In this document: piece by piece, positions 1 to 64,000 of the stretch
Numbering within the stretch: position 1 is the stretch's first letter
Layout: every line of letters begins with the position of its first letter
Source: a virus
Taxonomy: Duplodnaviria > Caudoviricetes
DNA length: 64,000 nt
Virus record (IMG/VR): IMGVR_UViG_3300037067_027684
Coordinates: 32,001 to 96,000 of that record
Reading direction: 5' to 3' (one strand)
Program-made: the position numbers and the translations under genes
The notes under the pieces: generated by a model
Database searches by the model: none
What the model was told of the DNA's origin: nothing
The model's input: the letters and a program-made list of their open reading frames with translations, nothing else

Positions 1-3
1 GAT

Positions 4-1686
4 GTGTTTTGTACTCCTTGTAGTCTTGGCTATGGTACTGGATATTATTGGGTCTTTCCTGCTGATGTTGTCAGTAATCTTCGAAACGGTTTTGGACATT
101 ATACTGGTCAGAACAATATTAGTTTCCTTGGTAAAAAGATTTATCAATATAATCATCCAATTCCTAAGAGTTTACATTATACCAATCGTCCATTCTTAAT
201 TGACCAACAACTTGAAAGTGATCAATTGTTGGCTTATCGTCGTCCGTCGTTAGATGTCAAGAAAGACAATCATTTCTTTCCTGGGCATCGTTTTGTGTTT
301 GCAATGAATTTGGAATCAGATTATGTTCATCCTCTTTGGAAGGCTAAACCTTGGGATGGAGAAGGTGATTTAAATGCGCATTTGGTGACTCTTACTAATG
401 GTGATCAACAATTAGTTTTTGATACGGTCGATCTCATCTATCATGGTAATGGTATTCCTGCTGATGTTTCTACATATGGCACGCATGATGACAGAACTTA
501 TCAAGTTACACATAAGGTGTATATGGTTACTCCTCCTGGTCATCCAGCGGTTAAATTGGACGATGTTATTGTAGAAACTACGGACGAGAGTATTGTGTTT
601 GATTCCTCGGTCCCATTTGACCCTCTGTTTAAGTCATATAATCGTGATTGTAACCAGGATTATCGTGGTGGCTACCCTGCAGAATATGGTCGTTTTAATG
701 TTGATGATCTACGTGGCTCTGGTCATTGGAGTGAGGAATTATTAGATGCTCTTGGATTCCCACATCGTTCTGGTTCTGCTAGTGGTGAAGATATTACTGC
801 TTTGTTCACTTACAATAGCGGAATTTTGCTAGAAGAGAATGATGCTCAATGGCGTTATTATGAACCTTATCGGTATGATTGTGAATGCTCGCAATTCCCA
901 TGTAATGGTTCTACCGGTTCTGCGTCAACTGGTTCTACTGGTTCGGTTGGTCCTTTGGTTAATTTAACATCATGTTTGCTGGATCAATACCTACAACCCG
1001 ATGGCACTTATTATTATCGATGTGATCAACTTGATCTTGAGCCAAGAGTCGTGCTTGAAGAACAAATGGGAGTATGTTCTACGTTGTTTGATGGGACTAT
1101 CCCTAATTTCTTGTGTGTTACTCAGAGTGGTGTAATTCCTACAGGTTCTGCGATTTTACCAGTTGGTTCCTTTAAGTGGAAAGATGAATATGGCACTATC
1201 TATAGTGGTTCATGGACATTTAAGGATAATGTGTTAGACATCACAACCACCGTCAAAATTCCATATGTTTGGGGACAACCAATAGAAGGTTATGTTGAGA
1301 ATAGGATTGTTTATAAGAAAGGTATTGTTACTACTATTAGGGAAGTTTTTGAGATTGCGGTTGATGGTTCTTATGTTAAGACTGGAGAGGGAATTAGTCA
1401 GAAGGTTGAGTTCTTTGCGACAACATCTGTCTGCGGTGATCCTCCTTATGTTGACAATTTCTGTTATCATTATGACTGTGCTGTGGTTGATGAGATTGAT
1501 GGTTCAGTCACTTGCGGCTCTAGATGGGCTGATTTTGGTGATTTAGGTATTGCTTGGTCAGATTTGGTTGTTAATTCGTTTGGTGTTGTGACTGGAATTA
1601 ATTATACTGATCAACCATTCCAATGGGTGAATGTCTGGAGTGATGACGATGTTTTGGTTCATATCTGTGGATCTTCGGGGTCATGA
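4..1686 (+). CDS. Putative virion structural protein, probably 5'-truncated by the window
   Basis: 560-aa ORF open from the window edge; Cys/Asp/Gly/Thr-rich; ATGA overlap with next gene; lies in a structural-looking cluster. Confidence 0.55.
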   Translation: MFCTPCSLGYGTGYYWVFPADVVSNLRNGFGHYTGQNNISFLGKKIYQYNHPIPKSLHYTNRPFLIDQQLESDQLLAYRRPSLDVKKDNHFFPGHRFVFAMNLESDYVHPLWKAKPWDGEGDLNAHLVTLTNGDQQLVFDTVDLIYHGNGIPADVSTYGTHDDRTYQVTHKVYMVTPPGHPAVKLDDVIVETTDESIVFDSSVPFDPLFKSYNRDCNQDYRGGYPAEYGRFNVDDLRGSGHWSEELLDALGFPHRSGSASGEDITALFTYNSGILLEENDAQWRYYEPYRYDCECSQFPCNGSTGSASTGSTGSVGPLVNLTSCLLDQYLQPDGTYYYRCDQLDLEPRVVLEEQMGVCSTLFDGTIPNFLCVTQSGVIPTGSAILPVGSFKWKDEYGTIYSGSWTFKDNVLDITTTVKIPYVWGQPIEGYVENRIVYKKGIVTTIREVFEIAVDGSYVKTGEGISQKVEFFATTSVCGDPPYVDNFCYHYDCAVVDEIDGSVTCGSRWADFGDLGIAWSDLVVNSFGVVTGINYTDQPFQWVNVWSDDDVLVHICGSSGS

Positions 1687-3392
1687 ACAAATATATTACC
1701 GGATCAGAGCAAGGAGTAGCATTGGATAGTTTTAACGAAGATGTGGATGATAGCCTAAAGGATATCTTCGTCAACTGGGATACCTTTTGTAAGGAAAATG
1801 GTATTTTCTATGATATTGTGTCTGATGAAGCGAATATCCAAGGCTATCTTCTGTTAGATAAAGAGCATGCCGATAAGGTTCGTGATTATATTGGGAAGAA
1901 AGCAGAAGAGAATGATGTGCATATGGAAGTTGACAAAGATAGGCGTCATGGCGTGTTGTTTACTTTTACGATTACAAGCATTAATGACGATGGACATTGG
2001 CAACTTCTGAGTAAGAAGCCGAAACGTAGTGAGATGACTATGTTCGCCAACAAGAGCGATGCCAAGAAGGTAGATTCTGGTAAGAGTCTAGCGCATCAGG
2101 GCGGTTTTAAAGATAAGATCAATAGCATACTTAGACCAATTGATGAATCTGACGACATTCCTGAAAAAAGCATATTGAAGAGTATTCATAATGAAGATCA
2201 ATATAAGAGTCCCACTAGGCGCATGATTCAGAAGCAGACAGCTTTTAGGAGTTCCTTTAATAAGTCTAAGTCATTTGGTGGTGTTAAGAAATATATTGGT
2301 GAATCTCGTGAATTGTTGGAGATGGAGTCGCCGAAGATTGAAGTTTCTAGTAATGTTGGTTTAGTGAGTGCTAATCGGGTTCCATTCCCAACGAGAGATG
2401 AGAATCCAAATATTAGGGTTGCTCGCCAAGATTTGACTGATGCCCCTAGAAATCCGATGAATGTGATCGTTAAAAATAGTGAAATTCCTACGAGCACTTG
2501 GATATGTCCTAATTGTAATGATGAGATCCGTGAGAAATCACTTTATTTTGATAATATAAATTGGTTTCATCGTTCTTGTGGTGGGCAAATCATTCTGCCT
2601 GAAAGAGAATTTGTGTCAGAAGCGGTTGTTTCGCTAGCTCCTACCCAGATTATGTTCCCAAGTAGATTGCAGGAATACCTTAGGCAGACTAAGCTGCCAA
2701 TCGGTGTTGAAAAATGGGACCCACAGAAAATTAGGGATTTAATTGGGAATACTAACCGAAAGCGTGAATATTTAGAAGATTGGATGTATGAGAATCGTGT
2801 TTTATTGAGGAGTGCTGATAGGAATTATGTTGATACTCTGAATTTATTACATCGTCGCTACAAAGAAAAAGCTGACAAGCTTAACAGCATTCTCAGTGGT
2901 ATGGGTATCGTTACTGAACGTACTGTTCCAGCCACTAGAGTTGGTAGGACTACCGACCCAATAAGCCGCCAGTCTCCTAAGAAGTTCGTTCCTGATCCTG
3001 GTAACGAAATGGTTGCTAACCCAGACGAAGTGATTCCTATTGATAGTGGTACTTTACCATCTCAGCCAGCGGATGCCCAAGCTCCAGATGTTGATGACAC
3101 TCCTTTAACTAATGTCCAGCCTGATGACACGGCTTCGAAGGTTTCTCAACGTGTGGATGGTGCGGCTCAAGAGCTGGCTAAGCAGCAGAATATGAGACCA
3201 ATTGGTGAGTTTGGGCCTACTGATTTACGTGCCGCGAATGCCCAACCAGTGTCTAATGTGAGTGTACAGCATCCTCCTACTCGTGGTATGGATTTGACTT
3301 CTCCGCGTGTTACGGTAACTGGCAAACGTGGGATGACCAGGACTGCCGATGATTTATATCGGGAATTAATGACTCTAATGGGGCAGGGATAA
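1683..3392 (+). CDS. Modular hypothetical protein, possible internal head protein with a small Zn-ribbon
   Basis: CPNC..HRSC module, Pro/Gln-rich C-terminus, several (I/L/V)xE sites between modules. Confidence 0.55.
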   Translation: MNKYITGSEQGVALDSFNEDVDDSLKDIFVNWDTFCKENGIFYDIVSDEANIQGYLLLDKEHADKVRDYIGKKAEENDVHMEVDKDRRHGVLFTFTITSINDDGHWQLLSKKPKRSEMTMFANKSDAKKVDSGKSLAHQGGFKDKINSILRPIDESDDIPEKSILKSIHNEDQYKSPTRRMIQKQTAFRSSFNKSKSFGGVKKYIGESRELLEMESPKIEVSSNVGLVSANRVPFPTRDENPNIRVARQDLTDAPRNPMNVIVKNSEIPTSTWICPNCNDEIREKSLYFDNINWFHRSCGGQIILPEREFVSEAVVSLAPTQIMFPSRLQEYLRQTKLPIGVEKWDPQKIRDLIGNTNRKREYLEDWMYENRVLLRSADRNYVDTLNLLHRRYKEKADKLNSILSGMGIVTERTVPATRVGRTTDPISRQSPKKFVPDPGNEMVANPDEVIPIDSGTLPSQPADAQAPDVDDTPLTNVQPDDTASKVSQRVDGAAQELAKQQNMRPIGEFGPTDLRAANAQPVSNVSVQHPPTRGMDLTSPRVTVTGKRGMTRTADDLYRELMTLMGQG

Positions 3393-3410
3393 ATACTTTG
3401 AGGATCAAAC

Positions 3411-4055
3411 ATGTCAATACCAGAACATGACAATAGAATGCAGTTTCCTCCAACCTTAATTGATTTTGATGATCAAGTTGGAGTTACTGGTCAATTACAT
3501 GATACGTATCCAGCTCCTGGGCAGCAGCCGCGTTATGATTGGTTTCGTATGGCAATTATTGCCCTATTATCAATGCAATCATCGGAAGATCCGCCTACTC
3601 AATATCGTACTGGTACTCCTTGGTTTAATAGAACTAACAATACTATCGAAGTATGGAGTGGTACTGCTTGGGTCGGAATTGCTACTTTTATTGGCTTAGA
3701 GACTAGTTTGTCTGGTGATGTGACTGATTTACTTGGGTGGTATAATTCTGCTAAGGTTAAATTGACTAAGATTCAACCAAGAATTACCTATAGTGGCAGA
3801 TCTTCAGCTAGTAATGTAGCGACGATTCCGGTGCCAACATCAGTTCAAACCACAATTACTGGTTTGGAATCAATTTTGAGACCATTGGTGTACATTAATG
3901 GTGCTTTGGTTGACCCAAGGTTGTGTAATTTCAATCCTGGTTGTCCCAATTCGATTTTGTTGTCTGGTGGTGTTACTTTGGATAGGAATGATAATTTTAC
4001 TGTGATGATTGAATACTTCGATCAATTCCTAAGCGAAGATGTAATTGCGTCATAA
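3411..4055 (+). CDS. Putative virion structural protein
   Basis: GAGG SD; GTPWFNRTNNTIEVWSGTAW resembles fibre-type repeats; LVYING motif. Confidence 0.55.
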   Translation: MSIPEHDNRMQFPPTLIDFDDQVGVTGQLHDTYPAPGQQPRYDWFRMAIIALLSMQSSEDPPTQYRTGTPWFNRTNNTIEVWSGTAWVGIATFIGLETSLSGDVTDLLGWYNSAKVKLTKIQPRITYSGRSSASNVATIPVPTSVQTTITGLESILRPLVYINGALVDPRLCNFNPGCPNSILLSGGVTLDRNDNFTVMIEYFDQFLSEDVIAS

Positions 4056-4065
4056 GGAGAGTCAG

Positions 4066-5133
4066 ATGAACCAGAGCGTGACATTCGAGGAAGCCTATAA
4101 GGTCTTCCATGGCGATAAGAAAGGCGTTCACGGTATTCTAGAGTTCATCATCCGTGATCGTCGTGGGAATGTGGTACAACATTATTTTGATAGGAATATC
4201 ATTAAGATTTTCGCCAAAGAAATGTTGGCGCATAGGTTGCCTTCTACGCAAATCTGGGACCCGAATGCTAATACTGGCACGGGTGCTTGGGTTGATTCTG
4301 GAATTGATCCCACTGAAGAATTCTCCGCCAGATACATTCTGTTTGGTGCTTCCTTCAGCAGCACAGGTGCTCCTCTAGACAATGAAGACCCTCGTTTCTA
4401 TACTAAGGATACTGTGACTGATACTTATATTCCGATTAGATTAGGTCCTGGTGCTGAATATGAGGGTAGTTTGATTAATGCTATTCCACTTGCTGAACCT
4501 AATCGCTCTCTGAAGAAAGTTGAAGACATTTCTTATCAGGCTAGTTTTCAACCTGCTGGTACTCCGCTTCTTCAGAGTGATGTTCGTGGTATTAATAATA
4601 TTCTTAAGTTGAAGACAACTTTGCGTTTGGATGAATATAATGGTTTTGGATTGACTGATAGTGATTATTTCACGATAACTGAGGTTGCACTTGCTGGTGG
4701 TAAGAAGTTTTCTACTGTTGGTGCTTGCGAGTGCACTCCTAGGACTCTGTTTTTAGAGGGTGGCTCTGGTTCTGGTGGTCCTCTTCATTGTTCGGCCAAT
4801 GGTACTAGTACGGTTACTATTGACACTGGCGAATCGGATGTTGATTTGATCAAGGCTGGTGATCAGATCAAGATTGTTGGTGCTTCTGATAGTGTTGGTA
4901 GTGAGTCTATTAATCAGGTTAATCCTTTCTATTTGGTGTTGACGAAAGCTGTTGGTGGTCGTGATCTTGGCCTAGATAGGACTCCGGTTGATGTTAATAA
5001 TGTTCCTTTGACTGGTTCTATTGGTGTTTATCGTGATACTTTGCGAATTTTCTCGCATCGCATACTTTCAGTGCCTTTGAAGAAATCAAGTGATTTCGAA
5101 ATCGAAGTTGTCTGGAGAATTATTTTTGCTTAA
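4066..5133 (+). CDS. Tail-collar/baseplate-wedge-like protein
   Basis: AAGGAG SD before ATG 4066; TLRLDEYNG..TITEVAL and IFSHRI..PLKKSSDFEIEVVWRIIF motifs typical of tail-collar proteins. Confidence 0.6.
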   Translation: MNQSVTFEEAYKVFHGDKKGVHGILEFIIRDRRGNVVQHYFDRNIIKIFAKEMLAHRLPSTQIWDPNANTGTGAWVDSGIDPTEEFSARYILFGASFSSTGAPLDNEDPRFYTKDTVTDTYIPIRLGPGAEYEGSLINAIPLAEPNRSLKKVEDISYQASFQPAGTPLLQSDVRGINNILKLKTTLRLDEYNGFGLTDSDYFTITEVALAGGKKFSTVGACECTPRTLFLEGGSGSGGPLHCSANGTSTVTIDTGESDVDLIKAGDQIKIVGASDSVGSESINQVNPFYLVLTKAVGGRDLGLDRTPVDVNNVPLTGSIGVYRDTLRIFSHRILSVPLKKSSDFEIEVVWRIIFA

Positions 5134-5152
5134 AGATTGATCACAAAATCAA

Positions 5153-5197
5153 TGCTCTCCTTAATCATACAGACGTATATAAAGATTAAGGAGAGCA
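5153..5197 (+). promoter_or_regulatory. RBS-occluding hairpin upstream of endonuclease gene
   Basis: Perfect 14-bp inverted repeat TGCTCTCCTTAATC (5153-5166)/GATTAAGGAGAGCA (5184-5197); right arm contains SD AAGGAG. Confidence 0.85.
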
Positions 5198-5200
5198 ACA

Positions 5201-6451
5201 ATGCCAACAACTCTTAATTGGTCTGAAATTGATCCTCTAATCAGAGAGCATCTTCCATCAATGACTTGTGTTGATTTTTGTAAGCGTTTTCCATTTACTA
5301 TCTCTCGGACGATTGGGCAAAGAGCCAAGAAACTTGGAGTTAAACCATCTGCTAAGAAAATAAGTATTGAACATAGATTGAAAATAGGTCTAGCGCAGTC
5401 GAAGTATGAACCTACTTCTGAAATTGATGATTTTATCCTAAACAATAGTAGTAAGCTTAGTGTGGTTGATATGGCTTGTAAGTGTAGTACAAGTCAGATG
5501 TGGTCTCCATATGCTATTAGGAAAAGGATGAAAGAATTGGGAGTTAAGGTCACACGTGTGGAAAATCGTGACCCGAAGAAGAAAAGAATACCTATATCTT
5601 CAAATAGAATTAATTGGTCTATTTTTGATGATTTGCTTAGAACTAAATTAACAGAGATGTCGGTCGAAGATTTTCAGAGAGAATTCATGCCAATGGTGTC
5701 TTCTAAGGCAATTGGCAAACGGGCTAGGAAACTTGGGATTGCGCATGGAACTTATAGACCGGATTCTAACCATAAATTGAAGATTAGTGAGGGTGTTCGA
5801 ATATATAGGTTCCAGTCTGGTCAGGACGATTTTATGAAAAACAATGTTGATAGATTTAATCAGGTTGAATTTGCTGAGATGTTTGGTGTTAGTCAAATGG
5901 CGATTTGGAGAAGAATGAATGAACTTGGTTTGGAAAGAGATATTTCTAATTTGGAACATCGACATTATGGTAGAATTGGAGGACCAATTGGTTCATCGAT
6001 ACGTCAACATCAATTACAAAATATGACCAATGGCGAATTGAAGGTTTTACGCGAGAAGATTAGTAGAAGTTGTCAGGTTGCTTTTAAAGAAGGGCGTATC
6101 AAGCCCAGATTTGGTATTGGGAGTGATTTGGTGACAGTTAAAGGTGGTTCTTTTCATACGCGCTCTAGCTATGAAACAAGTTATGCTAGGATTTTAGATT
6201 GTAATGAAGATGTTATTCGTTTTGAATATGAACCATTTGAGATTGAGTATGAATTTGGTGGTATTAAAAGATTTTACAATCCTGATTTTCTTGTTTGGTA
6301 TATTGATCGTGTTGAATTGGTTGAGGTCAAACCAAAGCGTTTCCTTAATGAAGAAAGAAATCCAGCTAAATTCACTGCGGCTGAGAGATTTTGTCTTGAT
6401 AAAGGTATTGATTTTGTTGTTGTGACAGAGGCTGAGTTAGATAAAACATAG
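5201..6451 (+). CDS. Free-standing endonuclease: repeated HTH/NUMOD3-like N-terminus plus TnsA-N-like PD-(D/E)xK domain
   Basis: RSSYE..FEYEP..YNPDFLV..LVEVKP..KFTAA..FVVVTE motif series; duplicated N-terminal units (HRLKIG, HKLKISEG). Confidence 0.75.
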   Translation: MPTTLNWSEIDPLIREHLPSMTCVDFCKRFPFTISRTIGQRAKKLGVKPSAKKISIEHRLKIGLAQSKYEPTSEIDDFILNNSSKLSVVDMACKCSTSQMWSPYAIRKRMKELGVKVTRVENRDPKKKRIPISSNRINWSIFDDLLRTKLTEMSVEDFQREFMPMVSSKAIGKRARKLGIAHGTYRPDSNHKLKISEGVRIYRFQSGQDDFMKNNVDRFNQVEFAEMFGVSQMAIWRRMNELGLERDISNLEHRHYGRIGGPIGSSIRQHQLQNMTNGELKVLREKISRSCQVAFKEGRIKPRFGIGSDLVTVKGGSFHTRSSYETSYARILDCNEDVIRFEYEPFEIEYEFGGIKRFYNPDFLVWYIDRVELVEVKPKRFLNEERNPAKFTAAERFCLDKGIDFVVVTEAELDKT

Positions 6452-6454
6452 AGT

Positions 6455-6751
6455 ATGGATTTTGATAGTTTGTTGACAGAGGCTCTAGATAAGGTGACTC
6501 GGAAATATGAGATCACTGGGAGTGAGAAACAGTTGGATGAACTTGAGTCTTTACTTGCTTGGGCACAATATCTTGGCTCTATTGGGCATTCAGGGACTGC
6601 TGAATTTTCGGTTGATGGCGATGGAAGTGCTAGGATTGAGGTGAAGAAGGGTAATTCTAAAATTAAACTTGATGATAATGACGAACATTGGGTTAATAAG
6701 GACGGCCATATTAGACATTGTGGGACGGAATTTAAGGTCGGTCTTAATTAG
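6455..6751 (+). CDS. Hypothetical protein with N-terminal LLTEA propeptide-like segment
   Basis: 98-aa ORF; AAAACATA motif 4 nt upstream of ATG. Confidence 0.6.
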   Translation: MDFDSLLTEALDKVTRKYEITGSEKQLDELESLLAWAQYLGSIGHSGTAEFSVDGDGSARIEVKKGNSKIKLDDNDEHWVNKDGHIRHCGTEFKVGLN

Positions 6752-6776
6752 GTATTTGAAATTAGGAGGATCTAAT

Positions 6777-6974
6777 ATGAGTGGATGCGGCTGTGGTTGT
6801 AAATGTGGCAACAAACAGACCGATTGTGACCTTTGTGGTGACCCACTTCCAAAGGATCACAAGCGTTGTAAATGTTGTGGTCGAAGTGCCTGTAAGTCTT
6901 GCTTAAATGAAGATGATTTTTGCATTGTGTGTGTTGAGACTGAACACGAATGTCCAGCATGCAAGTGTGAATGA
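6777..6974 (+). CDS. Small Cys-rich (metallothionein/Zn-finger-like) protein
   Basis: AGGAGG SD; 16 Cys in 65 aa (CGCGCKC, CxxC, CKCC). Confidence 0.7.
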   Translation: MSGCGCGCKCGNKQTDCDLCGDPLPKDHKRCKCCGRSACKSCLNEDDFCIVCVETEHECPACKCE

Positions 6975-7006
6975 CGTATTCCACTGACTCCAAAGATAAT
7001 GCGTAC

Positions 7007-7145
7007 GGAGCTTCTGATGCCACATCTACGTGCCTACGTCTGTTGTACTTCTCCCCTTATGATAGAGGGGATTCGCCACGCAGTTGACACCTCGATGAAC
7101 TCCACATCTCCCCATTGTAGGTAGCAGATGTGGCGTCAAGGCTCT
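7007..7145 (+). ncRNA. Candidate structured RNA (~140 nt; long closing stem, large internal region)
   Basis: TGATGCCACATCT (7015-27) pairs AGATGTGGCGTCA (7126-38); TGCCTAC/GTAGGTA; GAGC/GCTC; inner TCCCCT/AGGGGA; follows CAAAGATA motif at 6991. Confidence 0.6.
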
Positions 7146-7793
7146 ATGAAAAAGATTATTCTTCTCTGGCCCACAGCACGACCACAAGTAATGCGCCAAA
7201 CACACCTGATTTGGCATAATAGAGCAGTCGTTAAACCCGACATTCTCATTGCCGTTAATACACCAGAACAACAAAGTCAATTGTTAGATTTTGGTAATGT
7301 GCTGGTTGTTGGTGATAATCGTAAGGGGCCAGCGTATCCCACTTTTGTTTTAGGCAAAGAAGTTAATGCCAAGCATGGTGATATTCTGATTCTTGTGTCT
7401 GATGACTTCTATCCTCCAGATCATTGGGACGAATATTTGAGGAGTGCTTTTGAGAGTTACTCTGGCTCAATTTTGGTTAATGATGGTCATCAATTTGGTG
7501 GTTGTATGACCATTCCTATCATGGATTATGCTTGTTTGCTTAAGTTGAATCGGATAATTTATCATTCTGATTATAATTGGCAATATGCTGATACTGAACT
7601 CTTTTTGAATTTAAGTGAAATGGGATTATTGCGTGATTTGCGGTTGACAAGTCCTGTGTTTGAGCATAGGCATTGGGCAAACGGTAAGAGGGTTCTAGAT
7701 GAGGTTGATGTTCCTGGCGCTAGGATGCGTGATTATGATATTTTGACTTGGGAGAGGAGATCTAAGTTGTCTCTGATTGAGCGACTGAAATAA
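7146..7793 (+). CDS. GT-A fold (GT2-like) glycosyltransferase
   Basis: N-terminal PTAR, LVSDDF DxD-like motif, YADTE and FEHRHW motifs. Confidence 0.7.
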   Translation: MKKIILLWPTARPQVMRQTHLIWHNRAVVKPDILIAVNTPEQQSQLLDFGNVLVVGDNRKGPAYPTFVLGKEVNAKHGDILILVSDDFYPPDHWDEYLRSAFESYSGSILVNDGHQFGGCMTIPIMDYACLLKLNRIIYHSDYNWQYADTELFLNLSEMGLLRDLRLTSPVFEHRHWANGKRVLDEVDVPGARMRDYDILTWERRSKLSLIERLK

Positions 7794-7839
7794 CTGTAAA
7801 ATATCGTCAGGCGTGATATGATTTATTAGGAGACACTAA

Positions 7840-8193
7840 ATGCTTGGTCCTGATGAACTCACCAAACTTTGTATTAGCCTAATAAAGAATAAGGAGCAAG
7901 TCATCAGGACTCTTTACGATGATATTAATAAGGCCGAAGCTCAAGTTGACGGTTTAACCAAGGTGATTCCTTCTCTAGATCAATCAAGCGAAGAGAACTT
8001 TAGGTATCAATTGAAGACATGTATGCAGGTTCAAGCTCAACAGGCTTTGATCATTAGGAAGCTGTTGATGATGAATTTTATTTTGGTTGCATCTGGTGAT
8101 TTGGAGCGTCAAGCAGCTAGTGTTGCAAATACTTTGGGTGGTGGTAAGGAAGCGTTACAGGCGATGTTTAATGCAAAGCTTGGAGGGAAATGA
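7840..8193 (+). CDS. Hypothetical helical protein
   Basis: AGGAG SD; coupled to next gene. Confidence 0.6.
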   Translation: MLGPDELTKLCISLIKNKEQVIRTLYDDINKAEAQVDGLTKVIPSLDQSSEENFRYQLKTCMQVQAQQALIIRKLLMMNFILVASGDLERQAASVANTLGGGKEALQAMFNAKLGGK

Positions 8194-8732
8194 TGCCTAC
8201 GTGGTTATTCACTACTGGTTCTACTCGTGGCAGCTTTCAAGCAGTTGAGGCCGATGGTGAGGTAATAGATGTTATTGGGGTTGATCTAGTTCTTGGTTCT
8301 GGCGATGGTGAGACTGTTGAAGAGGCTATGAAAAAGGTTGTTGAGAAGATTAGTAGTGAGCGTCGAGTTCCAAAATATCTTTATGATCAAAAGAAGATTA
8401 TTGCTCACCTAGTGACTAAGAGTAGTTGGATTGACCACAACGGTGCTCTAAAGGAATCTAGTGTTGATGTTCTCAAACGAATTACACCTCAAGAGGAGGT
8501 TAAGGTTACTGCTCCTCAGCGCGACGCAATTGGTAGTTATAAGGCCCAGGTTTGTCAATGGTGTGGCGATGAAGTTCCAAGTAACGGGGCTGCTCAGTTT
8601 TCCCATCTAAAAAAGCACGTTAATCATTTGGTTGAGAAGAATGCTTTAACTAAGGAACAGGGGTTGGCGATTAGGAAGATTAGGTTGACTCCGGATATGG
8701 AGAAGACTTTCAAGGAGTTTTTCAAGCGGTAA
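8190..8732 (+). CDS. Hypothetical protein with C2H2-like Zn finger
   Basis: CQWC..FSHLKKH motif. Confidence 0.6.
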   Translation: MMPTWLFTTGSTRGSFQAVEADGEVIDVIGVDLVLGSGDGETVEEAMKKVVEKISSERRVPKYLYDQKKIIAHLVTKSSWIDHNGALKESSVDVLKRITPQEEVKVTAPQRDAIGSYKAQVCQWCGDEVPSNGAAQFSHLKKHVNHLVEKNALTKEQGLAIRKIRLTPDMEKTFKEFFKR

Positions 8733-8736
8733 AAGA

Positions 8737-8817
8737 TAACTTTGGGTGCACCTGGATGGTGGGTTGTCCTGGATACCCCTCCTCCACTGCCCATTTGAAG
8801 GGCGCACCCTAAAGTTA
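8737..8817 (+). ncRNA. Candidate small GC-rich structured RNA or regulatory hairpin
   Basis: TAACTTT-GGGTGC (8737-49) pairs GCACCC-T-AAAGTTA (8804-17); GC-rich interior; promoter-like motifs on both sides. Confidence 0.4.
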
Positions 8818-8827
8818 AATATAAGTT

Positions 8828-9553
8828 ATGACACCAAGATTATTGGCCCTATTAATCACCGAAAATATCACCAGAAACAATGGATTAATTCTAGAAGGCG
8901 CAGACTTAGTAGATGTTCTAACCAAAGAATTCCCATCACTTCCTCAAATCCTCCAACAGCAAAAAGTCAACATAAGCAATCTTAGGATGATAGCCAGAGG
9001 CGATAAAGGAACTGCATTCACAGACGGACGTGTGGTTGTCAAAATAACTGAAGATCAAAATGAAGCACACGCCTCAGCTAATATTCAGGGGCAAACAATA
9101 CCAAATGTCAATAAAATTCATTATGTCGGAAAGTTCATGAAAGCAATTCCATATCAAGAAGAGACAGATGAGGAACCATTAGAAACAGAATATTATATTA
9201 TCATTCAAGATTTACTCCACACTAAATTGACTGCCCAAGAACAGAATGTAGCGAATATTCTTGGTCAATTTATGCTTAAGTATTATATGAAATTATCTTG
9301 GCCATTTGATTTGAATAAGGTACTCGATATATTCTATAAGTATGCTTACATGAAAACCCATGATAACCTTAAGAGTCCTACGGCTGATTTGATGGTGAAG
9401 CAGATCTTATCTGCATTATTGAGGTTGAAGGAAAAAGGTATTACTGTTTTAGATATTAAGGATGATAATGTTGGTAAGAATGATAATGGTTATGTGTTAT
9501 TTGATCTTGGTATTTCGAAATCACCCCACATCCATATTCCTACCATATCTTAG
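8828..9553 (+). CDS. Protein kinase-like fold protein
   Basis: IARGDKGTAF Gly-loop, VVKIT Lys, EA helix-C Glu, LDIKDDNV catalytic loop, LFDLG. Confidence 0.75.
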   Translation: MTPRLLALLITENITRNNGLILEGADLVDVLTKEFPSLPQILQQQKVNISNLRMIARGDKGTAFTDGRVVVKITEDQNEAHASANIQGQTIPNVNKIHYVGKFMKAIPYQEETDEEPLETEYYIIIQDLLHTKLTAQEQNVANILGQFMLKYYMKLSWPFDLNKVLDIFYKYAYMKTHDNLKSPTADLMVKQILSALLRLKEKGITVLDIKDDNVGKNDNGYVLFDLGISKSPHIHIPTIS

Positions 9554-9929
9554 CCATTCTGTTTTCAGAATGTAACCCAGCAATGCAAGCTTTGAGATTA
9601 TAGATTTCTGGATCACACATCCAAAGTCGAGTGACATTTTCTGGCATTTCGGCGAGGTTCTCTGGGGAGTCGTCAATCATGACATCGAGTTTGAGTTCTT
9701 TGGCAAGTCGCCCTTTCCATTTAGACATGTCTTCAGTCATGGTTGGAAGATGAAGCGTAGTATAGGTAATACCAAGAATTCTAAGCTCTTCAGCGGTTTC
9801 TTCGGGATCACCATCTCGGTAGGTGATAATGTGGACTTCATGGCCTTTGGCGATTAGTCCAGCACAGAGTATTGAGAATAACCAAGGTGCGTCTGTGATC
9901 GTATTATCAAGGTCTAGTCCGATTTTCAT
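9540..9929 (-). CDS. HAD-superfamily hydrolase (nucleotidase-like)
   Basis: IGLDLDNTIT motif I, IITYR motif II, MIDDSPEN motif IV. Confidence 0.8.
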   Translation of the reverse strand: MKIGLDLDNTITDAPWLFSILCAGLIAKGHEVHIITYRDGDPEETAEELRILGITYTTLHLPTMTEDMSKWKGRLAKELKLDVMIDDSPENLAEMPENVTRLWMCDPEIYNLKACIAGLHSENRMAKIW

Positions 9930-9994
9930 TTCTGTTCTCCTCTCTGATAAATTATATCACATAAAAATGACAAATCAATTAGGTACATAATTTT

Positions 9995-11575
9995 ATGCGG
10001 TGTTTGGAACACCTAATCGAACAAATAATCAAAAAACCAGAGAAATTGGTTGTATCTGATTCTTGTAGGGTTTTGATTAAGTGTAAGAATTGTGATAAAA
10101 TCAATAATGTTGGAACAAGGAATCTTAAACGAAAGTGGGGAGATGGACCATATCTTTGTAAATCATGTCACATTAAGACTTATATTGATAATCCAGAAAG
10201 ATTGAAGAAATTTCAGAAATCATTAGGAGAGGCTTTACAAAAACCTGAAGTTAGAAAGAAACTATCTAATAATGGTAAATTAGCATGGTCCAACCCAGAG
10301 ACATCAAAAAGAATTAAAGAAGCAATCTCAGAAGGTCATCGTAGTAATCCTAAAATGATTGCCGCTCGTGATAGGGCACACAAAGCTTGGATGCAGAAAT
10401 ATGGAATAGATAAGATGTTGGCGATGGCTGATCTAGGACATGAAGCAATCAAACAAAAATGTGTGCAGAGCCAAGATTTCAGGAATTTATTAGGTAAGAA
10501 CTTTCATATTGACGACCCAATGGTTATGGAGAAAGTTAGGAAATCTCCAGCATTTCTTACTAAGGAAAAATGGCAAGATCCAGATTTTCGTAAGAGAATG
10601 GCCAACATTATAACTAACCAACCAAGAGTAAGTGGCATACAACGTAAATTATATGAAATTTTAGACGATTTGGGGGTTAATTATCAAAAAGACACCCAAA
10701 TTGGTTTTTATTCTGTTGATTGTGTAATTCCCAAACAAAAAGAGATGGCTAAATCAATTATAATAGAAGTACAGGGTGATTATTGGCATAATATCCCAGC
10801 AACTATTCAAAAAGATAAGACTAAATCAGAATATCTGATGAAATATTATTCTGAATATGATCTTAAATATCTCTGGGAACATGAATTTAGAAACGAAAGT
10901 AGAATTAGAGAATTATTGAAATATTGGATTAACGGTGAGTCAGAGTTAATTGCTTTTGATGTTAACAATGTGGTTGAGCGAGTGGTTAACAGACATTTGG
11001 CTGAGGAGTTTGTCGGAAAATATCACTATGCTGGTCGTCTGGGCACTAGCCAATTAATGCTTGGCTATTATCTTAAAGAAGAACTAATATCAGTTATAGT
11101 TTATGGTTATCCAGTAAGACAAGAGACAGCAACACGGTTAGGTGTTGAACCACATCAAGTTCTTGAATTAAATAGGTTGGCTATCTCGCCTAAATATCAA
11201 ATCAAAAATTTAGCGAGTTATGTGATTGGTAAGTCAATTAGACATTTAAAACATAATCGTAAAGACATAATTATATTAGTATCGTTTTCTGACACAACAC
11301 ATAATCACATAGGCACCATTTATAAAGCTAGTAATTGGAAGTTTGATGGAACGATTGACGCAGATTATTGGTATAAAGATCAAGATGGATTTGTTTATCA
11401 TAAGAAAACTGTGTGGAACAAAGCTAAAGCAAATAATTTGACAGAAGTACAATACTCTGAGAAGACGAATTTGATCAAAATTTGGGGTAAACCAAAACAT
11501 AGATTTGTCTATGTCTTAGACAAATTAAAAGTCAAAATTACAAATGTACTGGGAGACACAAGATGCCTACCATAG
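9995..11575 (+). CDS. Fusion of NUMOD-like repeats, Vsr/DUF559-like endonuclease and Mom-like GNAT domain
   Basis: YSVDC..IEVQGDYWH..KD..YLWEHE nuclease motif; KYHY..ELNRLAI..VSFSD..HIGTIYKASNW Mom-like motif. Confidence 0.7.
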   Translation: MRCLEHLIEQIIKKPEKLVVSDSCRVLIKCKNCDKINNVGTRNLKRKWGDGPYLCKSCHIKTYIDNPERLKKFQKSLGEALQKPEVRKKLSNNGKLAWSNPETSKRIKEAISEGHRSNPKMIAARDRAHKAWMQKYGIDKMLAMADLGHEAIKQKCVQSQDFRNLLGKNFHIDDPMVMEKVRKSPAFLTKEKWQDPDFRKRMANIITNQPRVSGIQRKLYEILDDLGVNYQKDTQIGFYSVDCVIPKQKEMAKSIIIEVQGDYWHNIPATIQKDKTKSEYLMKYYSEYDLKYLWEHEFRNESRIRELLKYWINGESELIAFDVNNVVERVVNRHLAEEFVGKYHYAGRLGTSQLMLGYYLKEELISVIVYGYPVRQETATRLGVEPHQVLELNRLAISPKYQIKNLASYVIGKSIRHLKHNRKDIIILVSFSDTTHNHIGTIYKASNWKFDGTIDADYWYKDQDGFVYHKKTVWNKAKANNLTEVQYSEKTNLIKIWGKPKHRFVYVLDKLKVKITNVLGDTRCLP

Positions 11576-13326
11576 ATCCTGCTCTAATTCCTAGTGTCAG
11601 CGCTGGGAATCTCTTTAGAACTTTTACTGAAGACACAACTCTCAACATACGCTGGATATCCCCCACCGAGCCGGTACTCTATGAGGTCGCAAATCGCCCA
11701 TCAGTTGATGTTGTAGTTCGCCAATTGATTTTGGCCAAAGCTGTTGATGCTATGGATTTGCGTCTGAGCCATCAATCACTATTCCCATTCCTTATTCCCT
11801 GCAAAGTCCAGGTCGCCACCCACGAGATTGAGACTCCTCCATCTTGGATTTGGGACATGCACGTCTCCCTCCCATCCAAATGGGAATCATTGAGACTTGC
11901 TAAGATCAAGAGGATTAGTGGCACAAATCCATCTACTGGCAGCACTGGGTCTACTTTCACTGGTACTTTACGATTGATTTTTACCGCCCAACAGCAGAAT
12001 TCCACAATTGAAGTTGCGATGTTCTTCGTTGATTATAAGATTGACAGTCTCTTTACTTATCAAATTTTACGCTTACAGCCTTGCACGTCAACTGAAGAAG
12101 CCAACCCAATTGATCCAAGCGAAGCGGCTACGATTAATGGTTTCGTGACCTTTAGGACTCTAGACCCAGTGACCGATACGGTCGCTGAAGATTTCCTGAC
12201 TGAATTGGCTCCTCCTTCTGCTCCGACTGACAGTAATAGTGATGGTATCTTTGATAATCCTGCTGTTTATGAAATTGTGAGTACTCCTGCTGGTGGTGCC
12301 ACTGCTAGTGATGATTTTATTTCTACTAGTTTGTCACACGGTACTGGTATTACTGTTAACAGTGCTTGGAATGCTATTCCTCCGCAGGATTCTGATGTCA
12401 ATACTTTCCTGCGTTCTATGAATTATCCATTCCGTGTTGGTGCTACTAGGGGTTCGGCTCAGGGTATTACTATTCCACAAGCTCTATTCCGTGAATTCCA
12501 AATGATTGCTCCTACTCCTGACGAGGCTACTGGTGACGTGTCGTTGCAGAATTCCCCTGTGTGGGTTAGTTCTATTGAGCGTTTGGATACTCTGGCTGCT
12601 CAGTTGAAGTTTACTTTCTCGACTTATACGATTGTTGATGAGACTATTAACCCTGTTCAGGTTGAGTTTACTACTCTTACTTTAGATAGGACAATGGCTG
12701 CTGGTCAAATTGTTAATTTCACACCGATTTCGAATTTACTTCGCGCTTCGGGTGCTGATGCTGCGATGTTTATGCAGGGGTTTGGTACTGGTCACGTTGT
12801 TCTGAGTAGTTTGTGGGGTACTACTGGTGAAGAGGTCAACGATTTCTTTGATGCTTTCTTGAGTATTGTTGCTACCCCTGCTGTGACTACTTTCTCTAAG
12901 GATGCGTCAATTATTTCTTCATTTGGTCTGAGTCGCAACTCTCGCTATCTGCCAACGCGTGGTCAGGCTCAGGCTCTACGTGGCACTACTGAGCGTTTGG
13001 CTGTTCCTATTAATCCGACTGATAATAATAGGTTCGTTGTCGAGCAGGATCAGGGTGTTGGTAATATTGTTGACTTCAGGACGTTGCCTGGTTTCCCTGA
13101 TGCTTTGAGGGAAAATGCTGATATTGAGCCTGTTGCTTATTCTGGTGCTTTGTGTCATAGAGTTGTGAAATTGGTCATTGATTCCAGTGGTACTGCCCAT
13201 GATTATGATAGAGATATTCTGCCAAGGTTACGTTGTTTGTTTGGTAGGGACCCGATATTTGGGGATCAATTCTGGGATGGTACGGTGATGAAGTTCTATT
13301 CGGGTGACGCTTGGATTCAGTTCTAA
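11563..13326 (+). CDS. Putative virion structural protein
   Basis: 587 aa, Thr/Ser/Pro-rich; C-terminal GDQFWDGT..YSGDAW motif. Confidence 0.55.
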   Translation: MPTIDPALIPSVSAGNLFRTFTEDTTLNIRWISPTEPVLYEVANRPSVDVVVRQLILAKAVDAMDLRLSHQSLFPFLIPCKVQVATHEIETPPSWIWDMHVSLPSKWESLRLAKIKRISGTNPSTGSTGSTFTGTLRLIFTAQQQNSTIEVAMFFVDYKIDSLFTYQILRLQPCTSTEEANPIDPSEAATINGFVTFRTLDPVTDTVAEDFLTELAPPSAPTDSNSDGIFDNPAVYEIVSTPAGGATASDDFISTSLSHGTGITVNSAWNAIPPQDSDVNTFLRSMNYPFRVGATRGSAQGITIPQALFREFQMIAPTPDEATGDVSLQNSPVWVSSIERLDTLAAQLKFTFSTYTIVDETINPVQVEFTTLTLDRTMAAGQIVNFTPISNLLRASGADAAMFMQGFGTGHVVLSSLWGTTGEEVNDFFDAFLSIVATPAVTTFSKDASIISSFGLSRNSRYLPTRGQAQALRGTTERLAVPINPTDNNRFVVEQDQGVGNIVDFRTLPGFPDALRENADIEPVAYSGALCHRVVKLVIDSSGTAHDYDRDILPRLRCLFGRDPIFGDQFWDGTVMKFYSGDAWIQF

Positions 13327-13352
13327 GTATTTGATATCAAAAGGAGATTTAG

Positions 13353-13715
13353 ATGATCACTAGAATTGATTCTTATATCAATGATAAGGGTATGACTATT
13401 GAGGATCATGTTATTGTTGATCCTCCCGATAGTACGACCAAGAATTTTATTGGCCGTGCGTTGATTGCGGTTCGTAATGAGGCTGGTCAGGTTGTTGGGC
13501 AACGTGAGATTGAGTTTTCTATTAAAGCTGATGACATTAAGGGTGCTTTTGCTGCTTTTGAGGATGCGGCTAAGGCTGAGATGGATAAGGTTAGGCAGGA
13601 AGCTCGTGAGAAAGCTATGGGTAGGATTGGTGCGGAGCATAAGAAGGAAATGAATAAGATTGCTATTGCTACTCAAATGCCTGAGAGTGGGAGCAAAATT
13701 TTGCGTATCCCGTAA
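13353..13715 (+). CDS. Hypothetical protein
   Basis: AAGGAG SD; GTATTTGA motif at 13327. Confidence 0.65.
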   Translation: MITRIDSYINDKGMTIEDHVIVDPPDSTTKNFIGRALIAVRNEAGQVVGQREIEFSIKADDIKGAFAAFEDAAKAEMDKVRQEAREKAMGRIGAEHKKEMNKIAIATQMPESGSKILRIP

Positions 13716-13731
13716 GGAGATAACAGCTTTT

Positions 13732-13905
13732 ATGGGTAATGAGCCAAAGGTGCTTAGGTGTGCTTGTGGCAAGTATTATGTGGATGGTGTGGGGTGTTCT
13801 GATTGTCGTTATAATATGCGGTATTTGAGCCATAAACTTAAGAAGGAGAGCAGGAGGAATAAGCGTATTGGTTCTTCTTTTATTATGAGGTGGATTTTCA
13901 ATTGA
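13732..13905 (+). CDS. Small Cys-containing basic protein
   Basis: AAGGAG SD; CACG..CSDC. Confidence 0.45.
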   Translation: MGNEPKVLRCACGKYYVDGVGCSDCRYNMRYLSHKLKKESRRNKRIGSSFIMRWIFN

Positions 13906-14195
13906 GTACTTGTGCGTATTCTACCACTATTATTCGTTATTCTTATACTGACACTACAACTTCTAATTCTGAAAATGTTACGCATTGTCCGCAAGTTGTT
14001 TATATTAGGGGATCACCAGGATGTGTTGGTGCGATGGGGTCACCAGGACCTAAAGAGGAACGCCCAAAATATATCCCTCCGAAGGGTGATTTTGTTTTTG
14101 TTGAGAAACCTTTTAAATCACAGTTGTCTAATAGGCCGCAACGTTTTAATAGGTGGTTGGCGCTTCTTCAGACGAATAATTCTAGACATAATTAA
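13890..14195 (+). CDS. Hypothetical protein
   Basis: Fills gap between neighbours; short GSPG..GSPGP segment. Confidence 0.4.
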   Translation: MDFQLSTCAYSTTIIRYSYTDTTTSNSENVTHCPQVVYIRGSPGCVGAMGSPGPKEERPKYIPPKGDFVFVEKPFKSQLSNRPQRFNRWLALLQTNNSRHN

Positions 14196-14196
14196 T

Positions 14197-14463
14197 ATGA
14201 TATTTTATCATGGAACTAATAGATTTGGCTGGGATGAAACTCAGAGGCAGGGTTTTCTTTTACATAAGAGAGCAACTGATGAATTTCCAAATATGTCACC
14301 TTGCGTTTATTTGGCTGTGAATCGAGAGGATGCGGAGAAATATGGTGACATAGTTTTAGAGGTTGAATATGACCCTTATGTTAATAAGGATAAGAACAAT
14401 TATGTTGAGGGGTGTTGGCAGGTGAGAGTTTATGAGCCGATATATAATTATTTTATTGTTTAA
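14197..14463 (+). CDS. Small ADP-ribosyltransferase-fold protein
   Basis: MIFYHGT..GF..VYLA..AEKYG..VLEV pattern of HYE-clade ART-like domains; start reassigned to ATG 14197. Confidence 0.6.
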   Translation: MIFYHGTNRFGWDETQRQGFLLHKRATDEFPNMSPCVYLAVNREDAEKYGDIVLEVEYDPYVNKDKNNYVEGCWQVRVYEPIYNYFIV

Positions 14464-14497
14464 TTGGGATCTTAGAATCCAAACATCTGTACAACTA

Positions 14498-14539
14498 ATT
14501 TATTTCCCGCCTCTGAATGATATTCCTTATTCAGAGGCG
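14498..14539 (+). promoter_or_regulatory. cas3 5'-UTR hairpin sequestering the SD, with adjacent anti-repeat-like motif
   Basis: CGCCTCTGAAT (14508-18)/ATTCAGAGGCG (14529-39); GAGG lies 7 nt before ATG 14545. Confidence 0.7.
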
Positions 14540-14544
14540 ACATT

Positions 14545-17184
14545 ATGGATATTCGAAAATTTTGGGGAAAAGCTGATAATTCGTTATTTTGGCATCCAGC
14601 GTTATACCATATGATTGATAGTGGTATGGTTGCTAAAGTGTTGTTGAATACTTTGCCAATTAAAATGACCAAAGTACTTACTGATGTTTACACAATAGAT
14701 CAGTTGGCCTATTTTGTTTCTTTGCATGATATTGGTAAGATCACGCCAGGGTTTAATTTTAAGATTTTAGAAGGACGATCAGCCAAATCTTTTGGTTTTT
14801 TGGCGAATCTAGCCGCAGATGAAGGACAATGTGACGCTTCAGATTGTTTACTCTCAAAGGAGTGCTGTTTCTGTAAGAATACAAATAGAAAATATTCTGG
14901 AATGAGTAAAGAAAGTAAGTGGCATAATTTTGGTACCGCTAAAATTTTAAGGGATTTTGGGCAAATAAGAAAAATATTGGGAGCGCATCATGGAACCTTT
15001 TTGACTAATATTAATGATTGCAATATAGGATGTGATAGTTGGTTAATGGCGCAGAAACAGGCTATTAAAGATTTACAGGAAATTTTCATTAAAGACCAAA
15101 CTCCAGTTATCAAGACATTTCAGAATGATTTTATTATGATCTTTGCTGCTTTCGTGGCTATTGCGGATTGGATTAGTTCTAATCAAGATTATTTTAAATG
15201 TGTCAATACTGGAAAGGTCCAGACACACACAATTGAGGAATATGCCATAATATCAGAGAAAATTGCTTCAACAGCAATTGATTCTCTTAATTGGAATTTT
15301 CAACCACATGCTAAAAAGCACGATTTCATAAATTTATTCGGAGTAAAGCCCTATTCTTGGCAAAAGAAGCTTATTACTAAACTCAACAGCCAAAAGAAAC
15401 CATTTCTATTGTTAATAGAAGCACCAACTGGTTGTGGTAAAAGCGAAGCTGCAATGAGCGCTGCTGATATCGCAGAAGCTAAGTTTGGGTATCATGGAAC
15501 GTTTTTTGCTCTTCCCACGCAGGCAGCATCCAATCAGATGTATGGGCGATTTGGACTATTCTTAAAGAATAGACCTTACGGCAACAATTATAAGCCCGAT
15601 TTCCATTTACGTCACCATTTGTCCTTTATGGATCAAGAATATAGAGAAATTAAAAGAAAGACAGTAGAGGGCATATCTAGTGATGTTCTTGCGACTGAAT
15701 GGTTTACAAGATCCAAACAAGGATTGCTGTCGCCATATGCGGTCGGGACCATAGATCAAGCTATTATGGCCGGATTAATGATCAAGCATAACTTTGTAAG
15801 AATGTTTGGTCTACTCAATAAGGTTGTGGTTTTTGATGAAGTTCACTCCTATGATGTGTATTCGAGTAATATATTATATCGAATAATAGAATGGTTAAGT
15901 TATCTTGGTACTTCTGTTGTTGTTCTTTCTGCGACTCTACCGAGACAAAAAAGGAATGAATTAATTAGTTCTTATTGTGGGAAACCAATTAAGACTAGGG
16001 TTAAATATCCTCTATTTGCAGTTGCCAACGAAGATAAAGTTACTTTTAGTCACATTGATTGTCAGAGATATAGATCAATTCGTTATAAGTTTATTGATGA
16101 AAAAGATCTAATTAAGAGGGTTCAAGTACAATTAAGCAGGAATGTAAACGTAGCAGTGGTTCGAAATATTATTGGTGAGGCCCAAGATACTTTTAGATCA
16201 CTGCGAGATTCTTCTGTTGATTGCTCATTGTTTCATGCACGTTTTCCAGCTTATAGACGACGAGAAATTGAAGAGCTTGTTGTTAGGAAATACTCCAAAG
16301 ATAGTAAAAATAGACCCAATAAGTCATTGTTAGTTGCTACTGATGTGATTGGTCAGAGCGTGGATCTGGATTTTGACGTTATGTTCACGGATATAGCTCC
16401 AATCGATATTATGTTGCAGAGGTTGGGTAGGTTATGGCGGCATGATCGTAAGCGTTCGATTAGAGTTCCTACCTTATATGTCATTAGGAAGAGTAGAGAC
16501 TACGAATTTGGAAAAAGTGAAATCATTTATAGTAAATTTATTTTAGACAACACGATGAAAGTTCTTCTCGATAGGTTCAAGACTGGCCAAAACACAATCA
16601 ATAAAATCGATGACGTTGAATTACTGATAAATGGAGTGTACGATGGTAAAATTGCCTCATTAGAAGATGACCCAGAATATCAGAAATCATATGGAAAATA
16701 TCTAAATCGAATACTTGGAAGTAAAATTTTGGCGGGTGAATTTAGGATACCAAGATGTAAAATTGATAGTAATGATTTTATGGCGAGTTTTGGTGACTTT
16801 TTTGATGTTGAAGAGGGTGAATTAACTTTCCCAACTACGAGACTTAAATTGCCGTCAATTCCTATAATTTGTGTTGATTGGAAGGACGGTTCTGAGATTT
16901 CTGTTGACGGTCAAGTTATTAATATAAGTAAAGAACCAGAGTTTGAAGAAATTAAATTACTACTTACAAGATCTGTTAATATTATGATTCAGCCTTGGTT
17001 TAAGTACTTTAGTGATCAGGCTAAAATCAACGGATGGGAAGATACTATTCTTGATCGTTATAGAATTGCAGTATTCGACCAAGAGAGATATGATAACGGT
17101 GAACGATATAAGTTCTTAGTTAACGAGGATGGCGCGATGTTGAGTTTGAATAATATTTTTGGATTGGAATCGAGAAATGTATAA
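14545..17184 (+). CDS. cas3: Type I-E Cas3 HD nuclease-helicase
   Basis: WGK..HMID, LHDIGK, HHG, ADWISS; EAPTGCGKSE Walker A; FDEVH, LSAT, FHARF, QRLGRLWRH. Confidence 0.97.
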   Translation: MDIRKFWGKADNSLFWHPALYHMIDSGMVAKVLLNTLPIKMTKVLTDVYTIDQLAYFVSLHDIGKITPGFNFKILEGRSAKSFGFLANLAADEGQCDASDCLLSKECCFCKNTNRKYSGMSKESKWHNFGTAKILRDFGQIRKILGAHHGTFLTNINDCNIGCDSWLMAQKQAIKDLQEIFIKDQTPVIKTFQNDFIMIFAAFVAIADWISSNQDYFKCVNTGKVQTHTIEEYAIISEKIASTAIDSLNWNFQPHAKKHDFINLFGVKPYSWQKKLITKLNSQKKPFLLLIEAPTGCGKSEAAMSAADIAEAKFGYHGTFFALPTQAASNQMYGRFGLFLKNRPYGNNYKPDFHLRHHLSFMDQEYREIKRKTVEGISSDVLATEWFTRSKQGLLSPYAVGTIDQAIMAGLMIKHNFVRMFGLLNKVVVFDEVHSYDVYSSNILYRIIEWLSYLGTSVVVLSATLPRQKRNELISSYCGKPIKTRVKYPLFAVANEDKVTFSHIDCQRYRSIRYKFIDEKDLIKRVQVQLSRNVNVAVVRNIIGEAQDTFRSLRDSSVDCSLFHARFPAYRRREIEELVVRKYSKDSKNRPNKSLLVATDVIGQSVDLDFDVMFTDIAPIDIMLQRLGRLWRHDRKRSIRVPTLYVIRKSRDYEFGKSEIIYSKFILDNTMKVLLDRFKTGQNTINKIDDVELLINGVYDGKIASLEDDPEYQKSYGKYLNRILGSKILAGEFRIPRCKIDSNDFMASFGDFFDVEEGELTFPTTRLKLPSIPIICVDWKDGSEISVDGQVINISKEPEFEEIKLLLTRSVNIMIQPWFKYFSDQAKINGWEDTILDRYRIAVFDQERYDNGERYKFLVNEDGAMLSLNNIFGLESRNV

Positions 17185-18595
17185 TCTTTTAGAAGAAAAA
17201 TGGATTACGGTGCAGACCCAAAGGGGAGTGAATAAGGTTTCTTTAGTAGAGTTGATTGAGGATGCACATGAGATTTTAGACGTAATTGACAATCCTATAG
17301 TACGAGTTTCAATTTTGAGAGTTGCTTTGTCTATATTATATGAACAGTATCAAATTAGAACTAGTAAGCAGTGGATTAGTCTTTGGAATAAGAGTCGATT
17401 CGACCGAACTCTTTTAGATAAAAAGAAATTTGAATTGTTTGATGATAAAAAGCCATTTTATCAATCGGTTGGTGTTGTTGAACAGAAGAATGCATTTACT
17501 ATCCAGCCCCATTTGGGTGGTAATAATGTTATTTTCTTCAATGATCCACAGAAATTGCGAAGTTTGACTTATGAGGAATCAGCAAAATGGTTGATAACCC
17601 ATCAAATGTGGGCCGTTTGTATGCCGAGCAAAGGCAAATATCTGAAGAATAGTATTTTAACCGGGGGTGTTGTCTTGATTCTTGAAGGTAGTAATTTATT
17701 TGAAACTCTAATGTTGAATATGCTATGTGGTGACCATGTTGGAAACCCAATATGGAGCAGAAAAGAAAATAGTGGATTACTTGACTTGTTGACTTGGCGT
17801 TCTAGAAGCATGAGATTGATATCTGATAATGGAGTTGTTCGAAAAATTGACTATGCTGATGGTGACGAGATTCCTGAGGGTATAGATGATTCGATGCTTG
17901 TTTATGTGATGCGGAAAGGTGAAAAACAAAAATTAACTCTTAATCATGAAAAACAGCTGTGGCGAAATTGTGAGGCTCTTTTTGCAGCAGAAAATAAAGA
18001 TTGTTCGTTGGCACTGAAGCAATTTATAAATTTGTTAAACATGGATTCTGTTCTGGAAGTTACAAATGAAAGATTTAAAACTTTGGAGAAGAGATTCTCG
18101 ATTACAGCAATGATAATCACAAATACCGCGAAAGTACAACACTATGTCTACCAAACATTTCCTATTCCAGAGATGTTCTTTGATCCATCAAAGAGTGAAA
18201 GTAAGAGGGGTGAAATAGGGGCTATGTTACGGAAGGCCAATGAGCTATCTAGGATAATCCGTTTTAATTTCTTGAAGCAAATGAATATTAAAGCGAAGCG
18301 TGGTAAAAGAATTGTGATTGATGGTTACTTAATGGAATATTGGAATATGTTGGAGGTTCCCTTTATGAATTATCTTTCAGACAAACTCAATATGGAACAA
18401 TTTATTGAATTATGCTTTAGGACTACTAATAAGGTTGTTAATAAGATCGTGTCTGATTATTGGAGTGAAGATGCTTTTAAGTTCGTCAAGCTTTGTGGTT
18501 TTGGTATCAGTGCCTTGAAAGAAGGAGAAAAGGTCGATGGAACAAAATCAAGAAATGATATTTCTAAACAGGCTGAAGAGTTTAAAGAAGGATAG
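17177..18595 (+). CDS. cas8e: Cascade large subunit Cas8e (Cse1/CasA)
   Basis: MYNLLEEKWI, FELFD..PFYQ, GSNLFETL.LN, LTWRSR motifs; follows cas3. Confidence 0.9.
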   Translation: MYNLLEEKWITVQTQRGVNKVSLVELIEDAHEILDVIDNPIVRVSILRVALSILYEQYQIRTSKQWISLWNKSRFDRTLLDKKKFELFDDKKPFYQSVGVVEQKNAFTIQPHLGGNNVIFFNDPQKLRSLTYEESAKWLITHQMWAVCMPSKGKYLKNSILTGGVVLILEGSNLFETLMLNMLCGDHVGNPIWSRKENSGLLDLLTWRSRSMRLISDNGVVRKIDYADGDEIPEGIDDSMLVYVMRKGEKQKLTLNHEKQLWRNCEALFAAENKDCSLALKQFINLLNMDSVLEVTNERFKTLEKRFSITAMIITNTAKVQHYVYQTFPIPEMFFDPSKSESKRGEIGAMLRKANELSRIIRFNFLKQMNIKAKRGKRIVIDGYLMEYWNMLEVPFMNYLSDKLNMEQFIELCFRTTNKVVNKIVSDYWSEDAFKFVKLCGFGISALKEGEKVDGTKSRNDISKQAEEFKEG

Positions 18596-18965
18596 GGGTG
18601 CTTTGGCCAAGTTACGTAGAAGCGGCATTGACAGTATCTCAATATTGGCCGATGTACTTCCACGGGATTGGAAGCAAAAATGGTTTTTATTGGTGGCCGA
18701 GTGTTGGGCCGACAATACTAGAGATGGTGGTAGACTTGCTCTTGTTTGTAGAAATTTGAAAATCAACGAAAATAGGTTTAAGGTTTTGGTTTTTAGTGAT
18801 AGAGAGGAATTACCTCAGAGATTGAAGTCGATATTACGAATAATCACACAAAAGGGTTCTGGAGTTAATTGGTCTTGTTTGCTGAATGATCTGATCTATT
18901 GGGGTGAGAGCATTCAGAGAGAGTGGGCGATGGATTTTTGGACAGGAGAAAAGTCACATGAGTAA
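18537..18965 (+). CDS. cas11: Cascade small subunit Cas11 (Cse2/CasB)
   Basis: GALAKLRR..ENRF..VNWSCLLNDLIYW..WAMDFW. Confidence 0.9.
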   Translation: MEQNQEMIFLNRLKSLKKDRGALAKLRRSGIDSISILADVLPRDWKQKWFLLVAECWADNTRDGGRLALVCRNLKINENRFKVLVFSDREELPQRLKSILRIITQKGSGVNWSCLLNDLIYWGESIQREWAMDFWTGEKSHE

Positions 18966-20091
18966 ATTCATTAATATCCACATCATTCACAATTATCCGG
19001 TATCATGTCTTAATCGTGATGATGCTAATACACCAAAAGATTGCGAGATTGGTGGTTATACACGTGCTCGGATCTCTAGCCAATGTCTGAAGAGAGCCGT
19101 TCGATTTCATCTTGGTGGTGAGTTTTCACTTGGGACACGATCACGCCAATTCCCACAACTTCTAATTAATAAACTTATTGCCTCTGGTAAAAACCAAGAT
19201 GCTACCAATAAGCTTGTTGGTCGTGCTTTTGATGCTTTTTCGAGCATGATTAAAGATAAGAGTGATGAAGAGGAAAACACTGTCGAAGAAAACACAGAGG
19301 AACAGAAGTCTGTTTTGTTACATGTCCCTCCGCTCTACGATCAGAAGCTTGATGAAATTTCTAAATTTATATGTGATAACTGGGATAGTCTCAAAGCAGT
19401 TGTCGTAGAATCTAAAGGCAAGAAGACAAAGAAATGGAATCCTAAAAAAGATACCCCTGATTATGAATTAAAGAAGCATATGGAGAAGTTTGTTGGAAAC
19501 CCACAAGACGCTGTTGATATTGCTTTGTTTGGAAGAATGCTTGCCAGCAACACTGATTTTACAGTTGATGGGGTGTGTTCAGTCGCGCACGCATTCTCTA
19601 CAAACAAAATCAAGAAAGATACTGATTTCTTTACTGCGGTTGACGATCTAAGTCATGATTCTGGCGCTGGTATGATGGGGAATATTGATTTCAATAGTGC
19701 TTGTTATTATCAATTTGCTACTGTTGATTATACTAGGTTATCTGAGTTAATGGGGAATGATTCAAAGAAAATTGCTTTGGCCTGCGTTAATGCTTTTGCT
19801 AAGGCAAATCCTTCTGGTAAACAGAATACGATGTGTGCATTAACCCCACCTGATTTTATTTTGGTTGCTATTGGTAATCAGCGTTTGTCATACGCCAATG
19901 CTTTTGTTAAACCTATTCGTCCCGATGAGAAAGATCTTATTACTAACTCAATTGAAGCGTTGATTAAAGAATCTGACTCATTAAAGACGTTCTTTAATCC
20001 GGTTATTTGTTCTTGGTGTCGCTCGATGCAGATAGCCAATTCTGTTTCTGATTATGGTGCTTTCATGACTCAGGTTGGAGAACAATTGTAA
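18958..20091 (+). CDS. cas7: Cascade backbone Cas7 (CasC)
   Basis: CLNRDD..RARISSQCLKRA, DIALFGRM, DFFTAVDD, PSGKQN. Confidence 0.96.
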   Translation: MSKFINIHIIHNYPVSCLNRDDANTPKDCEIGGYTRARISSQCLKRAVRFHLGGEFSLGTRSRQFPQLLINKLIASGKNQDATNKLVGRAFDAFSSMIKDKSDEEENTVEENTEEQKSVLLHVPPLYDQKLDEISKFICDNWDSLKAVVVESKGKKTKKWNPKKDTPDYELKKHMEKFVGNPQDAVDIALFGRMLASNTDFTVDGVCSVAHAFSTNKIKKDTDFFTAVDDLSHDSGAGMMGNIDFNSACYYQFATVDYTRLSELMGNDSKKIALACVNAFAKANPSGKQNTMCALTPPDFILVAIGNQRLSYANAFVKPIRPDEKDLITNSIEALIKESDSLKTFFNPVICSWCRSMQIANSVSDYGAFMTQVGEQL

Positions 20092-20750
20092 TGGCCACTA
20101 TTCTATTGAGAATTAAAGCGCCATTTCAATCTTGGGGTTACCAAGAGAGCACTCATATTAGAGATACCAATAGATATCCTACCAAAAGTGGAATAATTGG
20201 TTTGTGTTGTGCGGCGATTGGGAAACCAAGAGAAGAAACTCCTGATTTCCCAACTTTAGTTGAGTTTGGTGTTCTGAAGATGGGCGTTAGAGTTCTTAAT
20301 TTTGGCTCTAAGATGAGAGATTTTTGTACGGTCGGTAGTGGTATCAACAAGCCTACCTTGGATACTGTGTTTGATAGTAAATGTACTACCAAAAGAAAAG
20401 AGGCTATTATCATAACTAAATATTATTTGGTTGGGGCCGATTTTTTGGTTGCGTTGGAAGGTGATAATGTTTTGTTAGGGCGCATTAAAGCTGGTTTTTT
20501 GAATCCTGTTTTCCCACTCTTTTTTGGTCGTAAAAATTGTCCTCCTGCTTGTGATATTTTAGTGGGTGTTTACGAATCTGGCTTGGTTGAAACGCTGAGA
20601 GATGCAGTTGTTGATGTTGATAAACCAGAAAATCTTTTTATTTTAGAGAGTAACACTGGAGTTTTGGTTAATGATGTCCCATTGATTTCTCGTGAATTTG
20701 GTGTTCGTAGAGTTGTGGAATGTTCTTTGGAGGAATTATCATGTTCCTAA
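20091..20750 (+). CDS. cas5: Cas5e (CasD)
   Basis: APFQSWG..R.T..PTKSGIIGL, YL..ADF, LFFGRK.CPP. Confidence 0.95.
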   Translation: MATILLRIKAPFQSWGYQESTHIRDTNRYPTKSGIIGLCCAAIGKPREETPDFPTLVEFGVLKMGVRVLNFGSKMRDFCTVGSGINKPTLDTVFDSKCTTKRKEAIIITKYYLVGADFLVALEGDNVLLGRIKAGFLNPVFPLFFGRKNCPPACDILVGVYESGLVETLRDAVVDVDKPENLFILESNTGVLVNDVPLISREFGVRRVVECSLEELSCS

Positions 20751-21304
20751 CTCAGATTCAGGTTAATAATTCTCGTATTCTTGGTGATATTTATGGGGTC
20801 CATCAGAAGGTGATGGCATTTGTGGACTCTGAGGAGAGGGTTCTTTATCGAGTTGAGACCGATGACTTTCCTCGAATCCTTGTTCTTTCTGAGGACGAAC
20901 CTAGTAATAAAGTTGATTGGGGTAAGGTAATTATTAAACCATATAATCCTATTATTGCTGTTGGTAGACGATTTAGGTTTAGGTTGTTGGCTAACCCTAC
21001 GCATGTGGTTTCAGTTGGTGGTCATAAGAGGATTAGGATGTTTTTGAAGATCGAGGATCAAGAGAATTGGATTAAAGAAAAGGGCAAGAAATCTGGTTTT
21101 AAGGTTCTAGATCATGTTTTGGTGATAGATAATGGATTTTGTAAGATCAAGAAGCAGTCTGGTTTTGAATGGATCACTAGATCAGTTCTGTTTGAGGGTG
21201 TATTGGAGGTTTCTGATAAGAATTTGTTTTTGTTTAATTTGTTTAATGGGATCGGTCGTTGTAAGGCTTTTGGTTTTGGTTTACTGTCGATTGCTGCTCT
21301 TTGA
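20741..21304 (+). CDS. cas6e: Cas6e (CasE) crRNA endoribonuclease
   Basis: VLYRVE, FRFRLLANPT, FEGVLEV, GIGRCKAFGFGLLS Gly-rich loop. Confidence 0.95.
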   Translation: MFLTQIQVNNSRILGDIYGVHQKVMAFVDSEERVLYRVETDDFPRILVLSEDEPSNKVDWGKVIIKPYNPIIAVGRRFRFRLLANPTHVVSVGGHKRIRMFLKIEDQENWIKEKGKKSGFKVLDHVLVIDNGFCKIKKQSGFEWITRSVLFEGVLEVSDKNLFLFNLFNGIGRCKAFGFGLLSIAAL

Positions 21305-21377
21305 TAATCGAATACTGATTAAACGCTTTAACACCACTGATTGTGTTTCTTATTGCTGCGACATACAATCAGTTGGT
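21305..21377 (+). promoter_or_regulatory. Short CRISPR leader containing an inverted repeat
   Basis: 73-bp AT-rich segment between cas6e and repeat 1; ACACCACTGATTGTGT/ATACAATCAGTTGGTGT. Confidence 0.7.
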
Positions 21378-21997
21378 GTCTTTCCCGCGTAAGCGGGGAT
21401 AAATCGACGATGTTAGATGATGGGCGGAATTTTAGGTCGTCTTTCCCGCGTAAGCGGGGATAAATCGGCGGAACAGATTGACTATGCCGCACCAAAAATG
21501 TCTTTCCCGCGTAAGCGGGGATAAATCGCAATCGCAGTCGGAACTACCTTCTGCACAGACGTCTTTCCCGCGTAAGCGGGGATAAATCGATGGACAAGAA
21601 GATTGACCAGTATCACGACTCGTCTTTCCCGCGTAAGCGGGGATAAATCGTATCCGGCTATTCGTTGTTCGATTTGTCGTGAGTCTTTCCCGCGTAAGCG
21701 GGGATAAATCGGCTCAGGTCTGGAAGGCTCGATTTAGGCATCCGTCTTTCCCGCGTAAGCGGGGATAAATCGCACCCTCTCGCCTAGCGGGGTGTTGGAT
21801 CGTTGTCTTTCCCGCGTAAGCGGGGATAAATCGCCCTGTAGGTCACAGAAGAGATCCGCACCGGCTCCCGCGTAAGCGGGGATAAATCGATGATGGAATC
21901 AGATCAAGTGAAAAGCTTGATTCCCGCGTAAGCGGGGATAAATCGGAGAGACCGGATAGGGCTTATACTTCGGTGGAGTCTCCCGCGTAAGTGGGGA
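21378..21997 (+). CRISPR. Type I-E array: 11 repeats (GTCTTTCCCGCGTAAGCGGGGATAAATCG, 29 nt), 10 spacers of 32 nt
   Basis: Identical repeats at 21378, 21439, 21500, 21561, 21622, 21683, 21744, 21805; 24-nt repeats at 21866 and 21922; degenerate terminal repeat at 21978; resembles the E. coli I-E repeat. Confidence 0.98.
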
Positions 21998-22026
21998 AGT
22001 ATTTGATTCTTTCAAGGAGAACAATA

Positions 22027-23184
22027 ATGTCGAGTATTCCATTAGCCACACGTATCCGACCGAAAACTCTCGCTGAGATAATTGGACAACAGCATATTTT
22101 AGGAGAAGATAAACCATTATTTAAAATGATTAAGGATGATAGAGTAAGTTCGATAATTTTCTACGGCCCAAGTGGTACTGGTAAGACAACACTAGCAGAA
22201 GTAATCTCAAAAATTACAAAACGCAATTTTGTTAAAATGAATGCCGCTAACTGTGGTGTTAAAGAAATTAGATCATTGGCTGAAAAAGCAACAATGACTG
22301 GAATCAGTACAGTATTGTTCCTAGACGAATGTCATAGAGCTACGACTGTATTGATGGACACGCTACTGCCGTTTATTGAGAATGGAGTGTTTGTATTCAT
22401 TGGCGCAACCACTGAGAATGTCTACCATTCATTGACATCAGCATTACTATCAAGATGTCAAGTGTATGTTCTGGAATCATTGTCTGAGACTGAATTAACC
22501 ATGATTATGTTAAGAGGTGTCGAATATTATCGATCAATTAAAAAAGAGGTTAGTCTTGATCCTGAAGCTGTTAAACACATAATTCGTGTTTCTTGTGGCG
22601 ATGGTCGTAAGGTTCTGACTATTCTTGAAATGTTGGTTGAAATTGGTGGTGCATTAGACATTACTCTTGAATTGGCTAGAGCAGTTGCTCCGTCGAAATA
22701 TGTTGTGTATGGAGAAAGTTTGAAGTATGATTACGCTTCTTGGGAGCAGGGGGCGCTTCAAGCTTCAGACCCCGACGCTGCGATTTATGCTCTAGCTAAA
22801 TGGCTTGAATCGGGGGAGGACCCGAGATATATAGCGAGAAGAATAATTATTTCTGCGAGCGAGGACTGTGCTAGTTCTCCATTTGCAGCGATGCTTGCGC
22901 ATTCAGCCTATGTTGCCGCCTGCGAAATAGGAAGACCAGAATGCGATATAGTTCTAGCTCACGCAGTCGTAACTATTGCTACTAGTAAACGTGATAAGTC
23001 AGCGGCAGTAGCGATTTGGTCTGCTCTTAAGGATATCAAAGAAGGTATTGACGTAGCTGTCCCGAAGGAATTGCGAGATTGCCATTATAAAGGCTCTGAG
23101 AAACTTGGCCATGGTGCTTATCACGATGGTATGAATCAATCAGCATATGTAGGTATTAACAAGAAATATTATAAGCCATGGTAA
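22027..23184 (+). CDS. rarA: Replication-associated recombination protein A (RarA/MgsA AAA+ ATPase)
   Basis: PLATRIRPKTL..IGQQH, GPSGTGKTT, LDECHR, GATTEN, SDPDAA..GEDPRYIARR..ASED; AAGGAG SD. Confidence 0.92.
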   Translation: MSSIPLATRIRPKTLAEIIGQQHILGEDKPLFKMIKDDRVSSIIFYGPSGTGKTTLAEVISKITKRNFVKMNAANCGVKEIRSLAEKATMTGISTVLFLDECHRATTVLMDTLLPFIENGVFVFIGATTENVYHSLTSALLSRCQVYVLESLSETELTMIMLRGVEYYRSIKKEVSLDPEAVKHIIRVSCGDGRKVLTILEMLVEIGGALDITLELARAVAPSKYVVYGESLKYDYASWEQGALQASDPDAAIYALAKWLESGEDPRYIARRIIISASEDCASSPFAAMLAHSAYVAACEIGRPECDIVLAHAVVTIATSKRDKSAAVAIWSALKDIKEGIDVAVPKELRDCHYKGSEKLGHGAYHDGMNQSAYVGINKKYYKPW

Positions 23185-24112
23185 ATTCTTTATACCTTTG
23201 ATGTTTCCTATCAAGACATCTAATTGGATCATGCCAAATCCAATTGGCTAATCGTAATGCTTTTCGACAAGAGCAAGTTATCTTGGTAATACTACCAACT
23301 GGATAAGGCCCATTCATTCTCATGTTAATTTTATTGTCGATTAATGATAATAATTCGGAACCAAATGAATTATAAGTGATTGCGAATCCAATGATCAGAT
23401 TATTCTTTCTATTTCTCGTGATATATCCATCGCCGTCCAAGAAACCACGCACAAAATGATCATGATATTTAATTTTTGGTATGTGTTTCTTATATTCTTC
23501 TCCTGGGCAAAGACCATATTTAGCTAATATGTCACATAAATATATGTTGCTTAACTGAATTGCGTCATAATGGAAACCGCGTGAGTCAATATAATGTTTT
23601 ATGATTGATGTTGGTAAAGATAGATCATTAACGAACATTTCAAGCCATGCTCTATCCTTAGCAGCAAGACGAATACCCAACACACTTGGATAATTACCAC
23701 GATTACGAATATGACCATCAGCGTAGATGAATCCAAGATAATAACAGCCAATTTGGTCCATACTCGTAAAGTGAGTTAAATCGGGGTTATGTTTTCTAAT
23801 TTTATCAGCAGCGATACAGGTAGCCTCAAATCTCGTTTTTGAGAGTCCCAATTTATTAAGCCGATAACAAATCGAACGTTGATTAATTTTAAATTTCTTG
23901 CTTAATTCGCATGTGGTAAGATGGCTATGTTTAATTAATTCTTTATCGGTAAATGGTTTCTGGATATTTTCTCGTTTGAGTTTCCACTTCTGACATAGAC
24001 GTTGAATTGTCCATCGTTGGGTCCCAGTAATTCTAGCTATCTCCTTCTGTGATTGACCATTGTAAAACATCTTAACTATTTCGTTATGCTTACTGTGGTG
24101 TAGTACAGTCAT
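23156..24112 (-). CDS. Free-standing LAGLIDADG homing endonuclease with N-terminal HTH repeats
   Basis: YYLGFIYADG and FVRGFLDGDG motifs; LDRK end; AGGAGG SD; opposite orientation to neighbours. Confidence 0.88.
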   Translation of the reverse strand: MTVLHHSKHNEIVKMFYNGQSQKEIARITGTQRWTIQRLCQKWKLKRENIQKPFTDKELIKHSHLTTCELSKKFKINQRSICYRLNKLGLSKTRFEATCIAADKIRKHNPDLTHFTSMDQIGCYYLGFIYADGHIRNRGNYPSVLGIRLAAKDRAWLEMFVNDLSLPTSIIKHYIDSRGFHYDAIQLSNIYLCDILAKYGLCPGEEYKKHIPKIKYHDHFVRGFLDGDGYITRNRKNNLIIGFAITYNSFGSELLSLIDNKINMRMNGPYPVGSITKITCSCRKALRLANWIWHDPIRCLDRKHQRYKEFTMAYNISC

Positions 24113-24239
24113 CTGATCCTCCTGCTAAAATATATACTTGTCGCGATTGTCTTTCGTAGATTTTGGCTGAATATCGGGATAGGTATTTAAGTATCATGAA
24201 AACCTGATAAACAGAATGACATGGGTAAAGGAGAAATAA

Positions 24240-24518
24240 ATGATTGACGAGCCGATCACAGAGGAAGCACCTTTGGTTGAGTCTCAGGGTGAGATTGTCA
24301 TGAAGGTTATTTCCGCGCATGGCGATGACCGGTTGATTTGGGATCGTCATTTTATTGATTCTATTAAGGAAGCTCGTGACAAGTTTTATGACCTGTTGTC
24401 CAAGGGCTATCAGGCTTTTGCTGTGAAGATGGATGGTAAGAAATCTAATCGGCGTATGTTCAAGTTTGATCCTAAAGTTGAAGAAATCATCATGGTCCCA
24501 ATGCTCGTTGGGGGCTAA
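24240..24518 (+). CDS. Small protein ending in Gly-Gly (ubiquitin/ThiS-like C-terminus)
   Basis: AAGGAG SD; ends FDPKVEEIIMVPMLVGG-stop. Confidence 0.75.
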   Translation: MIDEPITEEAPLVESQGEIVMKVISAHGDDRLIWDRHFIDSIKEARDKFYDLLSKGYQAFAVKMDGKKSNRRMFKFDPKVEEIIMVPMLVGG

Positions 24519-24529
24519 GGGAGATCAAC

Positions 24530-25339
24530 ATGGCTATAACCAACTCACCGTATCTAGTTGGGTCTGGTGGATCTACAACGCCTGGTGGATCTTCAACACC
24601 AAGTGGAATTGTGTACTCTAATTATGTTGCACCACAATATACTAAATCAACAATTATTGCTCCAATTTCATATCGACCGTCTGTACGAATAACTGATGTC
24701 ACAACAGATAATAATGGCTTTATAAATGGGATATCCGAAGCCGTTAATATCGTGCACGATACTACTATTGTTTATACTACCATGCAAAATAGTGTCTATT
24801 TGAACTTCAGCAGTGTCACAAGTACCAGCACTTATTACTACAATTATAATTACGACTATGTGACTGGCGCATCTGGCTTTGATAAGAAGACATCACATCG
24901 TAACAGAATTCGTCGGCAGTTAATGCCAACTGAACAGCCACAAAACGCTGCATTGTTGGCTTGCAATAGTAACCCTGCAGAATTGAGGGCTAGAGGTTTG
25001 TTGCGTGAGATTATTGGTGCTGAAGAATTTAGGAATTATTTGCGTCGTGGTTTTGTGACGGTTAAGGGGCGATCTGGGATGATCTATCGAGTTAGTGGTG
25101 GGCATAATGTAATTTACAGTTATGTTCGTAATTCTAAGGGGAAATATGAGAAGTTCGAAAGCATTTGTGTTGTCTTTAAGGATGGTGTAAATCTTCCTTA
25201 CTCCGATTGGGTTGTAATGCGGATTTTGCTGGTCCAGAATGACGAATTTGCTCTGCGTAAAGTTGCGAATGTTAGTAAGGTGGGTTCTCAATTGACGTTC
25301 GTTGATGGTGGTGTGAACCAGTACGCGATAGCGGTCTAA
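24530..25339 (+). CDS. Hypothetical partner protein of the GG-terminated protein
   Basis: GGAG SD; low-complexity S/T/Y N-half; C-domain AELRARGLL..GFVTVKG.SG..YRV..IC..LP.SD..NDE..AN. Confidence 0.7.
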   Translation: MAITNSPYLVGSGGSTTPGGSSTPSGIVYSNYVAPQYTKSTIIAPISYRPSVRITDVTTDNNGFINGISEAVNIVHDTTIVYTTMQNSVYLNFSSVTSTSTYYYNYNYDYVTGASGFDKKTSHRNRIRRQLMPTEQPQNAALLACNSNPAELRARGLLREIIGAEEFRNYLRRGFVTVKGRSGMIYRVSGGHNVIYSYVRNSKGKYEKFESICVVFKDGVNLPYSDWVVMRILLVQNDEFALRKVANVSKVGSQLTFVDGGVNQYAIAV

Positions 25340-25348
25340 AAGGAGAAA

Positions 25349-25708
25349 ATGATGAGAATTGCTCTAGCGTTGCTGTCTTTGGTTTTGTTGTCCTCCTGTA
25401 CGTATGAGGAATCATTCTTTGGATGGGGTGGACCTAATCCGAAGGCTACCGAGGAAAAGGAAGCAGCAGCAGAAGTATTTGGCGTTCGTGGTCAGGTTGT
25501 CACATTGACCTATAAATTGCTCAAAACTGAACAGAATGATAGGTGCGTCTTGTGTGGCAATAAAACCACTCTTTATGCACAGGACATCAAGCTTAATGGT
25601 CATGAAGTTCTCAAGTCCAGCATTCCAGTTTGTAATCGAGAGTTATGCCTACATCTTTGGGTTGAGAAATACGTAGGCTTCGACGTTGATAAGGTTAAGA
25701 AGAAATGA
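25349..25708 (+). CDS. Putative lipoprotein
   Basis: Signal peptide with LLSSC lipobox; CVLC..C..C. Confidence 0.6.
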   Translation: MMRIALALLSLVLLSSCTYEESFFGWGGPNPKATEEKEAAAEVFGVRGQVVTLTYKLLKTEQNDRCVLCGNKTTLYAQDIKLNGHEVLKSSIPVCNRELCLHLWVEKYVGFDVDKVKKK

Positions 25709-26100
25709 GAGAAACAGTCGAATTTCATTGTAATGACTGCTCAGGTTATTTTCTGGTCAACCTGAATGTTGGTTGGACTGGGATGTTCCTGTTTGTGTGC
25801 CCCGAATGTGGGCGGGAGCATCCCAGGACGATCACTAAGGGTGTGATGGATAGCACTCAATATGGAGTTAGGGCAATGAAGGACAAGAAAGTTCCAGTCT
25901 CTGTTACTAGAGATACTTATGCTGAGAAAGATGAGCGTCGTGAGCGTATTGTGGTGATGAAATCTGCTTATAGTAAGACTCCAAGGTTGGATTGTCTCGC
26001 TAATAGGATGTGGATTTCTGGTGGTGCTAGTAGTCTGTTTTTGGCAAACGTAAGAGCACGTTCCGAAGAAGAGCGTTTGTCTTTTCAGGAGAAGAAATAA
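25705..26100 (+). CDS. Zn-ribbon protein
   Basis: CNDC..CPECG.EH; ATGA coupling. Confidence 0.65.
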   Translation: MRETVEFHCNDCSGYFLVNLNVGWTGMFLFVCPECGREHPRTITKGVMDSTQYGVRAMKDKKVPVSVTRDTYAEKDERRERIVVMKSAYSKTPRLDCLANRMWISGGASSLFLANVRARSEEERLSFQEKK

Positions 26101-26393
26101 TGTCAGATGAAAAAGAACTTGGAGAGTCTTTGGTTGCTCTTCAGTTGGTTTGTCTTCTTAATAGTAACCTGAATGATGTTTTGGAAAACGATGAAGAGAC
26201 AGGTGCATGTTTTGTGTTTCAAAGTGATGGGTTTACATCGTCTATTGAATTCCTTGGTGTACAGATTTGGACTGAAGACAATGGTCCTATTGATGAGAAA
26301 AATATCGAAGATATGAAGAAGCAAGTTAAGGGAATAATGCATAGACTTCGTGCTGCGACTGATGTTGAGGAACTTTTCAAAGCCCCGATTTAA
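26100..26393 (+). CDS. Hypothetical acidic protein
   Basis: TAATG coupling. Confidence 0.6.
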   Translation: MSDEKELGESLVALQLVCLLNSNLNDVLENDEETGACFVFQSDGFTSSIEFLGVQIWTEDNGPIDEKNIEDMKKQVKGIMHRLRAATDVEELFKAPI

Positions 26394-26403
26394 GGAGACA
26401 TCT

Positions 26404-26805
26404 GTGTCAGACAAATGTGAAACTACGCTTCCGAAGACTAAGTCTGCTGCTAAGGCGGGTAAACCAGAAGTGTTGAATAAATATAGATTCCAAAATTATG
26501 ACGATGGCAAGATTCATGTTCATGATGATGAATTGGGATTGGTATTTATTTGTTTAGATACTAGGCGTTTTCAGCTTGGTATTGATTCGTTTATTAAGAA
26601 GGCAGATTTGTTGCCAATGGGCCATATCGCAGTAATCAAGACTGATACTGTGCTTGTCTCAAGCAGAAAGTTGGCTGACGTTGTTTTGACCAAGACTCCT
26701 GAAGGTTGGAATTTTGCTTTATCTGAGGCAGGTGTGGCTAAGGCTGATTCTTTTGCTGCGGATGAGGTTCTTACTTTCTTGGATGATTTTGTCCAGAGGA
26801 TTTAA
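26404..26805 (+). CDS. Hypothetical protein
   Basis: AAGGAG SD before GTG 26404. Confidence 0.6.
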   Translation: MSDKCETTLPKTKSAAKAGKPEVLNKYRFQNYDDGKIHVHDDELGLVFICLDTRRFQLGIDSFIKKADLLPMGHIAVIKTDTVLVSSRKLADVVLTKTPEGWNFALSEAGVAKADSFAADEVLTFLDDFVQRI

Positions 26806-27080
26806 TGATTTGTGTTGATCATCTAATACCAAGTTTAAAGTCTGCGTCTTGGCCCTTTACCAAATCAGCTCATTTATTTCAAGTTGGTGGCACTGAAGAT
26901 GAGTTACATGATTTCGCTAAAAGTATAGGCTTGCGTAGATCATGGTATCAGGGAGACCATTACGACTTGAGTCCACGGAGATATCCTATAGCAGTTAGAT
27001 TGGGTGCGAAGTTGGTTGATAGGCGCAGTCCTGAGATGAGGGAATTTTTGAAGAGACACAGAGAAATGAGGACAAAGTGA
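26805..27080 (+). CDS. DUF4031-family protein
   Basis: HL..ELHDFA..IGLRRSWYQGDHYDL..A...GA. Confidence 0.75.
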   Translation: MICVDHLIPSLKSASWPFTKSAHLFQVGGTEDELHDFAKSIGLRRSWYQGDHYDLSPRRYPIAVRLGAKLVDRRSPEMREFLKRHREMRTK

Positions 27081-27193
27081 CTATTTTTCTTGTGTTTGTG
27101 TCTGGATTTGTTACTGGTGTGGTTGCTTGCTTCATTTATGCTTGCCTGCCATGCTCAGACAAACGTGTTCCCTACGATGAATAGGATTGTAAA

Positions 27194-27556
27194 ATGGGTA
27201 GACCAAGAAAATACATCGTGCAAGATGGATGCTGGAATTGCAAATCTGTTTTCATCAAGATTGATTATGACGAGGAAACTGGATATTTTTGTACTTTTGG
27301 TGCCGGTCCGCGTCCCCCTTGTTGTTCGGCCTCAATGAAAGAGAGTCCGACTACTTCTGTTGACTTGACTACTGATCTTGAAGATATCGAGGCAGTGATT
27401 TCAAACCCTGCCGCAAGATTGAGAATTTACGAATCGATTTCTGATAGAGTTCATGATCAATATCGTAAGAATTGGGATAAATGGTCCAAGAATAGAGAAG
27501 TTTGGCAATGTGGTAAGTGCCCTAGATGGGAGAAGAGACATGGAATTAGGCAATAG
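27194..27556 (+). CDS. Cys-rich hypothetical protein
   Basis: CWNC..FC..GKC. Confidence 0.55.
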   Translation: MGRPRKYIVQDGCWNCKSVFIKIDYDEETGYFCTFGAGPRPPCCSASMKESPTTSVDLTTDLEDIEAVISNPAARLRIYESISDRVHDQYRKNWDKWSKNREVWQCGKCPRWEKRHGIRQ

Positions 27557-27827
27557 AACATTAATCCTAGATGATTCAGACGCAGCATTGAATAAATACC
27601 AAGAATTAATGGTTAAAGAATTGAAATATGTTACTACTAAGAGTGGAATGGTATATCCTCTTTCTGATCTAGTTAAGGCTAGAAAGAGCACTATGATCGT
27701 TGAATTAAATTTCTCAAACAGGCGTTTCGAAATTATTAAACAAAGATATAACTTTAACCCCAAGAAAGTTATTATGTATCTTACCGACGATGACCTAAAT
27801 CCAAACAAACTAGCAAAAATACTGTAA
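27540..27827 (+). CDS. Hypothetical protein
   Basis: Start reassigned to ATG 27540; coupled to the next gene. Confidence 0.5.
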   Translation: MELGNRTLILDDSDAALNKYQELMVKELKYVTTKSGMVYPLSDLVKARKSTMIVELNFSNRRFEIIKQRYNFNPKKVIMYLTDDDLNPNKLAKIL

Positions 27828-28723
27828 TGGGATTGCAGGGAATAATTACTGACCCAAAGACTGGTCTTGAAGAGACATGCGCTGTCGTATGGGATATAAT
27901 TCCACCCGATGGTAAAATATCATCATATTGGATTCGAGTGAAAATAATAAGAGACAATGGGCATGTTTTTGCTTCAGGAGCTATTCCTTATGATGATCCT
28001 GAAGCAGATGCAGCGGAATGGTGTAAAAGTAAAGGTGTTAGGCTAGGAGGCACAACTGTGAATCGCAGAATTCTGAAAGCTCCCCAAGTGACAGAGGAGA
28101 AGAAACATACGTTTGTTCTGCGCTTAGAAGATAAATTAAACGAAGCATTTGGTGGCCAATTTGCCACTATCGGTGGTAAGAAATATTCAATCGCAGGAAT
28201 GGATGCTCAGGGTCGAAGACAATTATCTGGTCCAGGTGGTCCAGTTGGTTATATTGACGCAGAGGGGAATGTTCAAGTTTCCGGTCCAAGTTTTGATGAT
28301 GAGGAGACAGCTAAACCACAAAGAGGTGGTCCGAAGAAATCTGGTTGGGAAGTGGAGTGGCAAGGCACTGATGGTATGAAGGCTGGTAAATTCTTCCCGA
28401 AGAATGAGGGTATGGATGAATGCCCAATGTGTAAGGGTGCTGGTAAGGTTCCAGGTAGTGGAGCTAATCGTTGTAAGCAATGTGCTGGTACTGGTAAGGT
28501 AGTTGGTGCGACTGGCGCAGCTTCAAAATGCCCTGCTTGTAAAGGTAGGGGTAGCACTCCTGATGTGATTAATCCCAAAGGCGAGAAATGTCAGGGATGT
28601 TTTGGAATGGGAGTGCAGAATCCGAGGTTACAGGAGTTCGTTAAAGCTTTGAGAAGTGCTGGTCGTGGCCCCGTGGTTAAGATAGCTCGCGGGGAAAGCC
28701 AGTATATGTCAGCTAAAGAATAA
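27827..28723 (+). CDS. Protein with DnaJ-type Zn finger but no J-domain
   Basis: CPMCKGAG, CKQCAGTG, CPACKGRG, CQGCFGMG; no HPD motif. Confidence 0.7.
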   Translation: MGLQGIITDPKTGLEETCAVVWDIIPPDGKISSYWIRVKIIRDNGHVFASGAIPYDDPEADAAEWCKSKGVRLGGTTVNRRILKAPQVTEEKKHTFVLRLEDKLNEAFGGQFATIGGKKYSIAGMDAQGRRQLSGPGGPVGYIDAEGNVQVSGPSFDDEETAKPQRGGPKKSGWEVEWQGTDGMKAGKFFPKNEGMDECPMCKGAGKVPGSGANRCKQCAGTGKVVGATGAASKCPACKGRGSTPDVINPKGEKCQGCFGMGVQNPRLQEFVKALRSAGRGPVVKIARGESQYMSAKE

Positions 28724-28771
28724 TTCGTTCGATTATAAATACAAAAATAGCTAAAGAATAGAGGATACGAT

Positions 28772-31147
28772 ATGGCCGTATTACCTAATGGCGAATTTGA
28801 TTCTCAAGTTTTTATCGATGCATTTGGAATTAGATGGGTGTATCGTACTGAAGATGACTGTTGGCACCGCGATGGCAAGGTTTCGCAATTCCCACTTGCT
28901 AGTTTGACCACTACTGGCCTATTGTCTAAAGAATTCAAGTATATGTTGGATACAGTTGTTGATAAGGGTGGTGGTTTCGCGTTGGTTATGAAACCACTTC
29001 TTCAGAAACGTTCACAATCTAATCCGGATGGTGTTATCTTTGGTGATGTGGAATTCGTCAGCGAGAGTCTTAAAATTGCTTGTGTCGATTCTCAAGGGAA
29101 TATAATTCAGGATGCTTGTGGCAATGTGTCATTTAAGGAAAATGATGATCATCCTCCTGGTTTTGATCTGAGTTTTTCGGATGATTTTCTTAAATCGTTT
29201 TGTGTGGAAGTTCCTGGTGGTCCTGGTCCTACTGGTCCTGATGGTTTTCAGGGTGAGGCTGGCGATGATGGGACTGGTGATGGTCCGGTTGGATTGAAGG
29301 GAATCTCGGGGAAAGACGCCGATGCCCATTACAAACTCACTGGAATCAAAATCACAGACGTTGATGATATCTCGGATACCGCAGTTGTTAAACTGGAGTT
29401 GGACAAGCTCAATGGTGTACTCACAGTCACGAAGAGCAAGGTCAAAGTCCCAGACGAAGAAGATGCGGCAGCAGATCAAATTATCGCAAGGCAAGTTATG
29501 CGTGAAATTAAATTTACCGGAGATTGTTGGAAATATGGCATCGTCAAAATACCATGCGGGCCAGGAGATACCTATGACACACTTGACCCAACCATTGCTT
29601 ACTACCCGTCACATTTCCAGGGAACAGGATCAAGTGGAACTGATCGTTTCCAACTCGTGCGCAAAAAATTTAGCGACCTCGTGGACCAGATAATTGATTG
29701 GTATCAAGCTAAGCTAGACGAATGTTCTGATCAATATGACACCAAGATTGAGGCATTTATTAAAGAGAAGGACGCTGAAGCACGAGCACAATTGGATACG
29801 TTAGGTGATAGACTTACAGAATGTGAGAATATTACTTATCTTGATTATTGTATTGGTCTTAATCAGAATTGTAGTCGTGAAGAGGAAGATGGTCAAATGG
29901 TCGATGATGATTCTTGTACATTACTTGCTGAGTCAATAGGCTTTACTTGTCCAGTTGGTTCTTCTGTTAGGTGTAATTCTAGTGCATTTATTATCACGGC
30001 TAGGATTGCTCCAATTTTGTCTTTTGATGCTCCAGCTGCCTTTAAATATCCATCTACTATTGCAAGCCCGTCATCATCGGCAAGGATTTGTGAGACTGGT
30101 TGTTGGGTGATGTTCAATGATGGTTCTAATGCTGTGGGTTTTGTGCCTAGGGGTGGTGCTATTCCTCCTGATTCTCTGAATTATTCATTCCCAGGGAGAA
30201 TTGATTGTGGTGGTGTGATGGGGTTAGATTCTAGACCACCACAATTTAGAACGGATATTTTTGGTGGTGTGAAAGCTACTGATTTGGCTGCGTCATTCCA
30301 GACGTGGGCGTCGAATTTAGCTGGATTGCTTAATTCTGCTCATGTTATTTATGATAAGACTCAGTTAATGTTTGCTGGTAGTAAGGAATTTCAGCCTGGG
30401 ACTTACGTTTTCATGTATTCTTCGGGCGCATTCCGACAAGATAGGTTGAATTCATCTGAGAGATTCGGTGAGAGTCAAGATAGTAATCTTATGATCAATG
30501 GTGATTTCCAGAATTATTTTGTGGGGAATGAGGGTAGTGGTCACACAGTTCATCCTCTTTATATTCTGAATCCATTTGATCTCAATCAGCGTGTTGAGGT
30601 TAATGGGCCTTTGACTTCTACGGAGGTTGGTTTGGAGATTGGTGTTGCTCCTACGACTTATTCTTCTTTAATTCCAGCTAATTATTTTACTAGTCATCCT
30701 TTTGCTCCGTCTAATATTGGTGCTGCTTCTGCGGATGTGCCGTTGCCGCATGTTGATTATGATGGTCTAAGTGCTCTTGAGATGGCTCCAGAGAATCTAA
30801 TTCACTGGTCCAAATTCCCGACTTCGGTTACACAGGGGCATTATGATGAGCAGGAGTTATTGAATGCTTATCAGAATGGTCCAATGAGCAGTAGGGTTTT
30901 GGTTGTTACTATAGTTCAGCCTAGTTTCTTATTTGCTAGGGTGAAGTTGGCTTATTCTGGCGTTAATTTCTTTGGCAATTTAATAATGCCACCTATAACT
31001 GCTGCTACTCAAGCCTTTAATAAAGCTTATTCTTATAATCGGGCCGTTATATACAAGATGGAAGATAATAAGTGGCCTGTTGTTAATGCAAGACCAGTTG
31101 CCAATGGGCAAGTTAGGGTCGAAATAGTTAAGGTAGCGTGTCAATGA
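28772..31147 (+). CDS. Cys-rich virion protein with short collagen segment
   Basis: GPGPTGPDGFQGEAG..GPVGLKGISGKD; coiled-coil middle; N-region shares layout with next gene. Confidence 0.65.
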   Translation: MAVLPNGEFDSQVFIDAFGIRWVYRTEDDCWHRDGKVSQFPLASLTTTGLLSKEFKYMLDTVVDKGGGFALVMKPLLQKRSQSNPDGVIFGDVEFVSESLKIACVDSQGNIIQDACGNVSFKENDDHPPGFDLSFSDDFLKSFCVEVPGGPGPTGPDGFQGEAGDDGTGDGPVGLKGISGKDADAHYKLTGIKITDVDDISDTAVVKLELDKLNGVLTVTKSKVKVPDEEDAAADQIIARQVMREIKFTGDCWKYGIVKIPCGPGDTYDTLDPTIAYYPSHFQGTGSSGTDRFQLVRKKFSDLVDQIIDWYQAKLDECSDQYDTKIEAFIKEKDAEARAQLDTLGDRLTECENITYLDYCIGLNQNCSREEEDGQMVDDDSCTLLAESIGFTCPVGSSVRCNSSAFIITARIAPILSFDAPAAFKYPSTIASPSSSARICETGCWVMFNDGSNAVGFVPRGGAIPPDSLNYSFPGRIDCGGVMGLDSRPPQFRTDIFGGVKATDLAASFQTWASNLAGLLNSAHVIYDKTQLMFAGSKEFQPGTYVFMYSSGAFRQDRLNSSERFGESQDSNLMINGDFQNYFVGNEGSGHTVHPLYILNPFDLNQRVEVNGPLTSTEVGLEIGVAPTTYSSLIPANYFTSHPFAPSNIGAASADVPLPHVDYDGLSALEMAPENLIHWSKFPTSVTQGHYDEQELLNAYQNGPMSSRVLVVTIVQPSFLFARVKLAYSGVNFFGNLIMPPITAATQAFNKAYSYNRAVIYKMEDNKWPVVNARPVANGQVRVEIVKVACQ

Positions 31148-34100
31148 CATTTCCACCTAATCCAACTGATGGAATGATTGTTGAATTTGATAATAACGTG
31201 TATTATCAATATAGTGCCAAGGATCATACTTGGGTTAGATTGGAGGATTATAATTTAGGGGCTGTGTTAGCTACTCCTATGGAAGATGGTTTGATGTCTA
31301 GTGTCGATTTTAAGAAGCTCTATGATTTAATGTTGCCTCCGCCAAAGACGACATTGACAAGTGAAGATTGCACTTATATTTTCGAAAAGGGATTCTTGGG
31401 AATATTTAGTTCGAATGAAGATTTATTTATTGAATCTGAATTACCGTTGATGGATAAGGATGACAAAGGGTTCTCCGTTGAGAGAAAACAAGTATGGCAA
31501 ATTCATGAGAATACATTTGGTATTAATTTTAGAGTTAATCTTAATCAGTTAGTTTCTGAGTTAGAAAGTCGTGGCCAATTGACCTATAGAAAGAGTGCTG
31601 GTGAGCAGGGTAAGAAGGGCGCAAAGGGTAAGCCTGGTGTTGATAAGTTGGATACTGGTCCTCGTGGTACTATTGGTGATGATGGTAAAAATGCTGCTTA
31701 TCCTGGTGATTTAGTTCAAGATTTGGCTATATTGGTTTCCGATGATAACCGTGGTATTGTTGATATTACTAAGGATGAAGTCTCTCCTGATGAGAATTAT
31801 TTATTAGTTACTAGAGCTAGTATTGGTAATCCAGATTTTTGTCCTGAATTCGTGAAGCCTAAGACTATTCAATCTAAATGGATTGCTGTTCTAGATGAAA
31901 GTCCTGCTACTAGAAAAGTCTATAAGGATTGTGGTTCGAAGGGAGATAAGTGCATTCCTGCTACTTGTACTTTGGGTCAGGATGCTATGATTAGAAATTT
32001 ATGTTCAACTAATTTGTATTATTTGGATATGACTTCTATTGAACAAACTATTAGGACTCGTTTTGATGAATTATTAGTTGAGCTGAAGGAGGTTAAGGAG
32101 CAGGTAGCTAATGAATATCTGAAGGCAATGGTCGAGATTTACAATGAACAGAAATTAGCTGTGTGTTGCGCTGTCGAGAACTGTGAATCTAGGCGCGAGA
32201 ATGATAGACATAAAGAGCGTATTGAGATGTTGCGGGTTATGGCGGCAGGTCCGCAGAAGGCTTTAACTATTGACGGCGATCTAACTAGGGATTATGTGGA
32301 TACCAATCCTGGGAAGGATTGTCCTGCTCCTGATGCGGGGACACAGAGTTCGGCTATAATTCCTACTACTTGTGAGTATAAGATGCTTGTGGTTGGAAGC
32401 GTTAATGCTCCGAATGAGTCTTACTCTTCGACGGTTGACCTTCCGGCTGGAGAATATGTCGTTACCATATCTGGGTGCTGCTGCTTTAACAACGAAATAG
32501 ACGTTGAGCCGGAAGATATATCTCCGCAAATTATGGTGCCTTGTGAATTATACTTGGGGGCTAGGAAGAGTAATAGTCAGGCTTTAGTCTATTCGGTAGG
32601 TGCAATACATCTACCGGAACTCTACGAACCTGATAATTTTACTGTTTCGAATGCCTTCACCATTAATAATCAGTTTAAGTTTAAATATGTTAAAATTCCT
32701 GTTCTAAGAGTTGGAACTTCGGATGGTTCAGGATATTCACTCCGTGTTGATGTCATGACCGATATTAATGGTGCTCCTGGTAGCATTATCGCATCGGCCA
32801 AGGTTCCTGCGTCTGTTATTAGTACTTGGAATGAGAATGTAAAACCAACTCCTGGTCATTTTATGGAAGTTAGTGTTGATTTTGGTGATAGGACTTTTGA
32901 TGCTGGAACTTACTTCTTCAGAATTAGTAAGGATGGGAGTACCAGCTCTGCTGAATTCTTCTTAATCTCAGTTTCTAATATGTTGGCTTCTGATGTTGGT
33001 CCGTTCTATTCTGATGGTGAAGTCATACCTGGTGTTGAAATATTCTTGTGCGCGGCTTATTGGAATATTGAACAAACTGGCTTTAGGGTGTCAACTGGGA
33101 TTACTGAGGAGCAATATGAAATTTTCTTAGCTAATCCTGAGTTGGTTGATCCGAGTTTCAAGCCCAAATTCGATGCTATGTTGCCTTATTCTAGTAGAAT
33201 TACTTTAGTTTATCAGGGTCCTTTTGGAGAAGTATCTGTTGATACTCCGAATCAGAATGATTATAGGACTAAGGCTGAGGCGTCGGCTGCTAATTTGGGT
33301 AGGACTGTTCAGTTTAAGCATTTTGGTGGTAAGTTGAAGGCTTATTACACTCGTGGCGGTACTTCTAAGATAACCAACAATAATGGGTCTGTTGAATTGT
33401 GTGTTAATCGCGTGCCAGTGTCAAATCCGAATCGTCCGCAACCTGCTTGTACTGGCTTTGTAAGTGATATTACTGTTTTAGGTGGATCGAACACATTTGC
33501 TATCACACCACATACTTTCCAGTATAAGGATGGTGCCTATACACCTATTTTGATTCCTAATCCAACTAATTCATCGGTGCCGCAGGTAATTGATTTGCCT
33601 GGTCCTGGTGTTTATGAATTGGAAATTATGGATTGTTGCTTCTTTGATGCTCAGGATGTTAATTTGAGTGCGTATCCTGTATTTCCTCCTGGATTCTATA
33701 TTAGTAAGAGTTCTCCCACAAGAATTCTTGTTACTCAAGGAATGTATGAGAAGGCAGTTCTTGCCGATACTGGTGGCTTTATGTTGGAGTGGGCAGCTGG
33801 CGATGCAGTTATTGCTACACTACCAGCTGACTTACAGGATCGTTTTATTAAGTATAGTTCTACGCCTGCATCTACTGATTACGATACTATTCGTGATGTG
33901 GTTTCCAAAGCAATTCAGCCGTATACTGGTGTTGTGACAGCTTGGTATACGGGGTATGCAACAGGTTCGCCAACTTCGCAGACTTTAATTGCTAGGACTT
34001 ACGCCACTCCTGATTCTAGACCTGTTTTTGAAGTTGATGAGAATGGTTACTTCACTTATACTGGTAAGCCACCACAGGATTCTGAGTTTGGTGGTTATCG

Positions 34101-35115
34101 TTCTTCTTCAGAAGCTACGACTGCTTTTATTGGTAAGAAATTTAGAATTAACTCATCGGGTGGTAAGTTAGCATTGTTCTTCGATGATTATGATGCTGGT
34201 TTTGGGTCTTTGGTTGAGCCAATACCTAATCCTAATTCTGGGCAGGTTGTCGTTAGAGTTAGTTGTGTTGATGAACCAGCTTGTGATATTCCTGAATTAG
34301 AGATTACTCTGAATTGTGGTATTAATATTGCTGAGATTAGTTCTATTATGGCTGATCTAGTTGCAGGTGAATATGTTGCGCAGATTAGTGACTGCTGTTG
34401 TGGTAATGGTGGCTCTTGGAAGGGAATGATTGCACTTAAATATTTGAACACTGGTATTCCTAAGACACTTTATTCTCCAGATCTTGGTAGTTTTAGTACT
34501 GACCTTGATGCCCAACAATATTATATGGGCAATAGTTTTGCGTTCATTCACAGCGGTGGTCAGATTAAAGTATGGGCTTCCACGCCAATGTATAGTGCTG
34601 GTTTGATTACCGTCTCAATTTGGAGCAGGAAGTGTTTGGACAGATGTAATACAAATCCTGCTGGTGGTAGCACTGGTATTTCTGCTATTGATCCGCAACC
34701 TGTCGATGTGTTTACTAATTGTGATATGACTTCTGACCAGATTAATTTCTATGAGTGTGGTTGGCAAACTGGGGCTTGCTGTGGAGCTTGGGTTGAGGCT
34801 TTAGGCACTATGTGGATTGTGGTTATGAGGTCATTGGGTGCAGATATGGCTTGTGGTGGTGGTGAATCAGAATTGTCTGATTGTATTAAGAAGGGTTTGG
34901 CGGCTGGATTCTACCCAGCTATTGCTTTCCCGACTATTGATGGCAATATTTTCTTGGGTAAGCCAACTAGCGGATTCCAGAGATTTGTTAGGGATGTTGA
35001 TGTTGAGGCTGAGATTCTTGCGAAGATTAGAGCTGGCGAAGTTTGGAGAATAGTTGGTGATCCAATCACCAACATTGGTGGGATTTTATTCCCTGCTGAT
35101 TTCTCGCACGCATAA
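31144..35115 (+). CDS. Large Cys-rich virion/fibre protein with collagen segment and repeated domains
   Basis: FPPNPTDG..YQYS..W N-motif; GEQGKKGAKGKPG; three DL-x-x-G-x-Y..I.xCC units. Confidence 0.65.
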   Translation: MTFPPNPTDGMIVEFDNNVYYQYSAKDHTWVRLEDYNLGAVLATPMEDGLMSSVDFKKLYDLMLPPPKTTLTSEDCTYIFEKGFLGIFSSNEDLFIESELPLMDKDDKGFSVERKQVWQIHENTFGINFRVNLNQLVSELESRGQLTYRKSAGEQGKKGAKGKPGVDKLDTGPRGTIGDDGKNAAYPGDLVQDLAILVSDDNRGIVDITKDEVSPDENYLLVTRASIGNPDFCPEFVKPKTIQSKWIAVLDESPATRKVYKDCGSKGDKCIPATCTLGQDAMIRNLCSTNLYYLDMTSIEQTIRTRFDELLVELKEVKEQVANEYLKAMVEIYNEQKLAVCCAVENCESRRENDRHKERIEMLRVMAAGPQKALTIDGDLTRDYVDTNPGKDCPAPDAGTQSSAIIPTTCEYKMLVVGSVNAPNESYSSTVDLPAGEYVVTISGCCCFNNEIDVEPEDISPQIMVPCELYLGARKSNSQALVYSVGAIHLPELYEPDNFTVSNAFTINNQFKFKYVKIPVLRVGTSDGSGYSLRVDVMTDINGAPGSIIASAKVPASVISTWNENVKPTPGHFMEVSVDFGDRTFDAGTYFFRISKDGSTSSAEFFLISVSNMLASDVGPFYSDGEVIPGVEIFLCAAYWNIEQTGFRVSTGITEEQYEIFLANPELVDPSFKPKFDAMLPYSSRITLVYQGPFGEVSVDTPNQNDYRTKAEASAANLGRTVQFKHFGGKLKAYYTRGGTSKITNNNGSVELCVNRVPVSNPNRPQPACTGFVSDITVLGGSNTFAITPHTFQYKDGAYTPILIPNPTNSSVPQVIDLPGPGVYELEIMDCCFFDAQDVNLSAYPVFPPGFYISKSSPTRILVTQGMYEKAVLADTGGFMLEWAAGDAVIATLPADLQDRFIKYSSTPASTDYDTIRDVVSKAIQPYTGVVTAWYTGYATGSPTSQTLIARTYATPDSRPVFEVDENGYFTYTGKPPQDSEFGGYRSSSEATTAFIGKKFRINSSGGKLALFFDDYDAGFGSLVEPIPNPNSGQVVVRVSCVDEPACDIPELEITLNCGINIAEISSIMADLVAGEYVAQISDCCCGNGGSWKGMIALKYLNTGIPKTLYSPDLGSFSTDLDAQQYYMGNSFAFIHSGGQIKVWASTPMYSAGLITVSIWSRKCLDRCNTNPAGGSTGISAIDPQPVDVFTNCDMTSDQINFYECGWQTGACCGAWVEALGTMWIVVMRSLGADMACGGGESELSDCIKKGLAAGFYPAIAFPTIDGNIFLGKPTSGFQRFVRDVDVEAEILAKIRAGEVWRIVGDPITNIGGILFPADFSHA

Positions 35116-35123
35116 ATATTAAC

Positions 35124-35690
35124 ATGAAGTATAAAATTAAATCAAGACAATTTTGCTCTTTGTCTCGTGAACCAAAATGGCAAGATTGGCTTCGTAAGAA
35201 TGCTGTTGATCTTTATGATAAATTGATTGCTCATCTTAAAACAAGTAAGGGATGTCGTGCTAATGTCGATAAGATGACTGAGATTCAGAAAGAGTTAGAT
35301 AAACGACATCTTTTAGTGGATATGGTTAAATTCTTGAAGGTTGAATATCCAATAGTGCTTGAGGAAGTTTACGATGATAAACCTCAACCTAAGATGACTA
35401 AGATTGAATCTCATAATGATAAAGCTGTTTTTAAGCATTATAATCCAAACCTCTTGACGTTTCCGCAAAAGGTTATTATGACTGGAGATCCAAATGAGAT
35501 CCAGAGGGCTGTTAAGGAATTTATTGCTGGAAAGATTTCTACTGATTATTTGATTATTGGAAATACTGCCTATGTCGAATATTTCCATCAGAAGTATGAG
35601 AAGGAATCTACGATGGTTAAGCCAGAGTCAAGAGAATTGTTTAAATATAGGCAGATTCATCATTTGAAGCCTGATGATAAAAAGATTTAA
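35124..35690 (+). CDS. Hypothetical protein
   Basis: TAAATATT motif 3 nt before ATG, no SD. Confidence 0.6.
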   Translation: MKYKIKSRQFCSLSREPKWQDWLRKNAVDLYDKLIAHLKTSKGCRANVDKMTEIQKELDKRHLLVDMVKFLKVEYPIVLEEVYDDKPQPKMTKIESHNDKAVFKHYNPNLLTFPQKVIMTGDPNEIQRAVKEFIAGKISTDYLIIGNTAYVEYFHQKYEKESTMVKPESRELFKYRQIHHLKPDDKKI

Positions 35691-35700
35691 GGAGAATTCA

Positions 35701-36153
35701 ATGTACGATTCGAAACAGGACACGCTAGATCACATTGAGTTAGTGACTAAATTAATGGAGGTTTTTCAAGTAGGATTGTCTGTAAGAGCCGAAAAACATG
35801 ACCAAAGCAAATTATCGCCGGATGAGAAGCCGATTTTTGATGAGATGACTCCTAAACTTAGGGGTTCAACTTATGGTAGTGATGAATATAAGATGTTTTT
35901 GGCAACTCTGGCTCCTGCTTTGAAACACCATTATACCGAAAATAGACATCATCCAGAACATTTTGAAAATGGTATTACTGGTATGACTTTGTTTGATTTG
36001 GTTGAAATGTTCTGTGACTGGAAAGCAGCTTCAGAGAGACATGCTAATGGTAGTCTAGAGAAGAGTATTGTCATTAATAAGGATCGGTTTAAAATTAGTG
36101 ATCAGTTAGCAACTATATTTGAGAACACTAGGAAGGCGCTTGATTGGAGCTAG
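35701..36153 (+). CDS. DUF5662-family HD-like protein
   Basis: HDQSKL..HHY..NRHHPEH..EMFCDW; AAGGAG SD. Confidence 0.75.
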   Translation: MYDSKQDTLDHIELVTKLMEVFQVGLSVRAEKHDQSKLSPDEKPIFDEMTPKLRGSTYGSDEYKMFLATLAPALKHHYTENRHHPEHFENGITGMTLFDLVEMFCDWKAASERHANGSLEKSIVINKDRFKISDQLATIFENTRKALDWS

Positions 36154-36190
36154 AGTAATTCCTTCAAAGATACTCGAAAAGGAGTTAATC

Positions 36191-36601
36191 ATGGATATGC
36201 CATCTCGAAAATCGATTGGGCCAACTGATCGACTAAGGGAATCAGTGGATGCCTATATGGTTACGATCCAGAGGGCATTAAGGAGAGCTGAAACAAATCC
36301 AGCATTAACACAATATAGGCAATCATTATTGAAGTGTCTTGAAATGGCTAAACATATGCACGATATGATTGAAGACTGTGAGAGTCAATCACAATTACCA
36401 TCGATGTTATTCGAGTCGGCTATGACTTGCCCAAAATGTGGTAGTGATGATATTCTGGCTGGAACTGATAAAACTCCTACTAAGTGTGCTAAGTGTGGTA
36501 AGACTATTGATAAGGATGATGCTCAGAAGGATGTTATTGTTGGGTGTGCCAAGCCTTTTACTGAACGTATTGAGAAAGCTTTGAAATCAGTCTGTAAATA
36601 A
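36191..36601 (+). CDS. Hypothetical protein with Zn-ribbon
   Basis: AAGGAG SD; LRES/LFES sites; CPKCGS..CAKCG. Confidence 0.6.
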   Translation: MDMPSRKSIGPTDRLRESVDAYMVTIQRALRRAETNPALTQYRQSLLKCLEMAKHMHDMIEDCESQSQLPSMLFESAMTCPKCGSDDILAGTDKTPTKCAKCGKTIDKDDAQKDVIVGCAKPFTERIEKALKSVCK

Positions 36602-36680
36602 TTCCAAATTCTGAGGAGGTATCAAAATTCATCAATATAAGAAATAAAAACTGATTTCGTATCTCAATCAAAAATAACAC

Positions 36681-37832
36681 ATGAAAGTTAACAAGGCAAT
36701 TAAATTCAAAATCCACCCAACAATCAAACAACAAAAACTACTAACCAAACACTTCGGCTGCTGCAGATGGGTCTACAACCACTTCCTCCAATATAAAACA
36801 GACCAATACAAGAAAACCAAAAAATCCGCCTCATGGCTAGAAATGAATAGAAAATTAACAGAACTAAAGAAACAACCAGACAAACTATGGCTAAATGATG
36901 TTAGTAGAGTGGCTCTAAATGGAGCATTAGATAATTTAGATGTAGCTTTTAATAATTTCTTCAGAAAAACAGCAAAATACCCCAAATTCAAGAATAAACA
37001 CTCAAAACAATCATATAAATTGACCAATCAACACTTCCGTCTAAAAACAAGAGGTGTTCAAATAGCCAAAATCGGTTTCCTAAAAGGTGATGTAGAATTG
37101 CCAGAAGAGCATAAACTATTATCAATAACCATTACTAAGACATTTACTGATAAATATTATGCTTCTATTTCCTATGAAACAGAAATCCCTAATCCTAAAG
37201 TAGATCAAACAAAACCAGTAATAGGAATAGATTTTGGTCTAAAGACTTTTATTACTACTTCTGAGGGAGAGAAAATAGAACATCCTCTTCCATTTAAAAA
37301 ATCCATGAGAAAATTAAGAAGAACACAAAGAAAATTAAGTAGAAGAATTAAGGGAAGTCATAGAAGGGAGGCACAAAAAAGAAGAGTGTCTCTGATTCAA
37401 GAGAAAATCAGAAACCAGAGACAGAACTTTCTACATGAAGTATCCTCTAGGTTGGTGAGTGAGAACCAAGCCATTTATCTAGAGGATTTGAGCCTTAAAG
37501 GGATGCAAAGTAGATGGGGTAGAAAAATTAATGACTTGGGGTGGAATATTTTTACGAAACAATTGGAATATAAGGGTCCATGGAGGGGTTGTTTGGTGGA
37601 AAAGAGGGATAGGTTCTTCCCTTCTTCTAAGATGTGTTCAGTTTGTGGTTATATTAATCAAAATTTAACTTTAGACCAGAGGGAGTGGGATTGTTGTAAT
37701 TGTTCTACCCATCATGATAGGGATATTAATGCTGCTAGGAACATCCTTAACTACGGGCCGGTTGCCCGAAAGCAACGGACAGGGAGAGTTGGGGTGGTAA
37801 ACTCGCTCGTTGAACTGTCAAGGCAAGAGTAA
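36681..37832 (+). CDS. tnpB: IS200/IS605-family RNA-guided nuclease TnpB (no tnpA nearby)
   Basis: N-terminal HTH (KFKIHPT..FGCCRWVYN), RuvC-I IGIDFGLK, RuvC-II LEDL, Zn finger CSVC..CCNC, RuvC-III DRDINAARNI. Confidence 0.93.
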   Translation: MKVNKAIKFKIHPTIKQQKLLTKHFGCCRWVYNHFLQYKTDQYKKTKKSASWLEMNRKLTELKKQPDKLWLNDVSRVALNGALDNLDVAFNNFFRKTAKYPKFKNKHSKQSYKLTNQHFRLKTRGVQIAKIGFLKGDVELPEEHKLLSITITKTFTDKYYASISYETEIPNPKVDQTKPVIGIDFGLKTFITTSEGEKIEHPLPFKKSMRKLRRTQRKLSRRIKGSHRREAQKRRVSLIQEKIRNQRQNFLHEVSSRLVSENQAIYLEDLSLKGMQSRWGRKINDLGWNIFTKQLEYKGPWRGCLVEKRDRFFPSSKMCSVCGYINQNLTLDQREWDCCNCSTHHDRDINAARNILNYGPVARKQRTGRVGVVNSLVELSRQE

Positions 37833-37841
37833 GCCGAACCA
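37750..37841 (+). ncRNA. Putative TnpB omegaRNA 3' scaffold plus guide
   Basis: GACAG/CTGTC, GAGT/ACTC, CAACG/CGTTG pairings in the tnpB 3' end; TCAA at 37818-21 resembles an IS605-type right end. Confidence 0.5.
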
Positions 37842-38779
37842 TGAAGAGGATCATATGGCGATCTTGGTCTAGATATGAAGCGGCTTGGGAATTAGACCGC
37901 CTTAAGAATTTTCCCATGCAACATCAGTGGCTTAACGGGCATGAGGTGGCTCCTGAAGTAAATGACATTTATCTAACCACTAATGGGTATGATTATAGGG
38001 TTGGTGGTTTCAAGAAAGCGTCGTTGTATTGGGAATCTTATGTGTATCTGAGGCAGGAATATGATCGTTGGAACGTTGATAAGAGGTGGAATCATCGCTT
38101 TCATTTTAACCCTAATTATTATAATAAGCCAGATTGTAGTTATCTTGGAATTGGTACGTGGTGGAAAAATGAATTGCCGATGTATGAACAATTCAGGGCT
38201 ATTAAAAAGATTGAACATGTTTTTGGCATGGTGTTGGGCTGGAAGCCGACACAACCAATTCATCCGGCTGATTTAGGACATATCAGGAGTACGATTGTTA
38301 GGGAGTGCCGAACTAGATCATTTAAATATTATGGAACCAAATGGCCTTCTGGAGATCCGCATTATAGTGGTGAGGCTTATGTTTATGGTGCTAAGCATAG
38401 CCCTGTTAAATTCAATGATGCGAGGCGTTTGATGTGTGGGGCTAAGTTTGTGTTTGCTACTGAGAATACTTATGATCAGAATTATAGTGTGAATTATCTA
38501 ACTGAGAAAATTTTCCATGGTTTCTTGTCTGCGTCGGTTCCGATTTATGCTGGTTGTTGGAATGTAAAGGATATTCTTCCTGGTCTTTATATTGACCTTC
38601 GTGATTTCAATATGGATATTAAGAGAGTTTGTGATCATTGTGAGAAAATGCCTGATAGCGAGTATCGAGGTTACCTAGATAGAATTGATGAATTTTTACA
38701 TGGTCCTAAGGCTGGGGCTATGTCCTGTGACGAGCGTTTCGTTGAGTTGGATGGTAAGATTAAGGCATTGTGGGGTTAA
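37841..38779 (+). CDS. GT10 (alpha-1,3-fucosyltransferase-like) glycosyltransferase
   Basis: KFVFATEN..NYLTEKIF..SVPIYAG GT10 signature. Confidence 0.75.
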   Translation: MKRIIWRSWSRYEAAWELDRLKNFPMQHQWLNGHEVAPEVNDIYLTTNGYDYRVGGFKKASLYWESYVYLRQEYDRWNVDKRWNHRFHFNPNYYNKPDCSYLGIGTWWKNELPMYEQFRAIKKIEHVFGMVLGWKPTQPIHPADLGHIRSTIVRECRTRSFKYYGTKWPSGDPHYSGEAYVYGAKHSPVKFNDARRLMCGAKFVFATENTYDQNYSVNYLTEKIFHGFLSASVPIYAGCWNVKDILPGLYIDLRDFNMDIKRVCDHCEKMPDSEYRGYLDRIDEFLHGPKAGAMSCDERFVELDGKIKALWG

Positions 38780-38780
38780 C

Positions 38781-39002
38781 ATGATCATTGTTTTTACCTT
38801 GGTTGGGGCATTCATTGGTTATATTCTTGGGCGAGTTTTGTCCAGGAATTTTCGGGAAACTGAGTTTAAGTTGTGTTTGAGTAAGAATGGAATGCCCTAT
38901 TACGTTCCGAGTGATGGTGAGAGTGACATTCGAATTCCGTATAAGAACTTTGTGATGTATTTTCCTGATGAGAGGAAGAATCTGCTGAAGAAGTTGCCTT
39001 AG
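38781..39002 (+). CDS. Small membrane protein
   Basis: N-terminal TM helix. Confidence 0.5.
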   Translation: MIIVFTLVGAFIGYILGRVLSRNFRETEFKLCLSKNGMPYYVPSDGESDIRIPYKNFVMYFPDERKNLLKKLP

Positions 39003-39011
39003 GAGACCAAA

Positions 39012-39248
39012 ATGGCTAAGTACATCGTTGGGATTGAAGGTGGGGATACTTGGGAGTGTGAAGATCAAGAATTCAATACTATTCATGATGCTGTTGCTGC
39101 GTTAGAGTTTGGTCAATTTGATGATATTTTATTCGATGATGAGGATGACCGCAACAGGCGTGCAGTCATTGCTCTTAAGGAGAATGGAGAAATTGTTAAG
39201 ATTATCAAATATTCTGATGCTAGGAAACAAGCGCAGGAACAGCCTTGA
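39012..39248 (+). CDS. Hypothetical acidic protein
   Basis: AGGAG SD. Confidence 0.55.
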   Translation: MAKYIVGIEGGDTWECEDQEFNTIHDAVAALEFGQFDDILFDDEDDRNRRAVIALKENGEIVKIIKYSDARKQAQEQP

Positions 39249-39961
39249 TTACGCAATTGGTTTGTTATCATCTGCCCAAAACTCCTGAACGTCTTAGGGA
39301 ATTGAGTATCACTTTAGGGTGGAATTTAATTTGTAAACCGCTGTCGAAAATTTATGTTTTTATTGAGGATGAGGGTTTGCTTACTTGTAATTGGCCTATT
39401 GCTATTAGGTTTCGTGAGCAGTTAGCCGACGATAAAGTTACGATTGTTAAGGTTTTGAAGCGACAGACTTATTCTGAGTTGATTGATTTTGCCAATGCGC
39501 ATATTCAGGGTTTGGCGGTTATTTCAAATGCAGATGTTTATTATGACAATACGTTGATTTATCTTGGGAAAGTTGATTTTAGTGATACTGTTGTGTGTTT
39601 GAGTAAGATTGAACTTCTTGATGATACTGGCTATAAGCAGTTTAAGTTGAATAATGAGATGAAGGGTTATTCTCAGGATTCTTGGTTCTTTGGTTCGCCG
39701 GTTCGCAAGTTGTTGGGTGCGGATTTCTTTATGGGGTTGCAGAGGTGCGATAATCGGATTGCTTATGAGTTTGCCAAGAGGGGTTACAAGCTCCTTAATC
39801 CGTGTAATCAGGTTTTCTCTTATCATTTGCATGTGTGTAATCAGCGTACTTGGAAGCCGAATGTCGATGTTGTCCCTGGTCCTGTGTGTTTTGTTCCTCC
39901 TCCCTATGACATTCGGGAGCATGGAATTCAAAGTTTAGAGGATAGGGATATAGTGTGGTAG
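39245..39961 (+). CDS. Putative GT-A glycosyltransferase
   Basis: ISNADVYYD, SQDSWFF, G..RCDNRIA..NP..HLH motifs. Confidence 0.65.
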   Translation: MITQLVCYHLPKTPERLRELSITLGWNLICKPLSKIYVFIEDEGLLTCNWPIAIRFREQLADDKVTIVKVLKRQTYSELIDFANAHIQGLAVISNADVYYDNTLIYLGKVDFSDTVVCLSKIELLDDTGYKQFKLNNEMKGYSQDSWFFGSPVRKLLGADFFMGLQRCDNRIAYEFAKRGYKLLNPCNQVFSYHLHVCNQRTWKPNVDVVPGPVCFVPPPYDIREHGIQSLEDRDIVW

Positions 39962-39989
39962 GCAACCATTCAAAAAGGAGATTACAAGA

Positions 39990-40250
39990 ATGGCGTCGAA
40001 TCTTGCTTTCATGAAGAAGGTTGGCATTAGTGAGACTTTGGCTGCTGTTATTGGGGCTGAACCCAAGGCTCGTACTGAGGTTACGAAGAAGCTTTGGGAG
40101 TATATTAAGGCGAACAATCTGCAGAATCCTGAGAAGAAGAATGAGATTATCGCTGATGCTAAGCTGAAGGCCGTCTTTGGGGGAGTGGATAGAGTTTCGA
40201 TGTTCGAAATGACGAAGTTGGTTTCTAAGCATCTTAGTAAGATTGAGTAG
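39990..40250 (+). CDS. Stand-alone SWIB/MDM2-domain protein
   Basis: LAAVIG..RTEVTKKLWEYIK..LQ....I.AD.KL..VF..MFEM.K..SKHL. Confidence 0.9.
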   Translation: MASNLAFMKKVGISETLAAVIGAEPKARTEVTKKLWEYIKANNLQNPEKKNEIIADAKLKAVFGGVDRVSMFEMTKLVSKHLSKIE

Positions 40251-40252
40251 TA

Positions 40253-40332
40253 CCAATAAGACAACCATAACTGTCTTATTGGGAGTTAGTGGAGAGGGAT
40301 GTTTTGCTTAGTTATGGCATTTCCTCTCCACT
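40253..40332 (+). promoter_or_regulatory. Tandem hairpins with complementary loops
   Basis: CCAATAAGACA/TGTCTTATTGG and AGTGGAGAGG/CCTCTCCACT; CCATAACT complementary to AGTTATGG. Confidence 0.6.
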
Positions 40333-40347
40333 TTAAAGGAGATTACG

Positions 40348-40524
40348 ATGTTTCAACTCTTTTGGGTTTCAAAGGATAAGAAACGTCGAGAGTTAATGGA
40401 TGAGTATGATGCTGAAGTTGATGCTAAGGAAGCGATTCTAGAATGTAGGGCCGCACTAATTGAGCAAGATATGACTGCAAAGGAAATTGATGAAGGTTCT
40501 TGGGAGATTTTGGAAAAGAAATGA
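40348..40524 (+). CDS. Small hypothetical protein (58 aa, absent from ORF track)
   Basis: AAGGAG SD; MFQLFWVSK..WEILEKK; ATGA overlap with next gene. Confidence 0.6.
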   Translation: MFQLFWVSKDKKRRELMDEYDAEVDAKEAILECRAALIEQDMTAKEIDEGSWEILEKK

Positions 40525-40832
40525 AGAATTGGGAGGCTCTTAAGGCCCTAATGGAAGGGTCTAAAATAAGACGAAGAGGTTGGATACCTGATGTGCATTG
40601 GAGTTTGGCATTCCGGATGATAGGTGGCATGCAGGTTAGTAGGGTTATCCATTCTGGAACACGTCAGCAACCAGATCTTGGTTCAATCTTTGAGAATAAT
40701 AATGACTGGGAGATATACGCACCTAAGCCTTTAGCGCCTCGGAATCAGCATTCTTTCAAAGACACCATAAAGCCCAAACATTCAGATGATTGTCCACTCT
40801 TCAGGATTAGTGAGGAATCAGATGAAGATTGA
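40521..40832 (+). CDS. DUF2829/Tad2-like small protein
   Basis: EALKALMEG.KIRR.GW..NDWEIY pattern. Confidence 0.45.
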   Translation: MKNWEALKALMEGSKIRRRGWIPDVHWSLAFRMIGGMQVSRVIHSGTRQQPDLGSIFENNNDWEIYAPKPLAPRNQHSFKDTIKPKHSDDCPLFRISEESDED

Positions 40833-41187
40833 TAAAGATTCAGTTCCAATAACAATCGTTCAAGCTGTAGATTGCCTGGTTGCTAGTCTTACTGAGGATG
40901 AAGTACAAAGTATCAAAAGTGACTTGAATTATTCGGAATGTCATCATAGTGCTGGAAGATTTATTAGAAACAATTGGTCATTGTGGGAGAAGGACACGCC
41001 GATGGTTAAAGATGCTATTAAGACTTATGGTATTGCTCATGCTGATGATATTTCTGGTTTAATTTTCGAATGGGCTTTCGCTAAGGTTAGGGGTGTTGAT
41101 TTTGATCCGTCTCTTCTAGTTGAGAAATATCGTGAGCATTGGAAGGAATTTGGCACAACACCGTTAGGTGCCGCTGGTGTCGAATAA
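40822..41187 (+). CDS. DUF6794-like hypothetical protein
   Basis: HH..G..IRNNWSLW..HADDISG.I. Confidence 0.55.
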   Translation: MKIDKDSVPITIVQAVDCLVASLTEDEVQSIKSDLNYSECHHSAGRFIRNNWSLWEKDTPMVKDAIKTYGIAHADDISGLIFEWAFAKVRGVDFDPSLLVEKYREHWKEFGTTPLGAAGVE

Positions 41188-41195
41188 ATAACATT

Positions 41196-41975
41196 GTGAA
41201 ATTATTCATCCATAATAGCTTCAAATATGGTGATGTTCTCCTAACCAGAGTCATGATTGATGCTCTTAGGGCTAAATATCCAGGCGTTCAGATGATTTTA
41301 GAATGCGAAGCACCAAGGAAATATCTATGGCAGGATTACGGTTATCCAATAGTTACTACAACTCCTAATTATATTGACATCAAGCCTACTCCATCATGTC
41401 CTAAGGATTATCTCTTCTTTAATATGTGGTTTGGCGTTTTTAATGATATTCTTTGTACTTATGGATTATCTCATATTAATCATGTGCATACTTTTAATCG
41501 TCAGATGATGTATTATAAGTTGAATTCTTTTCTTGATTTACCGACTGGACCGCCTGTCTTGAAATTGCGTGATCTTGGTTTGAATGTTCCTCCGAACACC
41601 GTCCTTGTTGAGAATGGTCCCTGTAGTTCTGGGCAATGTAATAATAGTATTAACACTATTTTATCTCAATTAATCAAGAATTTCCCTAATCTGAATTTTC
41701 TTCTGTCATATGATATTGGTCTTAAGGACCAAAATGTTGTTAGTGGTTGGGGGCATAATTTATTACAATTGTCTGATTTAAGCAATAAATGTATTGGTTT
41801 TATTACTCAAGCTAGTGGTGTTAATGCTGCTTCTTATACTGCTGCGAATATTGGTAAGCCTAGGGTGTTTTTTGGTTGGAATTATATTTATAAAATTTGG
41901 GATAATTCTGCCGATGTTGCATATAATTATGATCAATTGAAACTTTGGATAGAGGGTAAGATATGCAAAAGATAA
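41196..41975 (+). CDS. Putative GT-B-like protein, paralog of 54114-54887
   Basis: Shared GDV.LTRV.ID, WFG.F.DIL.TYGL, VENGP..SGQC, FITQASGVNA. Confidence 0.6.
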   Translation: MKLFIHNSFKYGDVLLTRVMIDALRAKYPGVQMILECEAPRKYLWQDYGYPIVTTTPNYIDIKPTPSCPKDYLFFNMWFGVFNDILCTYGLSHINHVHTFNRQMMYYKLNSFLDLPTGPPVLKLRDLGLNVPPNTVLVENGPCSSGQCNNSINTILSQLIKNFPNLNFLLSYDIGLKDQNVVSGWGHNLLQLSDLSNKCIGFITQASGVNAASYTAANIGKPRVFFGWNYIYKIWDNSADVAYNYDQLKLWIEGKICKR

Positions 41976-42769
41976 AGTGGAAACCTAGTCATCTTAATTC
42001 TAAGATGACAATCATAATTGTTGCTCATGATTTGGTGAGGTTGTGCTATACTGCTATTGAATCGTGGTTGTCGGCTTTGCCGTTGGGTTGTGAATTTTTA
42101 GTTGGTGATTTTGATAGTACTGATAGTACACATGCTGTATACACGACTTTGTCTAAGTATGCTCCTATGCGGATTATTCATCGTAAGTGGCGTCCTGAGA
42201 CTGGTGGGACTGCGATTGGGATTGCTACTCAGGAGTTATTGTCGTTGTGTAAGACTCCATATGTGTTGAATTTACAGGCGTGTGAGATACTTTGTGATGA
42301 TGCTATTAATATTTGTTTGAATGAGCCGCATCCTTGGACTAAGGATGGTATTGGTCCTAGTGCTTTTTGGTTTAAGCATTTCTGGGGGAATTTTAGGTTT
42401 GATGGTTCTAAGGGTTATTCATATGGCCAGGCTCCCAGAATTTACCCCCAGAATCAGACTGGGTTGGATCATGGGGATGGTTGTTGGCCTCCTGGTGGTT
42501 ATCCTGGTTGGCCTATGAGGGGTACGGTTCACAGGTATAGTTATTGTTTTGACAATCAGGTTGCCGCGAAATCTATTAACCATTACCAGTTGTACCTTGG
42601 GCATGCTCAGACTCCTGATCAACGTTTGGCTTCGATTAATTTTTGTAAGTCTAATCCGAATTATGATGGTCCTCATCCGGCGTGTGTTCAGCATTTGGTT
42701 GGTCAGGTTAATTATGATATTATTAGGAGTTGGGCGATTATTCAGCCTACCTTAGAAACTTTGGGTTAG
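41963..42769 (+). CDS. GT2-like glycosyltransferase
   Basis: VGDFDSTDST, LQACE (degenerate DxD), HFWG..HRYSY. Confidence 0.6.
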   Translation: MQKIKWKPSHLNSKMTIIIVAHDLVRLCYTAIESWLSALPLGCEFLVGDFDSTDSTHAVYTTLSKYAPMRIIHRKWRPETGGTAIGIATQELLSLCKTPYVLNLQACEILCDDAINICLNEPHPWTKDGIGPSAFWFKHFWGNFRFDGSKGYSYGQAPRIYPQNQTGLDHGDGCWPPGGYPGWPMRGTVHRYSYCFDNQVAAKSINHYQLYLGHAQTPDQRLASINFCKSNPNYDGPHPACVQHLVGQVNYDIIRSWAIIQPTLETLG

Positions 42770-43059
42770 GCAGAAGCAGATGAGACTGGGTTTTGTTGGG
42801 AATATCTGATTTGGATCATACCTTTTTGTTGTATTGTTTCTAATTGCTTTAGATTAAAGCGGTTTTCTTCGGCAGTTATTGATCGTTTAGGTTGTATTCT
42901 CATTGGTCCAGATCTTGGGAAATATGGACTATCAGGTCGTGAATTAACATCGATTATTACTAATTGATTTCCTGTGTTGGTTATTGTGATGAGATTTTCT
43001 AATTCTAGGAACAGAATTAGTACTAGATATTGGTCTAGAGTTAATTCAATATGTCGAAT
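42766..43059 (-). CDS. Unannotated 97-codon ORF without canonical start
   Basis: Stop-free frame ..LITITNTGNQLVIIDVNSRPDSPYFPRSGPMRIQPK..GMIQIRY..; stop overlaps the stop of the convergent gene. Confidence 0.45.
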   Translation of the reverse strand: MRHIELTLDQYLVLILFLELENLITITNTGNQLVIIDVNSRPDSPYFPRSGPMRIQPKRSITAEENRFNLKQLETIQQKGMIQIRYSQQNPVSSASA

Positions 43060-43222
43060 TCATCAAAACAGTACTTGAATTCTACCAAAAGAAGAAAAAT
43101 TCAAGTACTCTCGCAACTGGATTCAGTGATTTGTCTAAGGTATTAAATGGATTACCAATATGTGATGAAGCACTGGCGTTAGATGAAGTTATAAAATCAG
43201 AAGCACTAGAAGAAAAGAAAGA

Positions 43223-44239
43223 TTAAAGGTGTTTTATAATCTCCTGAATCCGATGAACAGGAGTATGCTTATCAAGAATTAATCTCCTATTCTCAGCACC
43301 TCTCTGCCTACACTGGTCATAAAAAGTCACCAAATGATTAACATTACTAGCAACCTTCTTAACATCAGCATCCGACCACTCATTGAACCACACAATGTGA
43401 TCCCAGCCAGCGAATAAAGCTTTATTCTGAACTCTATCTGGAGCAGGTTCATAGACAATTGGGAAGATACCACAAGCCATTAACTCAAAAGTCCGCATCG
43501 ACACGCCAGCAAAAGGAGAACGCATATTAACACCAATAGCATAACTACCGTATGATTTAGCCAAATTAGATGCAATATCCTCAGCATTTGCAGCATCAAA
43601 CGGTGCTTTCTCGACTGTTCTAATATCAAAAGCAAAAGGATAGGATTTGTGTAATTCGTCTCTGGGCCACCAGACATTCCCAATAAATCCTGCTCTATTC
43701 ACAGGACGATCTACTAACGGTTTGAATACATCGGCATCAGCACAAGCAGGTAGCCAATAAGCATTTACCAGATGTTCTCTAAACCATTTGACATCGACTT
43801 CATCTTGGGTGAACACGTAATCGAAATATTTAAACTGTTCATCTAACTTATTGGTGTTGTAGCATTGTGAAGTCCTACTACCATATCGGTAATAATTATG
43901 GAGTAGCCACGGAATCCCAGCTTTAGCCCAAGCATATTGTCCAAAGGGGTCTACGCTTGATTCATAACAAATAGCAATTAATTTCTTTCCATTTTTATTG
44001 GCTTGAATACTTGCTTGTTTCTGTGGCGTCCCAAAAATCTCACTTCGGTGATGTTCTGGTCCAATCATTACGATAAATTCTGCTTGAGTATTAAATAGTG
44101 CCTGGTGATTTGCTGGGTTGTGCCAAGCGGTGATGTCTCCTGCTTTGTTTAATTTTCCTAATTTTTTGAACCCCCTGATATACCCTTGGGTGTAGGTCCA
44201 GGCGTTGTGGGGAGTATTGTAAACGTAGATATCGAACAT
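43223..44239 (-). CDS. CgeB-like GT-B glycosyltransferase
   Basis: FDYVFTQD..WLPACAD..F.P..GFIG..N..SMRTFELMACG..HT..HR. Confidence 0.75.
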   Translation of the reverse strand: MFDIYVYNTPHNAWTYTQGYIRGFKKLGKLNKAGDITAWHNPANHQALFNTQAEFIVMIGPEHHRSEIFGTPQKQASIQANKNGKKLIAICYESSVDPFGQYAWAKAGIPWLLHNYYRYGSRTSQCYNTNKLDEQFKYFDYVFTQDEVDVKWFREHLVNAYWLPACADADVFKPLVDRPVNRAGFIGNVWWPRDELHKSYPFAFDIRTVEKAPFDAANAEDIASNLAKSYGSYAIGVNMRSPFAGVSMRTFELMACGIFPIVYEPAPDRVQNKALFAGWDHIVWFNEWSDADVKKVASNVNHLVTFYDQCRQRGAENRRLILDKHTPVHRIQEIIKHL

Positions 44240-44303
44240 TGGTTATCCTTTCAAAGTTGACCAATTATATTTACTGCCAACCACAAGTATGTAATTTACA
44301 GAG

Positions 44304-44501
44304 ATGAAAAGATCGATAATTATAAATTTTAAGGATGGTACTCAGAAGGAACTCCAATTGTCCAAAGCTACAAAGCTTAACTGTGATGCTTCTATGTTGC
44401 ATTTGGATAAGTTGAAGGACGATACTTGGAGATTGATTTGGAGTAAAGATCTGATAGACGATTTTTCGCAGGTTGTTGGATTTGAAATCAGAAGAGAGTA
44501 A
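44304..44501 (+). CDS. Small hypothetical protein
   Basis: GTAATT motif upstream; coupled to next gene. Confidence 0.55.
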   Translation: MKRSIIINFKDGTQKELQLSKATKLNCDASMLHLDKLKDDTWRLIWSKDLIDDFSQVVGFEIRRE

Positions 44502-44502
44502 T

Positions 44503-44787
44503 ATGGCGAAAGTCGAAGAACATAAAAGCAAGGATCAAGCACAATATTGGTTTTGGTGTCCAGGATGTGAATATAGTCATGCCTTTACTGTGCCCCCATG
44601 GACTTTTAATGGGGATCTAGAGAAACCATCCTTCTCTCCATCATTACTCTGTAATGCGCATCATCCACCTTCACGGTGTCATTCGTGGGTTAAGGATGGG
44701 ATGATTCAATTTTTCGGTGATTGCCACCATAAATTGGCTGGTAAGACAGTTCCGCTTCCAGAGGCTAAGCTCTGGGCTAGAGACTAG
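44503..44787 (+). CDS. DUF6527-family protein
   Basis: FWCPGC..H..WTFNGD..PSFSPSLL..CHSWVKDG.IQF..DC.H.LAG.TVPLP. Confidence 0.7.
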   Translation: MAKVEEHKSKDQAQYWFWCPGCEYSHAFTVPPWTFNGDLEKPSFSPSLLCNAHHPPSRCHSWVKDGMIQFFGDCHHKLAGKTVPLPEAKLWARD

Positions 44788-44796
44788 GAGGGTGTC

Positions 44797-45033
44797 ATGG
44801 AGAATTTGGTGATCGAAGTACCTGCCGATATCAAAGATGATTTTCTTGCATTCCTTGATATTGCTCAATCTGAGTATACTCAAGAGGAGATTAAGAAGCT
44901 CACTAAAAATGAGCAAAAGGTTATTAAGTTTGTTGAGAAGATACTTGGTAATAGGGTTTCAGGTAGATTCCCAAGCCAAAAAGAGAAAGCAGTGGCTAAT
45001 ATTAGGTTCGCTAAGGCGGTAGGATTAGTATAG
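44797..45033 (+). CDS. Hypothetical protein
   Basis: AGGAGG SD. Confidence 0.55.
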   Translation: MENLVIEVPADIKDDFLAFLDIAQSEYTQEEIKKLTKNEQKVIKFVEKILGNRVSGRFPSQKEKAVANIRFAKAVGLV

Positions 45034-45070
45034 TCGCAAATATAAGTAAGGCAACCTAAGGAGTATTTGC

Positions 45071-46771
45071 ATGGATTTCTTAGAAGCACTTGATAGGGCG
45101 TTTGGTTTTAAAGTAGTCTTCGAAGAAGATCCACGTGAAACAATGTCGGTGTTGGATAGAAATGTCTGGATGACTATGGACCCAGACTTACTTAAGAAAA
45201 TAGCATATACTGGCAGTAAAAAGCAATTTTGGGCAGCATTAGCTGAATTGGGTCAAGATATCGATGATCCAGAAATTCTCGCTAAAGTCAAACAGGCTAC
45301 TGATGCTGAAAATCCTTCAGAGGATGTTGAATTTTTAAAGAATGTTCGACGTGAGGCTAAGAAATATGCTGGTGACAGGGCGATTAGTGCGCCAAGTCAT
45401 TTAGGGCCTACTGAGAAGTTGGGTATGTCAAAGGATGAGATTGATGCTTATTACGCTGCACGCCGTGCAGAACGGGAAAAGACTAAGAAGAAATATGTTG
45501 GTGACGAGATGTATGGTGTTTTTGATAAAGCTTCTGGTAAGATGTTGAGGGGTAATTTCTACAATGATAAGGACGCCAAATCTTTTATGGTTAGTGAATT
45601 ACCTCCAGGTGGTGATTATGAAGTCAAGCTCTATGAGAATCCAAAATCTCTCAGTAAATTGAAGGACCTCAAGCTGCCTCTACAACATGGTTGGAGCGCC
45701 GACGAAGTTGTCGAAGGTTTCATGCCGTGGATTCGATATCTCTCTTGGAAGTACCGCAGTGACAAAGCGGAGTTTGAAGATTTGCTTCAGCAAGGTGCAT
45801 TGGGGGTATTGGACGCCTTGAGGACTGACAAAGGCGAGGCTCCAATTGGTTCGCACGCTTGGCGGCATATTCTAGGTTCTATCAGGCGTTATGCTTTAAC
45901 TGGTGGCGTAATGCGTGGTGGCGAGAAATCTGGTGGCTTCAAGCAGTCTGGTGCTTTGGTTGGTTATGAAATTAGTTGGACTGATGCTAGTGGTCAGCAG
46001 CAGAAGGAATTCTTCCCAGCAGATATTTCTGCTTTGGCCAAGGGTTTCTCTCCTGAGACTGGGAGGACTCCTCCTTCTACTATGGACCCTGGCTATCGGA
46101 AGGCCGAGGCTTTCAAGGGCCAGTTGATTCAGAGTGGTGTTCCTGAGGATAAGATTCAGCTTCGTGAACGTCGTGGTGCTATGGCTTCTGCTGATGCTCC
46201 GATGAGGGGTGGTGAGGGCGAAGCTTCTTTGGGTTCTACGTTGAAGGCTACTCGCGCTAAGAAGCCCGCTTATGTTGCTCAACAGAAGGATTTGGTTAAG
46301 AAGCTGATTGATCGTGCTAAGCTTAGTGATAAGCAACGTAAGGTGCTAGAGATGACGTTCGGTTTGGATGTTCCTGAGGCTGGTCTAAGTGCTCCTGGCG
46401 AGGAGGGTGCGCATCCTCCTGGTGAACAGGCTGGTGGTGCTCCTGAAGCTAGTGAACATGGTCAGATGGGCAAGGTTCACACGACTGGTGTTTTGGGTGG
46501 TTCTGAGGAGCGTGGTCCAACCGAGATTGCTAGGATTCTTGGACTGACTCCGAAGGCAGTTCGTGAGCTTCGTGATCGCGCTTTGTTGGCTATTCACAGG
46601 GCTGCCCAGGAGATGTCTGGTGAACTTCAGCAGCGTGGTTTGATTCAGAAGCCGGAAGAGTTGGCTGCTACTGAGGCTCTTCTCAAGAAGGTTAATATTA
46701 TTGAGGAGATTGCTCGTCATCATCTGGTTCTTTCGATTGTTACTGGCGAAATCAACTGCATGTTTGAGTAA
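45071..46771 (+). CDS. Divergent sigma70-family RNA polymerase sigma factor with long N-extension and insertions
   Basis: Region 2 FEDLLQQGALG..SHAWRHI..IRRY; region 3-like SADAP; region 4 LSDKQRKVL..FGL..TEIARILGLT..VRELRDRAL. Confidence 0.8.
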   Translation: MDFLEALDRAFGFKVVFEEDPRETMSVLDRNVWMTMDPDLLKKIAYTGSKKQFWAALAELGQDIDDPEILAKVKQATDAENPSEDVEFLKNVRREAKKYAGDRAISAPSHLGPTEKLGMSKDEIDAYYAARRAEREKTKKKYVGDEMYGVFDKASGKMLRGNFYNDKDAKSFMVSELPPGGDYEVKLYENPKSLSKLKDLKLPLQHGWSADEVVEGFMPWIRYLSWKYRSDKAEFEDLLQQGALGVLDALRTDKGEAPIGSHAWRHILGSIRRYALTGGVMRGGEKSGGFKQSGALVGYEISWTDASGQQQKEFFPADISALAKGFSPETGRTPPSTMDPGYRKAEAFKGQLIQSGVPEDKIQLRERRGAMASADAPMRGGEGEASLGSTLKATRAKKPAYVAQQKDLVKKLIDRAKLSDKQRKVLEMTFGLDVPEAGLSAPGEEGAHPPGEQAGGAPEASEHGQMGKVHTTGVLGGSEERGPTEIARILGLTPKAVRELRDRALLAIHRAAQEMSGELQQRGLIQKPEELAATEALLKKVNIIEEIARHHLVLSIVTGEINCMFE

Positions 46772-46789
46772 AATGTTGTACGGTAGGGC

Positions 46790-46837
46790 ACAAGAGCCGC
46801 TCGCGTCCTCCGCACGTTGGCGGCTCTTGTTGTATTT
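46790..46837 (+). terminator. Putative intrinsic terminator after the sigma gene
   Basis: ACAAGAGCCGC/GCGGCTCTTGT 11-bp stem followed by TGTATTT. Confidence 0.6.
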
Positions 46838-46869
46838 GAACGTTGTGAGTTTACTTCAAGGAGATTCAA

Positions 46870-47115
46870 ATGAGGAAGTCTGAAATAATCAAGAAGAAAA
46901 AGGTTGATTTTAAGAAGGAGTTGGAATCTCTCATTAACCGACATAGTATGGAGAATTTTTCTAATACTCCTGATTTTATTCTATCTGAATATCTAATGAA
47001 TTGTTTGAACGCAGTTGAGAAGATAATTGACGCCAGAGAAAAGTGGTATTGTAGGAATCCTGGGCTAGCAGTTGAGAAGATAGTAGGCAAATATGTTGAT
47101 CCGTCTTCTAAGTAA
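46870..47115 (+). CDS. Phage-type hypothetical protein
   Basis: AAGGAG SD; ELESLIN..S.EN.SNTPDFIL..YL..CL motif. Confidence 0.65.
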   Translation: MRKSEIIKKKKVDFKKELESLINRHSMENFSNTPDFILSEYLMNCLNAVEKIIDAREKWYCRNPGLAVEKIVGKYVDPSSK

Positions 47116-47123
47116 GGTGAAAA

Positions 47124-47329
47124 ATGAGTGACGAAGATACCATCAGGGCGGCTGTGAATGTCGTTGTGAAGTCGATTCTTGATATTCTACAAGAGGACCC
47201 CATAATTGGAGTGATAGACCATGTGATAGTTGTCGTGCTATTTCGACAATTATAGGTAGACCATTTGGTTGTTACGAATTTGCTCGACGCAGGGCAAACA
47301 AGGAACCTGGATTTGGATATCGAAAATGA
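47124..47329 (+). pseudogene. Small Cys-containing gene broken by a 1-nt frameshift (or sequence error)
   Basis: MSDEDTIRAAV..QED continues in another frame as HNWSDRPCDSCRAISTIIGRPFGC..RK-stop with ATGA overlap; 206 nt, one short of 69 codons. Confidence 0.55.
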
Positions 47330-48147
47330 AACATCGAGAAAGACGAGATGATTATCCCCCAAGCATTCAATATGAGCCTGGTAGTGTCTATGAAGGACCC
47401 GAGGGTGATGAATATCCCAATGATGATCCTGATGATTTTGAATTAGATCAAGAGCCACGTTTTGCTAAGCAAAATGTCCCATGGATTCGTGCTGGATGTG
47501 CTGGCTATGATGGTCACCCTAGTTCTTTCGCTGGATATAAGCCACATAAATGGGGATATAAATATTTAAATATCGGACCTTGTCGTGAGAGATTACGTAC
47601 TGACAAGCAAATGGTTGAGGACCATAAGAATCATGGTTTTTCATTTGGTTTAGAGGAACGTGCTTATGCGATGCTTTGGGATTATGAGAATAATGGTCAA
47701 TCAAGCCCAATACTATCATATTGGCTAAATTATCCAGAGATTCAGGCATTGATCAAGGATGGCGATGATGCTAAGTTGGCCGAGATGGTTGCTCAATGTT
47801 TCGCCCAATGGTTGGGTACAAACTGTGGTGGTAGTTTTCTACATTCCGCTGAGGCTTTGATTAAGAAAGAAAAGGAACGTATTAAAATATTGGTAGATCC
47901 TATTAAAGCCAAAGAGGAGAAGGATAAGGAGGAGAAATTTCAGAAAACTATTGATGAACAGAGGTTAGAACGCGCAAATGCGTTTCAAAAGCTACAAAAT
48001 GAGAAATTAAAGCTTGAAGAACGAGTTAAAGTGTTAGAACAAAGTCTTGAGAAGGAAGTTGAGAATGAGCTTGAACGTCGTAGGAGACGACATATTGATG
48101 AGATGAGTAAAATGGTTGAGGAAGGTGTTCGTTCTCTAGATATCTAA
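47326..48147 (+). CDS. Hypothetical protein with C-terminal coiled coil
   Basis: QWLGTNCG.SFL motif; charged coiled-coil tail. Confidence 0.6.
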   Translation: MKHRERRDDYPPSIQYEPGSVYEGPEGDEYPNDDPDDFELDQEPRFAKQNVPWIRAGCAGYDGHPSSFAGYKPHKWGYKYLNIGPCRERLRTDKQMVEDHKNHGFSFGLEERAYAMLWDYENNGQSSPILSYWLNYPEIQALIKDGDDAKLAEMVAQCFAQWLGTNCGGSFLHSAEALIKKEKERIKILVDPIKAKEEKDKEEKFQKTIDEQRLERANAFQKLQNEKLKLEERVKVLEQSLEKEVENELERRRRRHIDEMSKMVEEGVRSLDI

Positions 48148-48197
48148 TTGATTTCTGAACATGAAGAGATATCAATGAGTATTAGAAAGGATGGAAT

Positions 48198-49112
48198 ATG
48201 AAACATTTTTATCAGGCATGTGATTTTACTCCGAAATCGCTTGGGATTATCGCTCAAGCCAATGAGATTATTGAAGAGTATTCTGCTCAGGGTTTTAGTC
48301 TAACTCTGCGGCAGATTTATTATCAATTTGTGGCTCGTGGTTTTATTCCAAATAATAATAGGGAATACCATAATTTGGGATGTATTATCGATAAAGCTAG
48401 GTTAGCTGGTTTGATTGATTGGGACATGATTGAAGATCGCACTAGAAGTGTGCGTGGTAATGCTCATTGGGATAGTCCATCTGGAATTGTTGATAGTTGC
48501 GCTTATCAATATCGTCGGTGGTTGTGGTCAGACCAGGATTTCTATGTTGAAGTATGGATTGAGAAGGATGCTCTTGTTGGTGTTATTGATGGGGTCTGTA
48601 GAGACTGGGATATTAATTTCTTCTCTTGTCGTGGTTATACTAGCCAGAGTGCTATGTATCGAGCCGCTCAAAGGATTTTGTTACATGATAGACCCTGTGT
48701 GATTCTTCATTTAGGTGACCATGATCCTAGTGGTTTGGATATGACTAGGGACATTGGTGATAGGTTGCAATTGTTGACTGAGGGAGCTGATATTGAGGTT
48801 AAGCGTATTGCTTTGAATATGGATCAGGTTGATGAGTATGAGCCTCCGCCGAATCCCACTAAGTTTACTGATAGTAGGCGTCGTGAATATGTTGCTAGAT
48901 GGGGTAGTTCGTCTTGGGAGTTGGATGCTCTTGATCCTTCGGTTTTGGTTAGGTTGATTAATGACGAGTTGATGCAAGTAGTCAATTTGCAGAAATTTGA
49001 TCGCCAGAAGAAGAAACAGGAGGTTGAGCGCAAAATTCTGGAGAAGGTAGCTAAAGATTTGAAGAAGGACGAGAGGAATGAAAAGGATAGACTGCGTAAG
49101 AAAGTGCGATAA
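48198..49112 (+). CDS. Topoisomerase VI-A/JetD-like winged-helix plus Toprim protein
   Basis: TLRQIYYQ..ARL.G.I.W..IEDR; EVWIEKDAL; RGY.S; GDHDPSG; WELDAL. Confidence 0.75.
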   Translation: MKHFYQACDFTPKSLGIIAQANEIIEEYSAQGFSLTLRQIYYQFVARGFIPNNNREYHNLGCIIDKARLAGLIDWDMIEDRTRSVRGNAHWDSPSGIVDSCAYQYRRWLWSDQDFYVEVWIEKDALVGVIDGVCRDWDINFFSCRGYTSQSAMYRAAQRILLHDRPCVILHLGDHDPSGLDMTRDIGDRLQLLTEGADIEVKRIALNMDQVDEYEPPPNPTKFTDSRRREYVARWGSSSWELDALDPSVLVRLINDELMQVVNLQKFDRQKKKQEVERKILEKVAKDLKKDERNEKDRLRKKVR

Positions 49113-49306
49113 TGTGGCTCTTCAAAAGAAGGATTGTGTTGGTTGTAATCAGGTTCGACGTGTTGGTGATAAGGTGATTTTTGAGTCTAGCTATTTGGGT
49201 AGAGTCTTGGCTACCGTGGATGCCAAGGGTGGCTTATATGTAATTGGTGCTGAATTGGGTGACACAGATGAATAGGATGCTTCGATTGATCCTTGGGAGG
49301 CATGAC

Positions 49307-49606
49307 ATGGATGAGGATACTTTTCTATATAAGGCTCAGATTTTGAAGGAAGATCCTCGGATTTTGTGTTCTTCTCATTATGAATGGTTGGAGCATCCGA
49401 TATGTCAAGAGATTATAGCTGAGGGTAGGCGTGTTATTCCTTTTATTATGGAGGATTTCAAAAGAGATGGTGAGTTTCCTTGGGATGTTGTTCTTCAAAA
49501 TATTGTTGGTTTTTGTCCTTCGTCTGAGGAGCATCGTGGCTGCGTTGAGGCGATTAGGCAAGATTGGCTTAAGTGGGGTAGGGAGAAAGGTTATCTTAAT
49601 GATTAA
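49307..49606 (+). CDS. Hypothetical protein
   Basis: GGGAGG SD; HP..QEII..G..VIP.I..W..WG. Confidence 0.6.
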   Translation: MDEDTFLYKAQILKEDPRILCSSHYEWLEHPICQEIIAEGRRVIPFIMEDFKRDGEFPWDVVLQNIVGFCPSSEEHRGCVEAIRQDWLKWGREKGYLND

Positions 49607-49883
49607 GCATGGTGTTGTTCATCGTGGGGCTGTTCATCGTGGTGCTGTTCGTCGTGGTGATGTTGGCAATTATTGTAGGCAGTGTGGTGGTAGTGGGATT
49701 TTTAATAGTCGTGTTTGTCGGTTGTGCAAGGGTGATGGTAAGGTGCGTTGGACTGATTGTCTTAGGTGTGACAGGAAGATGGTCATGACGAATATATTTG
49801 ATAAGGTTTGCACTAACTGTAAGTGTAAGAAGGAAGATGTTTCTAGGCGTGCTGAGCATGAATATAGGGTGATTTTTGGATGA
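49599..49883 (+). CDS. Small Zn-finger protein with VHRGA repeats
   Basis: 15-bp tandem repeats at 49617-49664; CRQCGGSG..CRLCKGDG; CLRC..CTNC. Confidence 0.55.
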   Translation: MIKHGVVHRGAVHRGAVRRGDVGNYCRQCGGSGIFNSRVCRLCKGDGKVRWTDCLRCDRKMVMTNIFDKVCTNCKCKKEDVSRRAEHEYRVIFG

Positions 49884-50176
49884 ATTTAGGAAATCTTAAA
49901 ATTGTTGAGGTTTATTTGTACTATGATGGTCCTGCTTTGTTTCTTGCCGATGATTCGAAGAATTTATTTTTATCGTTTTGGGTTGGTGATTCGGTTTATC
50001 TATATATTCCTATTACTGAAGATCAAGTTAAGAATATCGACAAGTTGCTATTGAAATCTTTTATTCTTGGTAGGGAATATGTCTTTAGGGCTGTTGGTGA
50101 TGTTGTTTCTAAGATTTCTCCAGATGAACTATTAGAATCTGAACTTCCTGATGATGTGACTATTGCTACCAACTAG
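49880..50176 (+). CDS. Hypothetical protein (DUF6575-like)
   Basis: YYDGP.LF motif; ATGA coupling. Confidence 0.5.
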   Translation: MNLGNLKIVEVYLYYDGPALFLADDSKNLFLSFWVGDSVYLYIPITEDQVKNIDKLLLKSFILGREYVFRAVGDVVSKISPDELLESELPDDVTIATN

Positions 50177-50751
50177 GATACAACTACTGGACATAACGCT
50201 ACTTGCAGTCTTATAAACGTTGTTGTTGCCAATCCTTTATTTTGGAGACGTACCCTGAAAAATGAAGCAGTAGCTTGGGTGGTCCAACTTTTTCCGCCGA
50301 GGTTTGCATAGAAATTGAAGGTGTCAGTAATATCCCAAGCATATTGTGTAAAGGCCAAACCTCCTGCTATTGTGCCGAAAGCTGAAGTTACTGTTAGTGA
50401 TAGATCACTCGCTATTGCATTAATTACTCTTACAGTATCACCTGTCACCCAAATTTGGTCACCAACCTTTAGATCACGTAGGAATTTGGTTCCTAATCCA
50501 GTTAGTGTGGTCGTGCCATTTGTGGTTACTGTTCCAACGCCGGTTATGGTTCCATTTGATTGGTCAACGAACACAGTCAAGTTCTGGTCTGATATAATAT
50601 TGGTTTGGATTCCAACCACACCCAATGTGGATGTTGCGGTTCCAGCATATATGGCGTTAGTGGCTAGGTTAGCACCACCTCCAGGACCTACAGACAGTGC
50701 GTTATTATTGTCTGCTAGAACGTCTTGGAGAATTCTCTTCCAGTAGCTCAT
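50173..50751 (-). CDS. Tail-fibre-like beta protein
   Basis: GTVTTNGTTTLTGLGTKFLRDLKVGDQI fibre motif; AGGAG SD. Confidence 0.6.
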   Translation of the reverse strand: MSYWKRILQDVLADNNNALSVGPGGGANLATNAIYAGTATSTLGVVGIQTNIISDQNLTVFVDQSNGTITGVGTVTTNGTTTLTGLGTKFLRDLKVGDQIWVTGDTVRVINAIASDLSLTVTSAFGTIAGGLAFTQYAWDITDTFNFYANLGGKSWTTQATASFFRVRLQNKGLATTTFIRLQVALCPVVVS

Positions 50752-50761
50752 TTAGTTCTCC

Positions 50762-52876
50762 TTAGAGAATTATCCAATTGGTGCCATCTGACTGAACCAA
50801 AATGTTTTCATAATCATTTATGATTTGCGAAGTATTCCCATCTATAGTTTGCCCTCCTGTGGTGGTTATTGTGACCGTGTTGATCGTAGCATTCAATTTC
50901 TTCACATTGAATGTTTTGCCTGATGTTGCAGCTGATGGTAATGTTATTGTTACTGAATTTATTGTTGCATCGACAGCAATTGTCCAATCTGATAATTGGG
51001 CAGTATAATCCGATGTTTTGGTTATGATGGGTTTAACTTCTGCGGTTGTGTCACCATAGAGACCACGTAATGTTAGGACATAACCTGTGGTTGCTGTGTA
51101 TGCATCCAGCATTGGTTTGCTGACATAGGAGACGTTGGCGGTATTTGGGTCCGTAGCTGTCAGTAAGCCTGCTGTAGCGGCACTTAGGTAATAGGTTACA
51201 CCTGCGGTTAGTCCAGCGAGGCCAGAAATATATCCTTCAAGGACTACTCGGAATCCTGCTCCGGAAGCAGTTTCGATAATTCCGACTGCTTCGGCATTAG
51301 TTGGTGTGTCAGCTTGTGCTTTAACCCAAGTTCCTGTCACATCTATGCGTACTACATCTCCTGTTGCAAAGGCGTTGGCTTGTGTGATGTCTTGGTAAAC
51401 TGTTGAGCCAGGTCCTGTTGGTCCAGTTTGCACTGGTCCGGTTGGTCCGGTTGTTATTGAAGCTGCGCCAGTTGGACCAGTTGTTATTGAAATTGGGCCG
51501 GTTGGTCCGGTTACTATAGACGCAGGACCAGTTACTCCTGTCGGTCCAGTTGTTATTGAAGTAGCTCCTGTGGGACCAGTTTGAATAGGGCCGGTAGGAC
51601 CAGTTGTTATAGAAGTAGAACCAGTTGGCCCAGTCGTGATTGAAGCTGATCCTGTTGGTCCGGTTTGAATAGGGCCAGTAGGACCAGTTTGTATTGGGCG
51701 GGTTGGACCAGTTTGTATAGGACCAGTTGGTCCAGTTGTTATAGAAGTAGAACCAGTTGGCCCAGTTGTTATAGAAGCTGATCCTGTCGGACCAGTTGTT
51801 ATAGAAGTAGAACCAGTTGGTCCAGTTTGGATAGGACCAGTTGGGCCTGTGATAATTGAAGCCGATCCTGTCGGACCAGTCGTGATTGAAGCTGATCCGG
51901 TTGGTCCAGTTTGGATAGGACCAGTAGGGCCAGTGGTTATTGAAATGGATCCGGTTGGGCCAGTTATTAATGAGTTAGCACCAGTTGGACCAGTTAAAGA
52001 TGTCCCAGTTGGACCTGTTTGTATTGGGCCTGTGGGGCCTGTTGTTATCGAATTGGCACCAGTTGGACCAGTTATCGTAGAATCAGCTCCAGTTGGGCCA
52101 GTAATTATAGAATCAGCTCCAGTAGGACCGGTCCCTCCTCCATCTGCCCCAGTTGGTCCAGTTATTGTGGCTCCAGTAGGACCAGTTTCTCCAAGACCAG
52201 TTGGACCAGTTATGGTAGAATCAGCTCCGGTTGGACCTGTTCCTCCACCATCTGCCCCAGTTGGACCAGTTATGGTAGAATCAGCTCCGGTTGGGCCTGT
52301 TCCCCCTCCAGCGACTCCAGTGGGACCAGTTATAGTAGAATCAGCTCCGGTTGGGCCAGTTTCTCCAAGACCAGTGGGGCCAGTAGTTGAACCTGACCCT
52401 GTAGGACCAGTTATTATAGAATCGGCTCCGGTTGGTCCTGTTCCCCCACCATCTGCTCCTGTTGGACCAGTTATTTGAGAATCAGCTCCGGTTGGACCGG
52501 TTGTCGAACCAGATCCAGTAGGGCCAGTTATCTGGGAATCAGCTCCGGTCGGACCGGTACCTCCACCGTCTGCTCCTGTTGGGCCAGTTATCTGGGAATC
52601 AGCTCCGGTCGGTCCAGTTGCTCCACCACCTGCTCCTGTTGGGCCAGTTCCAAATGCCCCAGTTGGACCAGTTATTGTAGAGGCTGCTCCTGTAGGACCA
52701 AAATCAGCGTTAAGTGGTTGCCAATTAGATAATGGCCCGAAGGGTGCGACTACCGACCAATAATATTGGATTCCGTTGGCTCTAACTGTATAATAATCAC
52801 CAAAAGCATTGCCAACTAGTGGCAAGTCCGTTCGATTCTGAACACAACCTCGATAAACCAGAGCAGCTTTTGCCAT
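50762..52876 (-). CDS. GPT-repeat (collagen/BclA-like) fibre protein with C-terminal virion domains
   Basis: Dozens of TGPTG units; C-terminal [11 protein letters not shown] and TITLP..TIDG..SDGTNW domains. Confidence 0.8.
51410..52700 (-). repeat. Degenerate tandem repeats encoding TGPTG units
   Basis: Recurrent ggaccagttgg/gggccagttg on + strand with variable spacers. Confidence 0.9.
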
Positions 52877-53625
52877 TATTGGCTCAACAATTGAATCCTA
52901 AGACCCACAATTCCCACACTCTCTGTCTGTGGATCAGGACTCCCTTGATAATTTCGATTGAGAAGTATATGGACGATATTGTTACTACCCACACTAATAA
53001 CGTCTAATAGTTCAGTCTCACGTACATCTCCCTCAATGAGATTCAATGTAGAGATGTTGGTGTCATTGACATATAATACTGGTGTTTCGCCAGTAGCAGT
53101 GGCAACATGTGCAGTCGTTCGAATGTCAAAAGTAGTGTTTACGCCACAAGTGAACATCCAAATTAAGGACACTACTATTCTACCATTGAATGTATCATTG
53201 GTTTTTAAATTATAACCAATCACTGACACATCAGTATCTGGCAGTAATAATACTATCTTGTCATTGATAACTGATCGAGTTCCACCGAACCAACTTTCAA
53301 GAGAGGTGGAGGGGACAAAGTCGCCGTCTAGATAACTGTGTTGTAGGGATTGGCTACCAATTAACCAATTAATATATTCCTGAAATCGTGGTCCTCGCTT
53401 CATTCCTGTGATTTGATTTAGGAAGGGCAGGGCTTCATCTGGTATGTCTAATTCAATAGTGTTAGTGTTGCGGTCATAGAAGGTTTCGAATTCGATTGTG
53501 TCGTTGTTGCTTAAAGCTAGTCTAGCGAATAATGCATGTAGAAATAAGTCATTCATAGCTGGGGGATTATTTTTAAATTTAACGGGTGGCTGTATACTTC
53601 TGAATACGTTGCTTCCCCTAGTCAA
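52876..53625 (-). CDS. Hypothetical, likely structural protein
   Basis: GGAGG SD before TTG; TAATG coupling to the fibre gene. Confidence 0.6.
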
Positions 53626-53637
53626 GATATACCTCCA

Positions 53638-54057
53638 TTATTCTACAATCGTTTGCGCGATTTTCTTGACATCCTCGTTCACTATTGGAATTACCGCTTC
53701 GTACATTCTTAGGCCATTTCTCCAGACGCGAGCGATATTTTCAATTTTTCCAGGTAACCCAGCATTGGTTCGTACGAAGTCACAGATTTTTTCAGCGGTT
53801 CTATCTGTGACTTCTTTGCTGCGTTCATCTAGATTACCAATGAAAATGTAGTCATCTACCACATTCTCAGTGATTGGTCCGCCATTGATTAATTTACAGA
53901 GGATCATTCGGTTGTGGGAGGTGGTTTGTATTGTTAAGCCGACTTTGTTGAAGCTTTCTTCCAAGGCGTAGATGCTTTGGTAATCTATACTTTGTCCTAT
54001 TTTATAAAGTAGTTTGCCTAGGTCTTGCTGGTTGGGGGTTGGTTTTGGGGTGTCCAT
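53638..54057 (-). CDS. Hypothetical protein
   Basis: AGGAGG SD before ATG at 54057; TAAATATTA motif upstream. Confidence 0.6.
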   Translation of the reverse strand: MDTPKPTPNQQDLGKLLYKIGQSIDYQSIYALEESFNKVGLTIQTTSHNRMILCKLINGGPITENVVDDYIFIGNLDERSKEVTDRTAEKICDFVRTNAGLPGKIENIARVWRNGLRMYEAVIPIVNEDVKKIAQTIVE

Positions 54058-54113
54058 GATGCCTCCTAAGTAGGTTTGGATGGACAACTAATATTTACCG
54101 TGTAATTAAAAAT

Positions 54114-54887
54114 ATGAAGATTTTTATTAATAATAGTCTGCACTGTGGAGATGTAATTCTTACTAGGGTACTTATAGATGCTTTTCGTAAGAAATTTCCG
54201 AATGCTGAATTATTATTACAATGTCGTGCTCCTGTGCATTATTTGTGGGCAGATTATGGCGTCAAGATTTTCGATACTATGGTTGATTACAGCCTGACAA
54301 CTCCTACTCCGCAATGCCCAAAGGATTTTGAATTCTTTCAGGCTTGGTTTGGTACTTTTCCGGATATTCTTAATACCTATGGTTTAACTCATGCTAATCA
54401 GATCCATACTGTTAATCGACAGATGCAGATGCATGGAACCAATCATTATTTGGATTTACCGACTGAGCCTCCTGTGATTGAGTTGCGTGATCTTCATACA
54501 TTGTGTTCTCCGAATACTATTTTGGTTGAGAATGGTCCTCCTGGTTCAGGGCAGTGTAATGGTGGTTTGGGTCAGTATGTTCGTCGGTTGGCTACTGAAT
54601 TTCCACGATTTAATTTCCTTTGTTCTGCTAATCCGCAGGTTAAATTACCCAACGTGTTTGATGGTTCGGCATATAATCTTTTGGTTATGTCTGATTTATG
54701 TAATAAGTGTGTAGCTTTTATCACTCAGGCTAGTGGCGTGAATGCTTGTACCTATACGAGGTGCAATATTGGTAAGCCGCGTATTTTCTTTGGTTATATT
54801 CGTGGGTGGACTATTTGGGATAATTCGGCGGTTGTTGTGCATACTTATGAACGTTTGGCGGCTGTATTGAGGGAGAAATTATTCTAA
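54114..54887 (+). CDS. Putative GT-B-like protein, paralog of 41196-41975
   Basis: Co-linear shared motifs with the 41196 gene. Confidence 0.6.
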   Translation: MKIFINNSLHCGDVILTRVLIDAFRKKFPNAELLLQCRAPVHYLWADYGVKIFDTMVDYSLTTPTPQCPKDFEFFQAWFGTFPDILNTYGLTHANQIHTVNRQMQMHGTNHYLDLPTEPPVIELRDLHTLCSPNTILVENGPPGSGQCNGGLGQYVRRLATEFPRFNFLCSANPQVKLPNVFDGSAYNLLVMSDLCNKCVAFITQASGVNACTYTRCNIGKPRIFFGYIRGWTIWDNSAVVVHTYERLAAVLREKLF

Positions 54888-55169
54888 TGGTGGCAATAAT
54901 CGTAGTCTAATCTCAGTTTTCTCATCTAGTGGCTTGATATCCAAATCTTTATAAGTGATTCGTCTAGCTTCAACCGCCCAAGCTTCATGCGACAATTCAA
55001 TTAATTCACCACCAACAATAACATGCCAGGAAGTCTCAATATCACTCTCTAACTCCTTTAACTTGGTTTCAATGTCCCTAAAAATACCCTGATAAGCTAG
55101 ACACTGCCGACTATCTGAGTCACGGCAAACAACTAGGCCACTATTGTAGAGAATGACCTTCCGAATCAT
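54879..55169 (-). CDS. Hypothetical protein
   Basis: GGAGG SD. Confidence 0.5.
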   Translation of the reverse strand: MIRKVILYNSGLVVCRDSDSRQCLAYQGIFRDIETKLKELESDIETSWHVIVGGELIELSHEAWAVEARRITYKDLDIKPLDEKTEIRLRLLPPLE

Positions 55170-55192
55170 AGATACCTCCAAAGGAGATTCAA

Positions 55193-56086
55193 ATGCGTTA
55201 TCTGCTGCTGCTCCCTCTCCTACTTTTAGTTAGCTGTGCTAATCAAACAACTAACCCCGAAGAAGGACCACAAATAAACAATATTAAGGAAGAATTGAAG
55301 AAGGATTCTCATGCATATACTGACAGTAAGGTAGCCGATAGCCAAAATTCCATCCAACAAAATACTAGTGCTTTAGTTGCGGCATCTGTTGGTAAGCTGA
55401 CTGATAAGATAACCGGTGTCGAAGCCAAGATTGATACCACCGTTGGTGAAGTCAATGGGGTTAAGGCTAAGATTGAGACTACTGTTGGTGAAGTCAATGG
55501 GGTTAAAGCCAAGATTGATAGTACTATTAAGGTGGCTGATAAATTAGAGACGAAGGTGGGGGATGTTGACGCTAGGCTCAATAATCAAATAATGCTTAAC
55601 AACGAAATGAAGTTTAGGTTGGACAATCAGATTAAAATAGCCACTGATATGGAAGCTAAACTTGAGGCTCAGTTCAAGTTAAATGCCGAATTAGCCGTTA
55701 AGCTTGGTAATTTAACTGCTAAGATTGATGGTCAAGCTGCTGCTCAAGTTGGTCTGGGAAATAGAATTGATAAAGTTAGTACTGACATGAGTGCTGGTCG
55801 TGATGCTATTAATACTCAATTTACAGGTAATATGATGTGGACAGTTATTATTACTAATGCTTTGTGGACTTTATTGTTATTAGCTGTGGTTTGGGCGTTG
55901 ACACGGATTCAACTTACGCAGTTAGAAGAGGCTCGCCAAAAAGCCGATAATCGGGCCAATAATCTTACGAGGTTGTTGGTCCAGGCCAGTTCTAAGTTGG
56001 AGCCTAATCAGGTCAGGAGTTTAAGGGGTTTCAATTTGTCTGAAGCTCCTAAGGATTCTGAGGATTCCGAAGAACCTAGTGGGTGA
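55193..56086 (+). CDS. Lipoprotein with long coiled coil and C-proximal TM helix
   Basis: LLVSC lipobox; 42-bp repeats at 55424-55525; TM WTVIITNALWTLLLLAVVWAL. Confidence 0.7.
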   Translation: MRYLLLLPLLLLVSCANQTTNPEEGPQINNIKEELKKDSHAYTDSKVADSQNSIQQNTSALVAASVGKLTDKITGVEAKIDTTVGEVNGVKAKIETTVGEVNGVKAKIDSTIKVADKLETKVGDVDARLNNQIMLNNEMKFRLDNQIKIATDMEAKLEAQFKLNAELAVKLGNLTAKIDGQAAAQVGLGNRIDKVSTDMSAGRDAINTQFTGNMMWTVIITNALWTLLLLAVVWALTRIQLTQLEEARQKADNRANNLTRLLVQASSKLEPNQVRSLRGFNLSEAPKDSEDSEEPSG

Positions 56087-56097
56087 TAGGATCAAAC

Positions 56098-56364
56098 ATG
56101 GCCAAAGGTAGAATTGCGAAAGTTACCCGTATACAACCACACCCCGTCAAGTGTGACCGTTGTGGTAAGATATATGATATTGGTCATCCACATGAGTCAT
56201 TCTGTCGTGGTGTGGTTCCACCTAATTCAAAGTGTGAACTTTGTGGTAATGACGAGCAAAAGTCTTTGCTTGAATGTCGTTGTGGTGATATAGTATGTGA
56301 TGATTGTCATGAATACAGGCATAGATGTGGTAGTTTGTGGCCTGAGAAGAGGGATGAAAAATGA
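56098..56364 (+). CDS. Cys/His-rich Zn-finger protein
   Basis: CDRC..H..C; CELC..CRC..CDDC..H.C. Confidence 0.6.
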   Translation: MAKGRIAKVTRIQPHPVKCDRCGKIYDIGHPHESFCRGVVPPNSKCELCGNDEQKSLLECRCGDIVCDDCHEYRHRCGSLWPEKRDEK

Positions 56365-56771
56365 ACATAGATCATAATAACACTCATAAATTAATTGATT
56401 TTGAATGTTCTTTTGGGCAGAAGTTGGCCAAGAAATTTGGTGATAATACTGCTAGGGAAATTATAAGCTTCTTACAGGTAGAAGGATTACCTATCGAATT
56501 TCCAGCTAAAATGGTCGATGGTATTACTTTGTCTGGTTCTCCAGAACTTAAGCTTGAATTACTTGATGCACAGGGTAGTGTCATTGACGCCAATAATAAG
56601 GGAATAGCGCATCGTCATCGTTTCTTAGTCGCGATAGATGGTAAGCCGCAATTGACTCTTAAGAGTATTAAGATTCCTAAATTAGATTATAACAAGACTG
56701 ATTATTTGAAAGTCAAGTTAACTTACTACTGTATGGCAGAGAGGAATGTTGAACTAAAGGAGAAGAAATGA
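56361..56771 (+). CDS. Hypothetical protein
   Basis: ATGA coupling on both sides. Confidence 0.55.
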   Translation: MNIDHNNTHKLIDFECSFGQKLAKKFGDNTAREIISFLQVEGLPIEFPAKMVDGITLSGSPELKLELLDAQGSVIDANNKGIAHRHRFLVAIDGKPQLTLKSIKIPKLDYNKTDYLKVKLTYYCMAERNVELKEKK

Positions 56772-57166
56772 AGTGGGTGTGCCTAGTTGTATTACTTTGT
56801 TTAGTTGGTTGTGAAGATCCCGAAAAAGATCGTCTTAGAGACGATGTCTCTAAATTCCAAAGGGAAATTATTCAATTAAAAGCACAACTCTCTGCTGAGA
56901 AAACTCCACAGCAAGATATGGTTGAGAAGATGCAAGAACAACAGAAGAAGCATCAAACTGAGATTCTACAACTTCAGAGTACTATTAGTCAATTGCGTGA
57001 TGATTCTGTTAGACCATCTTTGGTTGGTTTGCAAATTGAACTTAGAAGTTTGGATTCCCAGAAAGAACAAATCCACAAGATTTTAGCTCGGCTTAATAAT
57101 GTTGAGAAGGAGCTTGGAATAAGTCTAGCGCTGGTCATTCTCATTTACACTAGGAGAGAGTCATGA
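56768..57166 (+). CDS. Lipoprotein with coiled coil and hydrophobic C-terminus
   Basis: LVGC lipobox; heptads; LGISLALVILIY tail. Confidence 0.6.
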   Translation: MKWVCLVVLLCLVGCEDPEKDRLRDDVSKFQREIIQLKAQLSAEKTPQQDMVEKMQEQQKKHQTEILQLQSTISQLRDDSVRPSLVGLQIELRSLDSQKEQIHKILARLNNVEKELGISLALVILIYTRRES

Positions 57167-57357
57167 AGAAGGGTGTGTTCGTACTGCATGTGCCGATTGG
57201 TAGTTTGTCTGACGAAAGGAAAATTGAGAAGTACATCAAAGCAGTTCTTCGTCCGATTAAGAAAGCTATTAAGCAAATCAAAAGGAGTGGTTATGTAGTA
57301 TTGGTCTTTCCGTCACATGAGCGGACAGAATGTTCAGTAGAAATGCATAATTTTTAG
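57163..57357 (+). CDS. Small hypothetical protein
   Basis: AGGAG SD; ATGA overlap. Confidence 0.5.
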   Translation: MKKGVFVLHVPIGSLSDERKIEKYIKAVLRPIKKAIKQIKRSGYVVLVFPSHERTECSVEMHNF

Positions 57358-57367
57358 GAGGCGGCAA

Positions 57368-57799
57368 ATGAAGTTGAATAATTGGTTGTTTATTGGTGTT
57401 GTGATAATTTTTATCTTCCTTTGTGCATCGTCATGGCTCAATTACAAATACAGAGTGAGACTGGCCGAAACACAGTCTTATGCTAGGGACATGTGCCTTC
57501 AAGCTCAGAGCAGTTGTAAGAGAGTTGAACGTATGGCTAGGGCCATTGATCTTGCTATCCCAGAGGTACATGACCAATGTATTGTATCACAGTTGTTGGC
57601 TATGCGTAATACTGAACAGAAGTTTGAGATTATTGTTGGCACCTCTAATTTAACCGAGTTAATGGAAACTGGTCGTGTTGAGATTGATGAGCAGGTGCTT
57701 AGATTGCATGGGGATGTGTTGTGTGATCCTGGTCAGCTTGAGGATTTGGGCGATTACATCCTGAAGATGGCGAAGAATGCGGGATCTGATAAGAATTGA
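57368..57799 (+). CDS. Membrane-anchored hypothetical protein
   Basis: AGGAGG SD; N-terminal TM. Confidence 0.6.
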   Translation: MKLNNWLFIGVVIIFIFLCASSWLNYKYRVRLAETQSYARDMCLQAQSSCKRVERMARAIDLAIPEVHDQCIVSQLLAMRNTEQKFEIIVGTSNLTELMETGRVEIDEQVLRLHGDVLCDPGQLEDLGDYILKMAKNAGSDKN

Positions 57800-57806
57800 G
57801 GGAAAT

Positions 57807-58127
57807 ATGCCAAAAAGTAAAAGTTCTTTGGTTAAGTTAGCTCTATTTCTGGATCACGAAATAGATAATTTTTATAATCGCATTAAGAATCCGAAAAGAG
57901 AATTTTTGTCTGTTGATATTATGCGCAAGGATTTAAGTAAAATAAAAGGAATCAATAAGGATTTGGATAATATTATTGATAAGGCCAATGATAATTGGAG
58001 TCTGGATGATATGCGAATTGGTACTTTATATGTTACTGAAGGAGAGAGTTCTAGTGGCGAGGGTAGTTTGACGATACAAATTGCCCTTAGAATGGTTCCG
58101 TCCTCAATTGGTTTGGAAGAGAAATAA
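57807..58127 (+). CDS. Hypothetical protein
   Basis: GAGG SD. Confidence 0.5.
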   Translation: MPKSKSSLVKLALFLDHEIDNFYNRIKNPKREFLSVDIMRKDLSKIKGINKDLDNIIDKANDNWSLDDMRIGTLYVTEGESSSGEGSLTIQIALRMVPSSIGLEEK

Positions 58128-58128
58128 A

Positions 58129-58446
58129 ATGAAAGAACAACGCAGTTACATGATAATTCGTGCTGGTACTACAAGAACCAAAGTATTTCTAGAGCCTAAA
58201 GACAAACGTGGTAACTTCCTATGGTTAATACATACTGCTGGTATTGAAGCATTACAAGAACATCTTGAGAAATATGATATTCAAAACATCAAAGAAATCC
58301 AGAAAGTCAAAGTCAGAATTACAGTGTATAGTCCTGATGATTCTGATAATTATCAGGAAACCATGCGATTCATATTCTCAATGATCAATGATAAGAGAGG
58401 TACTTGGCACAAGATCGAATCATACCTACCATGGTCCATTATGTAG
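58129..58446 (+). CDS. Hypothetical protein
   Basis: Directly follows previous stop. Confidence 0.5.
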   Translation: MKEQRSYMIIRAGTTRTKVFLEPKDKRGNFLWLIHTAGIEALQEHLEKYDIQNIKEIQKVKVRITVYSPDDSDNYQETMRFIFSMINDKRGTWHKIESYLPWSIM

Positions 58447-59188
58447 GGATTTCGTTCTCAAACTCAAATTCATCCTCTAAATCTAGATCTTCTTCGCCTT
58501 CTGGTTTGGGTTCGCCCTCTTCTTGTGGGACACCCTCCTCAGTAGTTCCTTCTTCGCCTTCTTCCTCAGGAGGAGTTTCGCCTTCCTTGAACTCCTCTGG
58601 AGGAGCGCCTTCGTCACCAGGAAGTCCACCCAAATCCAAACCCCCACCACCCAAATTAGGTGTTTCGCCTTCTTCTGGCGGCAATTCTCCCTCAGGTTCT
58701 TTTCCGAAGTCTTCAATACCAGATGGTGCGGCTTCCTGCTCATACCTGTTGGAATCACCATCCAACATGTAATCAGCCATGTCTTTGACGTATTGGGCTG
58801 GGTCTACATCACCAGGAATCTTAACTTGTCCCTTGTTCAGGAGTTTGTCGCCTGTATAGAGTTGTGCGATGAATTTACCTGGGACTGATTCTAGACTTCT
58901 GATACGAAGAATGAAACCGTCGTTGCGCCGGAAGGCCATGTCCTTCTTATTGGGTAGCTTGAATGCTTCCCATGTTGGTCCAGTTGGTTCTGGGGGTAAT
59001 GCTGGTCCTTCTGGAATTTCGCCACCGATATCATCTAGTCCTTCTCCACCTTCTTGCGCACTAACTTCTGAGAATCCTAGGTCTTTCAATTCGCCTGGAG
59101 TCTCAGGGCGTTGTGCTGGTGCGTAAGGGTCTCTTGATGTTGGCAATCCCTCAATGTTAGAGGGTTGCTGCGGCGGCTGCTGGGGCAT
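58439..59188 (-). CDS. Very acidic Glu/Gly/Pro-rich protein (possible prohead core/scaffold-like)
   Basis: Folded central segment flanked by E/G/P low-complexity arms; start uncertain (59188 or 59251). Confidence 0.6.
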   Translation of the reverse strand: MPQQPPQQPSNIEGLPTSRDPYAPAQRPETPGELKDLGFSEVSAQEGGEGLDDIGGEIPEGPALPPEPTGPTWEAFKLPNKKDMAFRRNDGFILRIRSLESVPGKFIAQLYTGDKLLNKGQVKIPGDVDPAQYVKDMADYMLDGDSNRYEQEAAPSGIEDFGKEPEGELPPEEGETPNLGGGGLDLGGLPGDEGAPPEEFKEGETPPEEEGEEGTTEEGVPQEEGEPKPEGEEDLDLEDEFEFENEIPT

Positions 59189-59732
59189 TGTCCTGTCCTT
59201 GTATGAAGTCCCTTTGTAAAACACCAGAGATTTCACGGAGTCTTTCGCCAATTTCTATGAATTTGTGGCGCTGTTCACCTTCTGGGTAGTTACCGGCTAG
59301 ATTCATCCATTGTTTAATAATGCCATCCAACTGTCCTTTTGCTTGATCCATAGTATAATTACTACCACTTGGCGTGCCAGGAATCTGTTCTTGTGGGGCT
59401 TGTTCTGGAGCTTGTTCTGGTGCCTGCTCTTGGGGAGCTTGTTCTGGAGCTTGTTCGGGAGTCCCCTGTGGTACATCTGCTGCATCTAACAAGCTGGCTA
59501 AGCTATCTTCTGCTTCACGGAGTAATTCATCGCTCAATGGAACTTTCTGACGTTTGAAATTCATGTTAATTGGTTTGGGTTGGGATACGCTTTGCCGTCC
59601 AGTTCTGATTTTGGATTTCTGTTGCCTGGGTTTGATTTCTTCTAATTCTGAACCTTGTCCTGCTAGGCGCTTATCAACTTTTTCTAGTGGAATTACCTTG
59701 CGTAATGCTTTGCCAAGTGCGTGGTCAAACAT
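59157..59732 (-). CDS. Hypothetical protein with PEQA repeats
   Basis: GAGGG SD; CAAAAATAA motif upstream; PEQAPEQAPQEQ twice. Confidence 0.6.
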   Translation of the reverse strand: MFDHALGKALRKVIPLEKVDKRLAGQGSELEEIKPRQQKSKIRTGRQSVSQPKPINMNFKRQKVPLSDELLREAEDSLASLLDAADVPQGTPEQAPEQAPQEQAPEQAPEQAPQEQIPGTPSGSNYTMDQAKGQLDGIIKQWMNLAGNYPEGEQRHKFIEIGERLREISGVLQRDFIQGQDNAPAAAAATL

Positions 59733-59800
59733 TGGTATTCCCTCAATCTTACTTATTTTTGAATCTTTCGCATAAATATAAAAGAAGACGAGGGATCATC

Positions 59801-62161
59801 ATGGATCACATCACAACCGTTGAGTCATGTCGAATTTGTCACCAATCCAACTTTGAGACTGTTATTAATCTAGGTGATCAATATATTGCCAATGCTTTCT
59901 ATCGAAAGGAGAATCCGCCAGAAATCAAAGCACCATTACATTTAATGAGATGCATTAATTGTGGGTTAGTACAATTGGCTCACTCTATTAATTGTGATAT
60001 GATGTATAGGAATTATTGGTATAAATCAAGCATTAATCATACTATGCGTGAACACCTCCAACTCCTGGTGAAATCAGTTCTTGAGATTAAGCCGCTGAGG
60101 AGTGGTGATACAGTTATAGATGTTGGTTGTAATGATCAATTTATGCTTGGTTGTTACCCAAAGGATGCTAACCGTGTTGGTGTTGATCCTTCTAATGTTG
60201 CTAAATTGGCCCCACTTAATTGTAATATGTTAGTTAATGATTATTTTAGTGCTAAAGCATTGAATGATATTCCTAAGGCTAAAATTATTACTTCTATTGC
60301 GATGTTTTATGATTTAAATGATCCTAAGTCATTCGTACAGGATGTTCGGAAGTGTTTGGCTGATGATGGTATTTGGGTTCTGGAATTAGCTTATTTGCCT
60401 TTGATTCTTAGTCAGAATTGCTATGACACTGTGTGTGTTAAACCTGATACTACGATACTTGGTAGTAATAAGAAGATTGTTGATTTGACCTCTCAAGATT
60501 ATGCTTTAAATGAAAATGGAGTTCTGGTTAAAATATCCAAGAGAATGGAACGAACGTTTAATGGTAATCTTATTAAAATCAGACCGCGATATCTTGAATC
60601 AATTTCTATTACTGCTGAGCATCCAATTAAAATTGTAAAGAAGGAAACAATTAAATTCAATTGTGGTCAGTTTAGACGCAATCAAAAAGAGCATAAGTTC
60701 GAATGGGTTCAAGCGAGTAAAGTTCGTGTTGGCGACTATATGGTAATTCCAAGATTGAAAGAAGGAAAGAGGATAACTGAGGTCAACCTCAACAAATTCA
60801 ATCAAACAGAAAGCAAGAATTATAGATTTGGATTGAAATCGATACCATTAAATAAGGACACTGCTTGGTTATTTGGTCTTTATGTCGCAGAAGGATATGT
60901 TGGTGGGAAGAAAACTAATCGCAACATAGAATTTAGTCTCAATATTACTGAGGAAAGTTTGTCAGATCGAATTAATGAAATTACTAAAACTTTTGGTTAT
61001 AAATCACATGTTACTTTTACTAAAGGTAGAAATACCAGAACAGCGAAAATAACGTGCGCCGCACTCGCCAGATCATTTAGAGAGTGGTTTGGAGACAAGG
61101 CCAATAGAAAGAAAATCCCAGATTTCATAATGACTGCTCCAAAAGACATAAAAATTGCGTTTTTACGTGGTTTGTTTGTTGGTGACGGATTTATAGATGA
61201 AGAAATAAATCAAGTTCATTATCATACTTCGTCTAAAGTATTAGCTTTACAGGTGCAATTAATGGTTGCTTCTTTGGGTGGTATGCTAGGCATTAGTTAT
61301 GTGAAACCTTATCCTAGAACAATTAGAGGTCGTGATGTTCACACTGGAGATTCTTGGCAATTAAGAGGCAGGTCCAGGATTTTAGCCGAAATTTTTGATT
61401 ATAAGTATACTAAAGGCGTTGGTGAATGCGAACATAATTATATTCTCAAGGATGATTATGTTTTAATACCAATTATGGATGTCGGAGTTGAGAAATATAA
61501 TGGTAAGGTTTATAACATAGAGACTGATACTCATACATATTTGGTTTCTAATGCTGTAGTTCATAATTGTCATGAGCATGTGTGCTATTATTCTCTTACT
61601 ACTTTCGAATTGACATTGGTTGGGACTGATTTAGAAGTTTTTAAGATCGAGAAGAATAATACTAATGGCGGTTCATTCAGGTTATATGTTGCTCCGAAAG
61701 GTTCCCATAATATTGGTCCTGAGGTTCAGTTGGTTAGGAATAATGAGAAGGAATTGGAGTTTGATAAACCATATCGTGAGTTTGCTCAAAGGATTACCGC
61801 TAGTAAGAATCAGTTGATTTCGTTCTTGAAAGAACAGAAGCGTTTGGGTAAGAAGGTTTATGGTTATGGTGCTTCGACTAAGGGCCAAGTTACGATGCAA
61901 TATTGCGAGATTACTTCTGATTTGATTGTTGCGGTTGCTGAGCGTAATCCTGATAAATATGGTTTGTATACTCCTGGTACGAATGCTAGGATTTGTTCTG
62001 AGGAAGAGATGAGGAAGGCTAGGCCAGACTTCTTGGTTATCTTCCCATGGCATTTCCTAGAGGAATTTGTTGTTCGTGAGCGAACGTTGCTCATGGATGG
62101 TACTAGGTTTGTGGTGCCATTGCCAAAGTTTGATGTGATTTACTGGCAACATTCGGGGTGA
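59801..62161 (+). CDS. NDP-hexose C-methyltransferase-like protein interrupted by an intein
   Basis: CRIC..LG..PL.L..C..CGLVQL Zn domain; DVGCND SAM motif; YDTV|CHEH; YGASTKG C-domain. Confidence 0.85.
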   Translation: MDHITTVESCRICHQSNFETVINLGDQYIANAFYRKENPPEIKAPLHLMRCINCGLVQLAHSINCDMMYRNYWYKSSINHTMREHLQLLVKSVLEIKPLRSGDTVIDVGCNDQFMLGCYPKDANRVGVDPSNVAKLAPLNCNMLVNDYFSAKALNDIPKAKIITSIAMFYDLNDPKSFVQDVRKCLADDGIWVLELAYLPLILSQNCYDTVCVKPDTTILGSNKKIVDLTSQDYALNENGVLVKISKRMERTFNGNLIKIRPRYLESISITAEHPIKIVKKETIKFNCGQFRRNQKEHKFEWVQASKVRVGDYMVIPRLKEGKRITEVNLNKFNQTESKNYRFGLKSIPLNKDTAWLFGLYVAEGYVGGKKTNRNIEFSLNITEESLSDRINEITKTFGYKSHVTFTKGRNTRTAKITCAALARSFREWFGDKANRKKIPDFIMTAPKDIKIAFLRGLFVGDGFIDEEINQVHYHTSSKVLALQVQLMVASLGGMLGISYVKPYPRTIRGRDVHTGDSWQLRGRSRILAEIFDYKYTKGVGECEHNYILKDDYVLIPIMDVGVEKYNGKVYNIETDTHTYLVSNAVVHNCHEHVCYYSLTTFELTLVGTDLEVFKIEKNNTNGGSFRLYVAPKGSHNIGPEVQLVRNNEKELEFDKPYREFAQRITASKNQLISFLKEQKRLGKKVYGYGASTKGQVTMQYCEITSDLIVAVAERNPDKYGLYTPGTNARICSEEEMRKARPDFLVIFPWHFLEEFVVRERTLLMDGTRFVVPLPKFDVIYWQHSG
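60434..61567 (+). mobile_element. Intein (378 aa) with LAGLIDADG homing endonuclease
   Basis: N-terminal CVKPDT, block B ITAEHP, LFGLYVAEG/FLRGLFVGDG, block F VYNIE, VVHN followed by Cys+1. Confidence 0.93.
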
Positions 62162-62253
62162 CCTAAACAACGCGGACCTAGACGGCTCAGTCTGAGTCGT
62201 CCTCAAAATAATGGGCCAATGAAAGTGGCCTACACGAAAGGTGGTAAGTTACA

Positions 62254-62964
62254 ATGCCAATTACCGTCAGTACCACGCCTTGGGGTACATTCCTCGTTGC
62301 CCCGTGGGATCTCGTGCCAGCTTGGATTGCGCAAGGGAAATTCTGGGACCCACATATAAAGCCAATTTATGATAAGCATATCAACAAGAATAGTGTCTGC
62401 TTAGATGTTGGAGCACATTGTGGTTTCCATAGCATTTACCTATCTAAATTGGCTAAGGAGATTTATGCATTTGAGCCACAGCCTGTAATTTATAGGCAAT
62501 TGTGTGGCAACTTATTCTTGAATAACTGTTTGAATGTTCACGCCTTCAATTTGGCTCTTTATGATAAAGAGTGCACTATGGAGATTGCTCCACAGGCTCA
62601 GCAAGTTATTCCTGTTCCGATGTGTGGTTCGAATGTTAATTATGATGCTTGCACTAATTCTGCTGGTGTTGCGTTGAGGCCAGGTGCGGGGTCGATGAAG
62701 GCTATTACGTTGGATAGTTTGAATATTCCGAAGGTTGATTTTATTAAGTGTGATGCGCAGGGTGCTGATCTTCATGTGTTGATGGGTGGTCTTGAGTTGA
62801 TTAAACGTTGTAGGCCGATTATTATTTTCGAGTATGAGGCTGAATTGATTGGGATTAATGGCGATAAGTTGCAGGATTACTCTGATTTCTTCTTCCATAA
62901 GAACAATTTGAATTACGAGATTTCGAAGTTGGATGTTCGTGATCATTTGTGCATGCCCAGATAG
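62254..62964 (+). CDS. FkbM-family methyltransferase
   Basis: LDVGAHCG, YAFEP, ITLDSL..VDFIKCDAQGAD..VL.G..RP.IIFE. Confidence 0.85.
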   Translation: MPITVSTTPWGTFLVAPWDLVPAWIAQGKFWDPHIKPIYDKHINKNSVCLDVGAHCGFHSIYLSKLAKEIYAFEPQPVIYRQLCGNLFLNNCLNVHAFNLALYDKECTMEIAPQAQQVIPVPMCGSNVNYDACTNSAGVALRPGAGSMKAITLDSLNIPKVDFIKCDAQGADLHVLMGGLELIKRCRPIIIFEYEAELIGINGDKLQDYSDFFFHKNNLNYEISKLDVRDHLCMPR

Positions 62965-62976
62965 GGGAACTGATCC

Positions 62977-63621
62977 ATGAAGATGTGTGAGTTCTTACAG
63001 GACAGGTCACAAGTAGATGCTACTACCACGTTTCTAAGTCAACATGGGTTCTATCCGCATTCAATTACTCCAAAGAATTGGGATTTAGCTCATATTCTTC
63101 CTGACATAACTGAGGGGCCATTGTTGGATATGGGGTGTTGTGAATCGTATATTCTTGGTAATGCTAAGATTATTGGTCCGAAGTTTGGTATTGACATGCG
63201 TTTGCCTGGTTATACGATTCCTGGCGTGACGTTACTTCAGGGTGATTTGATGGACACTAGGTTGCCACCGAAGTATTTCCAGACTTTGACTTGTATCTCT
63301 GTTATTGAACATGGTGTGGATTTTGGGAGGTTTGCTGCTGAGTGTGTTCGTTTGTTGAGGCCAGGTGGTAAGTTATATGTCAGTTTTGATTATTGGAATC
63401 CCAAGATCACTGGCACTATGAACCTCTATGGTTTGGCTTGGAATATTCTTTGTAGATCTGATGTTGAGGGATTAATTCAAATTTGTGAGAAGGCTGGCAT
63501 GATGTTGACCGAAGAGGTGGATTGGTCGATTAAGGACGCTGTTATTAACGAGGCATTTTATGCTCCTCGTGGTAGCGGTGTTGCTTACACCTTCGGGTTG
63601 CTAACCTTTGTGGCCAAGTAA
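62977..63621 (+). CDS. Class I SAM-dependent methyltransferase
   Basis: LLDMGC, GID, CISVIEH..RLLRPGGKL. Confidence 0.8.
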   Translation: MKMCEFLQDRSQVDATTTFLSQHGFYPHSITPKNWDLAHILPDITEGPLLDMGCCESYILGNAKIIGPKFGIDMRLPGYTIPGVTLLQGDLMDTRLPPKYFQTLTCISVIEHGVDFGRFAAECVRLLRPGGKLYVSFDYWNPKITGTMNLYGLAWNILCRSDVEGLIQICEKAGMMLTEEVDWSIKDAVINEAFYAPRGSGVAYTFGLLTFVAK

Positions 63622-63632
63622 AAGGAGAGTTT

Positions 63633-64000
63633 ATGCGTAGAGTTTTCTTGTCTTTAATGTTTGTGTCGTTTGTTTTTGCGGAAGAAAAAGTGGGACTGCA
63701 TGATGAAGATATTCAAGCACTTCAAGAAGCTTCAAAAGCATATATTTCTGTTCATGTTGATGTCAAATGGCAAAAGGTGATTGCTGATTGGAATAAAAGG
63801 ATCAAGTTGGTAGTTGAAACCAGAATTGCCGATACTAATGTTTCTGAGGATCAAGCTTGTCGTGATTTGGCCTATGATTGGTTGAGTGATAATGCGAGGG
63901 ATTTGGAGGCTAGGGACGAAGAAAAAATTCTTATGGCTTGTTTGTGGTTTGATCTATTGATTAGCAAGAAGTTTGGTCTTCCTGCTAGGGTGAAGAGTGA
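63633..64000 (+). CDS. Secreted hypothetical protein, 3'-truncated by the window
   Basis: AAGGAG SD; MRRVFLSLMFVSFVFA signal peptide; frame appears open to the window end. Confidence 0.55.
   Translation, partial: MRRVFLSLMFVSFVFAEEKVGLHDEDIQALQEASKAYISVHVDVKWQKVIADWNKRIKLVVETRIADTNVSEDQACRDLAYDWLSDNARDLEARDEEKILMACLWFDLLISKKFGLPARVKS

What the first reader, a model, noticed from the sequence alone, without database searches (positions are those of the whole stretch)
14545..21997. Phage-borne type I-E interference system with intact Cas3 and no adjacent adaptation genes
Seen: six overlapping cas genes with intact HD and helicase motifs; the array starts 73 bp after cas6e where cas1-cas2 normally lie; the flanks are phage-type genes; eight identical repeats suggest recent activity. 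Known: phage CRISPR systems often lack cas1/cas2 and can use host adaptation. Inference: a DNA-degrading weapon against competing elements or host loci.
Basis: partly seen in the sequence, partly recalled or inferred. Interest (0 to 1): 0.7.

Follow-up and report, generated by a model that had tools for sequence, protein, structure and literature searches.

The report
Jumbo-phage interference-only type I-E CRISPR
An uncultured giant bacterial virus carries its own intact DNA-cutting CRISPR system (type I-E with Cas3) and ten guide sequences, but no spacer-capture genes next to it; this is a new example of a pattern already published for giant phages, and its targets could not be found.

Summary
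Observation confirmed. Six overlapping genes (cas3, cas8e, cas11, cas7, cas5, cas6e) have intact catalytic motifs; a 73-nt leader and a 10-spacer array follow directly. The carrier is a jumbo phage: the cassette sits between two genes that are syntenic in related 234-395 kb phages, none of which has type I-E Cas7. The proteins form a small, isolated branch (three lineages, 52-82% identical, dN/dS about 0.06-0.13); in the two lineages with DNA in hand the array follows cas6e with no cas1-cas2. Two limits. The 247-kb record holds no cas1, cas2 or cas4, but it is cut from a 372-kb contig and lacks the terminase, so about a third of the genome was not searched. No spacer target or host was found, so 'weapon against competitors or host' remains inference. 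'Recent activity' is not supported here: an independent assembly has the same ten spacers; only a sister lineage shows turnover. Most likely an interference-only Cascade-Cas3 module loaded by host Cas1-Cas2 and used against co-infecting elements. Phage CRISPR without cas1/cas2 is published (PMC7162821), and this scan reported a similar phage I-E locus on other DNA (e1-5342105). New member of a known kind.

The parts
14545..17184 (+). cas3, HD nuclease fused to SF2 helicase, 879 aa
   Evidence: Pfam/NCBIfam; H17, H22, H61-D62, K65, H148-H149, D208, Walker A K299, DEVH 431-434, SAT 462-464, motif VI 625-629 conserved in 7 homologues; model matches type I-E Cas3 structures 4Q2C and 4QQW, TM 0.61-0.65
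17177..18595 (+). cas8e (cse1), large subunit, 472 aa
   Evidence: PF09481 E 3e-52; best solved match T. thermophilus-type CasA 4F3E E 6e-15; shorter than relatives (median 521 aa)
18537..18965 (+). cas11 (cse2), small subunit, 142 aa
   Evidence: TIGR02548 over cut-off, PF09485
18958..20091 (+). cas7 (cse4), backbone, 377 aa
   Evidence: TIGR01869 268 bits, PF09344 E 2e-91
20091..20750 (+). cas5e, 219 aa
   Evidence: TIGR01868 110 bits
20741..21304 (+). cas6e (cse3), crRNA-processing nuclease, 187 aa
   Evidence: TIGR01907 92 bits; Y18, H21 and the C-terminal glycine loop invariant; shorter than relatives (median 249 aa)
21305..21377 (+). 73-nt leader containing a long inverted repeat; no close IHF consensus
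   Evidence: length; fold z -3.78; best IHF matches have 2 mismatches; promoter-like sites not above background
21378..21865 (+). CRISPR units 1-8: eight identical 29-nt repeats, each followed by a 32-nt spacer
21866..21977 (+). CRISPR units 9-10: two 24-nt repeats lacking the first 5 nt, each followed by a 32-nt spacer
   Evidence: identical in an independent assembly; shortened repeat still folds
21978..22004 (+). degenerate terminal repeat (fixes orientation: leader on the left)
14506..14538 (.). perfect inverted repeat covering the cas3 ribosome-binding region; possible regulatory element, not shown to belong to the system
   Evidence: fold z -2.95; no comparable stable hairpin before the sister-lineage cas3 (z -0.6)
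11563..13326 (+). left landmark: 587-aa protein conserved in related jumbo phages (not part of the cassette)
   Evidence: 43-58% identical homologues in 8 virus records of 68-395 kb
22027..23184 (+). right landmark: rarA/mgsA AAA+ ATPase (not part of the cassette)
   Evidence: PF12002; 47-58% identical homologues in 6 virus records

Best explanation
An accessory, interference-only type I-E CRISPR-Cas cassette of a probably lytic jumbo phage of about 370 kb. During infection the six genes and the array are expressed, probably as one unit (inferred). Cas6e cuts each repeat at the base of its hairpin to give crRNAs with an 8-nt handle and a 32-nt guide; Cascade (Cas8e, Cas11, Cas7, Cas5, Cas6e) finds matching DNA next to a PAM that ends in G, most likely AAG, and recruits Cas3, which nicks and degrades it (established I-E mechanism; parts and catalytic residues shown here, activity not shown). 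New spacers are added rarely and in trans, by a host Cas1-Cas2 (inferred). The most likely targets are co-infecting phages or other mobile elements in the same host (inferred from published surveys; no target found here).
For: All interference parts intact and under purifying selection against a sister lineage, dN/dS about 0.06-0.13 with near-saturated dS. Phage context: flanking genes syntenic with phage G001; a neighbouring conserved protein falls in Uroviricota clusters; relatives have terminases and terminal repeats at 320-395 kb; no tyrosine integrase in any. Accessory: 8.7 kb between the two landmark genes here against 0.9 kb in G001; 0 of 11 related records have Cas7e. No cas1, cas2 or cas4 in the record and no cas1 in the 11 relatives; the 52% lineage also has the array directly after cas6e, and no cas1 is called after cas6e in the 75% lineage, whereas a cellular I-E locus has cas1-cas2 there. 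All 10 units end in G and the repeat keeps the two E. coli-type ruler anchors at the right distance (PMC5039180); repeat-end rules predict an AAG PAM (PMC8482600). Two copies of the 52% lineage, 99.94% identical in the cas genes, share 3 spacers and differ in 13. Published: most jumbo-phage spacer matches are to other jumbo phages (57% of 9,304; PMC13037316); in-trans loading is shown for plasmid type IV-A (PMC11656645).
Against: No protospacer in IMG/VR (exact search, 8 of 10 spacers), INPHARED, PLSDB, 11 related phages or the record itself. No GTDB genome carries this repeat; the nearest differ at 3 positions, so no compatible host integrase is identified. About 125 kb of the source contig was not searched. 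The array is static between two assemblies. The sister lineages are on contigs of at most 8.1 kb and are not shown to be viral.
Confidence: 0.55

Rival explanations
1. Same interference module, but aimed at the host: it cuts or silences host chromosome loci or a host anti-phage island, as the ICP1 type I-F system does against PLE.
For: Spacers average 50% GC (two at 62%) against 42% for the phage; no match among viral collections; chromosome-targeting phage spacers are published (PMC7162821).
Against: No cellular match either, though GTDB could not be scanned for spacers; related phages span 38-60% GC, so GC does not discriminate; in surveys phage targets predominate.
Confidence: 0.15
2. The system is complete and self-sufficient: cas1-cas2 lie in the 125 kb that the virus record omits, so no host adaptation is needed.
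For: The same proteins are on a 371,794-bp contig; the record lacks the terminase that three relatives have; the repeat matches no sequenced host exactly; the published huge-phage I-E example has Cas1 and Cas2 (PMC7162821 Table S1).
Against: I-E cas1-cas2 normally follow cas6e and are missing there in all three lineages; none of 11 relatives, four of them complete, has cas1.
Confidence: 0.12
3. A frozen cassette: captured long ago with its spacers, no longer updated in this phage, kept only for residual protection or decaying slowly.
For: Identical spacer set in an independent assembly and the same first spacer in a third run; no current target found; degenerate trailer; relatives do without it.
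Against: No stop or frameshift in 6.8 kb; strong purifying selection; eight perfect repeats; spacer turnover in the sister lineage; the compared assemblies may come from one site.
Confidence: 0.13
4. The locus is cellular (host flank of a provirus or a mis-assembly), not viral.
For: IMG/VR classes the record as 'provirus'; rarA and sugar-modifying genes lie nearby.
Against: The locus is 46-54 kb inside the viral record, between genes syntenic with other jumbo phages; the same junctions occur in three other assemblies; cas codon-position-3 GC (0.28-0.41) matches the flanks (0.26-0.40); no integrase.
Confidence: 0.03

Closest known systems
Canonical type I-E CRISPR-Cas (E. coli K-12, Thermobifida fusca, Thermobaculum terrenum Cas3 4Q2C)
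   Same: Gene set and order cas3-cas8e-cas11-cas7-cas5-cas6e, HD-helicase Cas3 fold, 29-nt hairpin repeat, 32-nt spacers, 61-nt period, ruler anchors.
   Different: No cas1-cas2 after cas6e; on a phage; shorter Cas8e and Cas6e; long isolated branch, 30-42% identity to cellular homologues; no IHF consensus in a 73-nt leader.
Huge-phage CRISPR systems lacking acquisition genes (Al-Shayeb et al. 2020, PMC7162821)
   Same: Genome over 200 kb, short array, no Cas1/Cas2/Cas4, intact nuclease.
   Different: The I-E entry I could read in their Table S1 (F21_PHAGE_55_22: cas5, cas6, cas7, cas8, cse2, cas3) has Cas1 and Cas2; the Cas1-less type I entry I read has no cse2. I read only part of the table, and the 2022 Cell survey is not held.
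Vibrio phage ICP1 type I-F CRISPR-Cas (Seed et al. 2013, as reviewed in PMC11656645)
   Same: Phage-encoded Cascade plus Cas3 in a variable locus that only some relatives carry.
   Different: ICP1 is I-F, has its own Cas1 and Cas2-3 and a known target (PLE); here I-E, no adaptation genes seen, target unknown.
Plasmid type IV-A3 systems that use host I-E Cas1-Cas2 in trans (PMC11656645; bioRxiv 2023.06.23.546257)
   Same: Mobile-element CRISPR without adaptation genes, with an I-E-type repeat.
   Different: IV-A3 has DinG and represses without cutting; this locus has a full Cas3 nuclease. In-trans loading is shown there, only inferred here.

Membership tests
Type I-E CRISPR-Cas | Cas3 with N-terminal HD nuclease fused to SF2 helicase | tested here: met
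Type I-E CRISPR-Cas | Signature Cas8e (Cse1) and separate Cas11 (Cse2) | tested here: met
   PF09481 E 3e-52, PF09485 E 7e-14; TIGR02547 just under cut-off
Type I-E CRISPR-Cas | Cas7e, Cas5e, Cas6e with catalytic His and glycine loop | tested here: met
Type I-E CRISPR-Cas | 29-nt palindromic repeat, 32-nt spacers, leader and degenerate trailer | tested here: met
Type I-E CRISPR-Cas | cas1-cas2 adaptation module after cas6e (complete canonical locus) | tested here: not met
   absent at the locus and in the 247-kb record; so filed as an interference-only I-E locus, not as a complete adaptive system
Type I-E CRISPR-Cas | PAM-dependent, Cas3-dependent DNA interference | not testable with these tools
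   needs an interference assay; no protospacer found
Huge-phage CRISPR-Cas lacking acquisition genes | Located in a phage genome over 200 kb | tested here: met
   246,684-bp virus record; synteny with terminase-bearing, terminally repeated phages; capsid and terminase not seen in this record
Huge-phage CRISPR-Cas lacking acquisition genes | No cas1/cas2/cas4 anywhere in the genome | tested here: inconclusive
   none in 247 kb; about 125 kb of the 371,794-bp contig unavailable
Huge-phage CRISPR-Cas lacking acquisition genes | Repeat shared with a host array | tested here: inconclusive
   no exact match in 185,579 GTDB genomes; nearest differ at 3 of 29 positions; host may be unsequenced
Huge-phage CRISPR-Cas lacking acquisition genes | Spacers match competing phages or the host | tested here: inconclusive
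   no match found; spacers 5 and 7 not scanned in IMG/VR; exact matches only
CRISPR-associated transposon (type I-E CAST) | Loss of Cas3 and linkage to tnsABC/tniQ | tested here: not met
   Cas3 intact; no such genes flank the cassette; the only TnsA-like hit is a lone endonuclease 8 kb upstream

The most novel reading that the evidence does not exclude
A long-lived, virus-adapted branch of type I-E: a compacted Cascade-Cas3 cassette that lost cas1-cas2 before its three lineages split, moves between jumbo phages, and is reloaded by whatever host Cas1-Cas2 it meets. The two older repeats that lack the same first 5 nt would be a record of two integration events by a poorly matched integrase that nicked 5 nt inside the first repeat, and the different last-PAM base of the lineages (G in 10 of 10 here, T in 10 of 16 in the sister) would reflect different hosts.
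Probability: 0.25. Interest if true: 0.6.

Novelty: new member of a known kind. Interest (0 to 1): 0.36.

Why it matters
As reviewed in 2024 (PMC11656645), ICP1 was the only phage whose CRISPR anti-defence activity had been tested. An intact 7.5-kb I-E cassette with Cas3 and no adaptation genes is a ready test of two open points: whether phage-borne Cascade-Cas3 cuts competitors inside an infected cell, and whether a phage array is loaded by host Cas1-Cas2. Its short Cas8e and Cas6e and its distance from all cellular homologues may also be of use as a compact Cascade-Cas3 tool. A CRISPR specialist would not be surprised by the layout itself: absence of cas1/cas2 is the rule in huge phages.

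Tried and rejected
Sister-lineage spacers also match none of four phage genomes held. Host by repeat: no exact match in IMG/VR or GTDB; four Gammaproteobacteria with a repeat differing at 3 positions were rejected as host evidence. Related I-E loci in IMG/VR: none found by the Cas7 pattern search. The 2022 Cell survey of virus-encoded CRISPR is not held. A recoded genome was rejected for this locus: all six genes are open under table 11. A CRISPR-derived regulatory repeat before cas3 stays unproven: only an 8-nt exact match to the repeat, one of 87 in the record, and no such element in the sister lineage. Locus L040 was first taken as an outgroup; the tree shows it is distant, so it serves only as an example of the canonical order. 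The Cas7 tree is the quick version; the careful search did not finish.
Full report
What is in the sequence. Between 14545 and 21304 lie six open, overlapping genes on the + strand. Profile searches name them cas3, cas8e, cas11, cas7, cas5 and cas6e of subtype I-E. Cas3 (879 aa) has the HD-domain residues H17, H22, H61, D62, K65, H148, H149 and D208 and the helicase motifs (Walker A K299, DEVH 431-434, SAT, motif VI), all invariant in an alignment of seven homologues; that these are the metal ligands rests on my knowledge of T. fusca Cas3. A model (pLDDT 66.5, pTM 0.69) matches the I-E Cas3 structures 4Q2C and 4QQW best, TM 0.61-0.65. Cas6e keeps its catalytic Tyr/His pair and glycine loop. The array starts 73 nt after the cas6e stop and has eight identical 29-nt repeats, two repeats lacking the first 5 nt, a degenerate last repeat ending at 22004, and ten unique 32-nt spacers. 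The repeat hairpin is far more stable than shuffles.

What carries it. The window lies at 32001-96000 of a 246,684-bp IMG/VR record classed as 'provirus', 91% complete. Most of its genes are unknown; the known ones are typical of large phages (tail proteins, NAD ligase, helicases, dUTPase, homing endonucleases). The gene left of the cassette (587 aa) and rarA on the right have homologues in 11 virus records up to 395 kb, four with direct terminal repeats. The closest, G001, shares 58 proteins at 47% mean identity in largely the same order, and a conserved neighbouring protein falls in Uroviricota clusters. No tyrosine integrase was found here or in four relatives. So the carrier is a jumbo tailed phage, probably lytic. 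The record is incomplete: the same Cas proteins are on record on a 371,794-bp contig, and the terminase that G001, G003 and G011 share has no match in the record. About 125 kb of probably viral DNA could not be examined.

Are cas1 and cas2 missing? None of four adaptation profiles, nor Cas4, matches the record, while the controls ring. None of the 11 relatives has Cas1 or Cas7e. Between the two landmark genes this phage has 8.7 kb, G001 0.9 kb with one epimerase gene, G003 5 kb of other genes: the cassette is accessory cargo at a variable site. The claim is solid for the locus, probable but unproven for the genome.

Relatives of the cassette. Searches with Cas7, Cas3, Cas6e and Cas8e give two close lineages (about 75% and 52-58% identical) and then a drop to 30-42%. 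In a Cas7 tree the three lineages form one long branch (1.49 changes per site, SH-aLRT 100; quick tree). Both sisters have the same six genes in the same order. In the 52% lineage the array starts 41 nt after cas6e; in the 75% lineage no cas1 is called in the 750 nt after cas6e, but its DNA could not be fetched. A cellular locus shows the usual cas1-cas2 at this place. Against the 75% lineage dN/dS is about 0.06-0.13 in five genes, with dS close to saturation, so the proteins are being kept. Cas8e (472 aa against a median of 521) and Cas6e (187 against 249) are short; Cas3 and Cas7 are near normal. The sister contigs are at most 8.1 kb, so they are not shown to be viral.

Is the array active? 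An independent assembly, 99.76% identical over 13 kb, has the same ten spacers with one substitution, and a third run has the same first spacer. Identical repeats therefore do not show recent acquisition in this phage. In the 52% lineage two samples with 99.94% identical cas genes share three middle spacers and differ in the other 13, including the leader end, which fits continuing turnover without adjacent cas1-cas2, although one of the two arrays has irregular units. Here all ten units end in G. In I-E that base comes from the PAM (PMC8482600), so acquisition was PAM-selective; the repeat-end rules of that paper predict AAG. The repeat keeps both inverted-repeat anchors with the second ending 8 nt before the insertion point, as required by E. 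coli Cas1-Cas2 (PMC5039180). That makes loading by a host I-E integrase possible, not proven. The two repeats that lack the same 5 nt are what an integration 5 nt inside the first repeat would leave behind; a deletion copied by slippage is the alternative (inference).

Targets and host. No protospacer was found in the record, in INPHARED, PLSDB, IMG/VR (exact, eight of ten spacers) or the related phages. No GTDB genome has the repeat. The function 'weapon against competitors or host' thus rests on the anatomy and on surveys: phage spacers hit other phages and sometimes the host chromosome (PMC7162821), and 57% of jumbo-phage spacers in one catalogue matched other jumbo phages (PMC13037316).

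Mechanism. Shown: an intact, selected I-E interference gene set and array on a jumbo phage, without adaptation genes at the locus. Established for the subtype: Cas6e processing, Cascade assembly, PAM-dependent binding, Cas3 degradation. Inferred: expression during infection, loading in trans, competitor targets. I give this reading 0.55; host targeting 0.15; a frozen cassette 0.13; cas1-cas2 elsewhere in the unseen third 0.12; cellular origin 0.03.

Comparison and verdict. Almost all huge-phage CRISPR systems lack Cas1, Cas2 and Cas4 (PMC7162821). A huge-phage I-E system with Cas3 is listed in that paper's Table S1, with Cas1 and Cas2 present. I found no paper describing this lineage or testing a phage I-E system without adaptation genes, but the largest survey is not held. 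This scan has already reported phage I-E loci with Cas3 and no cas1 on other genomes (unchecked notes). The finding is real and clean, and is a new member of a known kind. Interest 0.36.

Noticed in passing
whole record G000 (246,684 bp): The record is a trimmed part of a 371,794-bp contig and lacks the terminase found in three relatives; the 'provirus' label and '91% complete' are probably wrong, which affects any absence claim made on this genome.
   Followed up: yes
window 21866-21945: Two consecutive repeats lack the same first 5 nt, giving 56-nt units; could record integration shifted 5 nt into the first repeat and would give shorter crRNAs.
   Followed up: partly
window 14498-14545: Perfect inverted repeat over the cas3 ribosome-binding region with an 8-nt match to the CRISPR repeat at its foot; hairpin significant (z -2.95), repeat likeness not clearly above chance, not conserved in the sister lineage.
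   Followed up: partly
window 21333-21377: The leader's last 45 nt form a long inverted repeat (z -3.78) ending at the first repeat; no IHF consensus. Possible protein-binding dyad or RNA hairpin.
   Followed up: partly
L011:12186-13445 minus strand (genome 240186-241445): Protein matching the 2-aminoadenine pathway synthetase family phrog_1211 (E 1e-33), with Ser where PurA has its catalytic Asp (motif reading from my own knowledge): possible PurZ-like gene, i.e. modified phage DNA.
   Followed up: no
window 9995-11575: Endonuclease-like domain fused to a Mom-family DNA-modification domain (PF25680 E 7e-36), 3 kb upstream of cas3; also present in several relatives.
   Followed up: no
window 36681-37832: 383-aa TnpB-like protein (phrog_506 E 3e-115), no array beside it.
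   Followed up: no
window 50762-52876: 704-aa collagen-like protein built of about 30 Gly-Pro-Thr-rich 30-nt repeats.
   Followed up: no
window 41139-41975 and 54114-54887: Two paralogous genes 12,918 nt apart, still about 77% alike in several DNA blocks.
   Followed up: no
L015:5300-5910 and L017:7419-8115: Sister-lineage arrays use a different repeat and mostly T, not G, as the PAM-derived base (10 of 16 distinct units); L015 has 45-, 64- and 24-nt irregular spacers.
   Followed up: partly
genome 301-374 (L001): The only tRNA called has a CUA (amber) anticodon; already treated in earlier notes of this scan.
   Followed up: no
MT835722.1:8864-9748: An unannotated 20.7-kb 'Bacteriophage sp.' record from human faeces encodes a distant I-E Cas7 (30% identity).
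   Followed up: no

Follow-up and report, generated by a model that had tools for sequence, protein, structure and literature searches.

The window analysed here is a 64,000 nt stretch of a virus record of 246,684 nt that is 91 % complete, and two adjacent genes within it, A and B, are each present as a single copy in that record. Gene A (24240–24518, + strand) encodes a protein of 92 residues that ends in EEIIMVPMLVGG followed by a TAA stop codon, and a Shine–Dalgarno-like site is recognizable in the sequence upstream of it (24227–24235, + strand). Gene B (24530–25339, + strand) begins after a gap of 11 nt and encodes a protein of 269 residues, in which a low-complexity N-terminal arm rich in Thr, Ser, Tyr and Asn precedes a folded C-terminal domain (approximately residues 148–250). 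This domain contains Cys213 (codon at 25166–25168, + strand) within the motif ESICVV, and an LPYSD motif of the form LPxxD, with Pro223 and Asp226. The reading frames, the intergenic gap, the Gly-Gly end and both of these motifs are present as an earlier note on this sequence had described them, and the downstream genes lie close together in the same orientation, in keeping with the operon-like packing that it reported; the 'motif B' that it mentioned without a definition was not recovered, no repeated upstream motif being seen beyond the Shine–Dalgarno site.

The downstream genes include C (25705–26100, + strand), coding for a zinc-finger protein of 131 residues with four invariant Cys residues followed by His-x-Arg, and D (26350–26805, + strand), whose real start probably lies near 26404 and which encodes a small protein with an invariant H-x-H-x-D and no family match. 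Searches of family libraries with C and D returned nothing beyond generic zinc ribbons. Farther along, the segment 27827–28723 encodes a protein of 298 residues with a DnaJ-type CxxCxGxG zinc-binding segment. On the other side of the pair lies a phage-encoded type I-E CRISPR–Cas system (14545–21997; Cas3, Cse1, Cse2, Cas7, Cas5 and Cas6), directly followed by a CRISPR array of about 11 repeats with 56–61 nt spacing, such that there is no space for cas1 and cas2 between them. Between this system and gene A is a gene for an MgsA/RarA AAA+ protein that is convergent with a gene for an HTH-LAGLIDADG endonuclease (21991–24112). We note that in a related locus (L005) the MgsA gene is immediately upstream of gene A and is interrupted by an intein, and the free-standing endonuclease gene is absent there.

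A search of 1.8 billion representatives placed gene A in a family, as yet unnamed, that comprises 646 clusters (E ≤0.001). Gly is the last residue of 142 of the 153 relatives, even though insertions occur just upstream of it, and the last two residues are GG in 94, PG in 27, AG in 16, KG in 3 and PS in 3, so that non-GG tails of the latter four types make up approximately one third of the family (49/153). Residues beyond the Gly are seen in about 7 % of the relatives, with no JAB peptidase gene nearby. The near-invariant feature of the family is the final Gly, not Gly-Gly, and of the Gly-Gly whose invariance the earlier note had set as a check it is the terminal residue that stands and the pair as such that does not. 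As a measure of chance background, 10 of 1228 mechanically derived ORFs of the genome end in GG.

Two trivial origins for this ending were considered and rejected. A by-product of the Shine–Dalgarno sequence of gene B is ruled out by the use of all four Gly codons at the penultimate position (GGC 23, GGA 21, GGG 17 and GGT 16), which shows that the terminal Gly is selected at the protein level; GGA is mildly enriched at the tail Gly (27 %, compared with 14 % at other Gly residues). Read-through from A into B is ruled out by the mixture of stop codons (TGA 46, TAA 23 and TAG 22) and by the relative frames of the two genes, with B in frame with A at just 8 of 73 loci and out of frame behind a TAA codon in the window copy. 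Since the Gly stands directly before the stop whichever stop codon is used, and with no fixed frame relative to B, it is the free carboxyl end that is under selection. At one locus (L089, 4932–6020) A and B are fused in frame; the junction resembles a single TGA-to-TTA loss of the stop codon, and it may be a sequencing error.

An AlphaFold2 model of the A protein (pLDDT 81) has strands at residues 18–25 and 28–35, a helix at 39–54, and strands at 58–62, 68–73 and 82–86, the tail PMLVGG following the last of these. This strand–strand–helix–strand–strand–strand topology is that of a β-grasp domain (core residues 18–86), and β-grasp domains fill most of the top rows of a fold search (Z 3.4–5.7), the best of them at Z 5.7, below Z 8, with an rmsd of 3.7 over 62 aligned residues. 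The ubiquitin-like shape that had been suspected is thus borne out by prediction, in a divergent form. A degenerate second copy of the domain precedes the β-grasp in 23 of the 153 A proteins, chiefly those of the PG type. Foldseek gave no match with E below 0.001, the ESM Atlas returned nothing but unnamed clusters, and there were no matches in Pfam, PHROGs, NCBIfam or PDB sequences. Nor can A be placed among the MoaD/ThiS/SAMP families to which its C-terminus had been likened; the ThiS/MoaD profiles (PF02597; NCBIfam moaD and thiS) were compared with 82 family members without a Pfam ThiS match, and the sole NCBIfam moaD match had an E-value of 0.092.

The candidate nucleophile of B is invariant, Cys213 and Asp226 being retained in all 95 full-length domains (96 distinct pairs, approximately 30 % mean identity) and Pro223 in 89, and this conservation is independent of how the cognate A protein ends. 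In 52 of the 95 domains the equivalent of Cys213 is the only Cys. A His is found two residues after the Cys, also in 52 of 95 (it is Val in the window copy), and no other invariant His was found in the domain, such that B appears better suited to the role of an acceptor than to that of a protease. In the relatives of B a low-complexity arm is followed, in many cases after a charged helical stretch, by a folded domain of about 105 residues. Family-wide, Thr makes up 19 % of the arm, Ser 10 %, Trp 6 % and Lys 1.4 %, and 70 of 79 relatives have a W-x-x-W in it. In some (e.g. L016, L018 and L115) it is made of Lys-poor repeats rich in Thr, Ser, Trp and Asn with W-x-x-W-N, followed by the charged helical stretch.

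The predicted fold of the B domain runs in the order helix, antiparallel four-stranded sheet and two helices. The best four rows of the fold search are RWD/UBC-like (4y1l_C, 2yz0, 2daw and 7e2k), with rmsds of 3.1–4.9 over 84–93 residues and Z 4.3–4.8, which is at background level. Foldseek gave no clear match, from which a new fold does not follow, and none was found in Pfam, PHROGs, NCBIfam or PDB sequences. The E2 profiles of Pfam and NCBIfam, UQ_con and the Prok-E2 families included, did not match any of 76 family members, alignment of the B profile with 23 bacterial E2s by hhalign gave a probability of 0.2 %, and the HPN-to-Cys motif of E2 enzymes is absent. In RWD/UBC terms the B Cys ends the last strand, whereas that of an E2 lies in the flap after HPN, and RWD domains are without the Cys (PMC1779556). 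In our reading B works like an E2, yet it cannot be filed as one.

The linkage of the two genes is strict, as had been anticipated. B adjoins A at 127 of 148 loci, a count that includes redundant contigs, with 19 of the others ending early and 2 without B (104 of 124 in a first set, 18 ending early and the same 2 without B, and 23 of 24 in a second). A is almost always upstream, and its stop codon often overlaps the start of B; a single locus (L038, 4249–5270) has the reverse order. In several lineages (L018, L071, L115 and L152) genes that by eye resemble endonuclease genes lie between the two. The distance matrices of A and B are correlated over 96 pairs (Mantel r 0.71, with 999 shuffles reaching no more than 0.15), a result that shared ancestry alone can yield. 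The family is mostly viral and includes Rctr197k and LR756511; among 301 genomes sampled from one bacterial phylum, it was present in a single one. A minimal pair is also found on 13 Bradyrhizobium plasmids, in several copies on some, with the two genes adjacent. In this form, which comes from cultured strains (WP_247973535.1 with WP_346732911.1, and WLC03347.1 with WLC03346.1), A has 73 residues and ends in RLVGG, and B has about 140 residues and no arm, indicating that the arm is dispensable for the core. The Rctr197k pair locus sits between two CRISPR arrays, and a second, divergent B-like gene without an adjoining A is located 1.9 kb past the pair (L001, 8144–8983).

A complex of A with B was predicted with a score of 0.76, compared with 0.01 for the best of three controls; this value may in part reflect solved E2~ubiquitin complexes, whose closed pose we take the interface to recall. 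A score of 0.76 is reached by 58 of 80 solved pairs and by 2 of 110 mismatched ones, a calibration that is roughly valid only, as custom alignments were used. Contact agreement between runs is at least 98 %, the partner pLDDT is at least 85, and there are 77–85 contacts. The tail of A (MLVGG and the stop codon, 24501–24518, + strand) is predicted to form a β-strand, residues 86–92 pairing with Cys213 to Gly219 of B, and Ile24, Phe60, Ile84 and Val86 of A would pack on the helix that follows Cys213. The docking of the Gly-Gly tail at the partner Cys that had been envisaged is thus reproduced in the model, which lends support to binding of A to B but demonstrates neither that nor a bond between them.

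An interface of this size could also be that of an inhibitor. B might be a cysteine enzyme (a protease or isopeptidase) or a toxin-like protein with some other substrate, and A a plug-like inhibitor or regulator whose terminal Gly fills the active site. The strict one-to-one coupling, with A upstream and often overlapping stop and start codons, is as in toxin–antitoxin pairs, and the occurrence on both phages and plasmids and the tolerance of varied tails are readily accommodated. B has, however, no conserved catalytic dyad besides the Cys and Asp, and a ubiquitin-shaped protein that presents its terminal Gly to a Cys usually points to acyl chemistry; we therefore regard this explanation as rather unlikely.

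As an alternative to a tagging system, the earlier note had suggested a ubiquitin-like decoy, in which case the pair would obstruct immune systems that rely on conjugation (Bil, Bub or type II CBASS). The pair does reside mainly in phages, with the one occurrence among 301 bacterial genomes noted above, and a Bub chain is among the generic β-grasp rows for A (Z 4.1). Neither protein, however, resembles a solved Ubl or E2 in sequence, the surface of A would, according to the model, already be occupied by B, the pair is also carried by plasmids of a symbiotic bacterium, and no linkage data point to defence. We found no evidence supporting such a role and consider it highly improbable; a dedicated Cys partner that co-diverges with A, together with the Bradyrhizobium copies, is better accommodated by a self-contained module.

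In large phages the module is larger. Gene C is beside the pair at all 20 distinct large-phage loci and gene D at no fewer than 14 of them; both are single-copy and close to the pair in genomes of 364–595 kb. General synteny as the source of this linkage is ruled out, as the order of the four genes is shuffled between loci and the next commonest family is present at only 3 of the 20, A, B, C and D being the only families that recur across them. The 16 records examined from the other class of A, and three plasmids, yielded neither C nor D. This distribution defines two classes, one of two genes and one of three to four, and the window belongs to the second.

No activating enzyme travels with the pair. 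The absence of E1/ThiF and sulfur-transfer genes that had been noted for the window extends to the whole 246,684 nt record (91 % complete), in which models of ThiF/E1, JAB, rhodanese and cysteine desulfurase gave no match; an E2 search of the record was blank, but its control gave no match either. A ThiF gene was detected in 9 of the 40 pair-carrying records (0 of 14 near-complete genomes, which are mostly smaller, but 5 of the 7 that are huge), for the most part distant from the pair or in other cassettes. ThiF-family genes were matched in 12 of 14 control genomes, and hosts thus usually have such an enzyme.

We infer that A serves as a ubiquitin-like tag, with B as the acyl acceptor dedicated to it. 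B would bind the hydrophobic sheet face of A and thread its tail to Cys213. A free carboxyl end does not form a thioester unaided, and the terminal carboxyl of A would be activated by a ThiF/MoeB-type E1, either borrowed from the host or encoded by a distant phage gene. Cys213 would then attack the activated A to give an A~B thioester, from which B, combining the roles of E2 and E3, would transfer A to an amine of a target protein. The variable low-complexity arm of B and, in the large phages, the zinc finger of C together with D would direct this transfer to targets, and they may also take the tag off again. The terminal Gly, β-grasp prediction, linkage, co-divergence, invariant Cys and Asp, predicted complex and E1-bearing controls all count in favour of this reading. 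Against it are the lack of an E1 that travels with the pair, tails with residues past the Gly and no JAB nearby, and a B protein that has no HPN-to-Cys motif and a profile that does not align with bacterial E2s. Moreover, MoeB and ThiF prefer Gly-Gly, to which the PG, KG, AG and PS tails are a poor fit, and recognition of A by a host E1 is not obvious given that it matches no ThiS/MoaD profile. Activation by a host E1 followed by thioester formation and transfer is accordingly a tentative proposal, to which we would give somewhat short of an even chance, while covalent chemistry between A and the Cys, by this route or by the self-sufficient one described below, seems on balance probable.

The same features may be read as those of a sulfur relay, in which A would carry sulfur and B, bearing a persulfide, would generate or consume the A thiocarboxylate, as in MoaD–MoaE or ThiS–ThiG. 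A β-grasp protein with terminal Gly-Gly and a single invariant Cys in its partner would be expected, and the tail of MoaD is inserted into MoaE much as in the predicted A–B complex. The genome has no match to rhodanese, cysteine desulfurase or ThiF, however, no sulfur-using enzyme was found to recur beside the pair, and the tails are often non-GG, such that this seems decidedly unlikely.

A further explanation, which would dispense with activation, is that B is a self-sufficient transpeptidase. Cys213 would cut the last peptide bond of A, freeing the terminal Gly or a longer extension, and A would be held as a thioester and ligated to an amine without ATP, like the stand-alone E2 of E2-CBASS. 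This would account for the lack of an E1 or JAB travelling with the pair and for the extensions past the Gly that are tolerated in some A relatives, and the predicted contact register (B214 with A89/90, and B216 with A87–89) would place the Cys near A91–92. There is a precedent in the Serratia E2, which by itself cleaves the final residue off its partner and makes both thioester and isopeptide bonds (10.1101/2022.05.25.493364). That enzyme requires His87, however (10.1101/2022.05.25.493364), whereas B has no universal His. In addition, E2-CBASS keeps a conserved Gly and loses the residue after it, whereas here the Gly is itself last, and the residue that would remain varies (G, P, A or K). We regard a transpeptidase as fairly unlikely, and put at a similarly low level its fuller form, an ATP-independent two-protein kit of phages and plasmids in which an unrecognized cysteine transpeptidase, remotely E2/RWD-like, ligates its own tag to targets, and which is supplemented in large phages by a zinc-finger adaptor and by an HxHxD protein with a possible role in tag removal.

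The pair shares its logic with E2-only CBASS, Bil/Bub and MoaD–MoaE but differs from each in a defining feature. E2-only CBASS, represented by the Serratia CdnG and its stand-alone E2, has no E1 or JAB in the operon (10.1101/2022.05.25.493364; PMC12948482), and consists similarly of one cysteine enzyme and one Gly-tailed partner whose β-sheet packs on the enzyme, as is predicted here. Its tag is a nucleotide cyclase with one residue past the Gly, whereas A is a small β-grasp protein ending at the Gly; the E2 of that system closely resembles human E2 in structure and depends on His87, whereas B has neither an E2 motif nor a universal His; and its loci comprise a CD-NTase partner and an effector gene, whereas those described here have a small β-grasp partner, of 92 residues in the window, and are carried by phages and plasmids. 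Bil and Bub resemble the pair in having a Ubl with a terminal Gly and an E2-like acceptor without an E3 (PMC10557695; PMC11601596; PMC11601603), and in Ubls with more than one β-grasp, which may be compared with the degenerate second copy in some A proteins. They are host defence loci with an E1 of their own and, in most cases, a peptidase, whereas the A–B pair has no linked E1 and no sequence match to them, and Bub uses Tyr and Ser oxyesters (PMC10557695; PMC11601596; PMC11601603) where B has a Cys. With MoaD–MoaE, ThiS–ThiG, SAMP and Urm1 (PF02597 and its kin) there is a common β-grasp, a Gly-Gly in the window copy and a tail that enters the partner, but no profile match or sulfur-relay genes, and the A family is approximately one-third non-GG. 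Operon types 5 and 6a–e of Iyer, Burroughs and Aravind (2006) likewise include Ubls of prokaryotes and phages that end in Gly and lie in mobile clusters, although in the available part of that source these clusters carry JAB and/or E1 and none is a Ubl with a lone Cys partner (PMC1779556).

No description of the pair was found in the literature searched, which covers few subscription journals, in agreement with its having been thought undescribed. It is a real, undescribed variant of the ubiquitin-like systems, the chemistry of which is inferred, and the non-GG tails, the linked genes C and D and the cultured Bradyrhizobium carriers are new here. The known prokaryotic ubiquitin-like conjugation pathways, as described in the literature covered, are host systems, mostly with their own E1. 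If the proposed chemistry is correct, mobile elements would run tagging chemistry of their own, with a borrowed host E1 or none, and the two-gene version would span hundreds of phage lineages as well as rhizobial plasmids; unnamed families of Ubl and cysteine enzyme, and perhaps a compact protein ligase, would be added to those known. The Bradyrhizobium copies are small and come from cultured strains, which makes the question directly testable.

Two further arrangements were seen among the pair-carrying records. In 1 of the 40 a full ThiF/MoeB-type E1 gene (L145, 5030–5782) runs convergently to B and overlaps its 3′ end. In four others (L128, L131, L162 and L163) ThiF, JAB-like and small genes form phage cassettes of their own, the products of the small genes ending in TPFGSV or AGQKG, and these are apparently other ubiquitin-like systems that are unlinked to the A–B pair.
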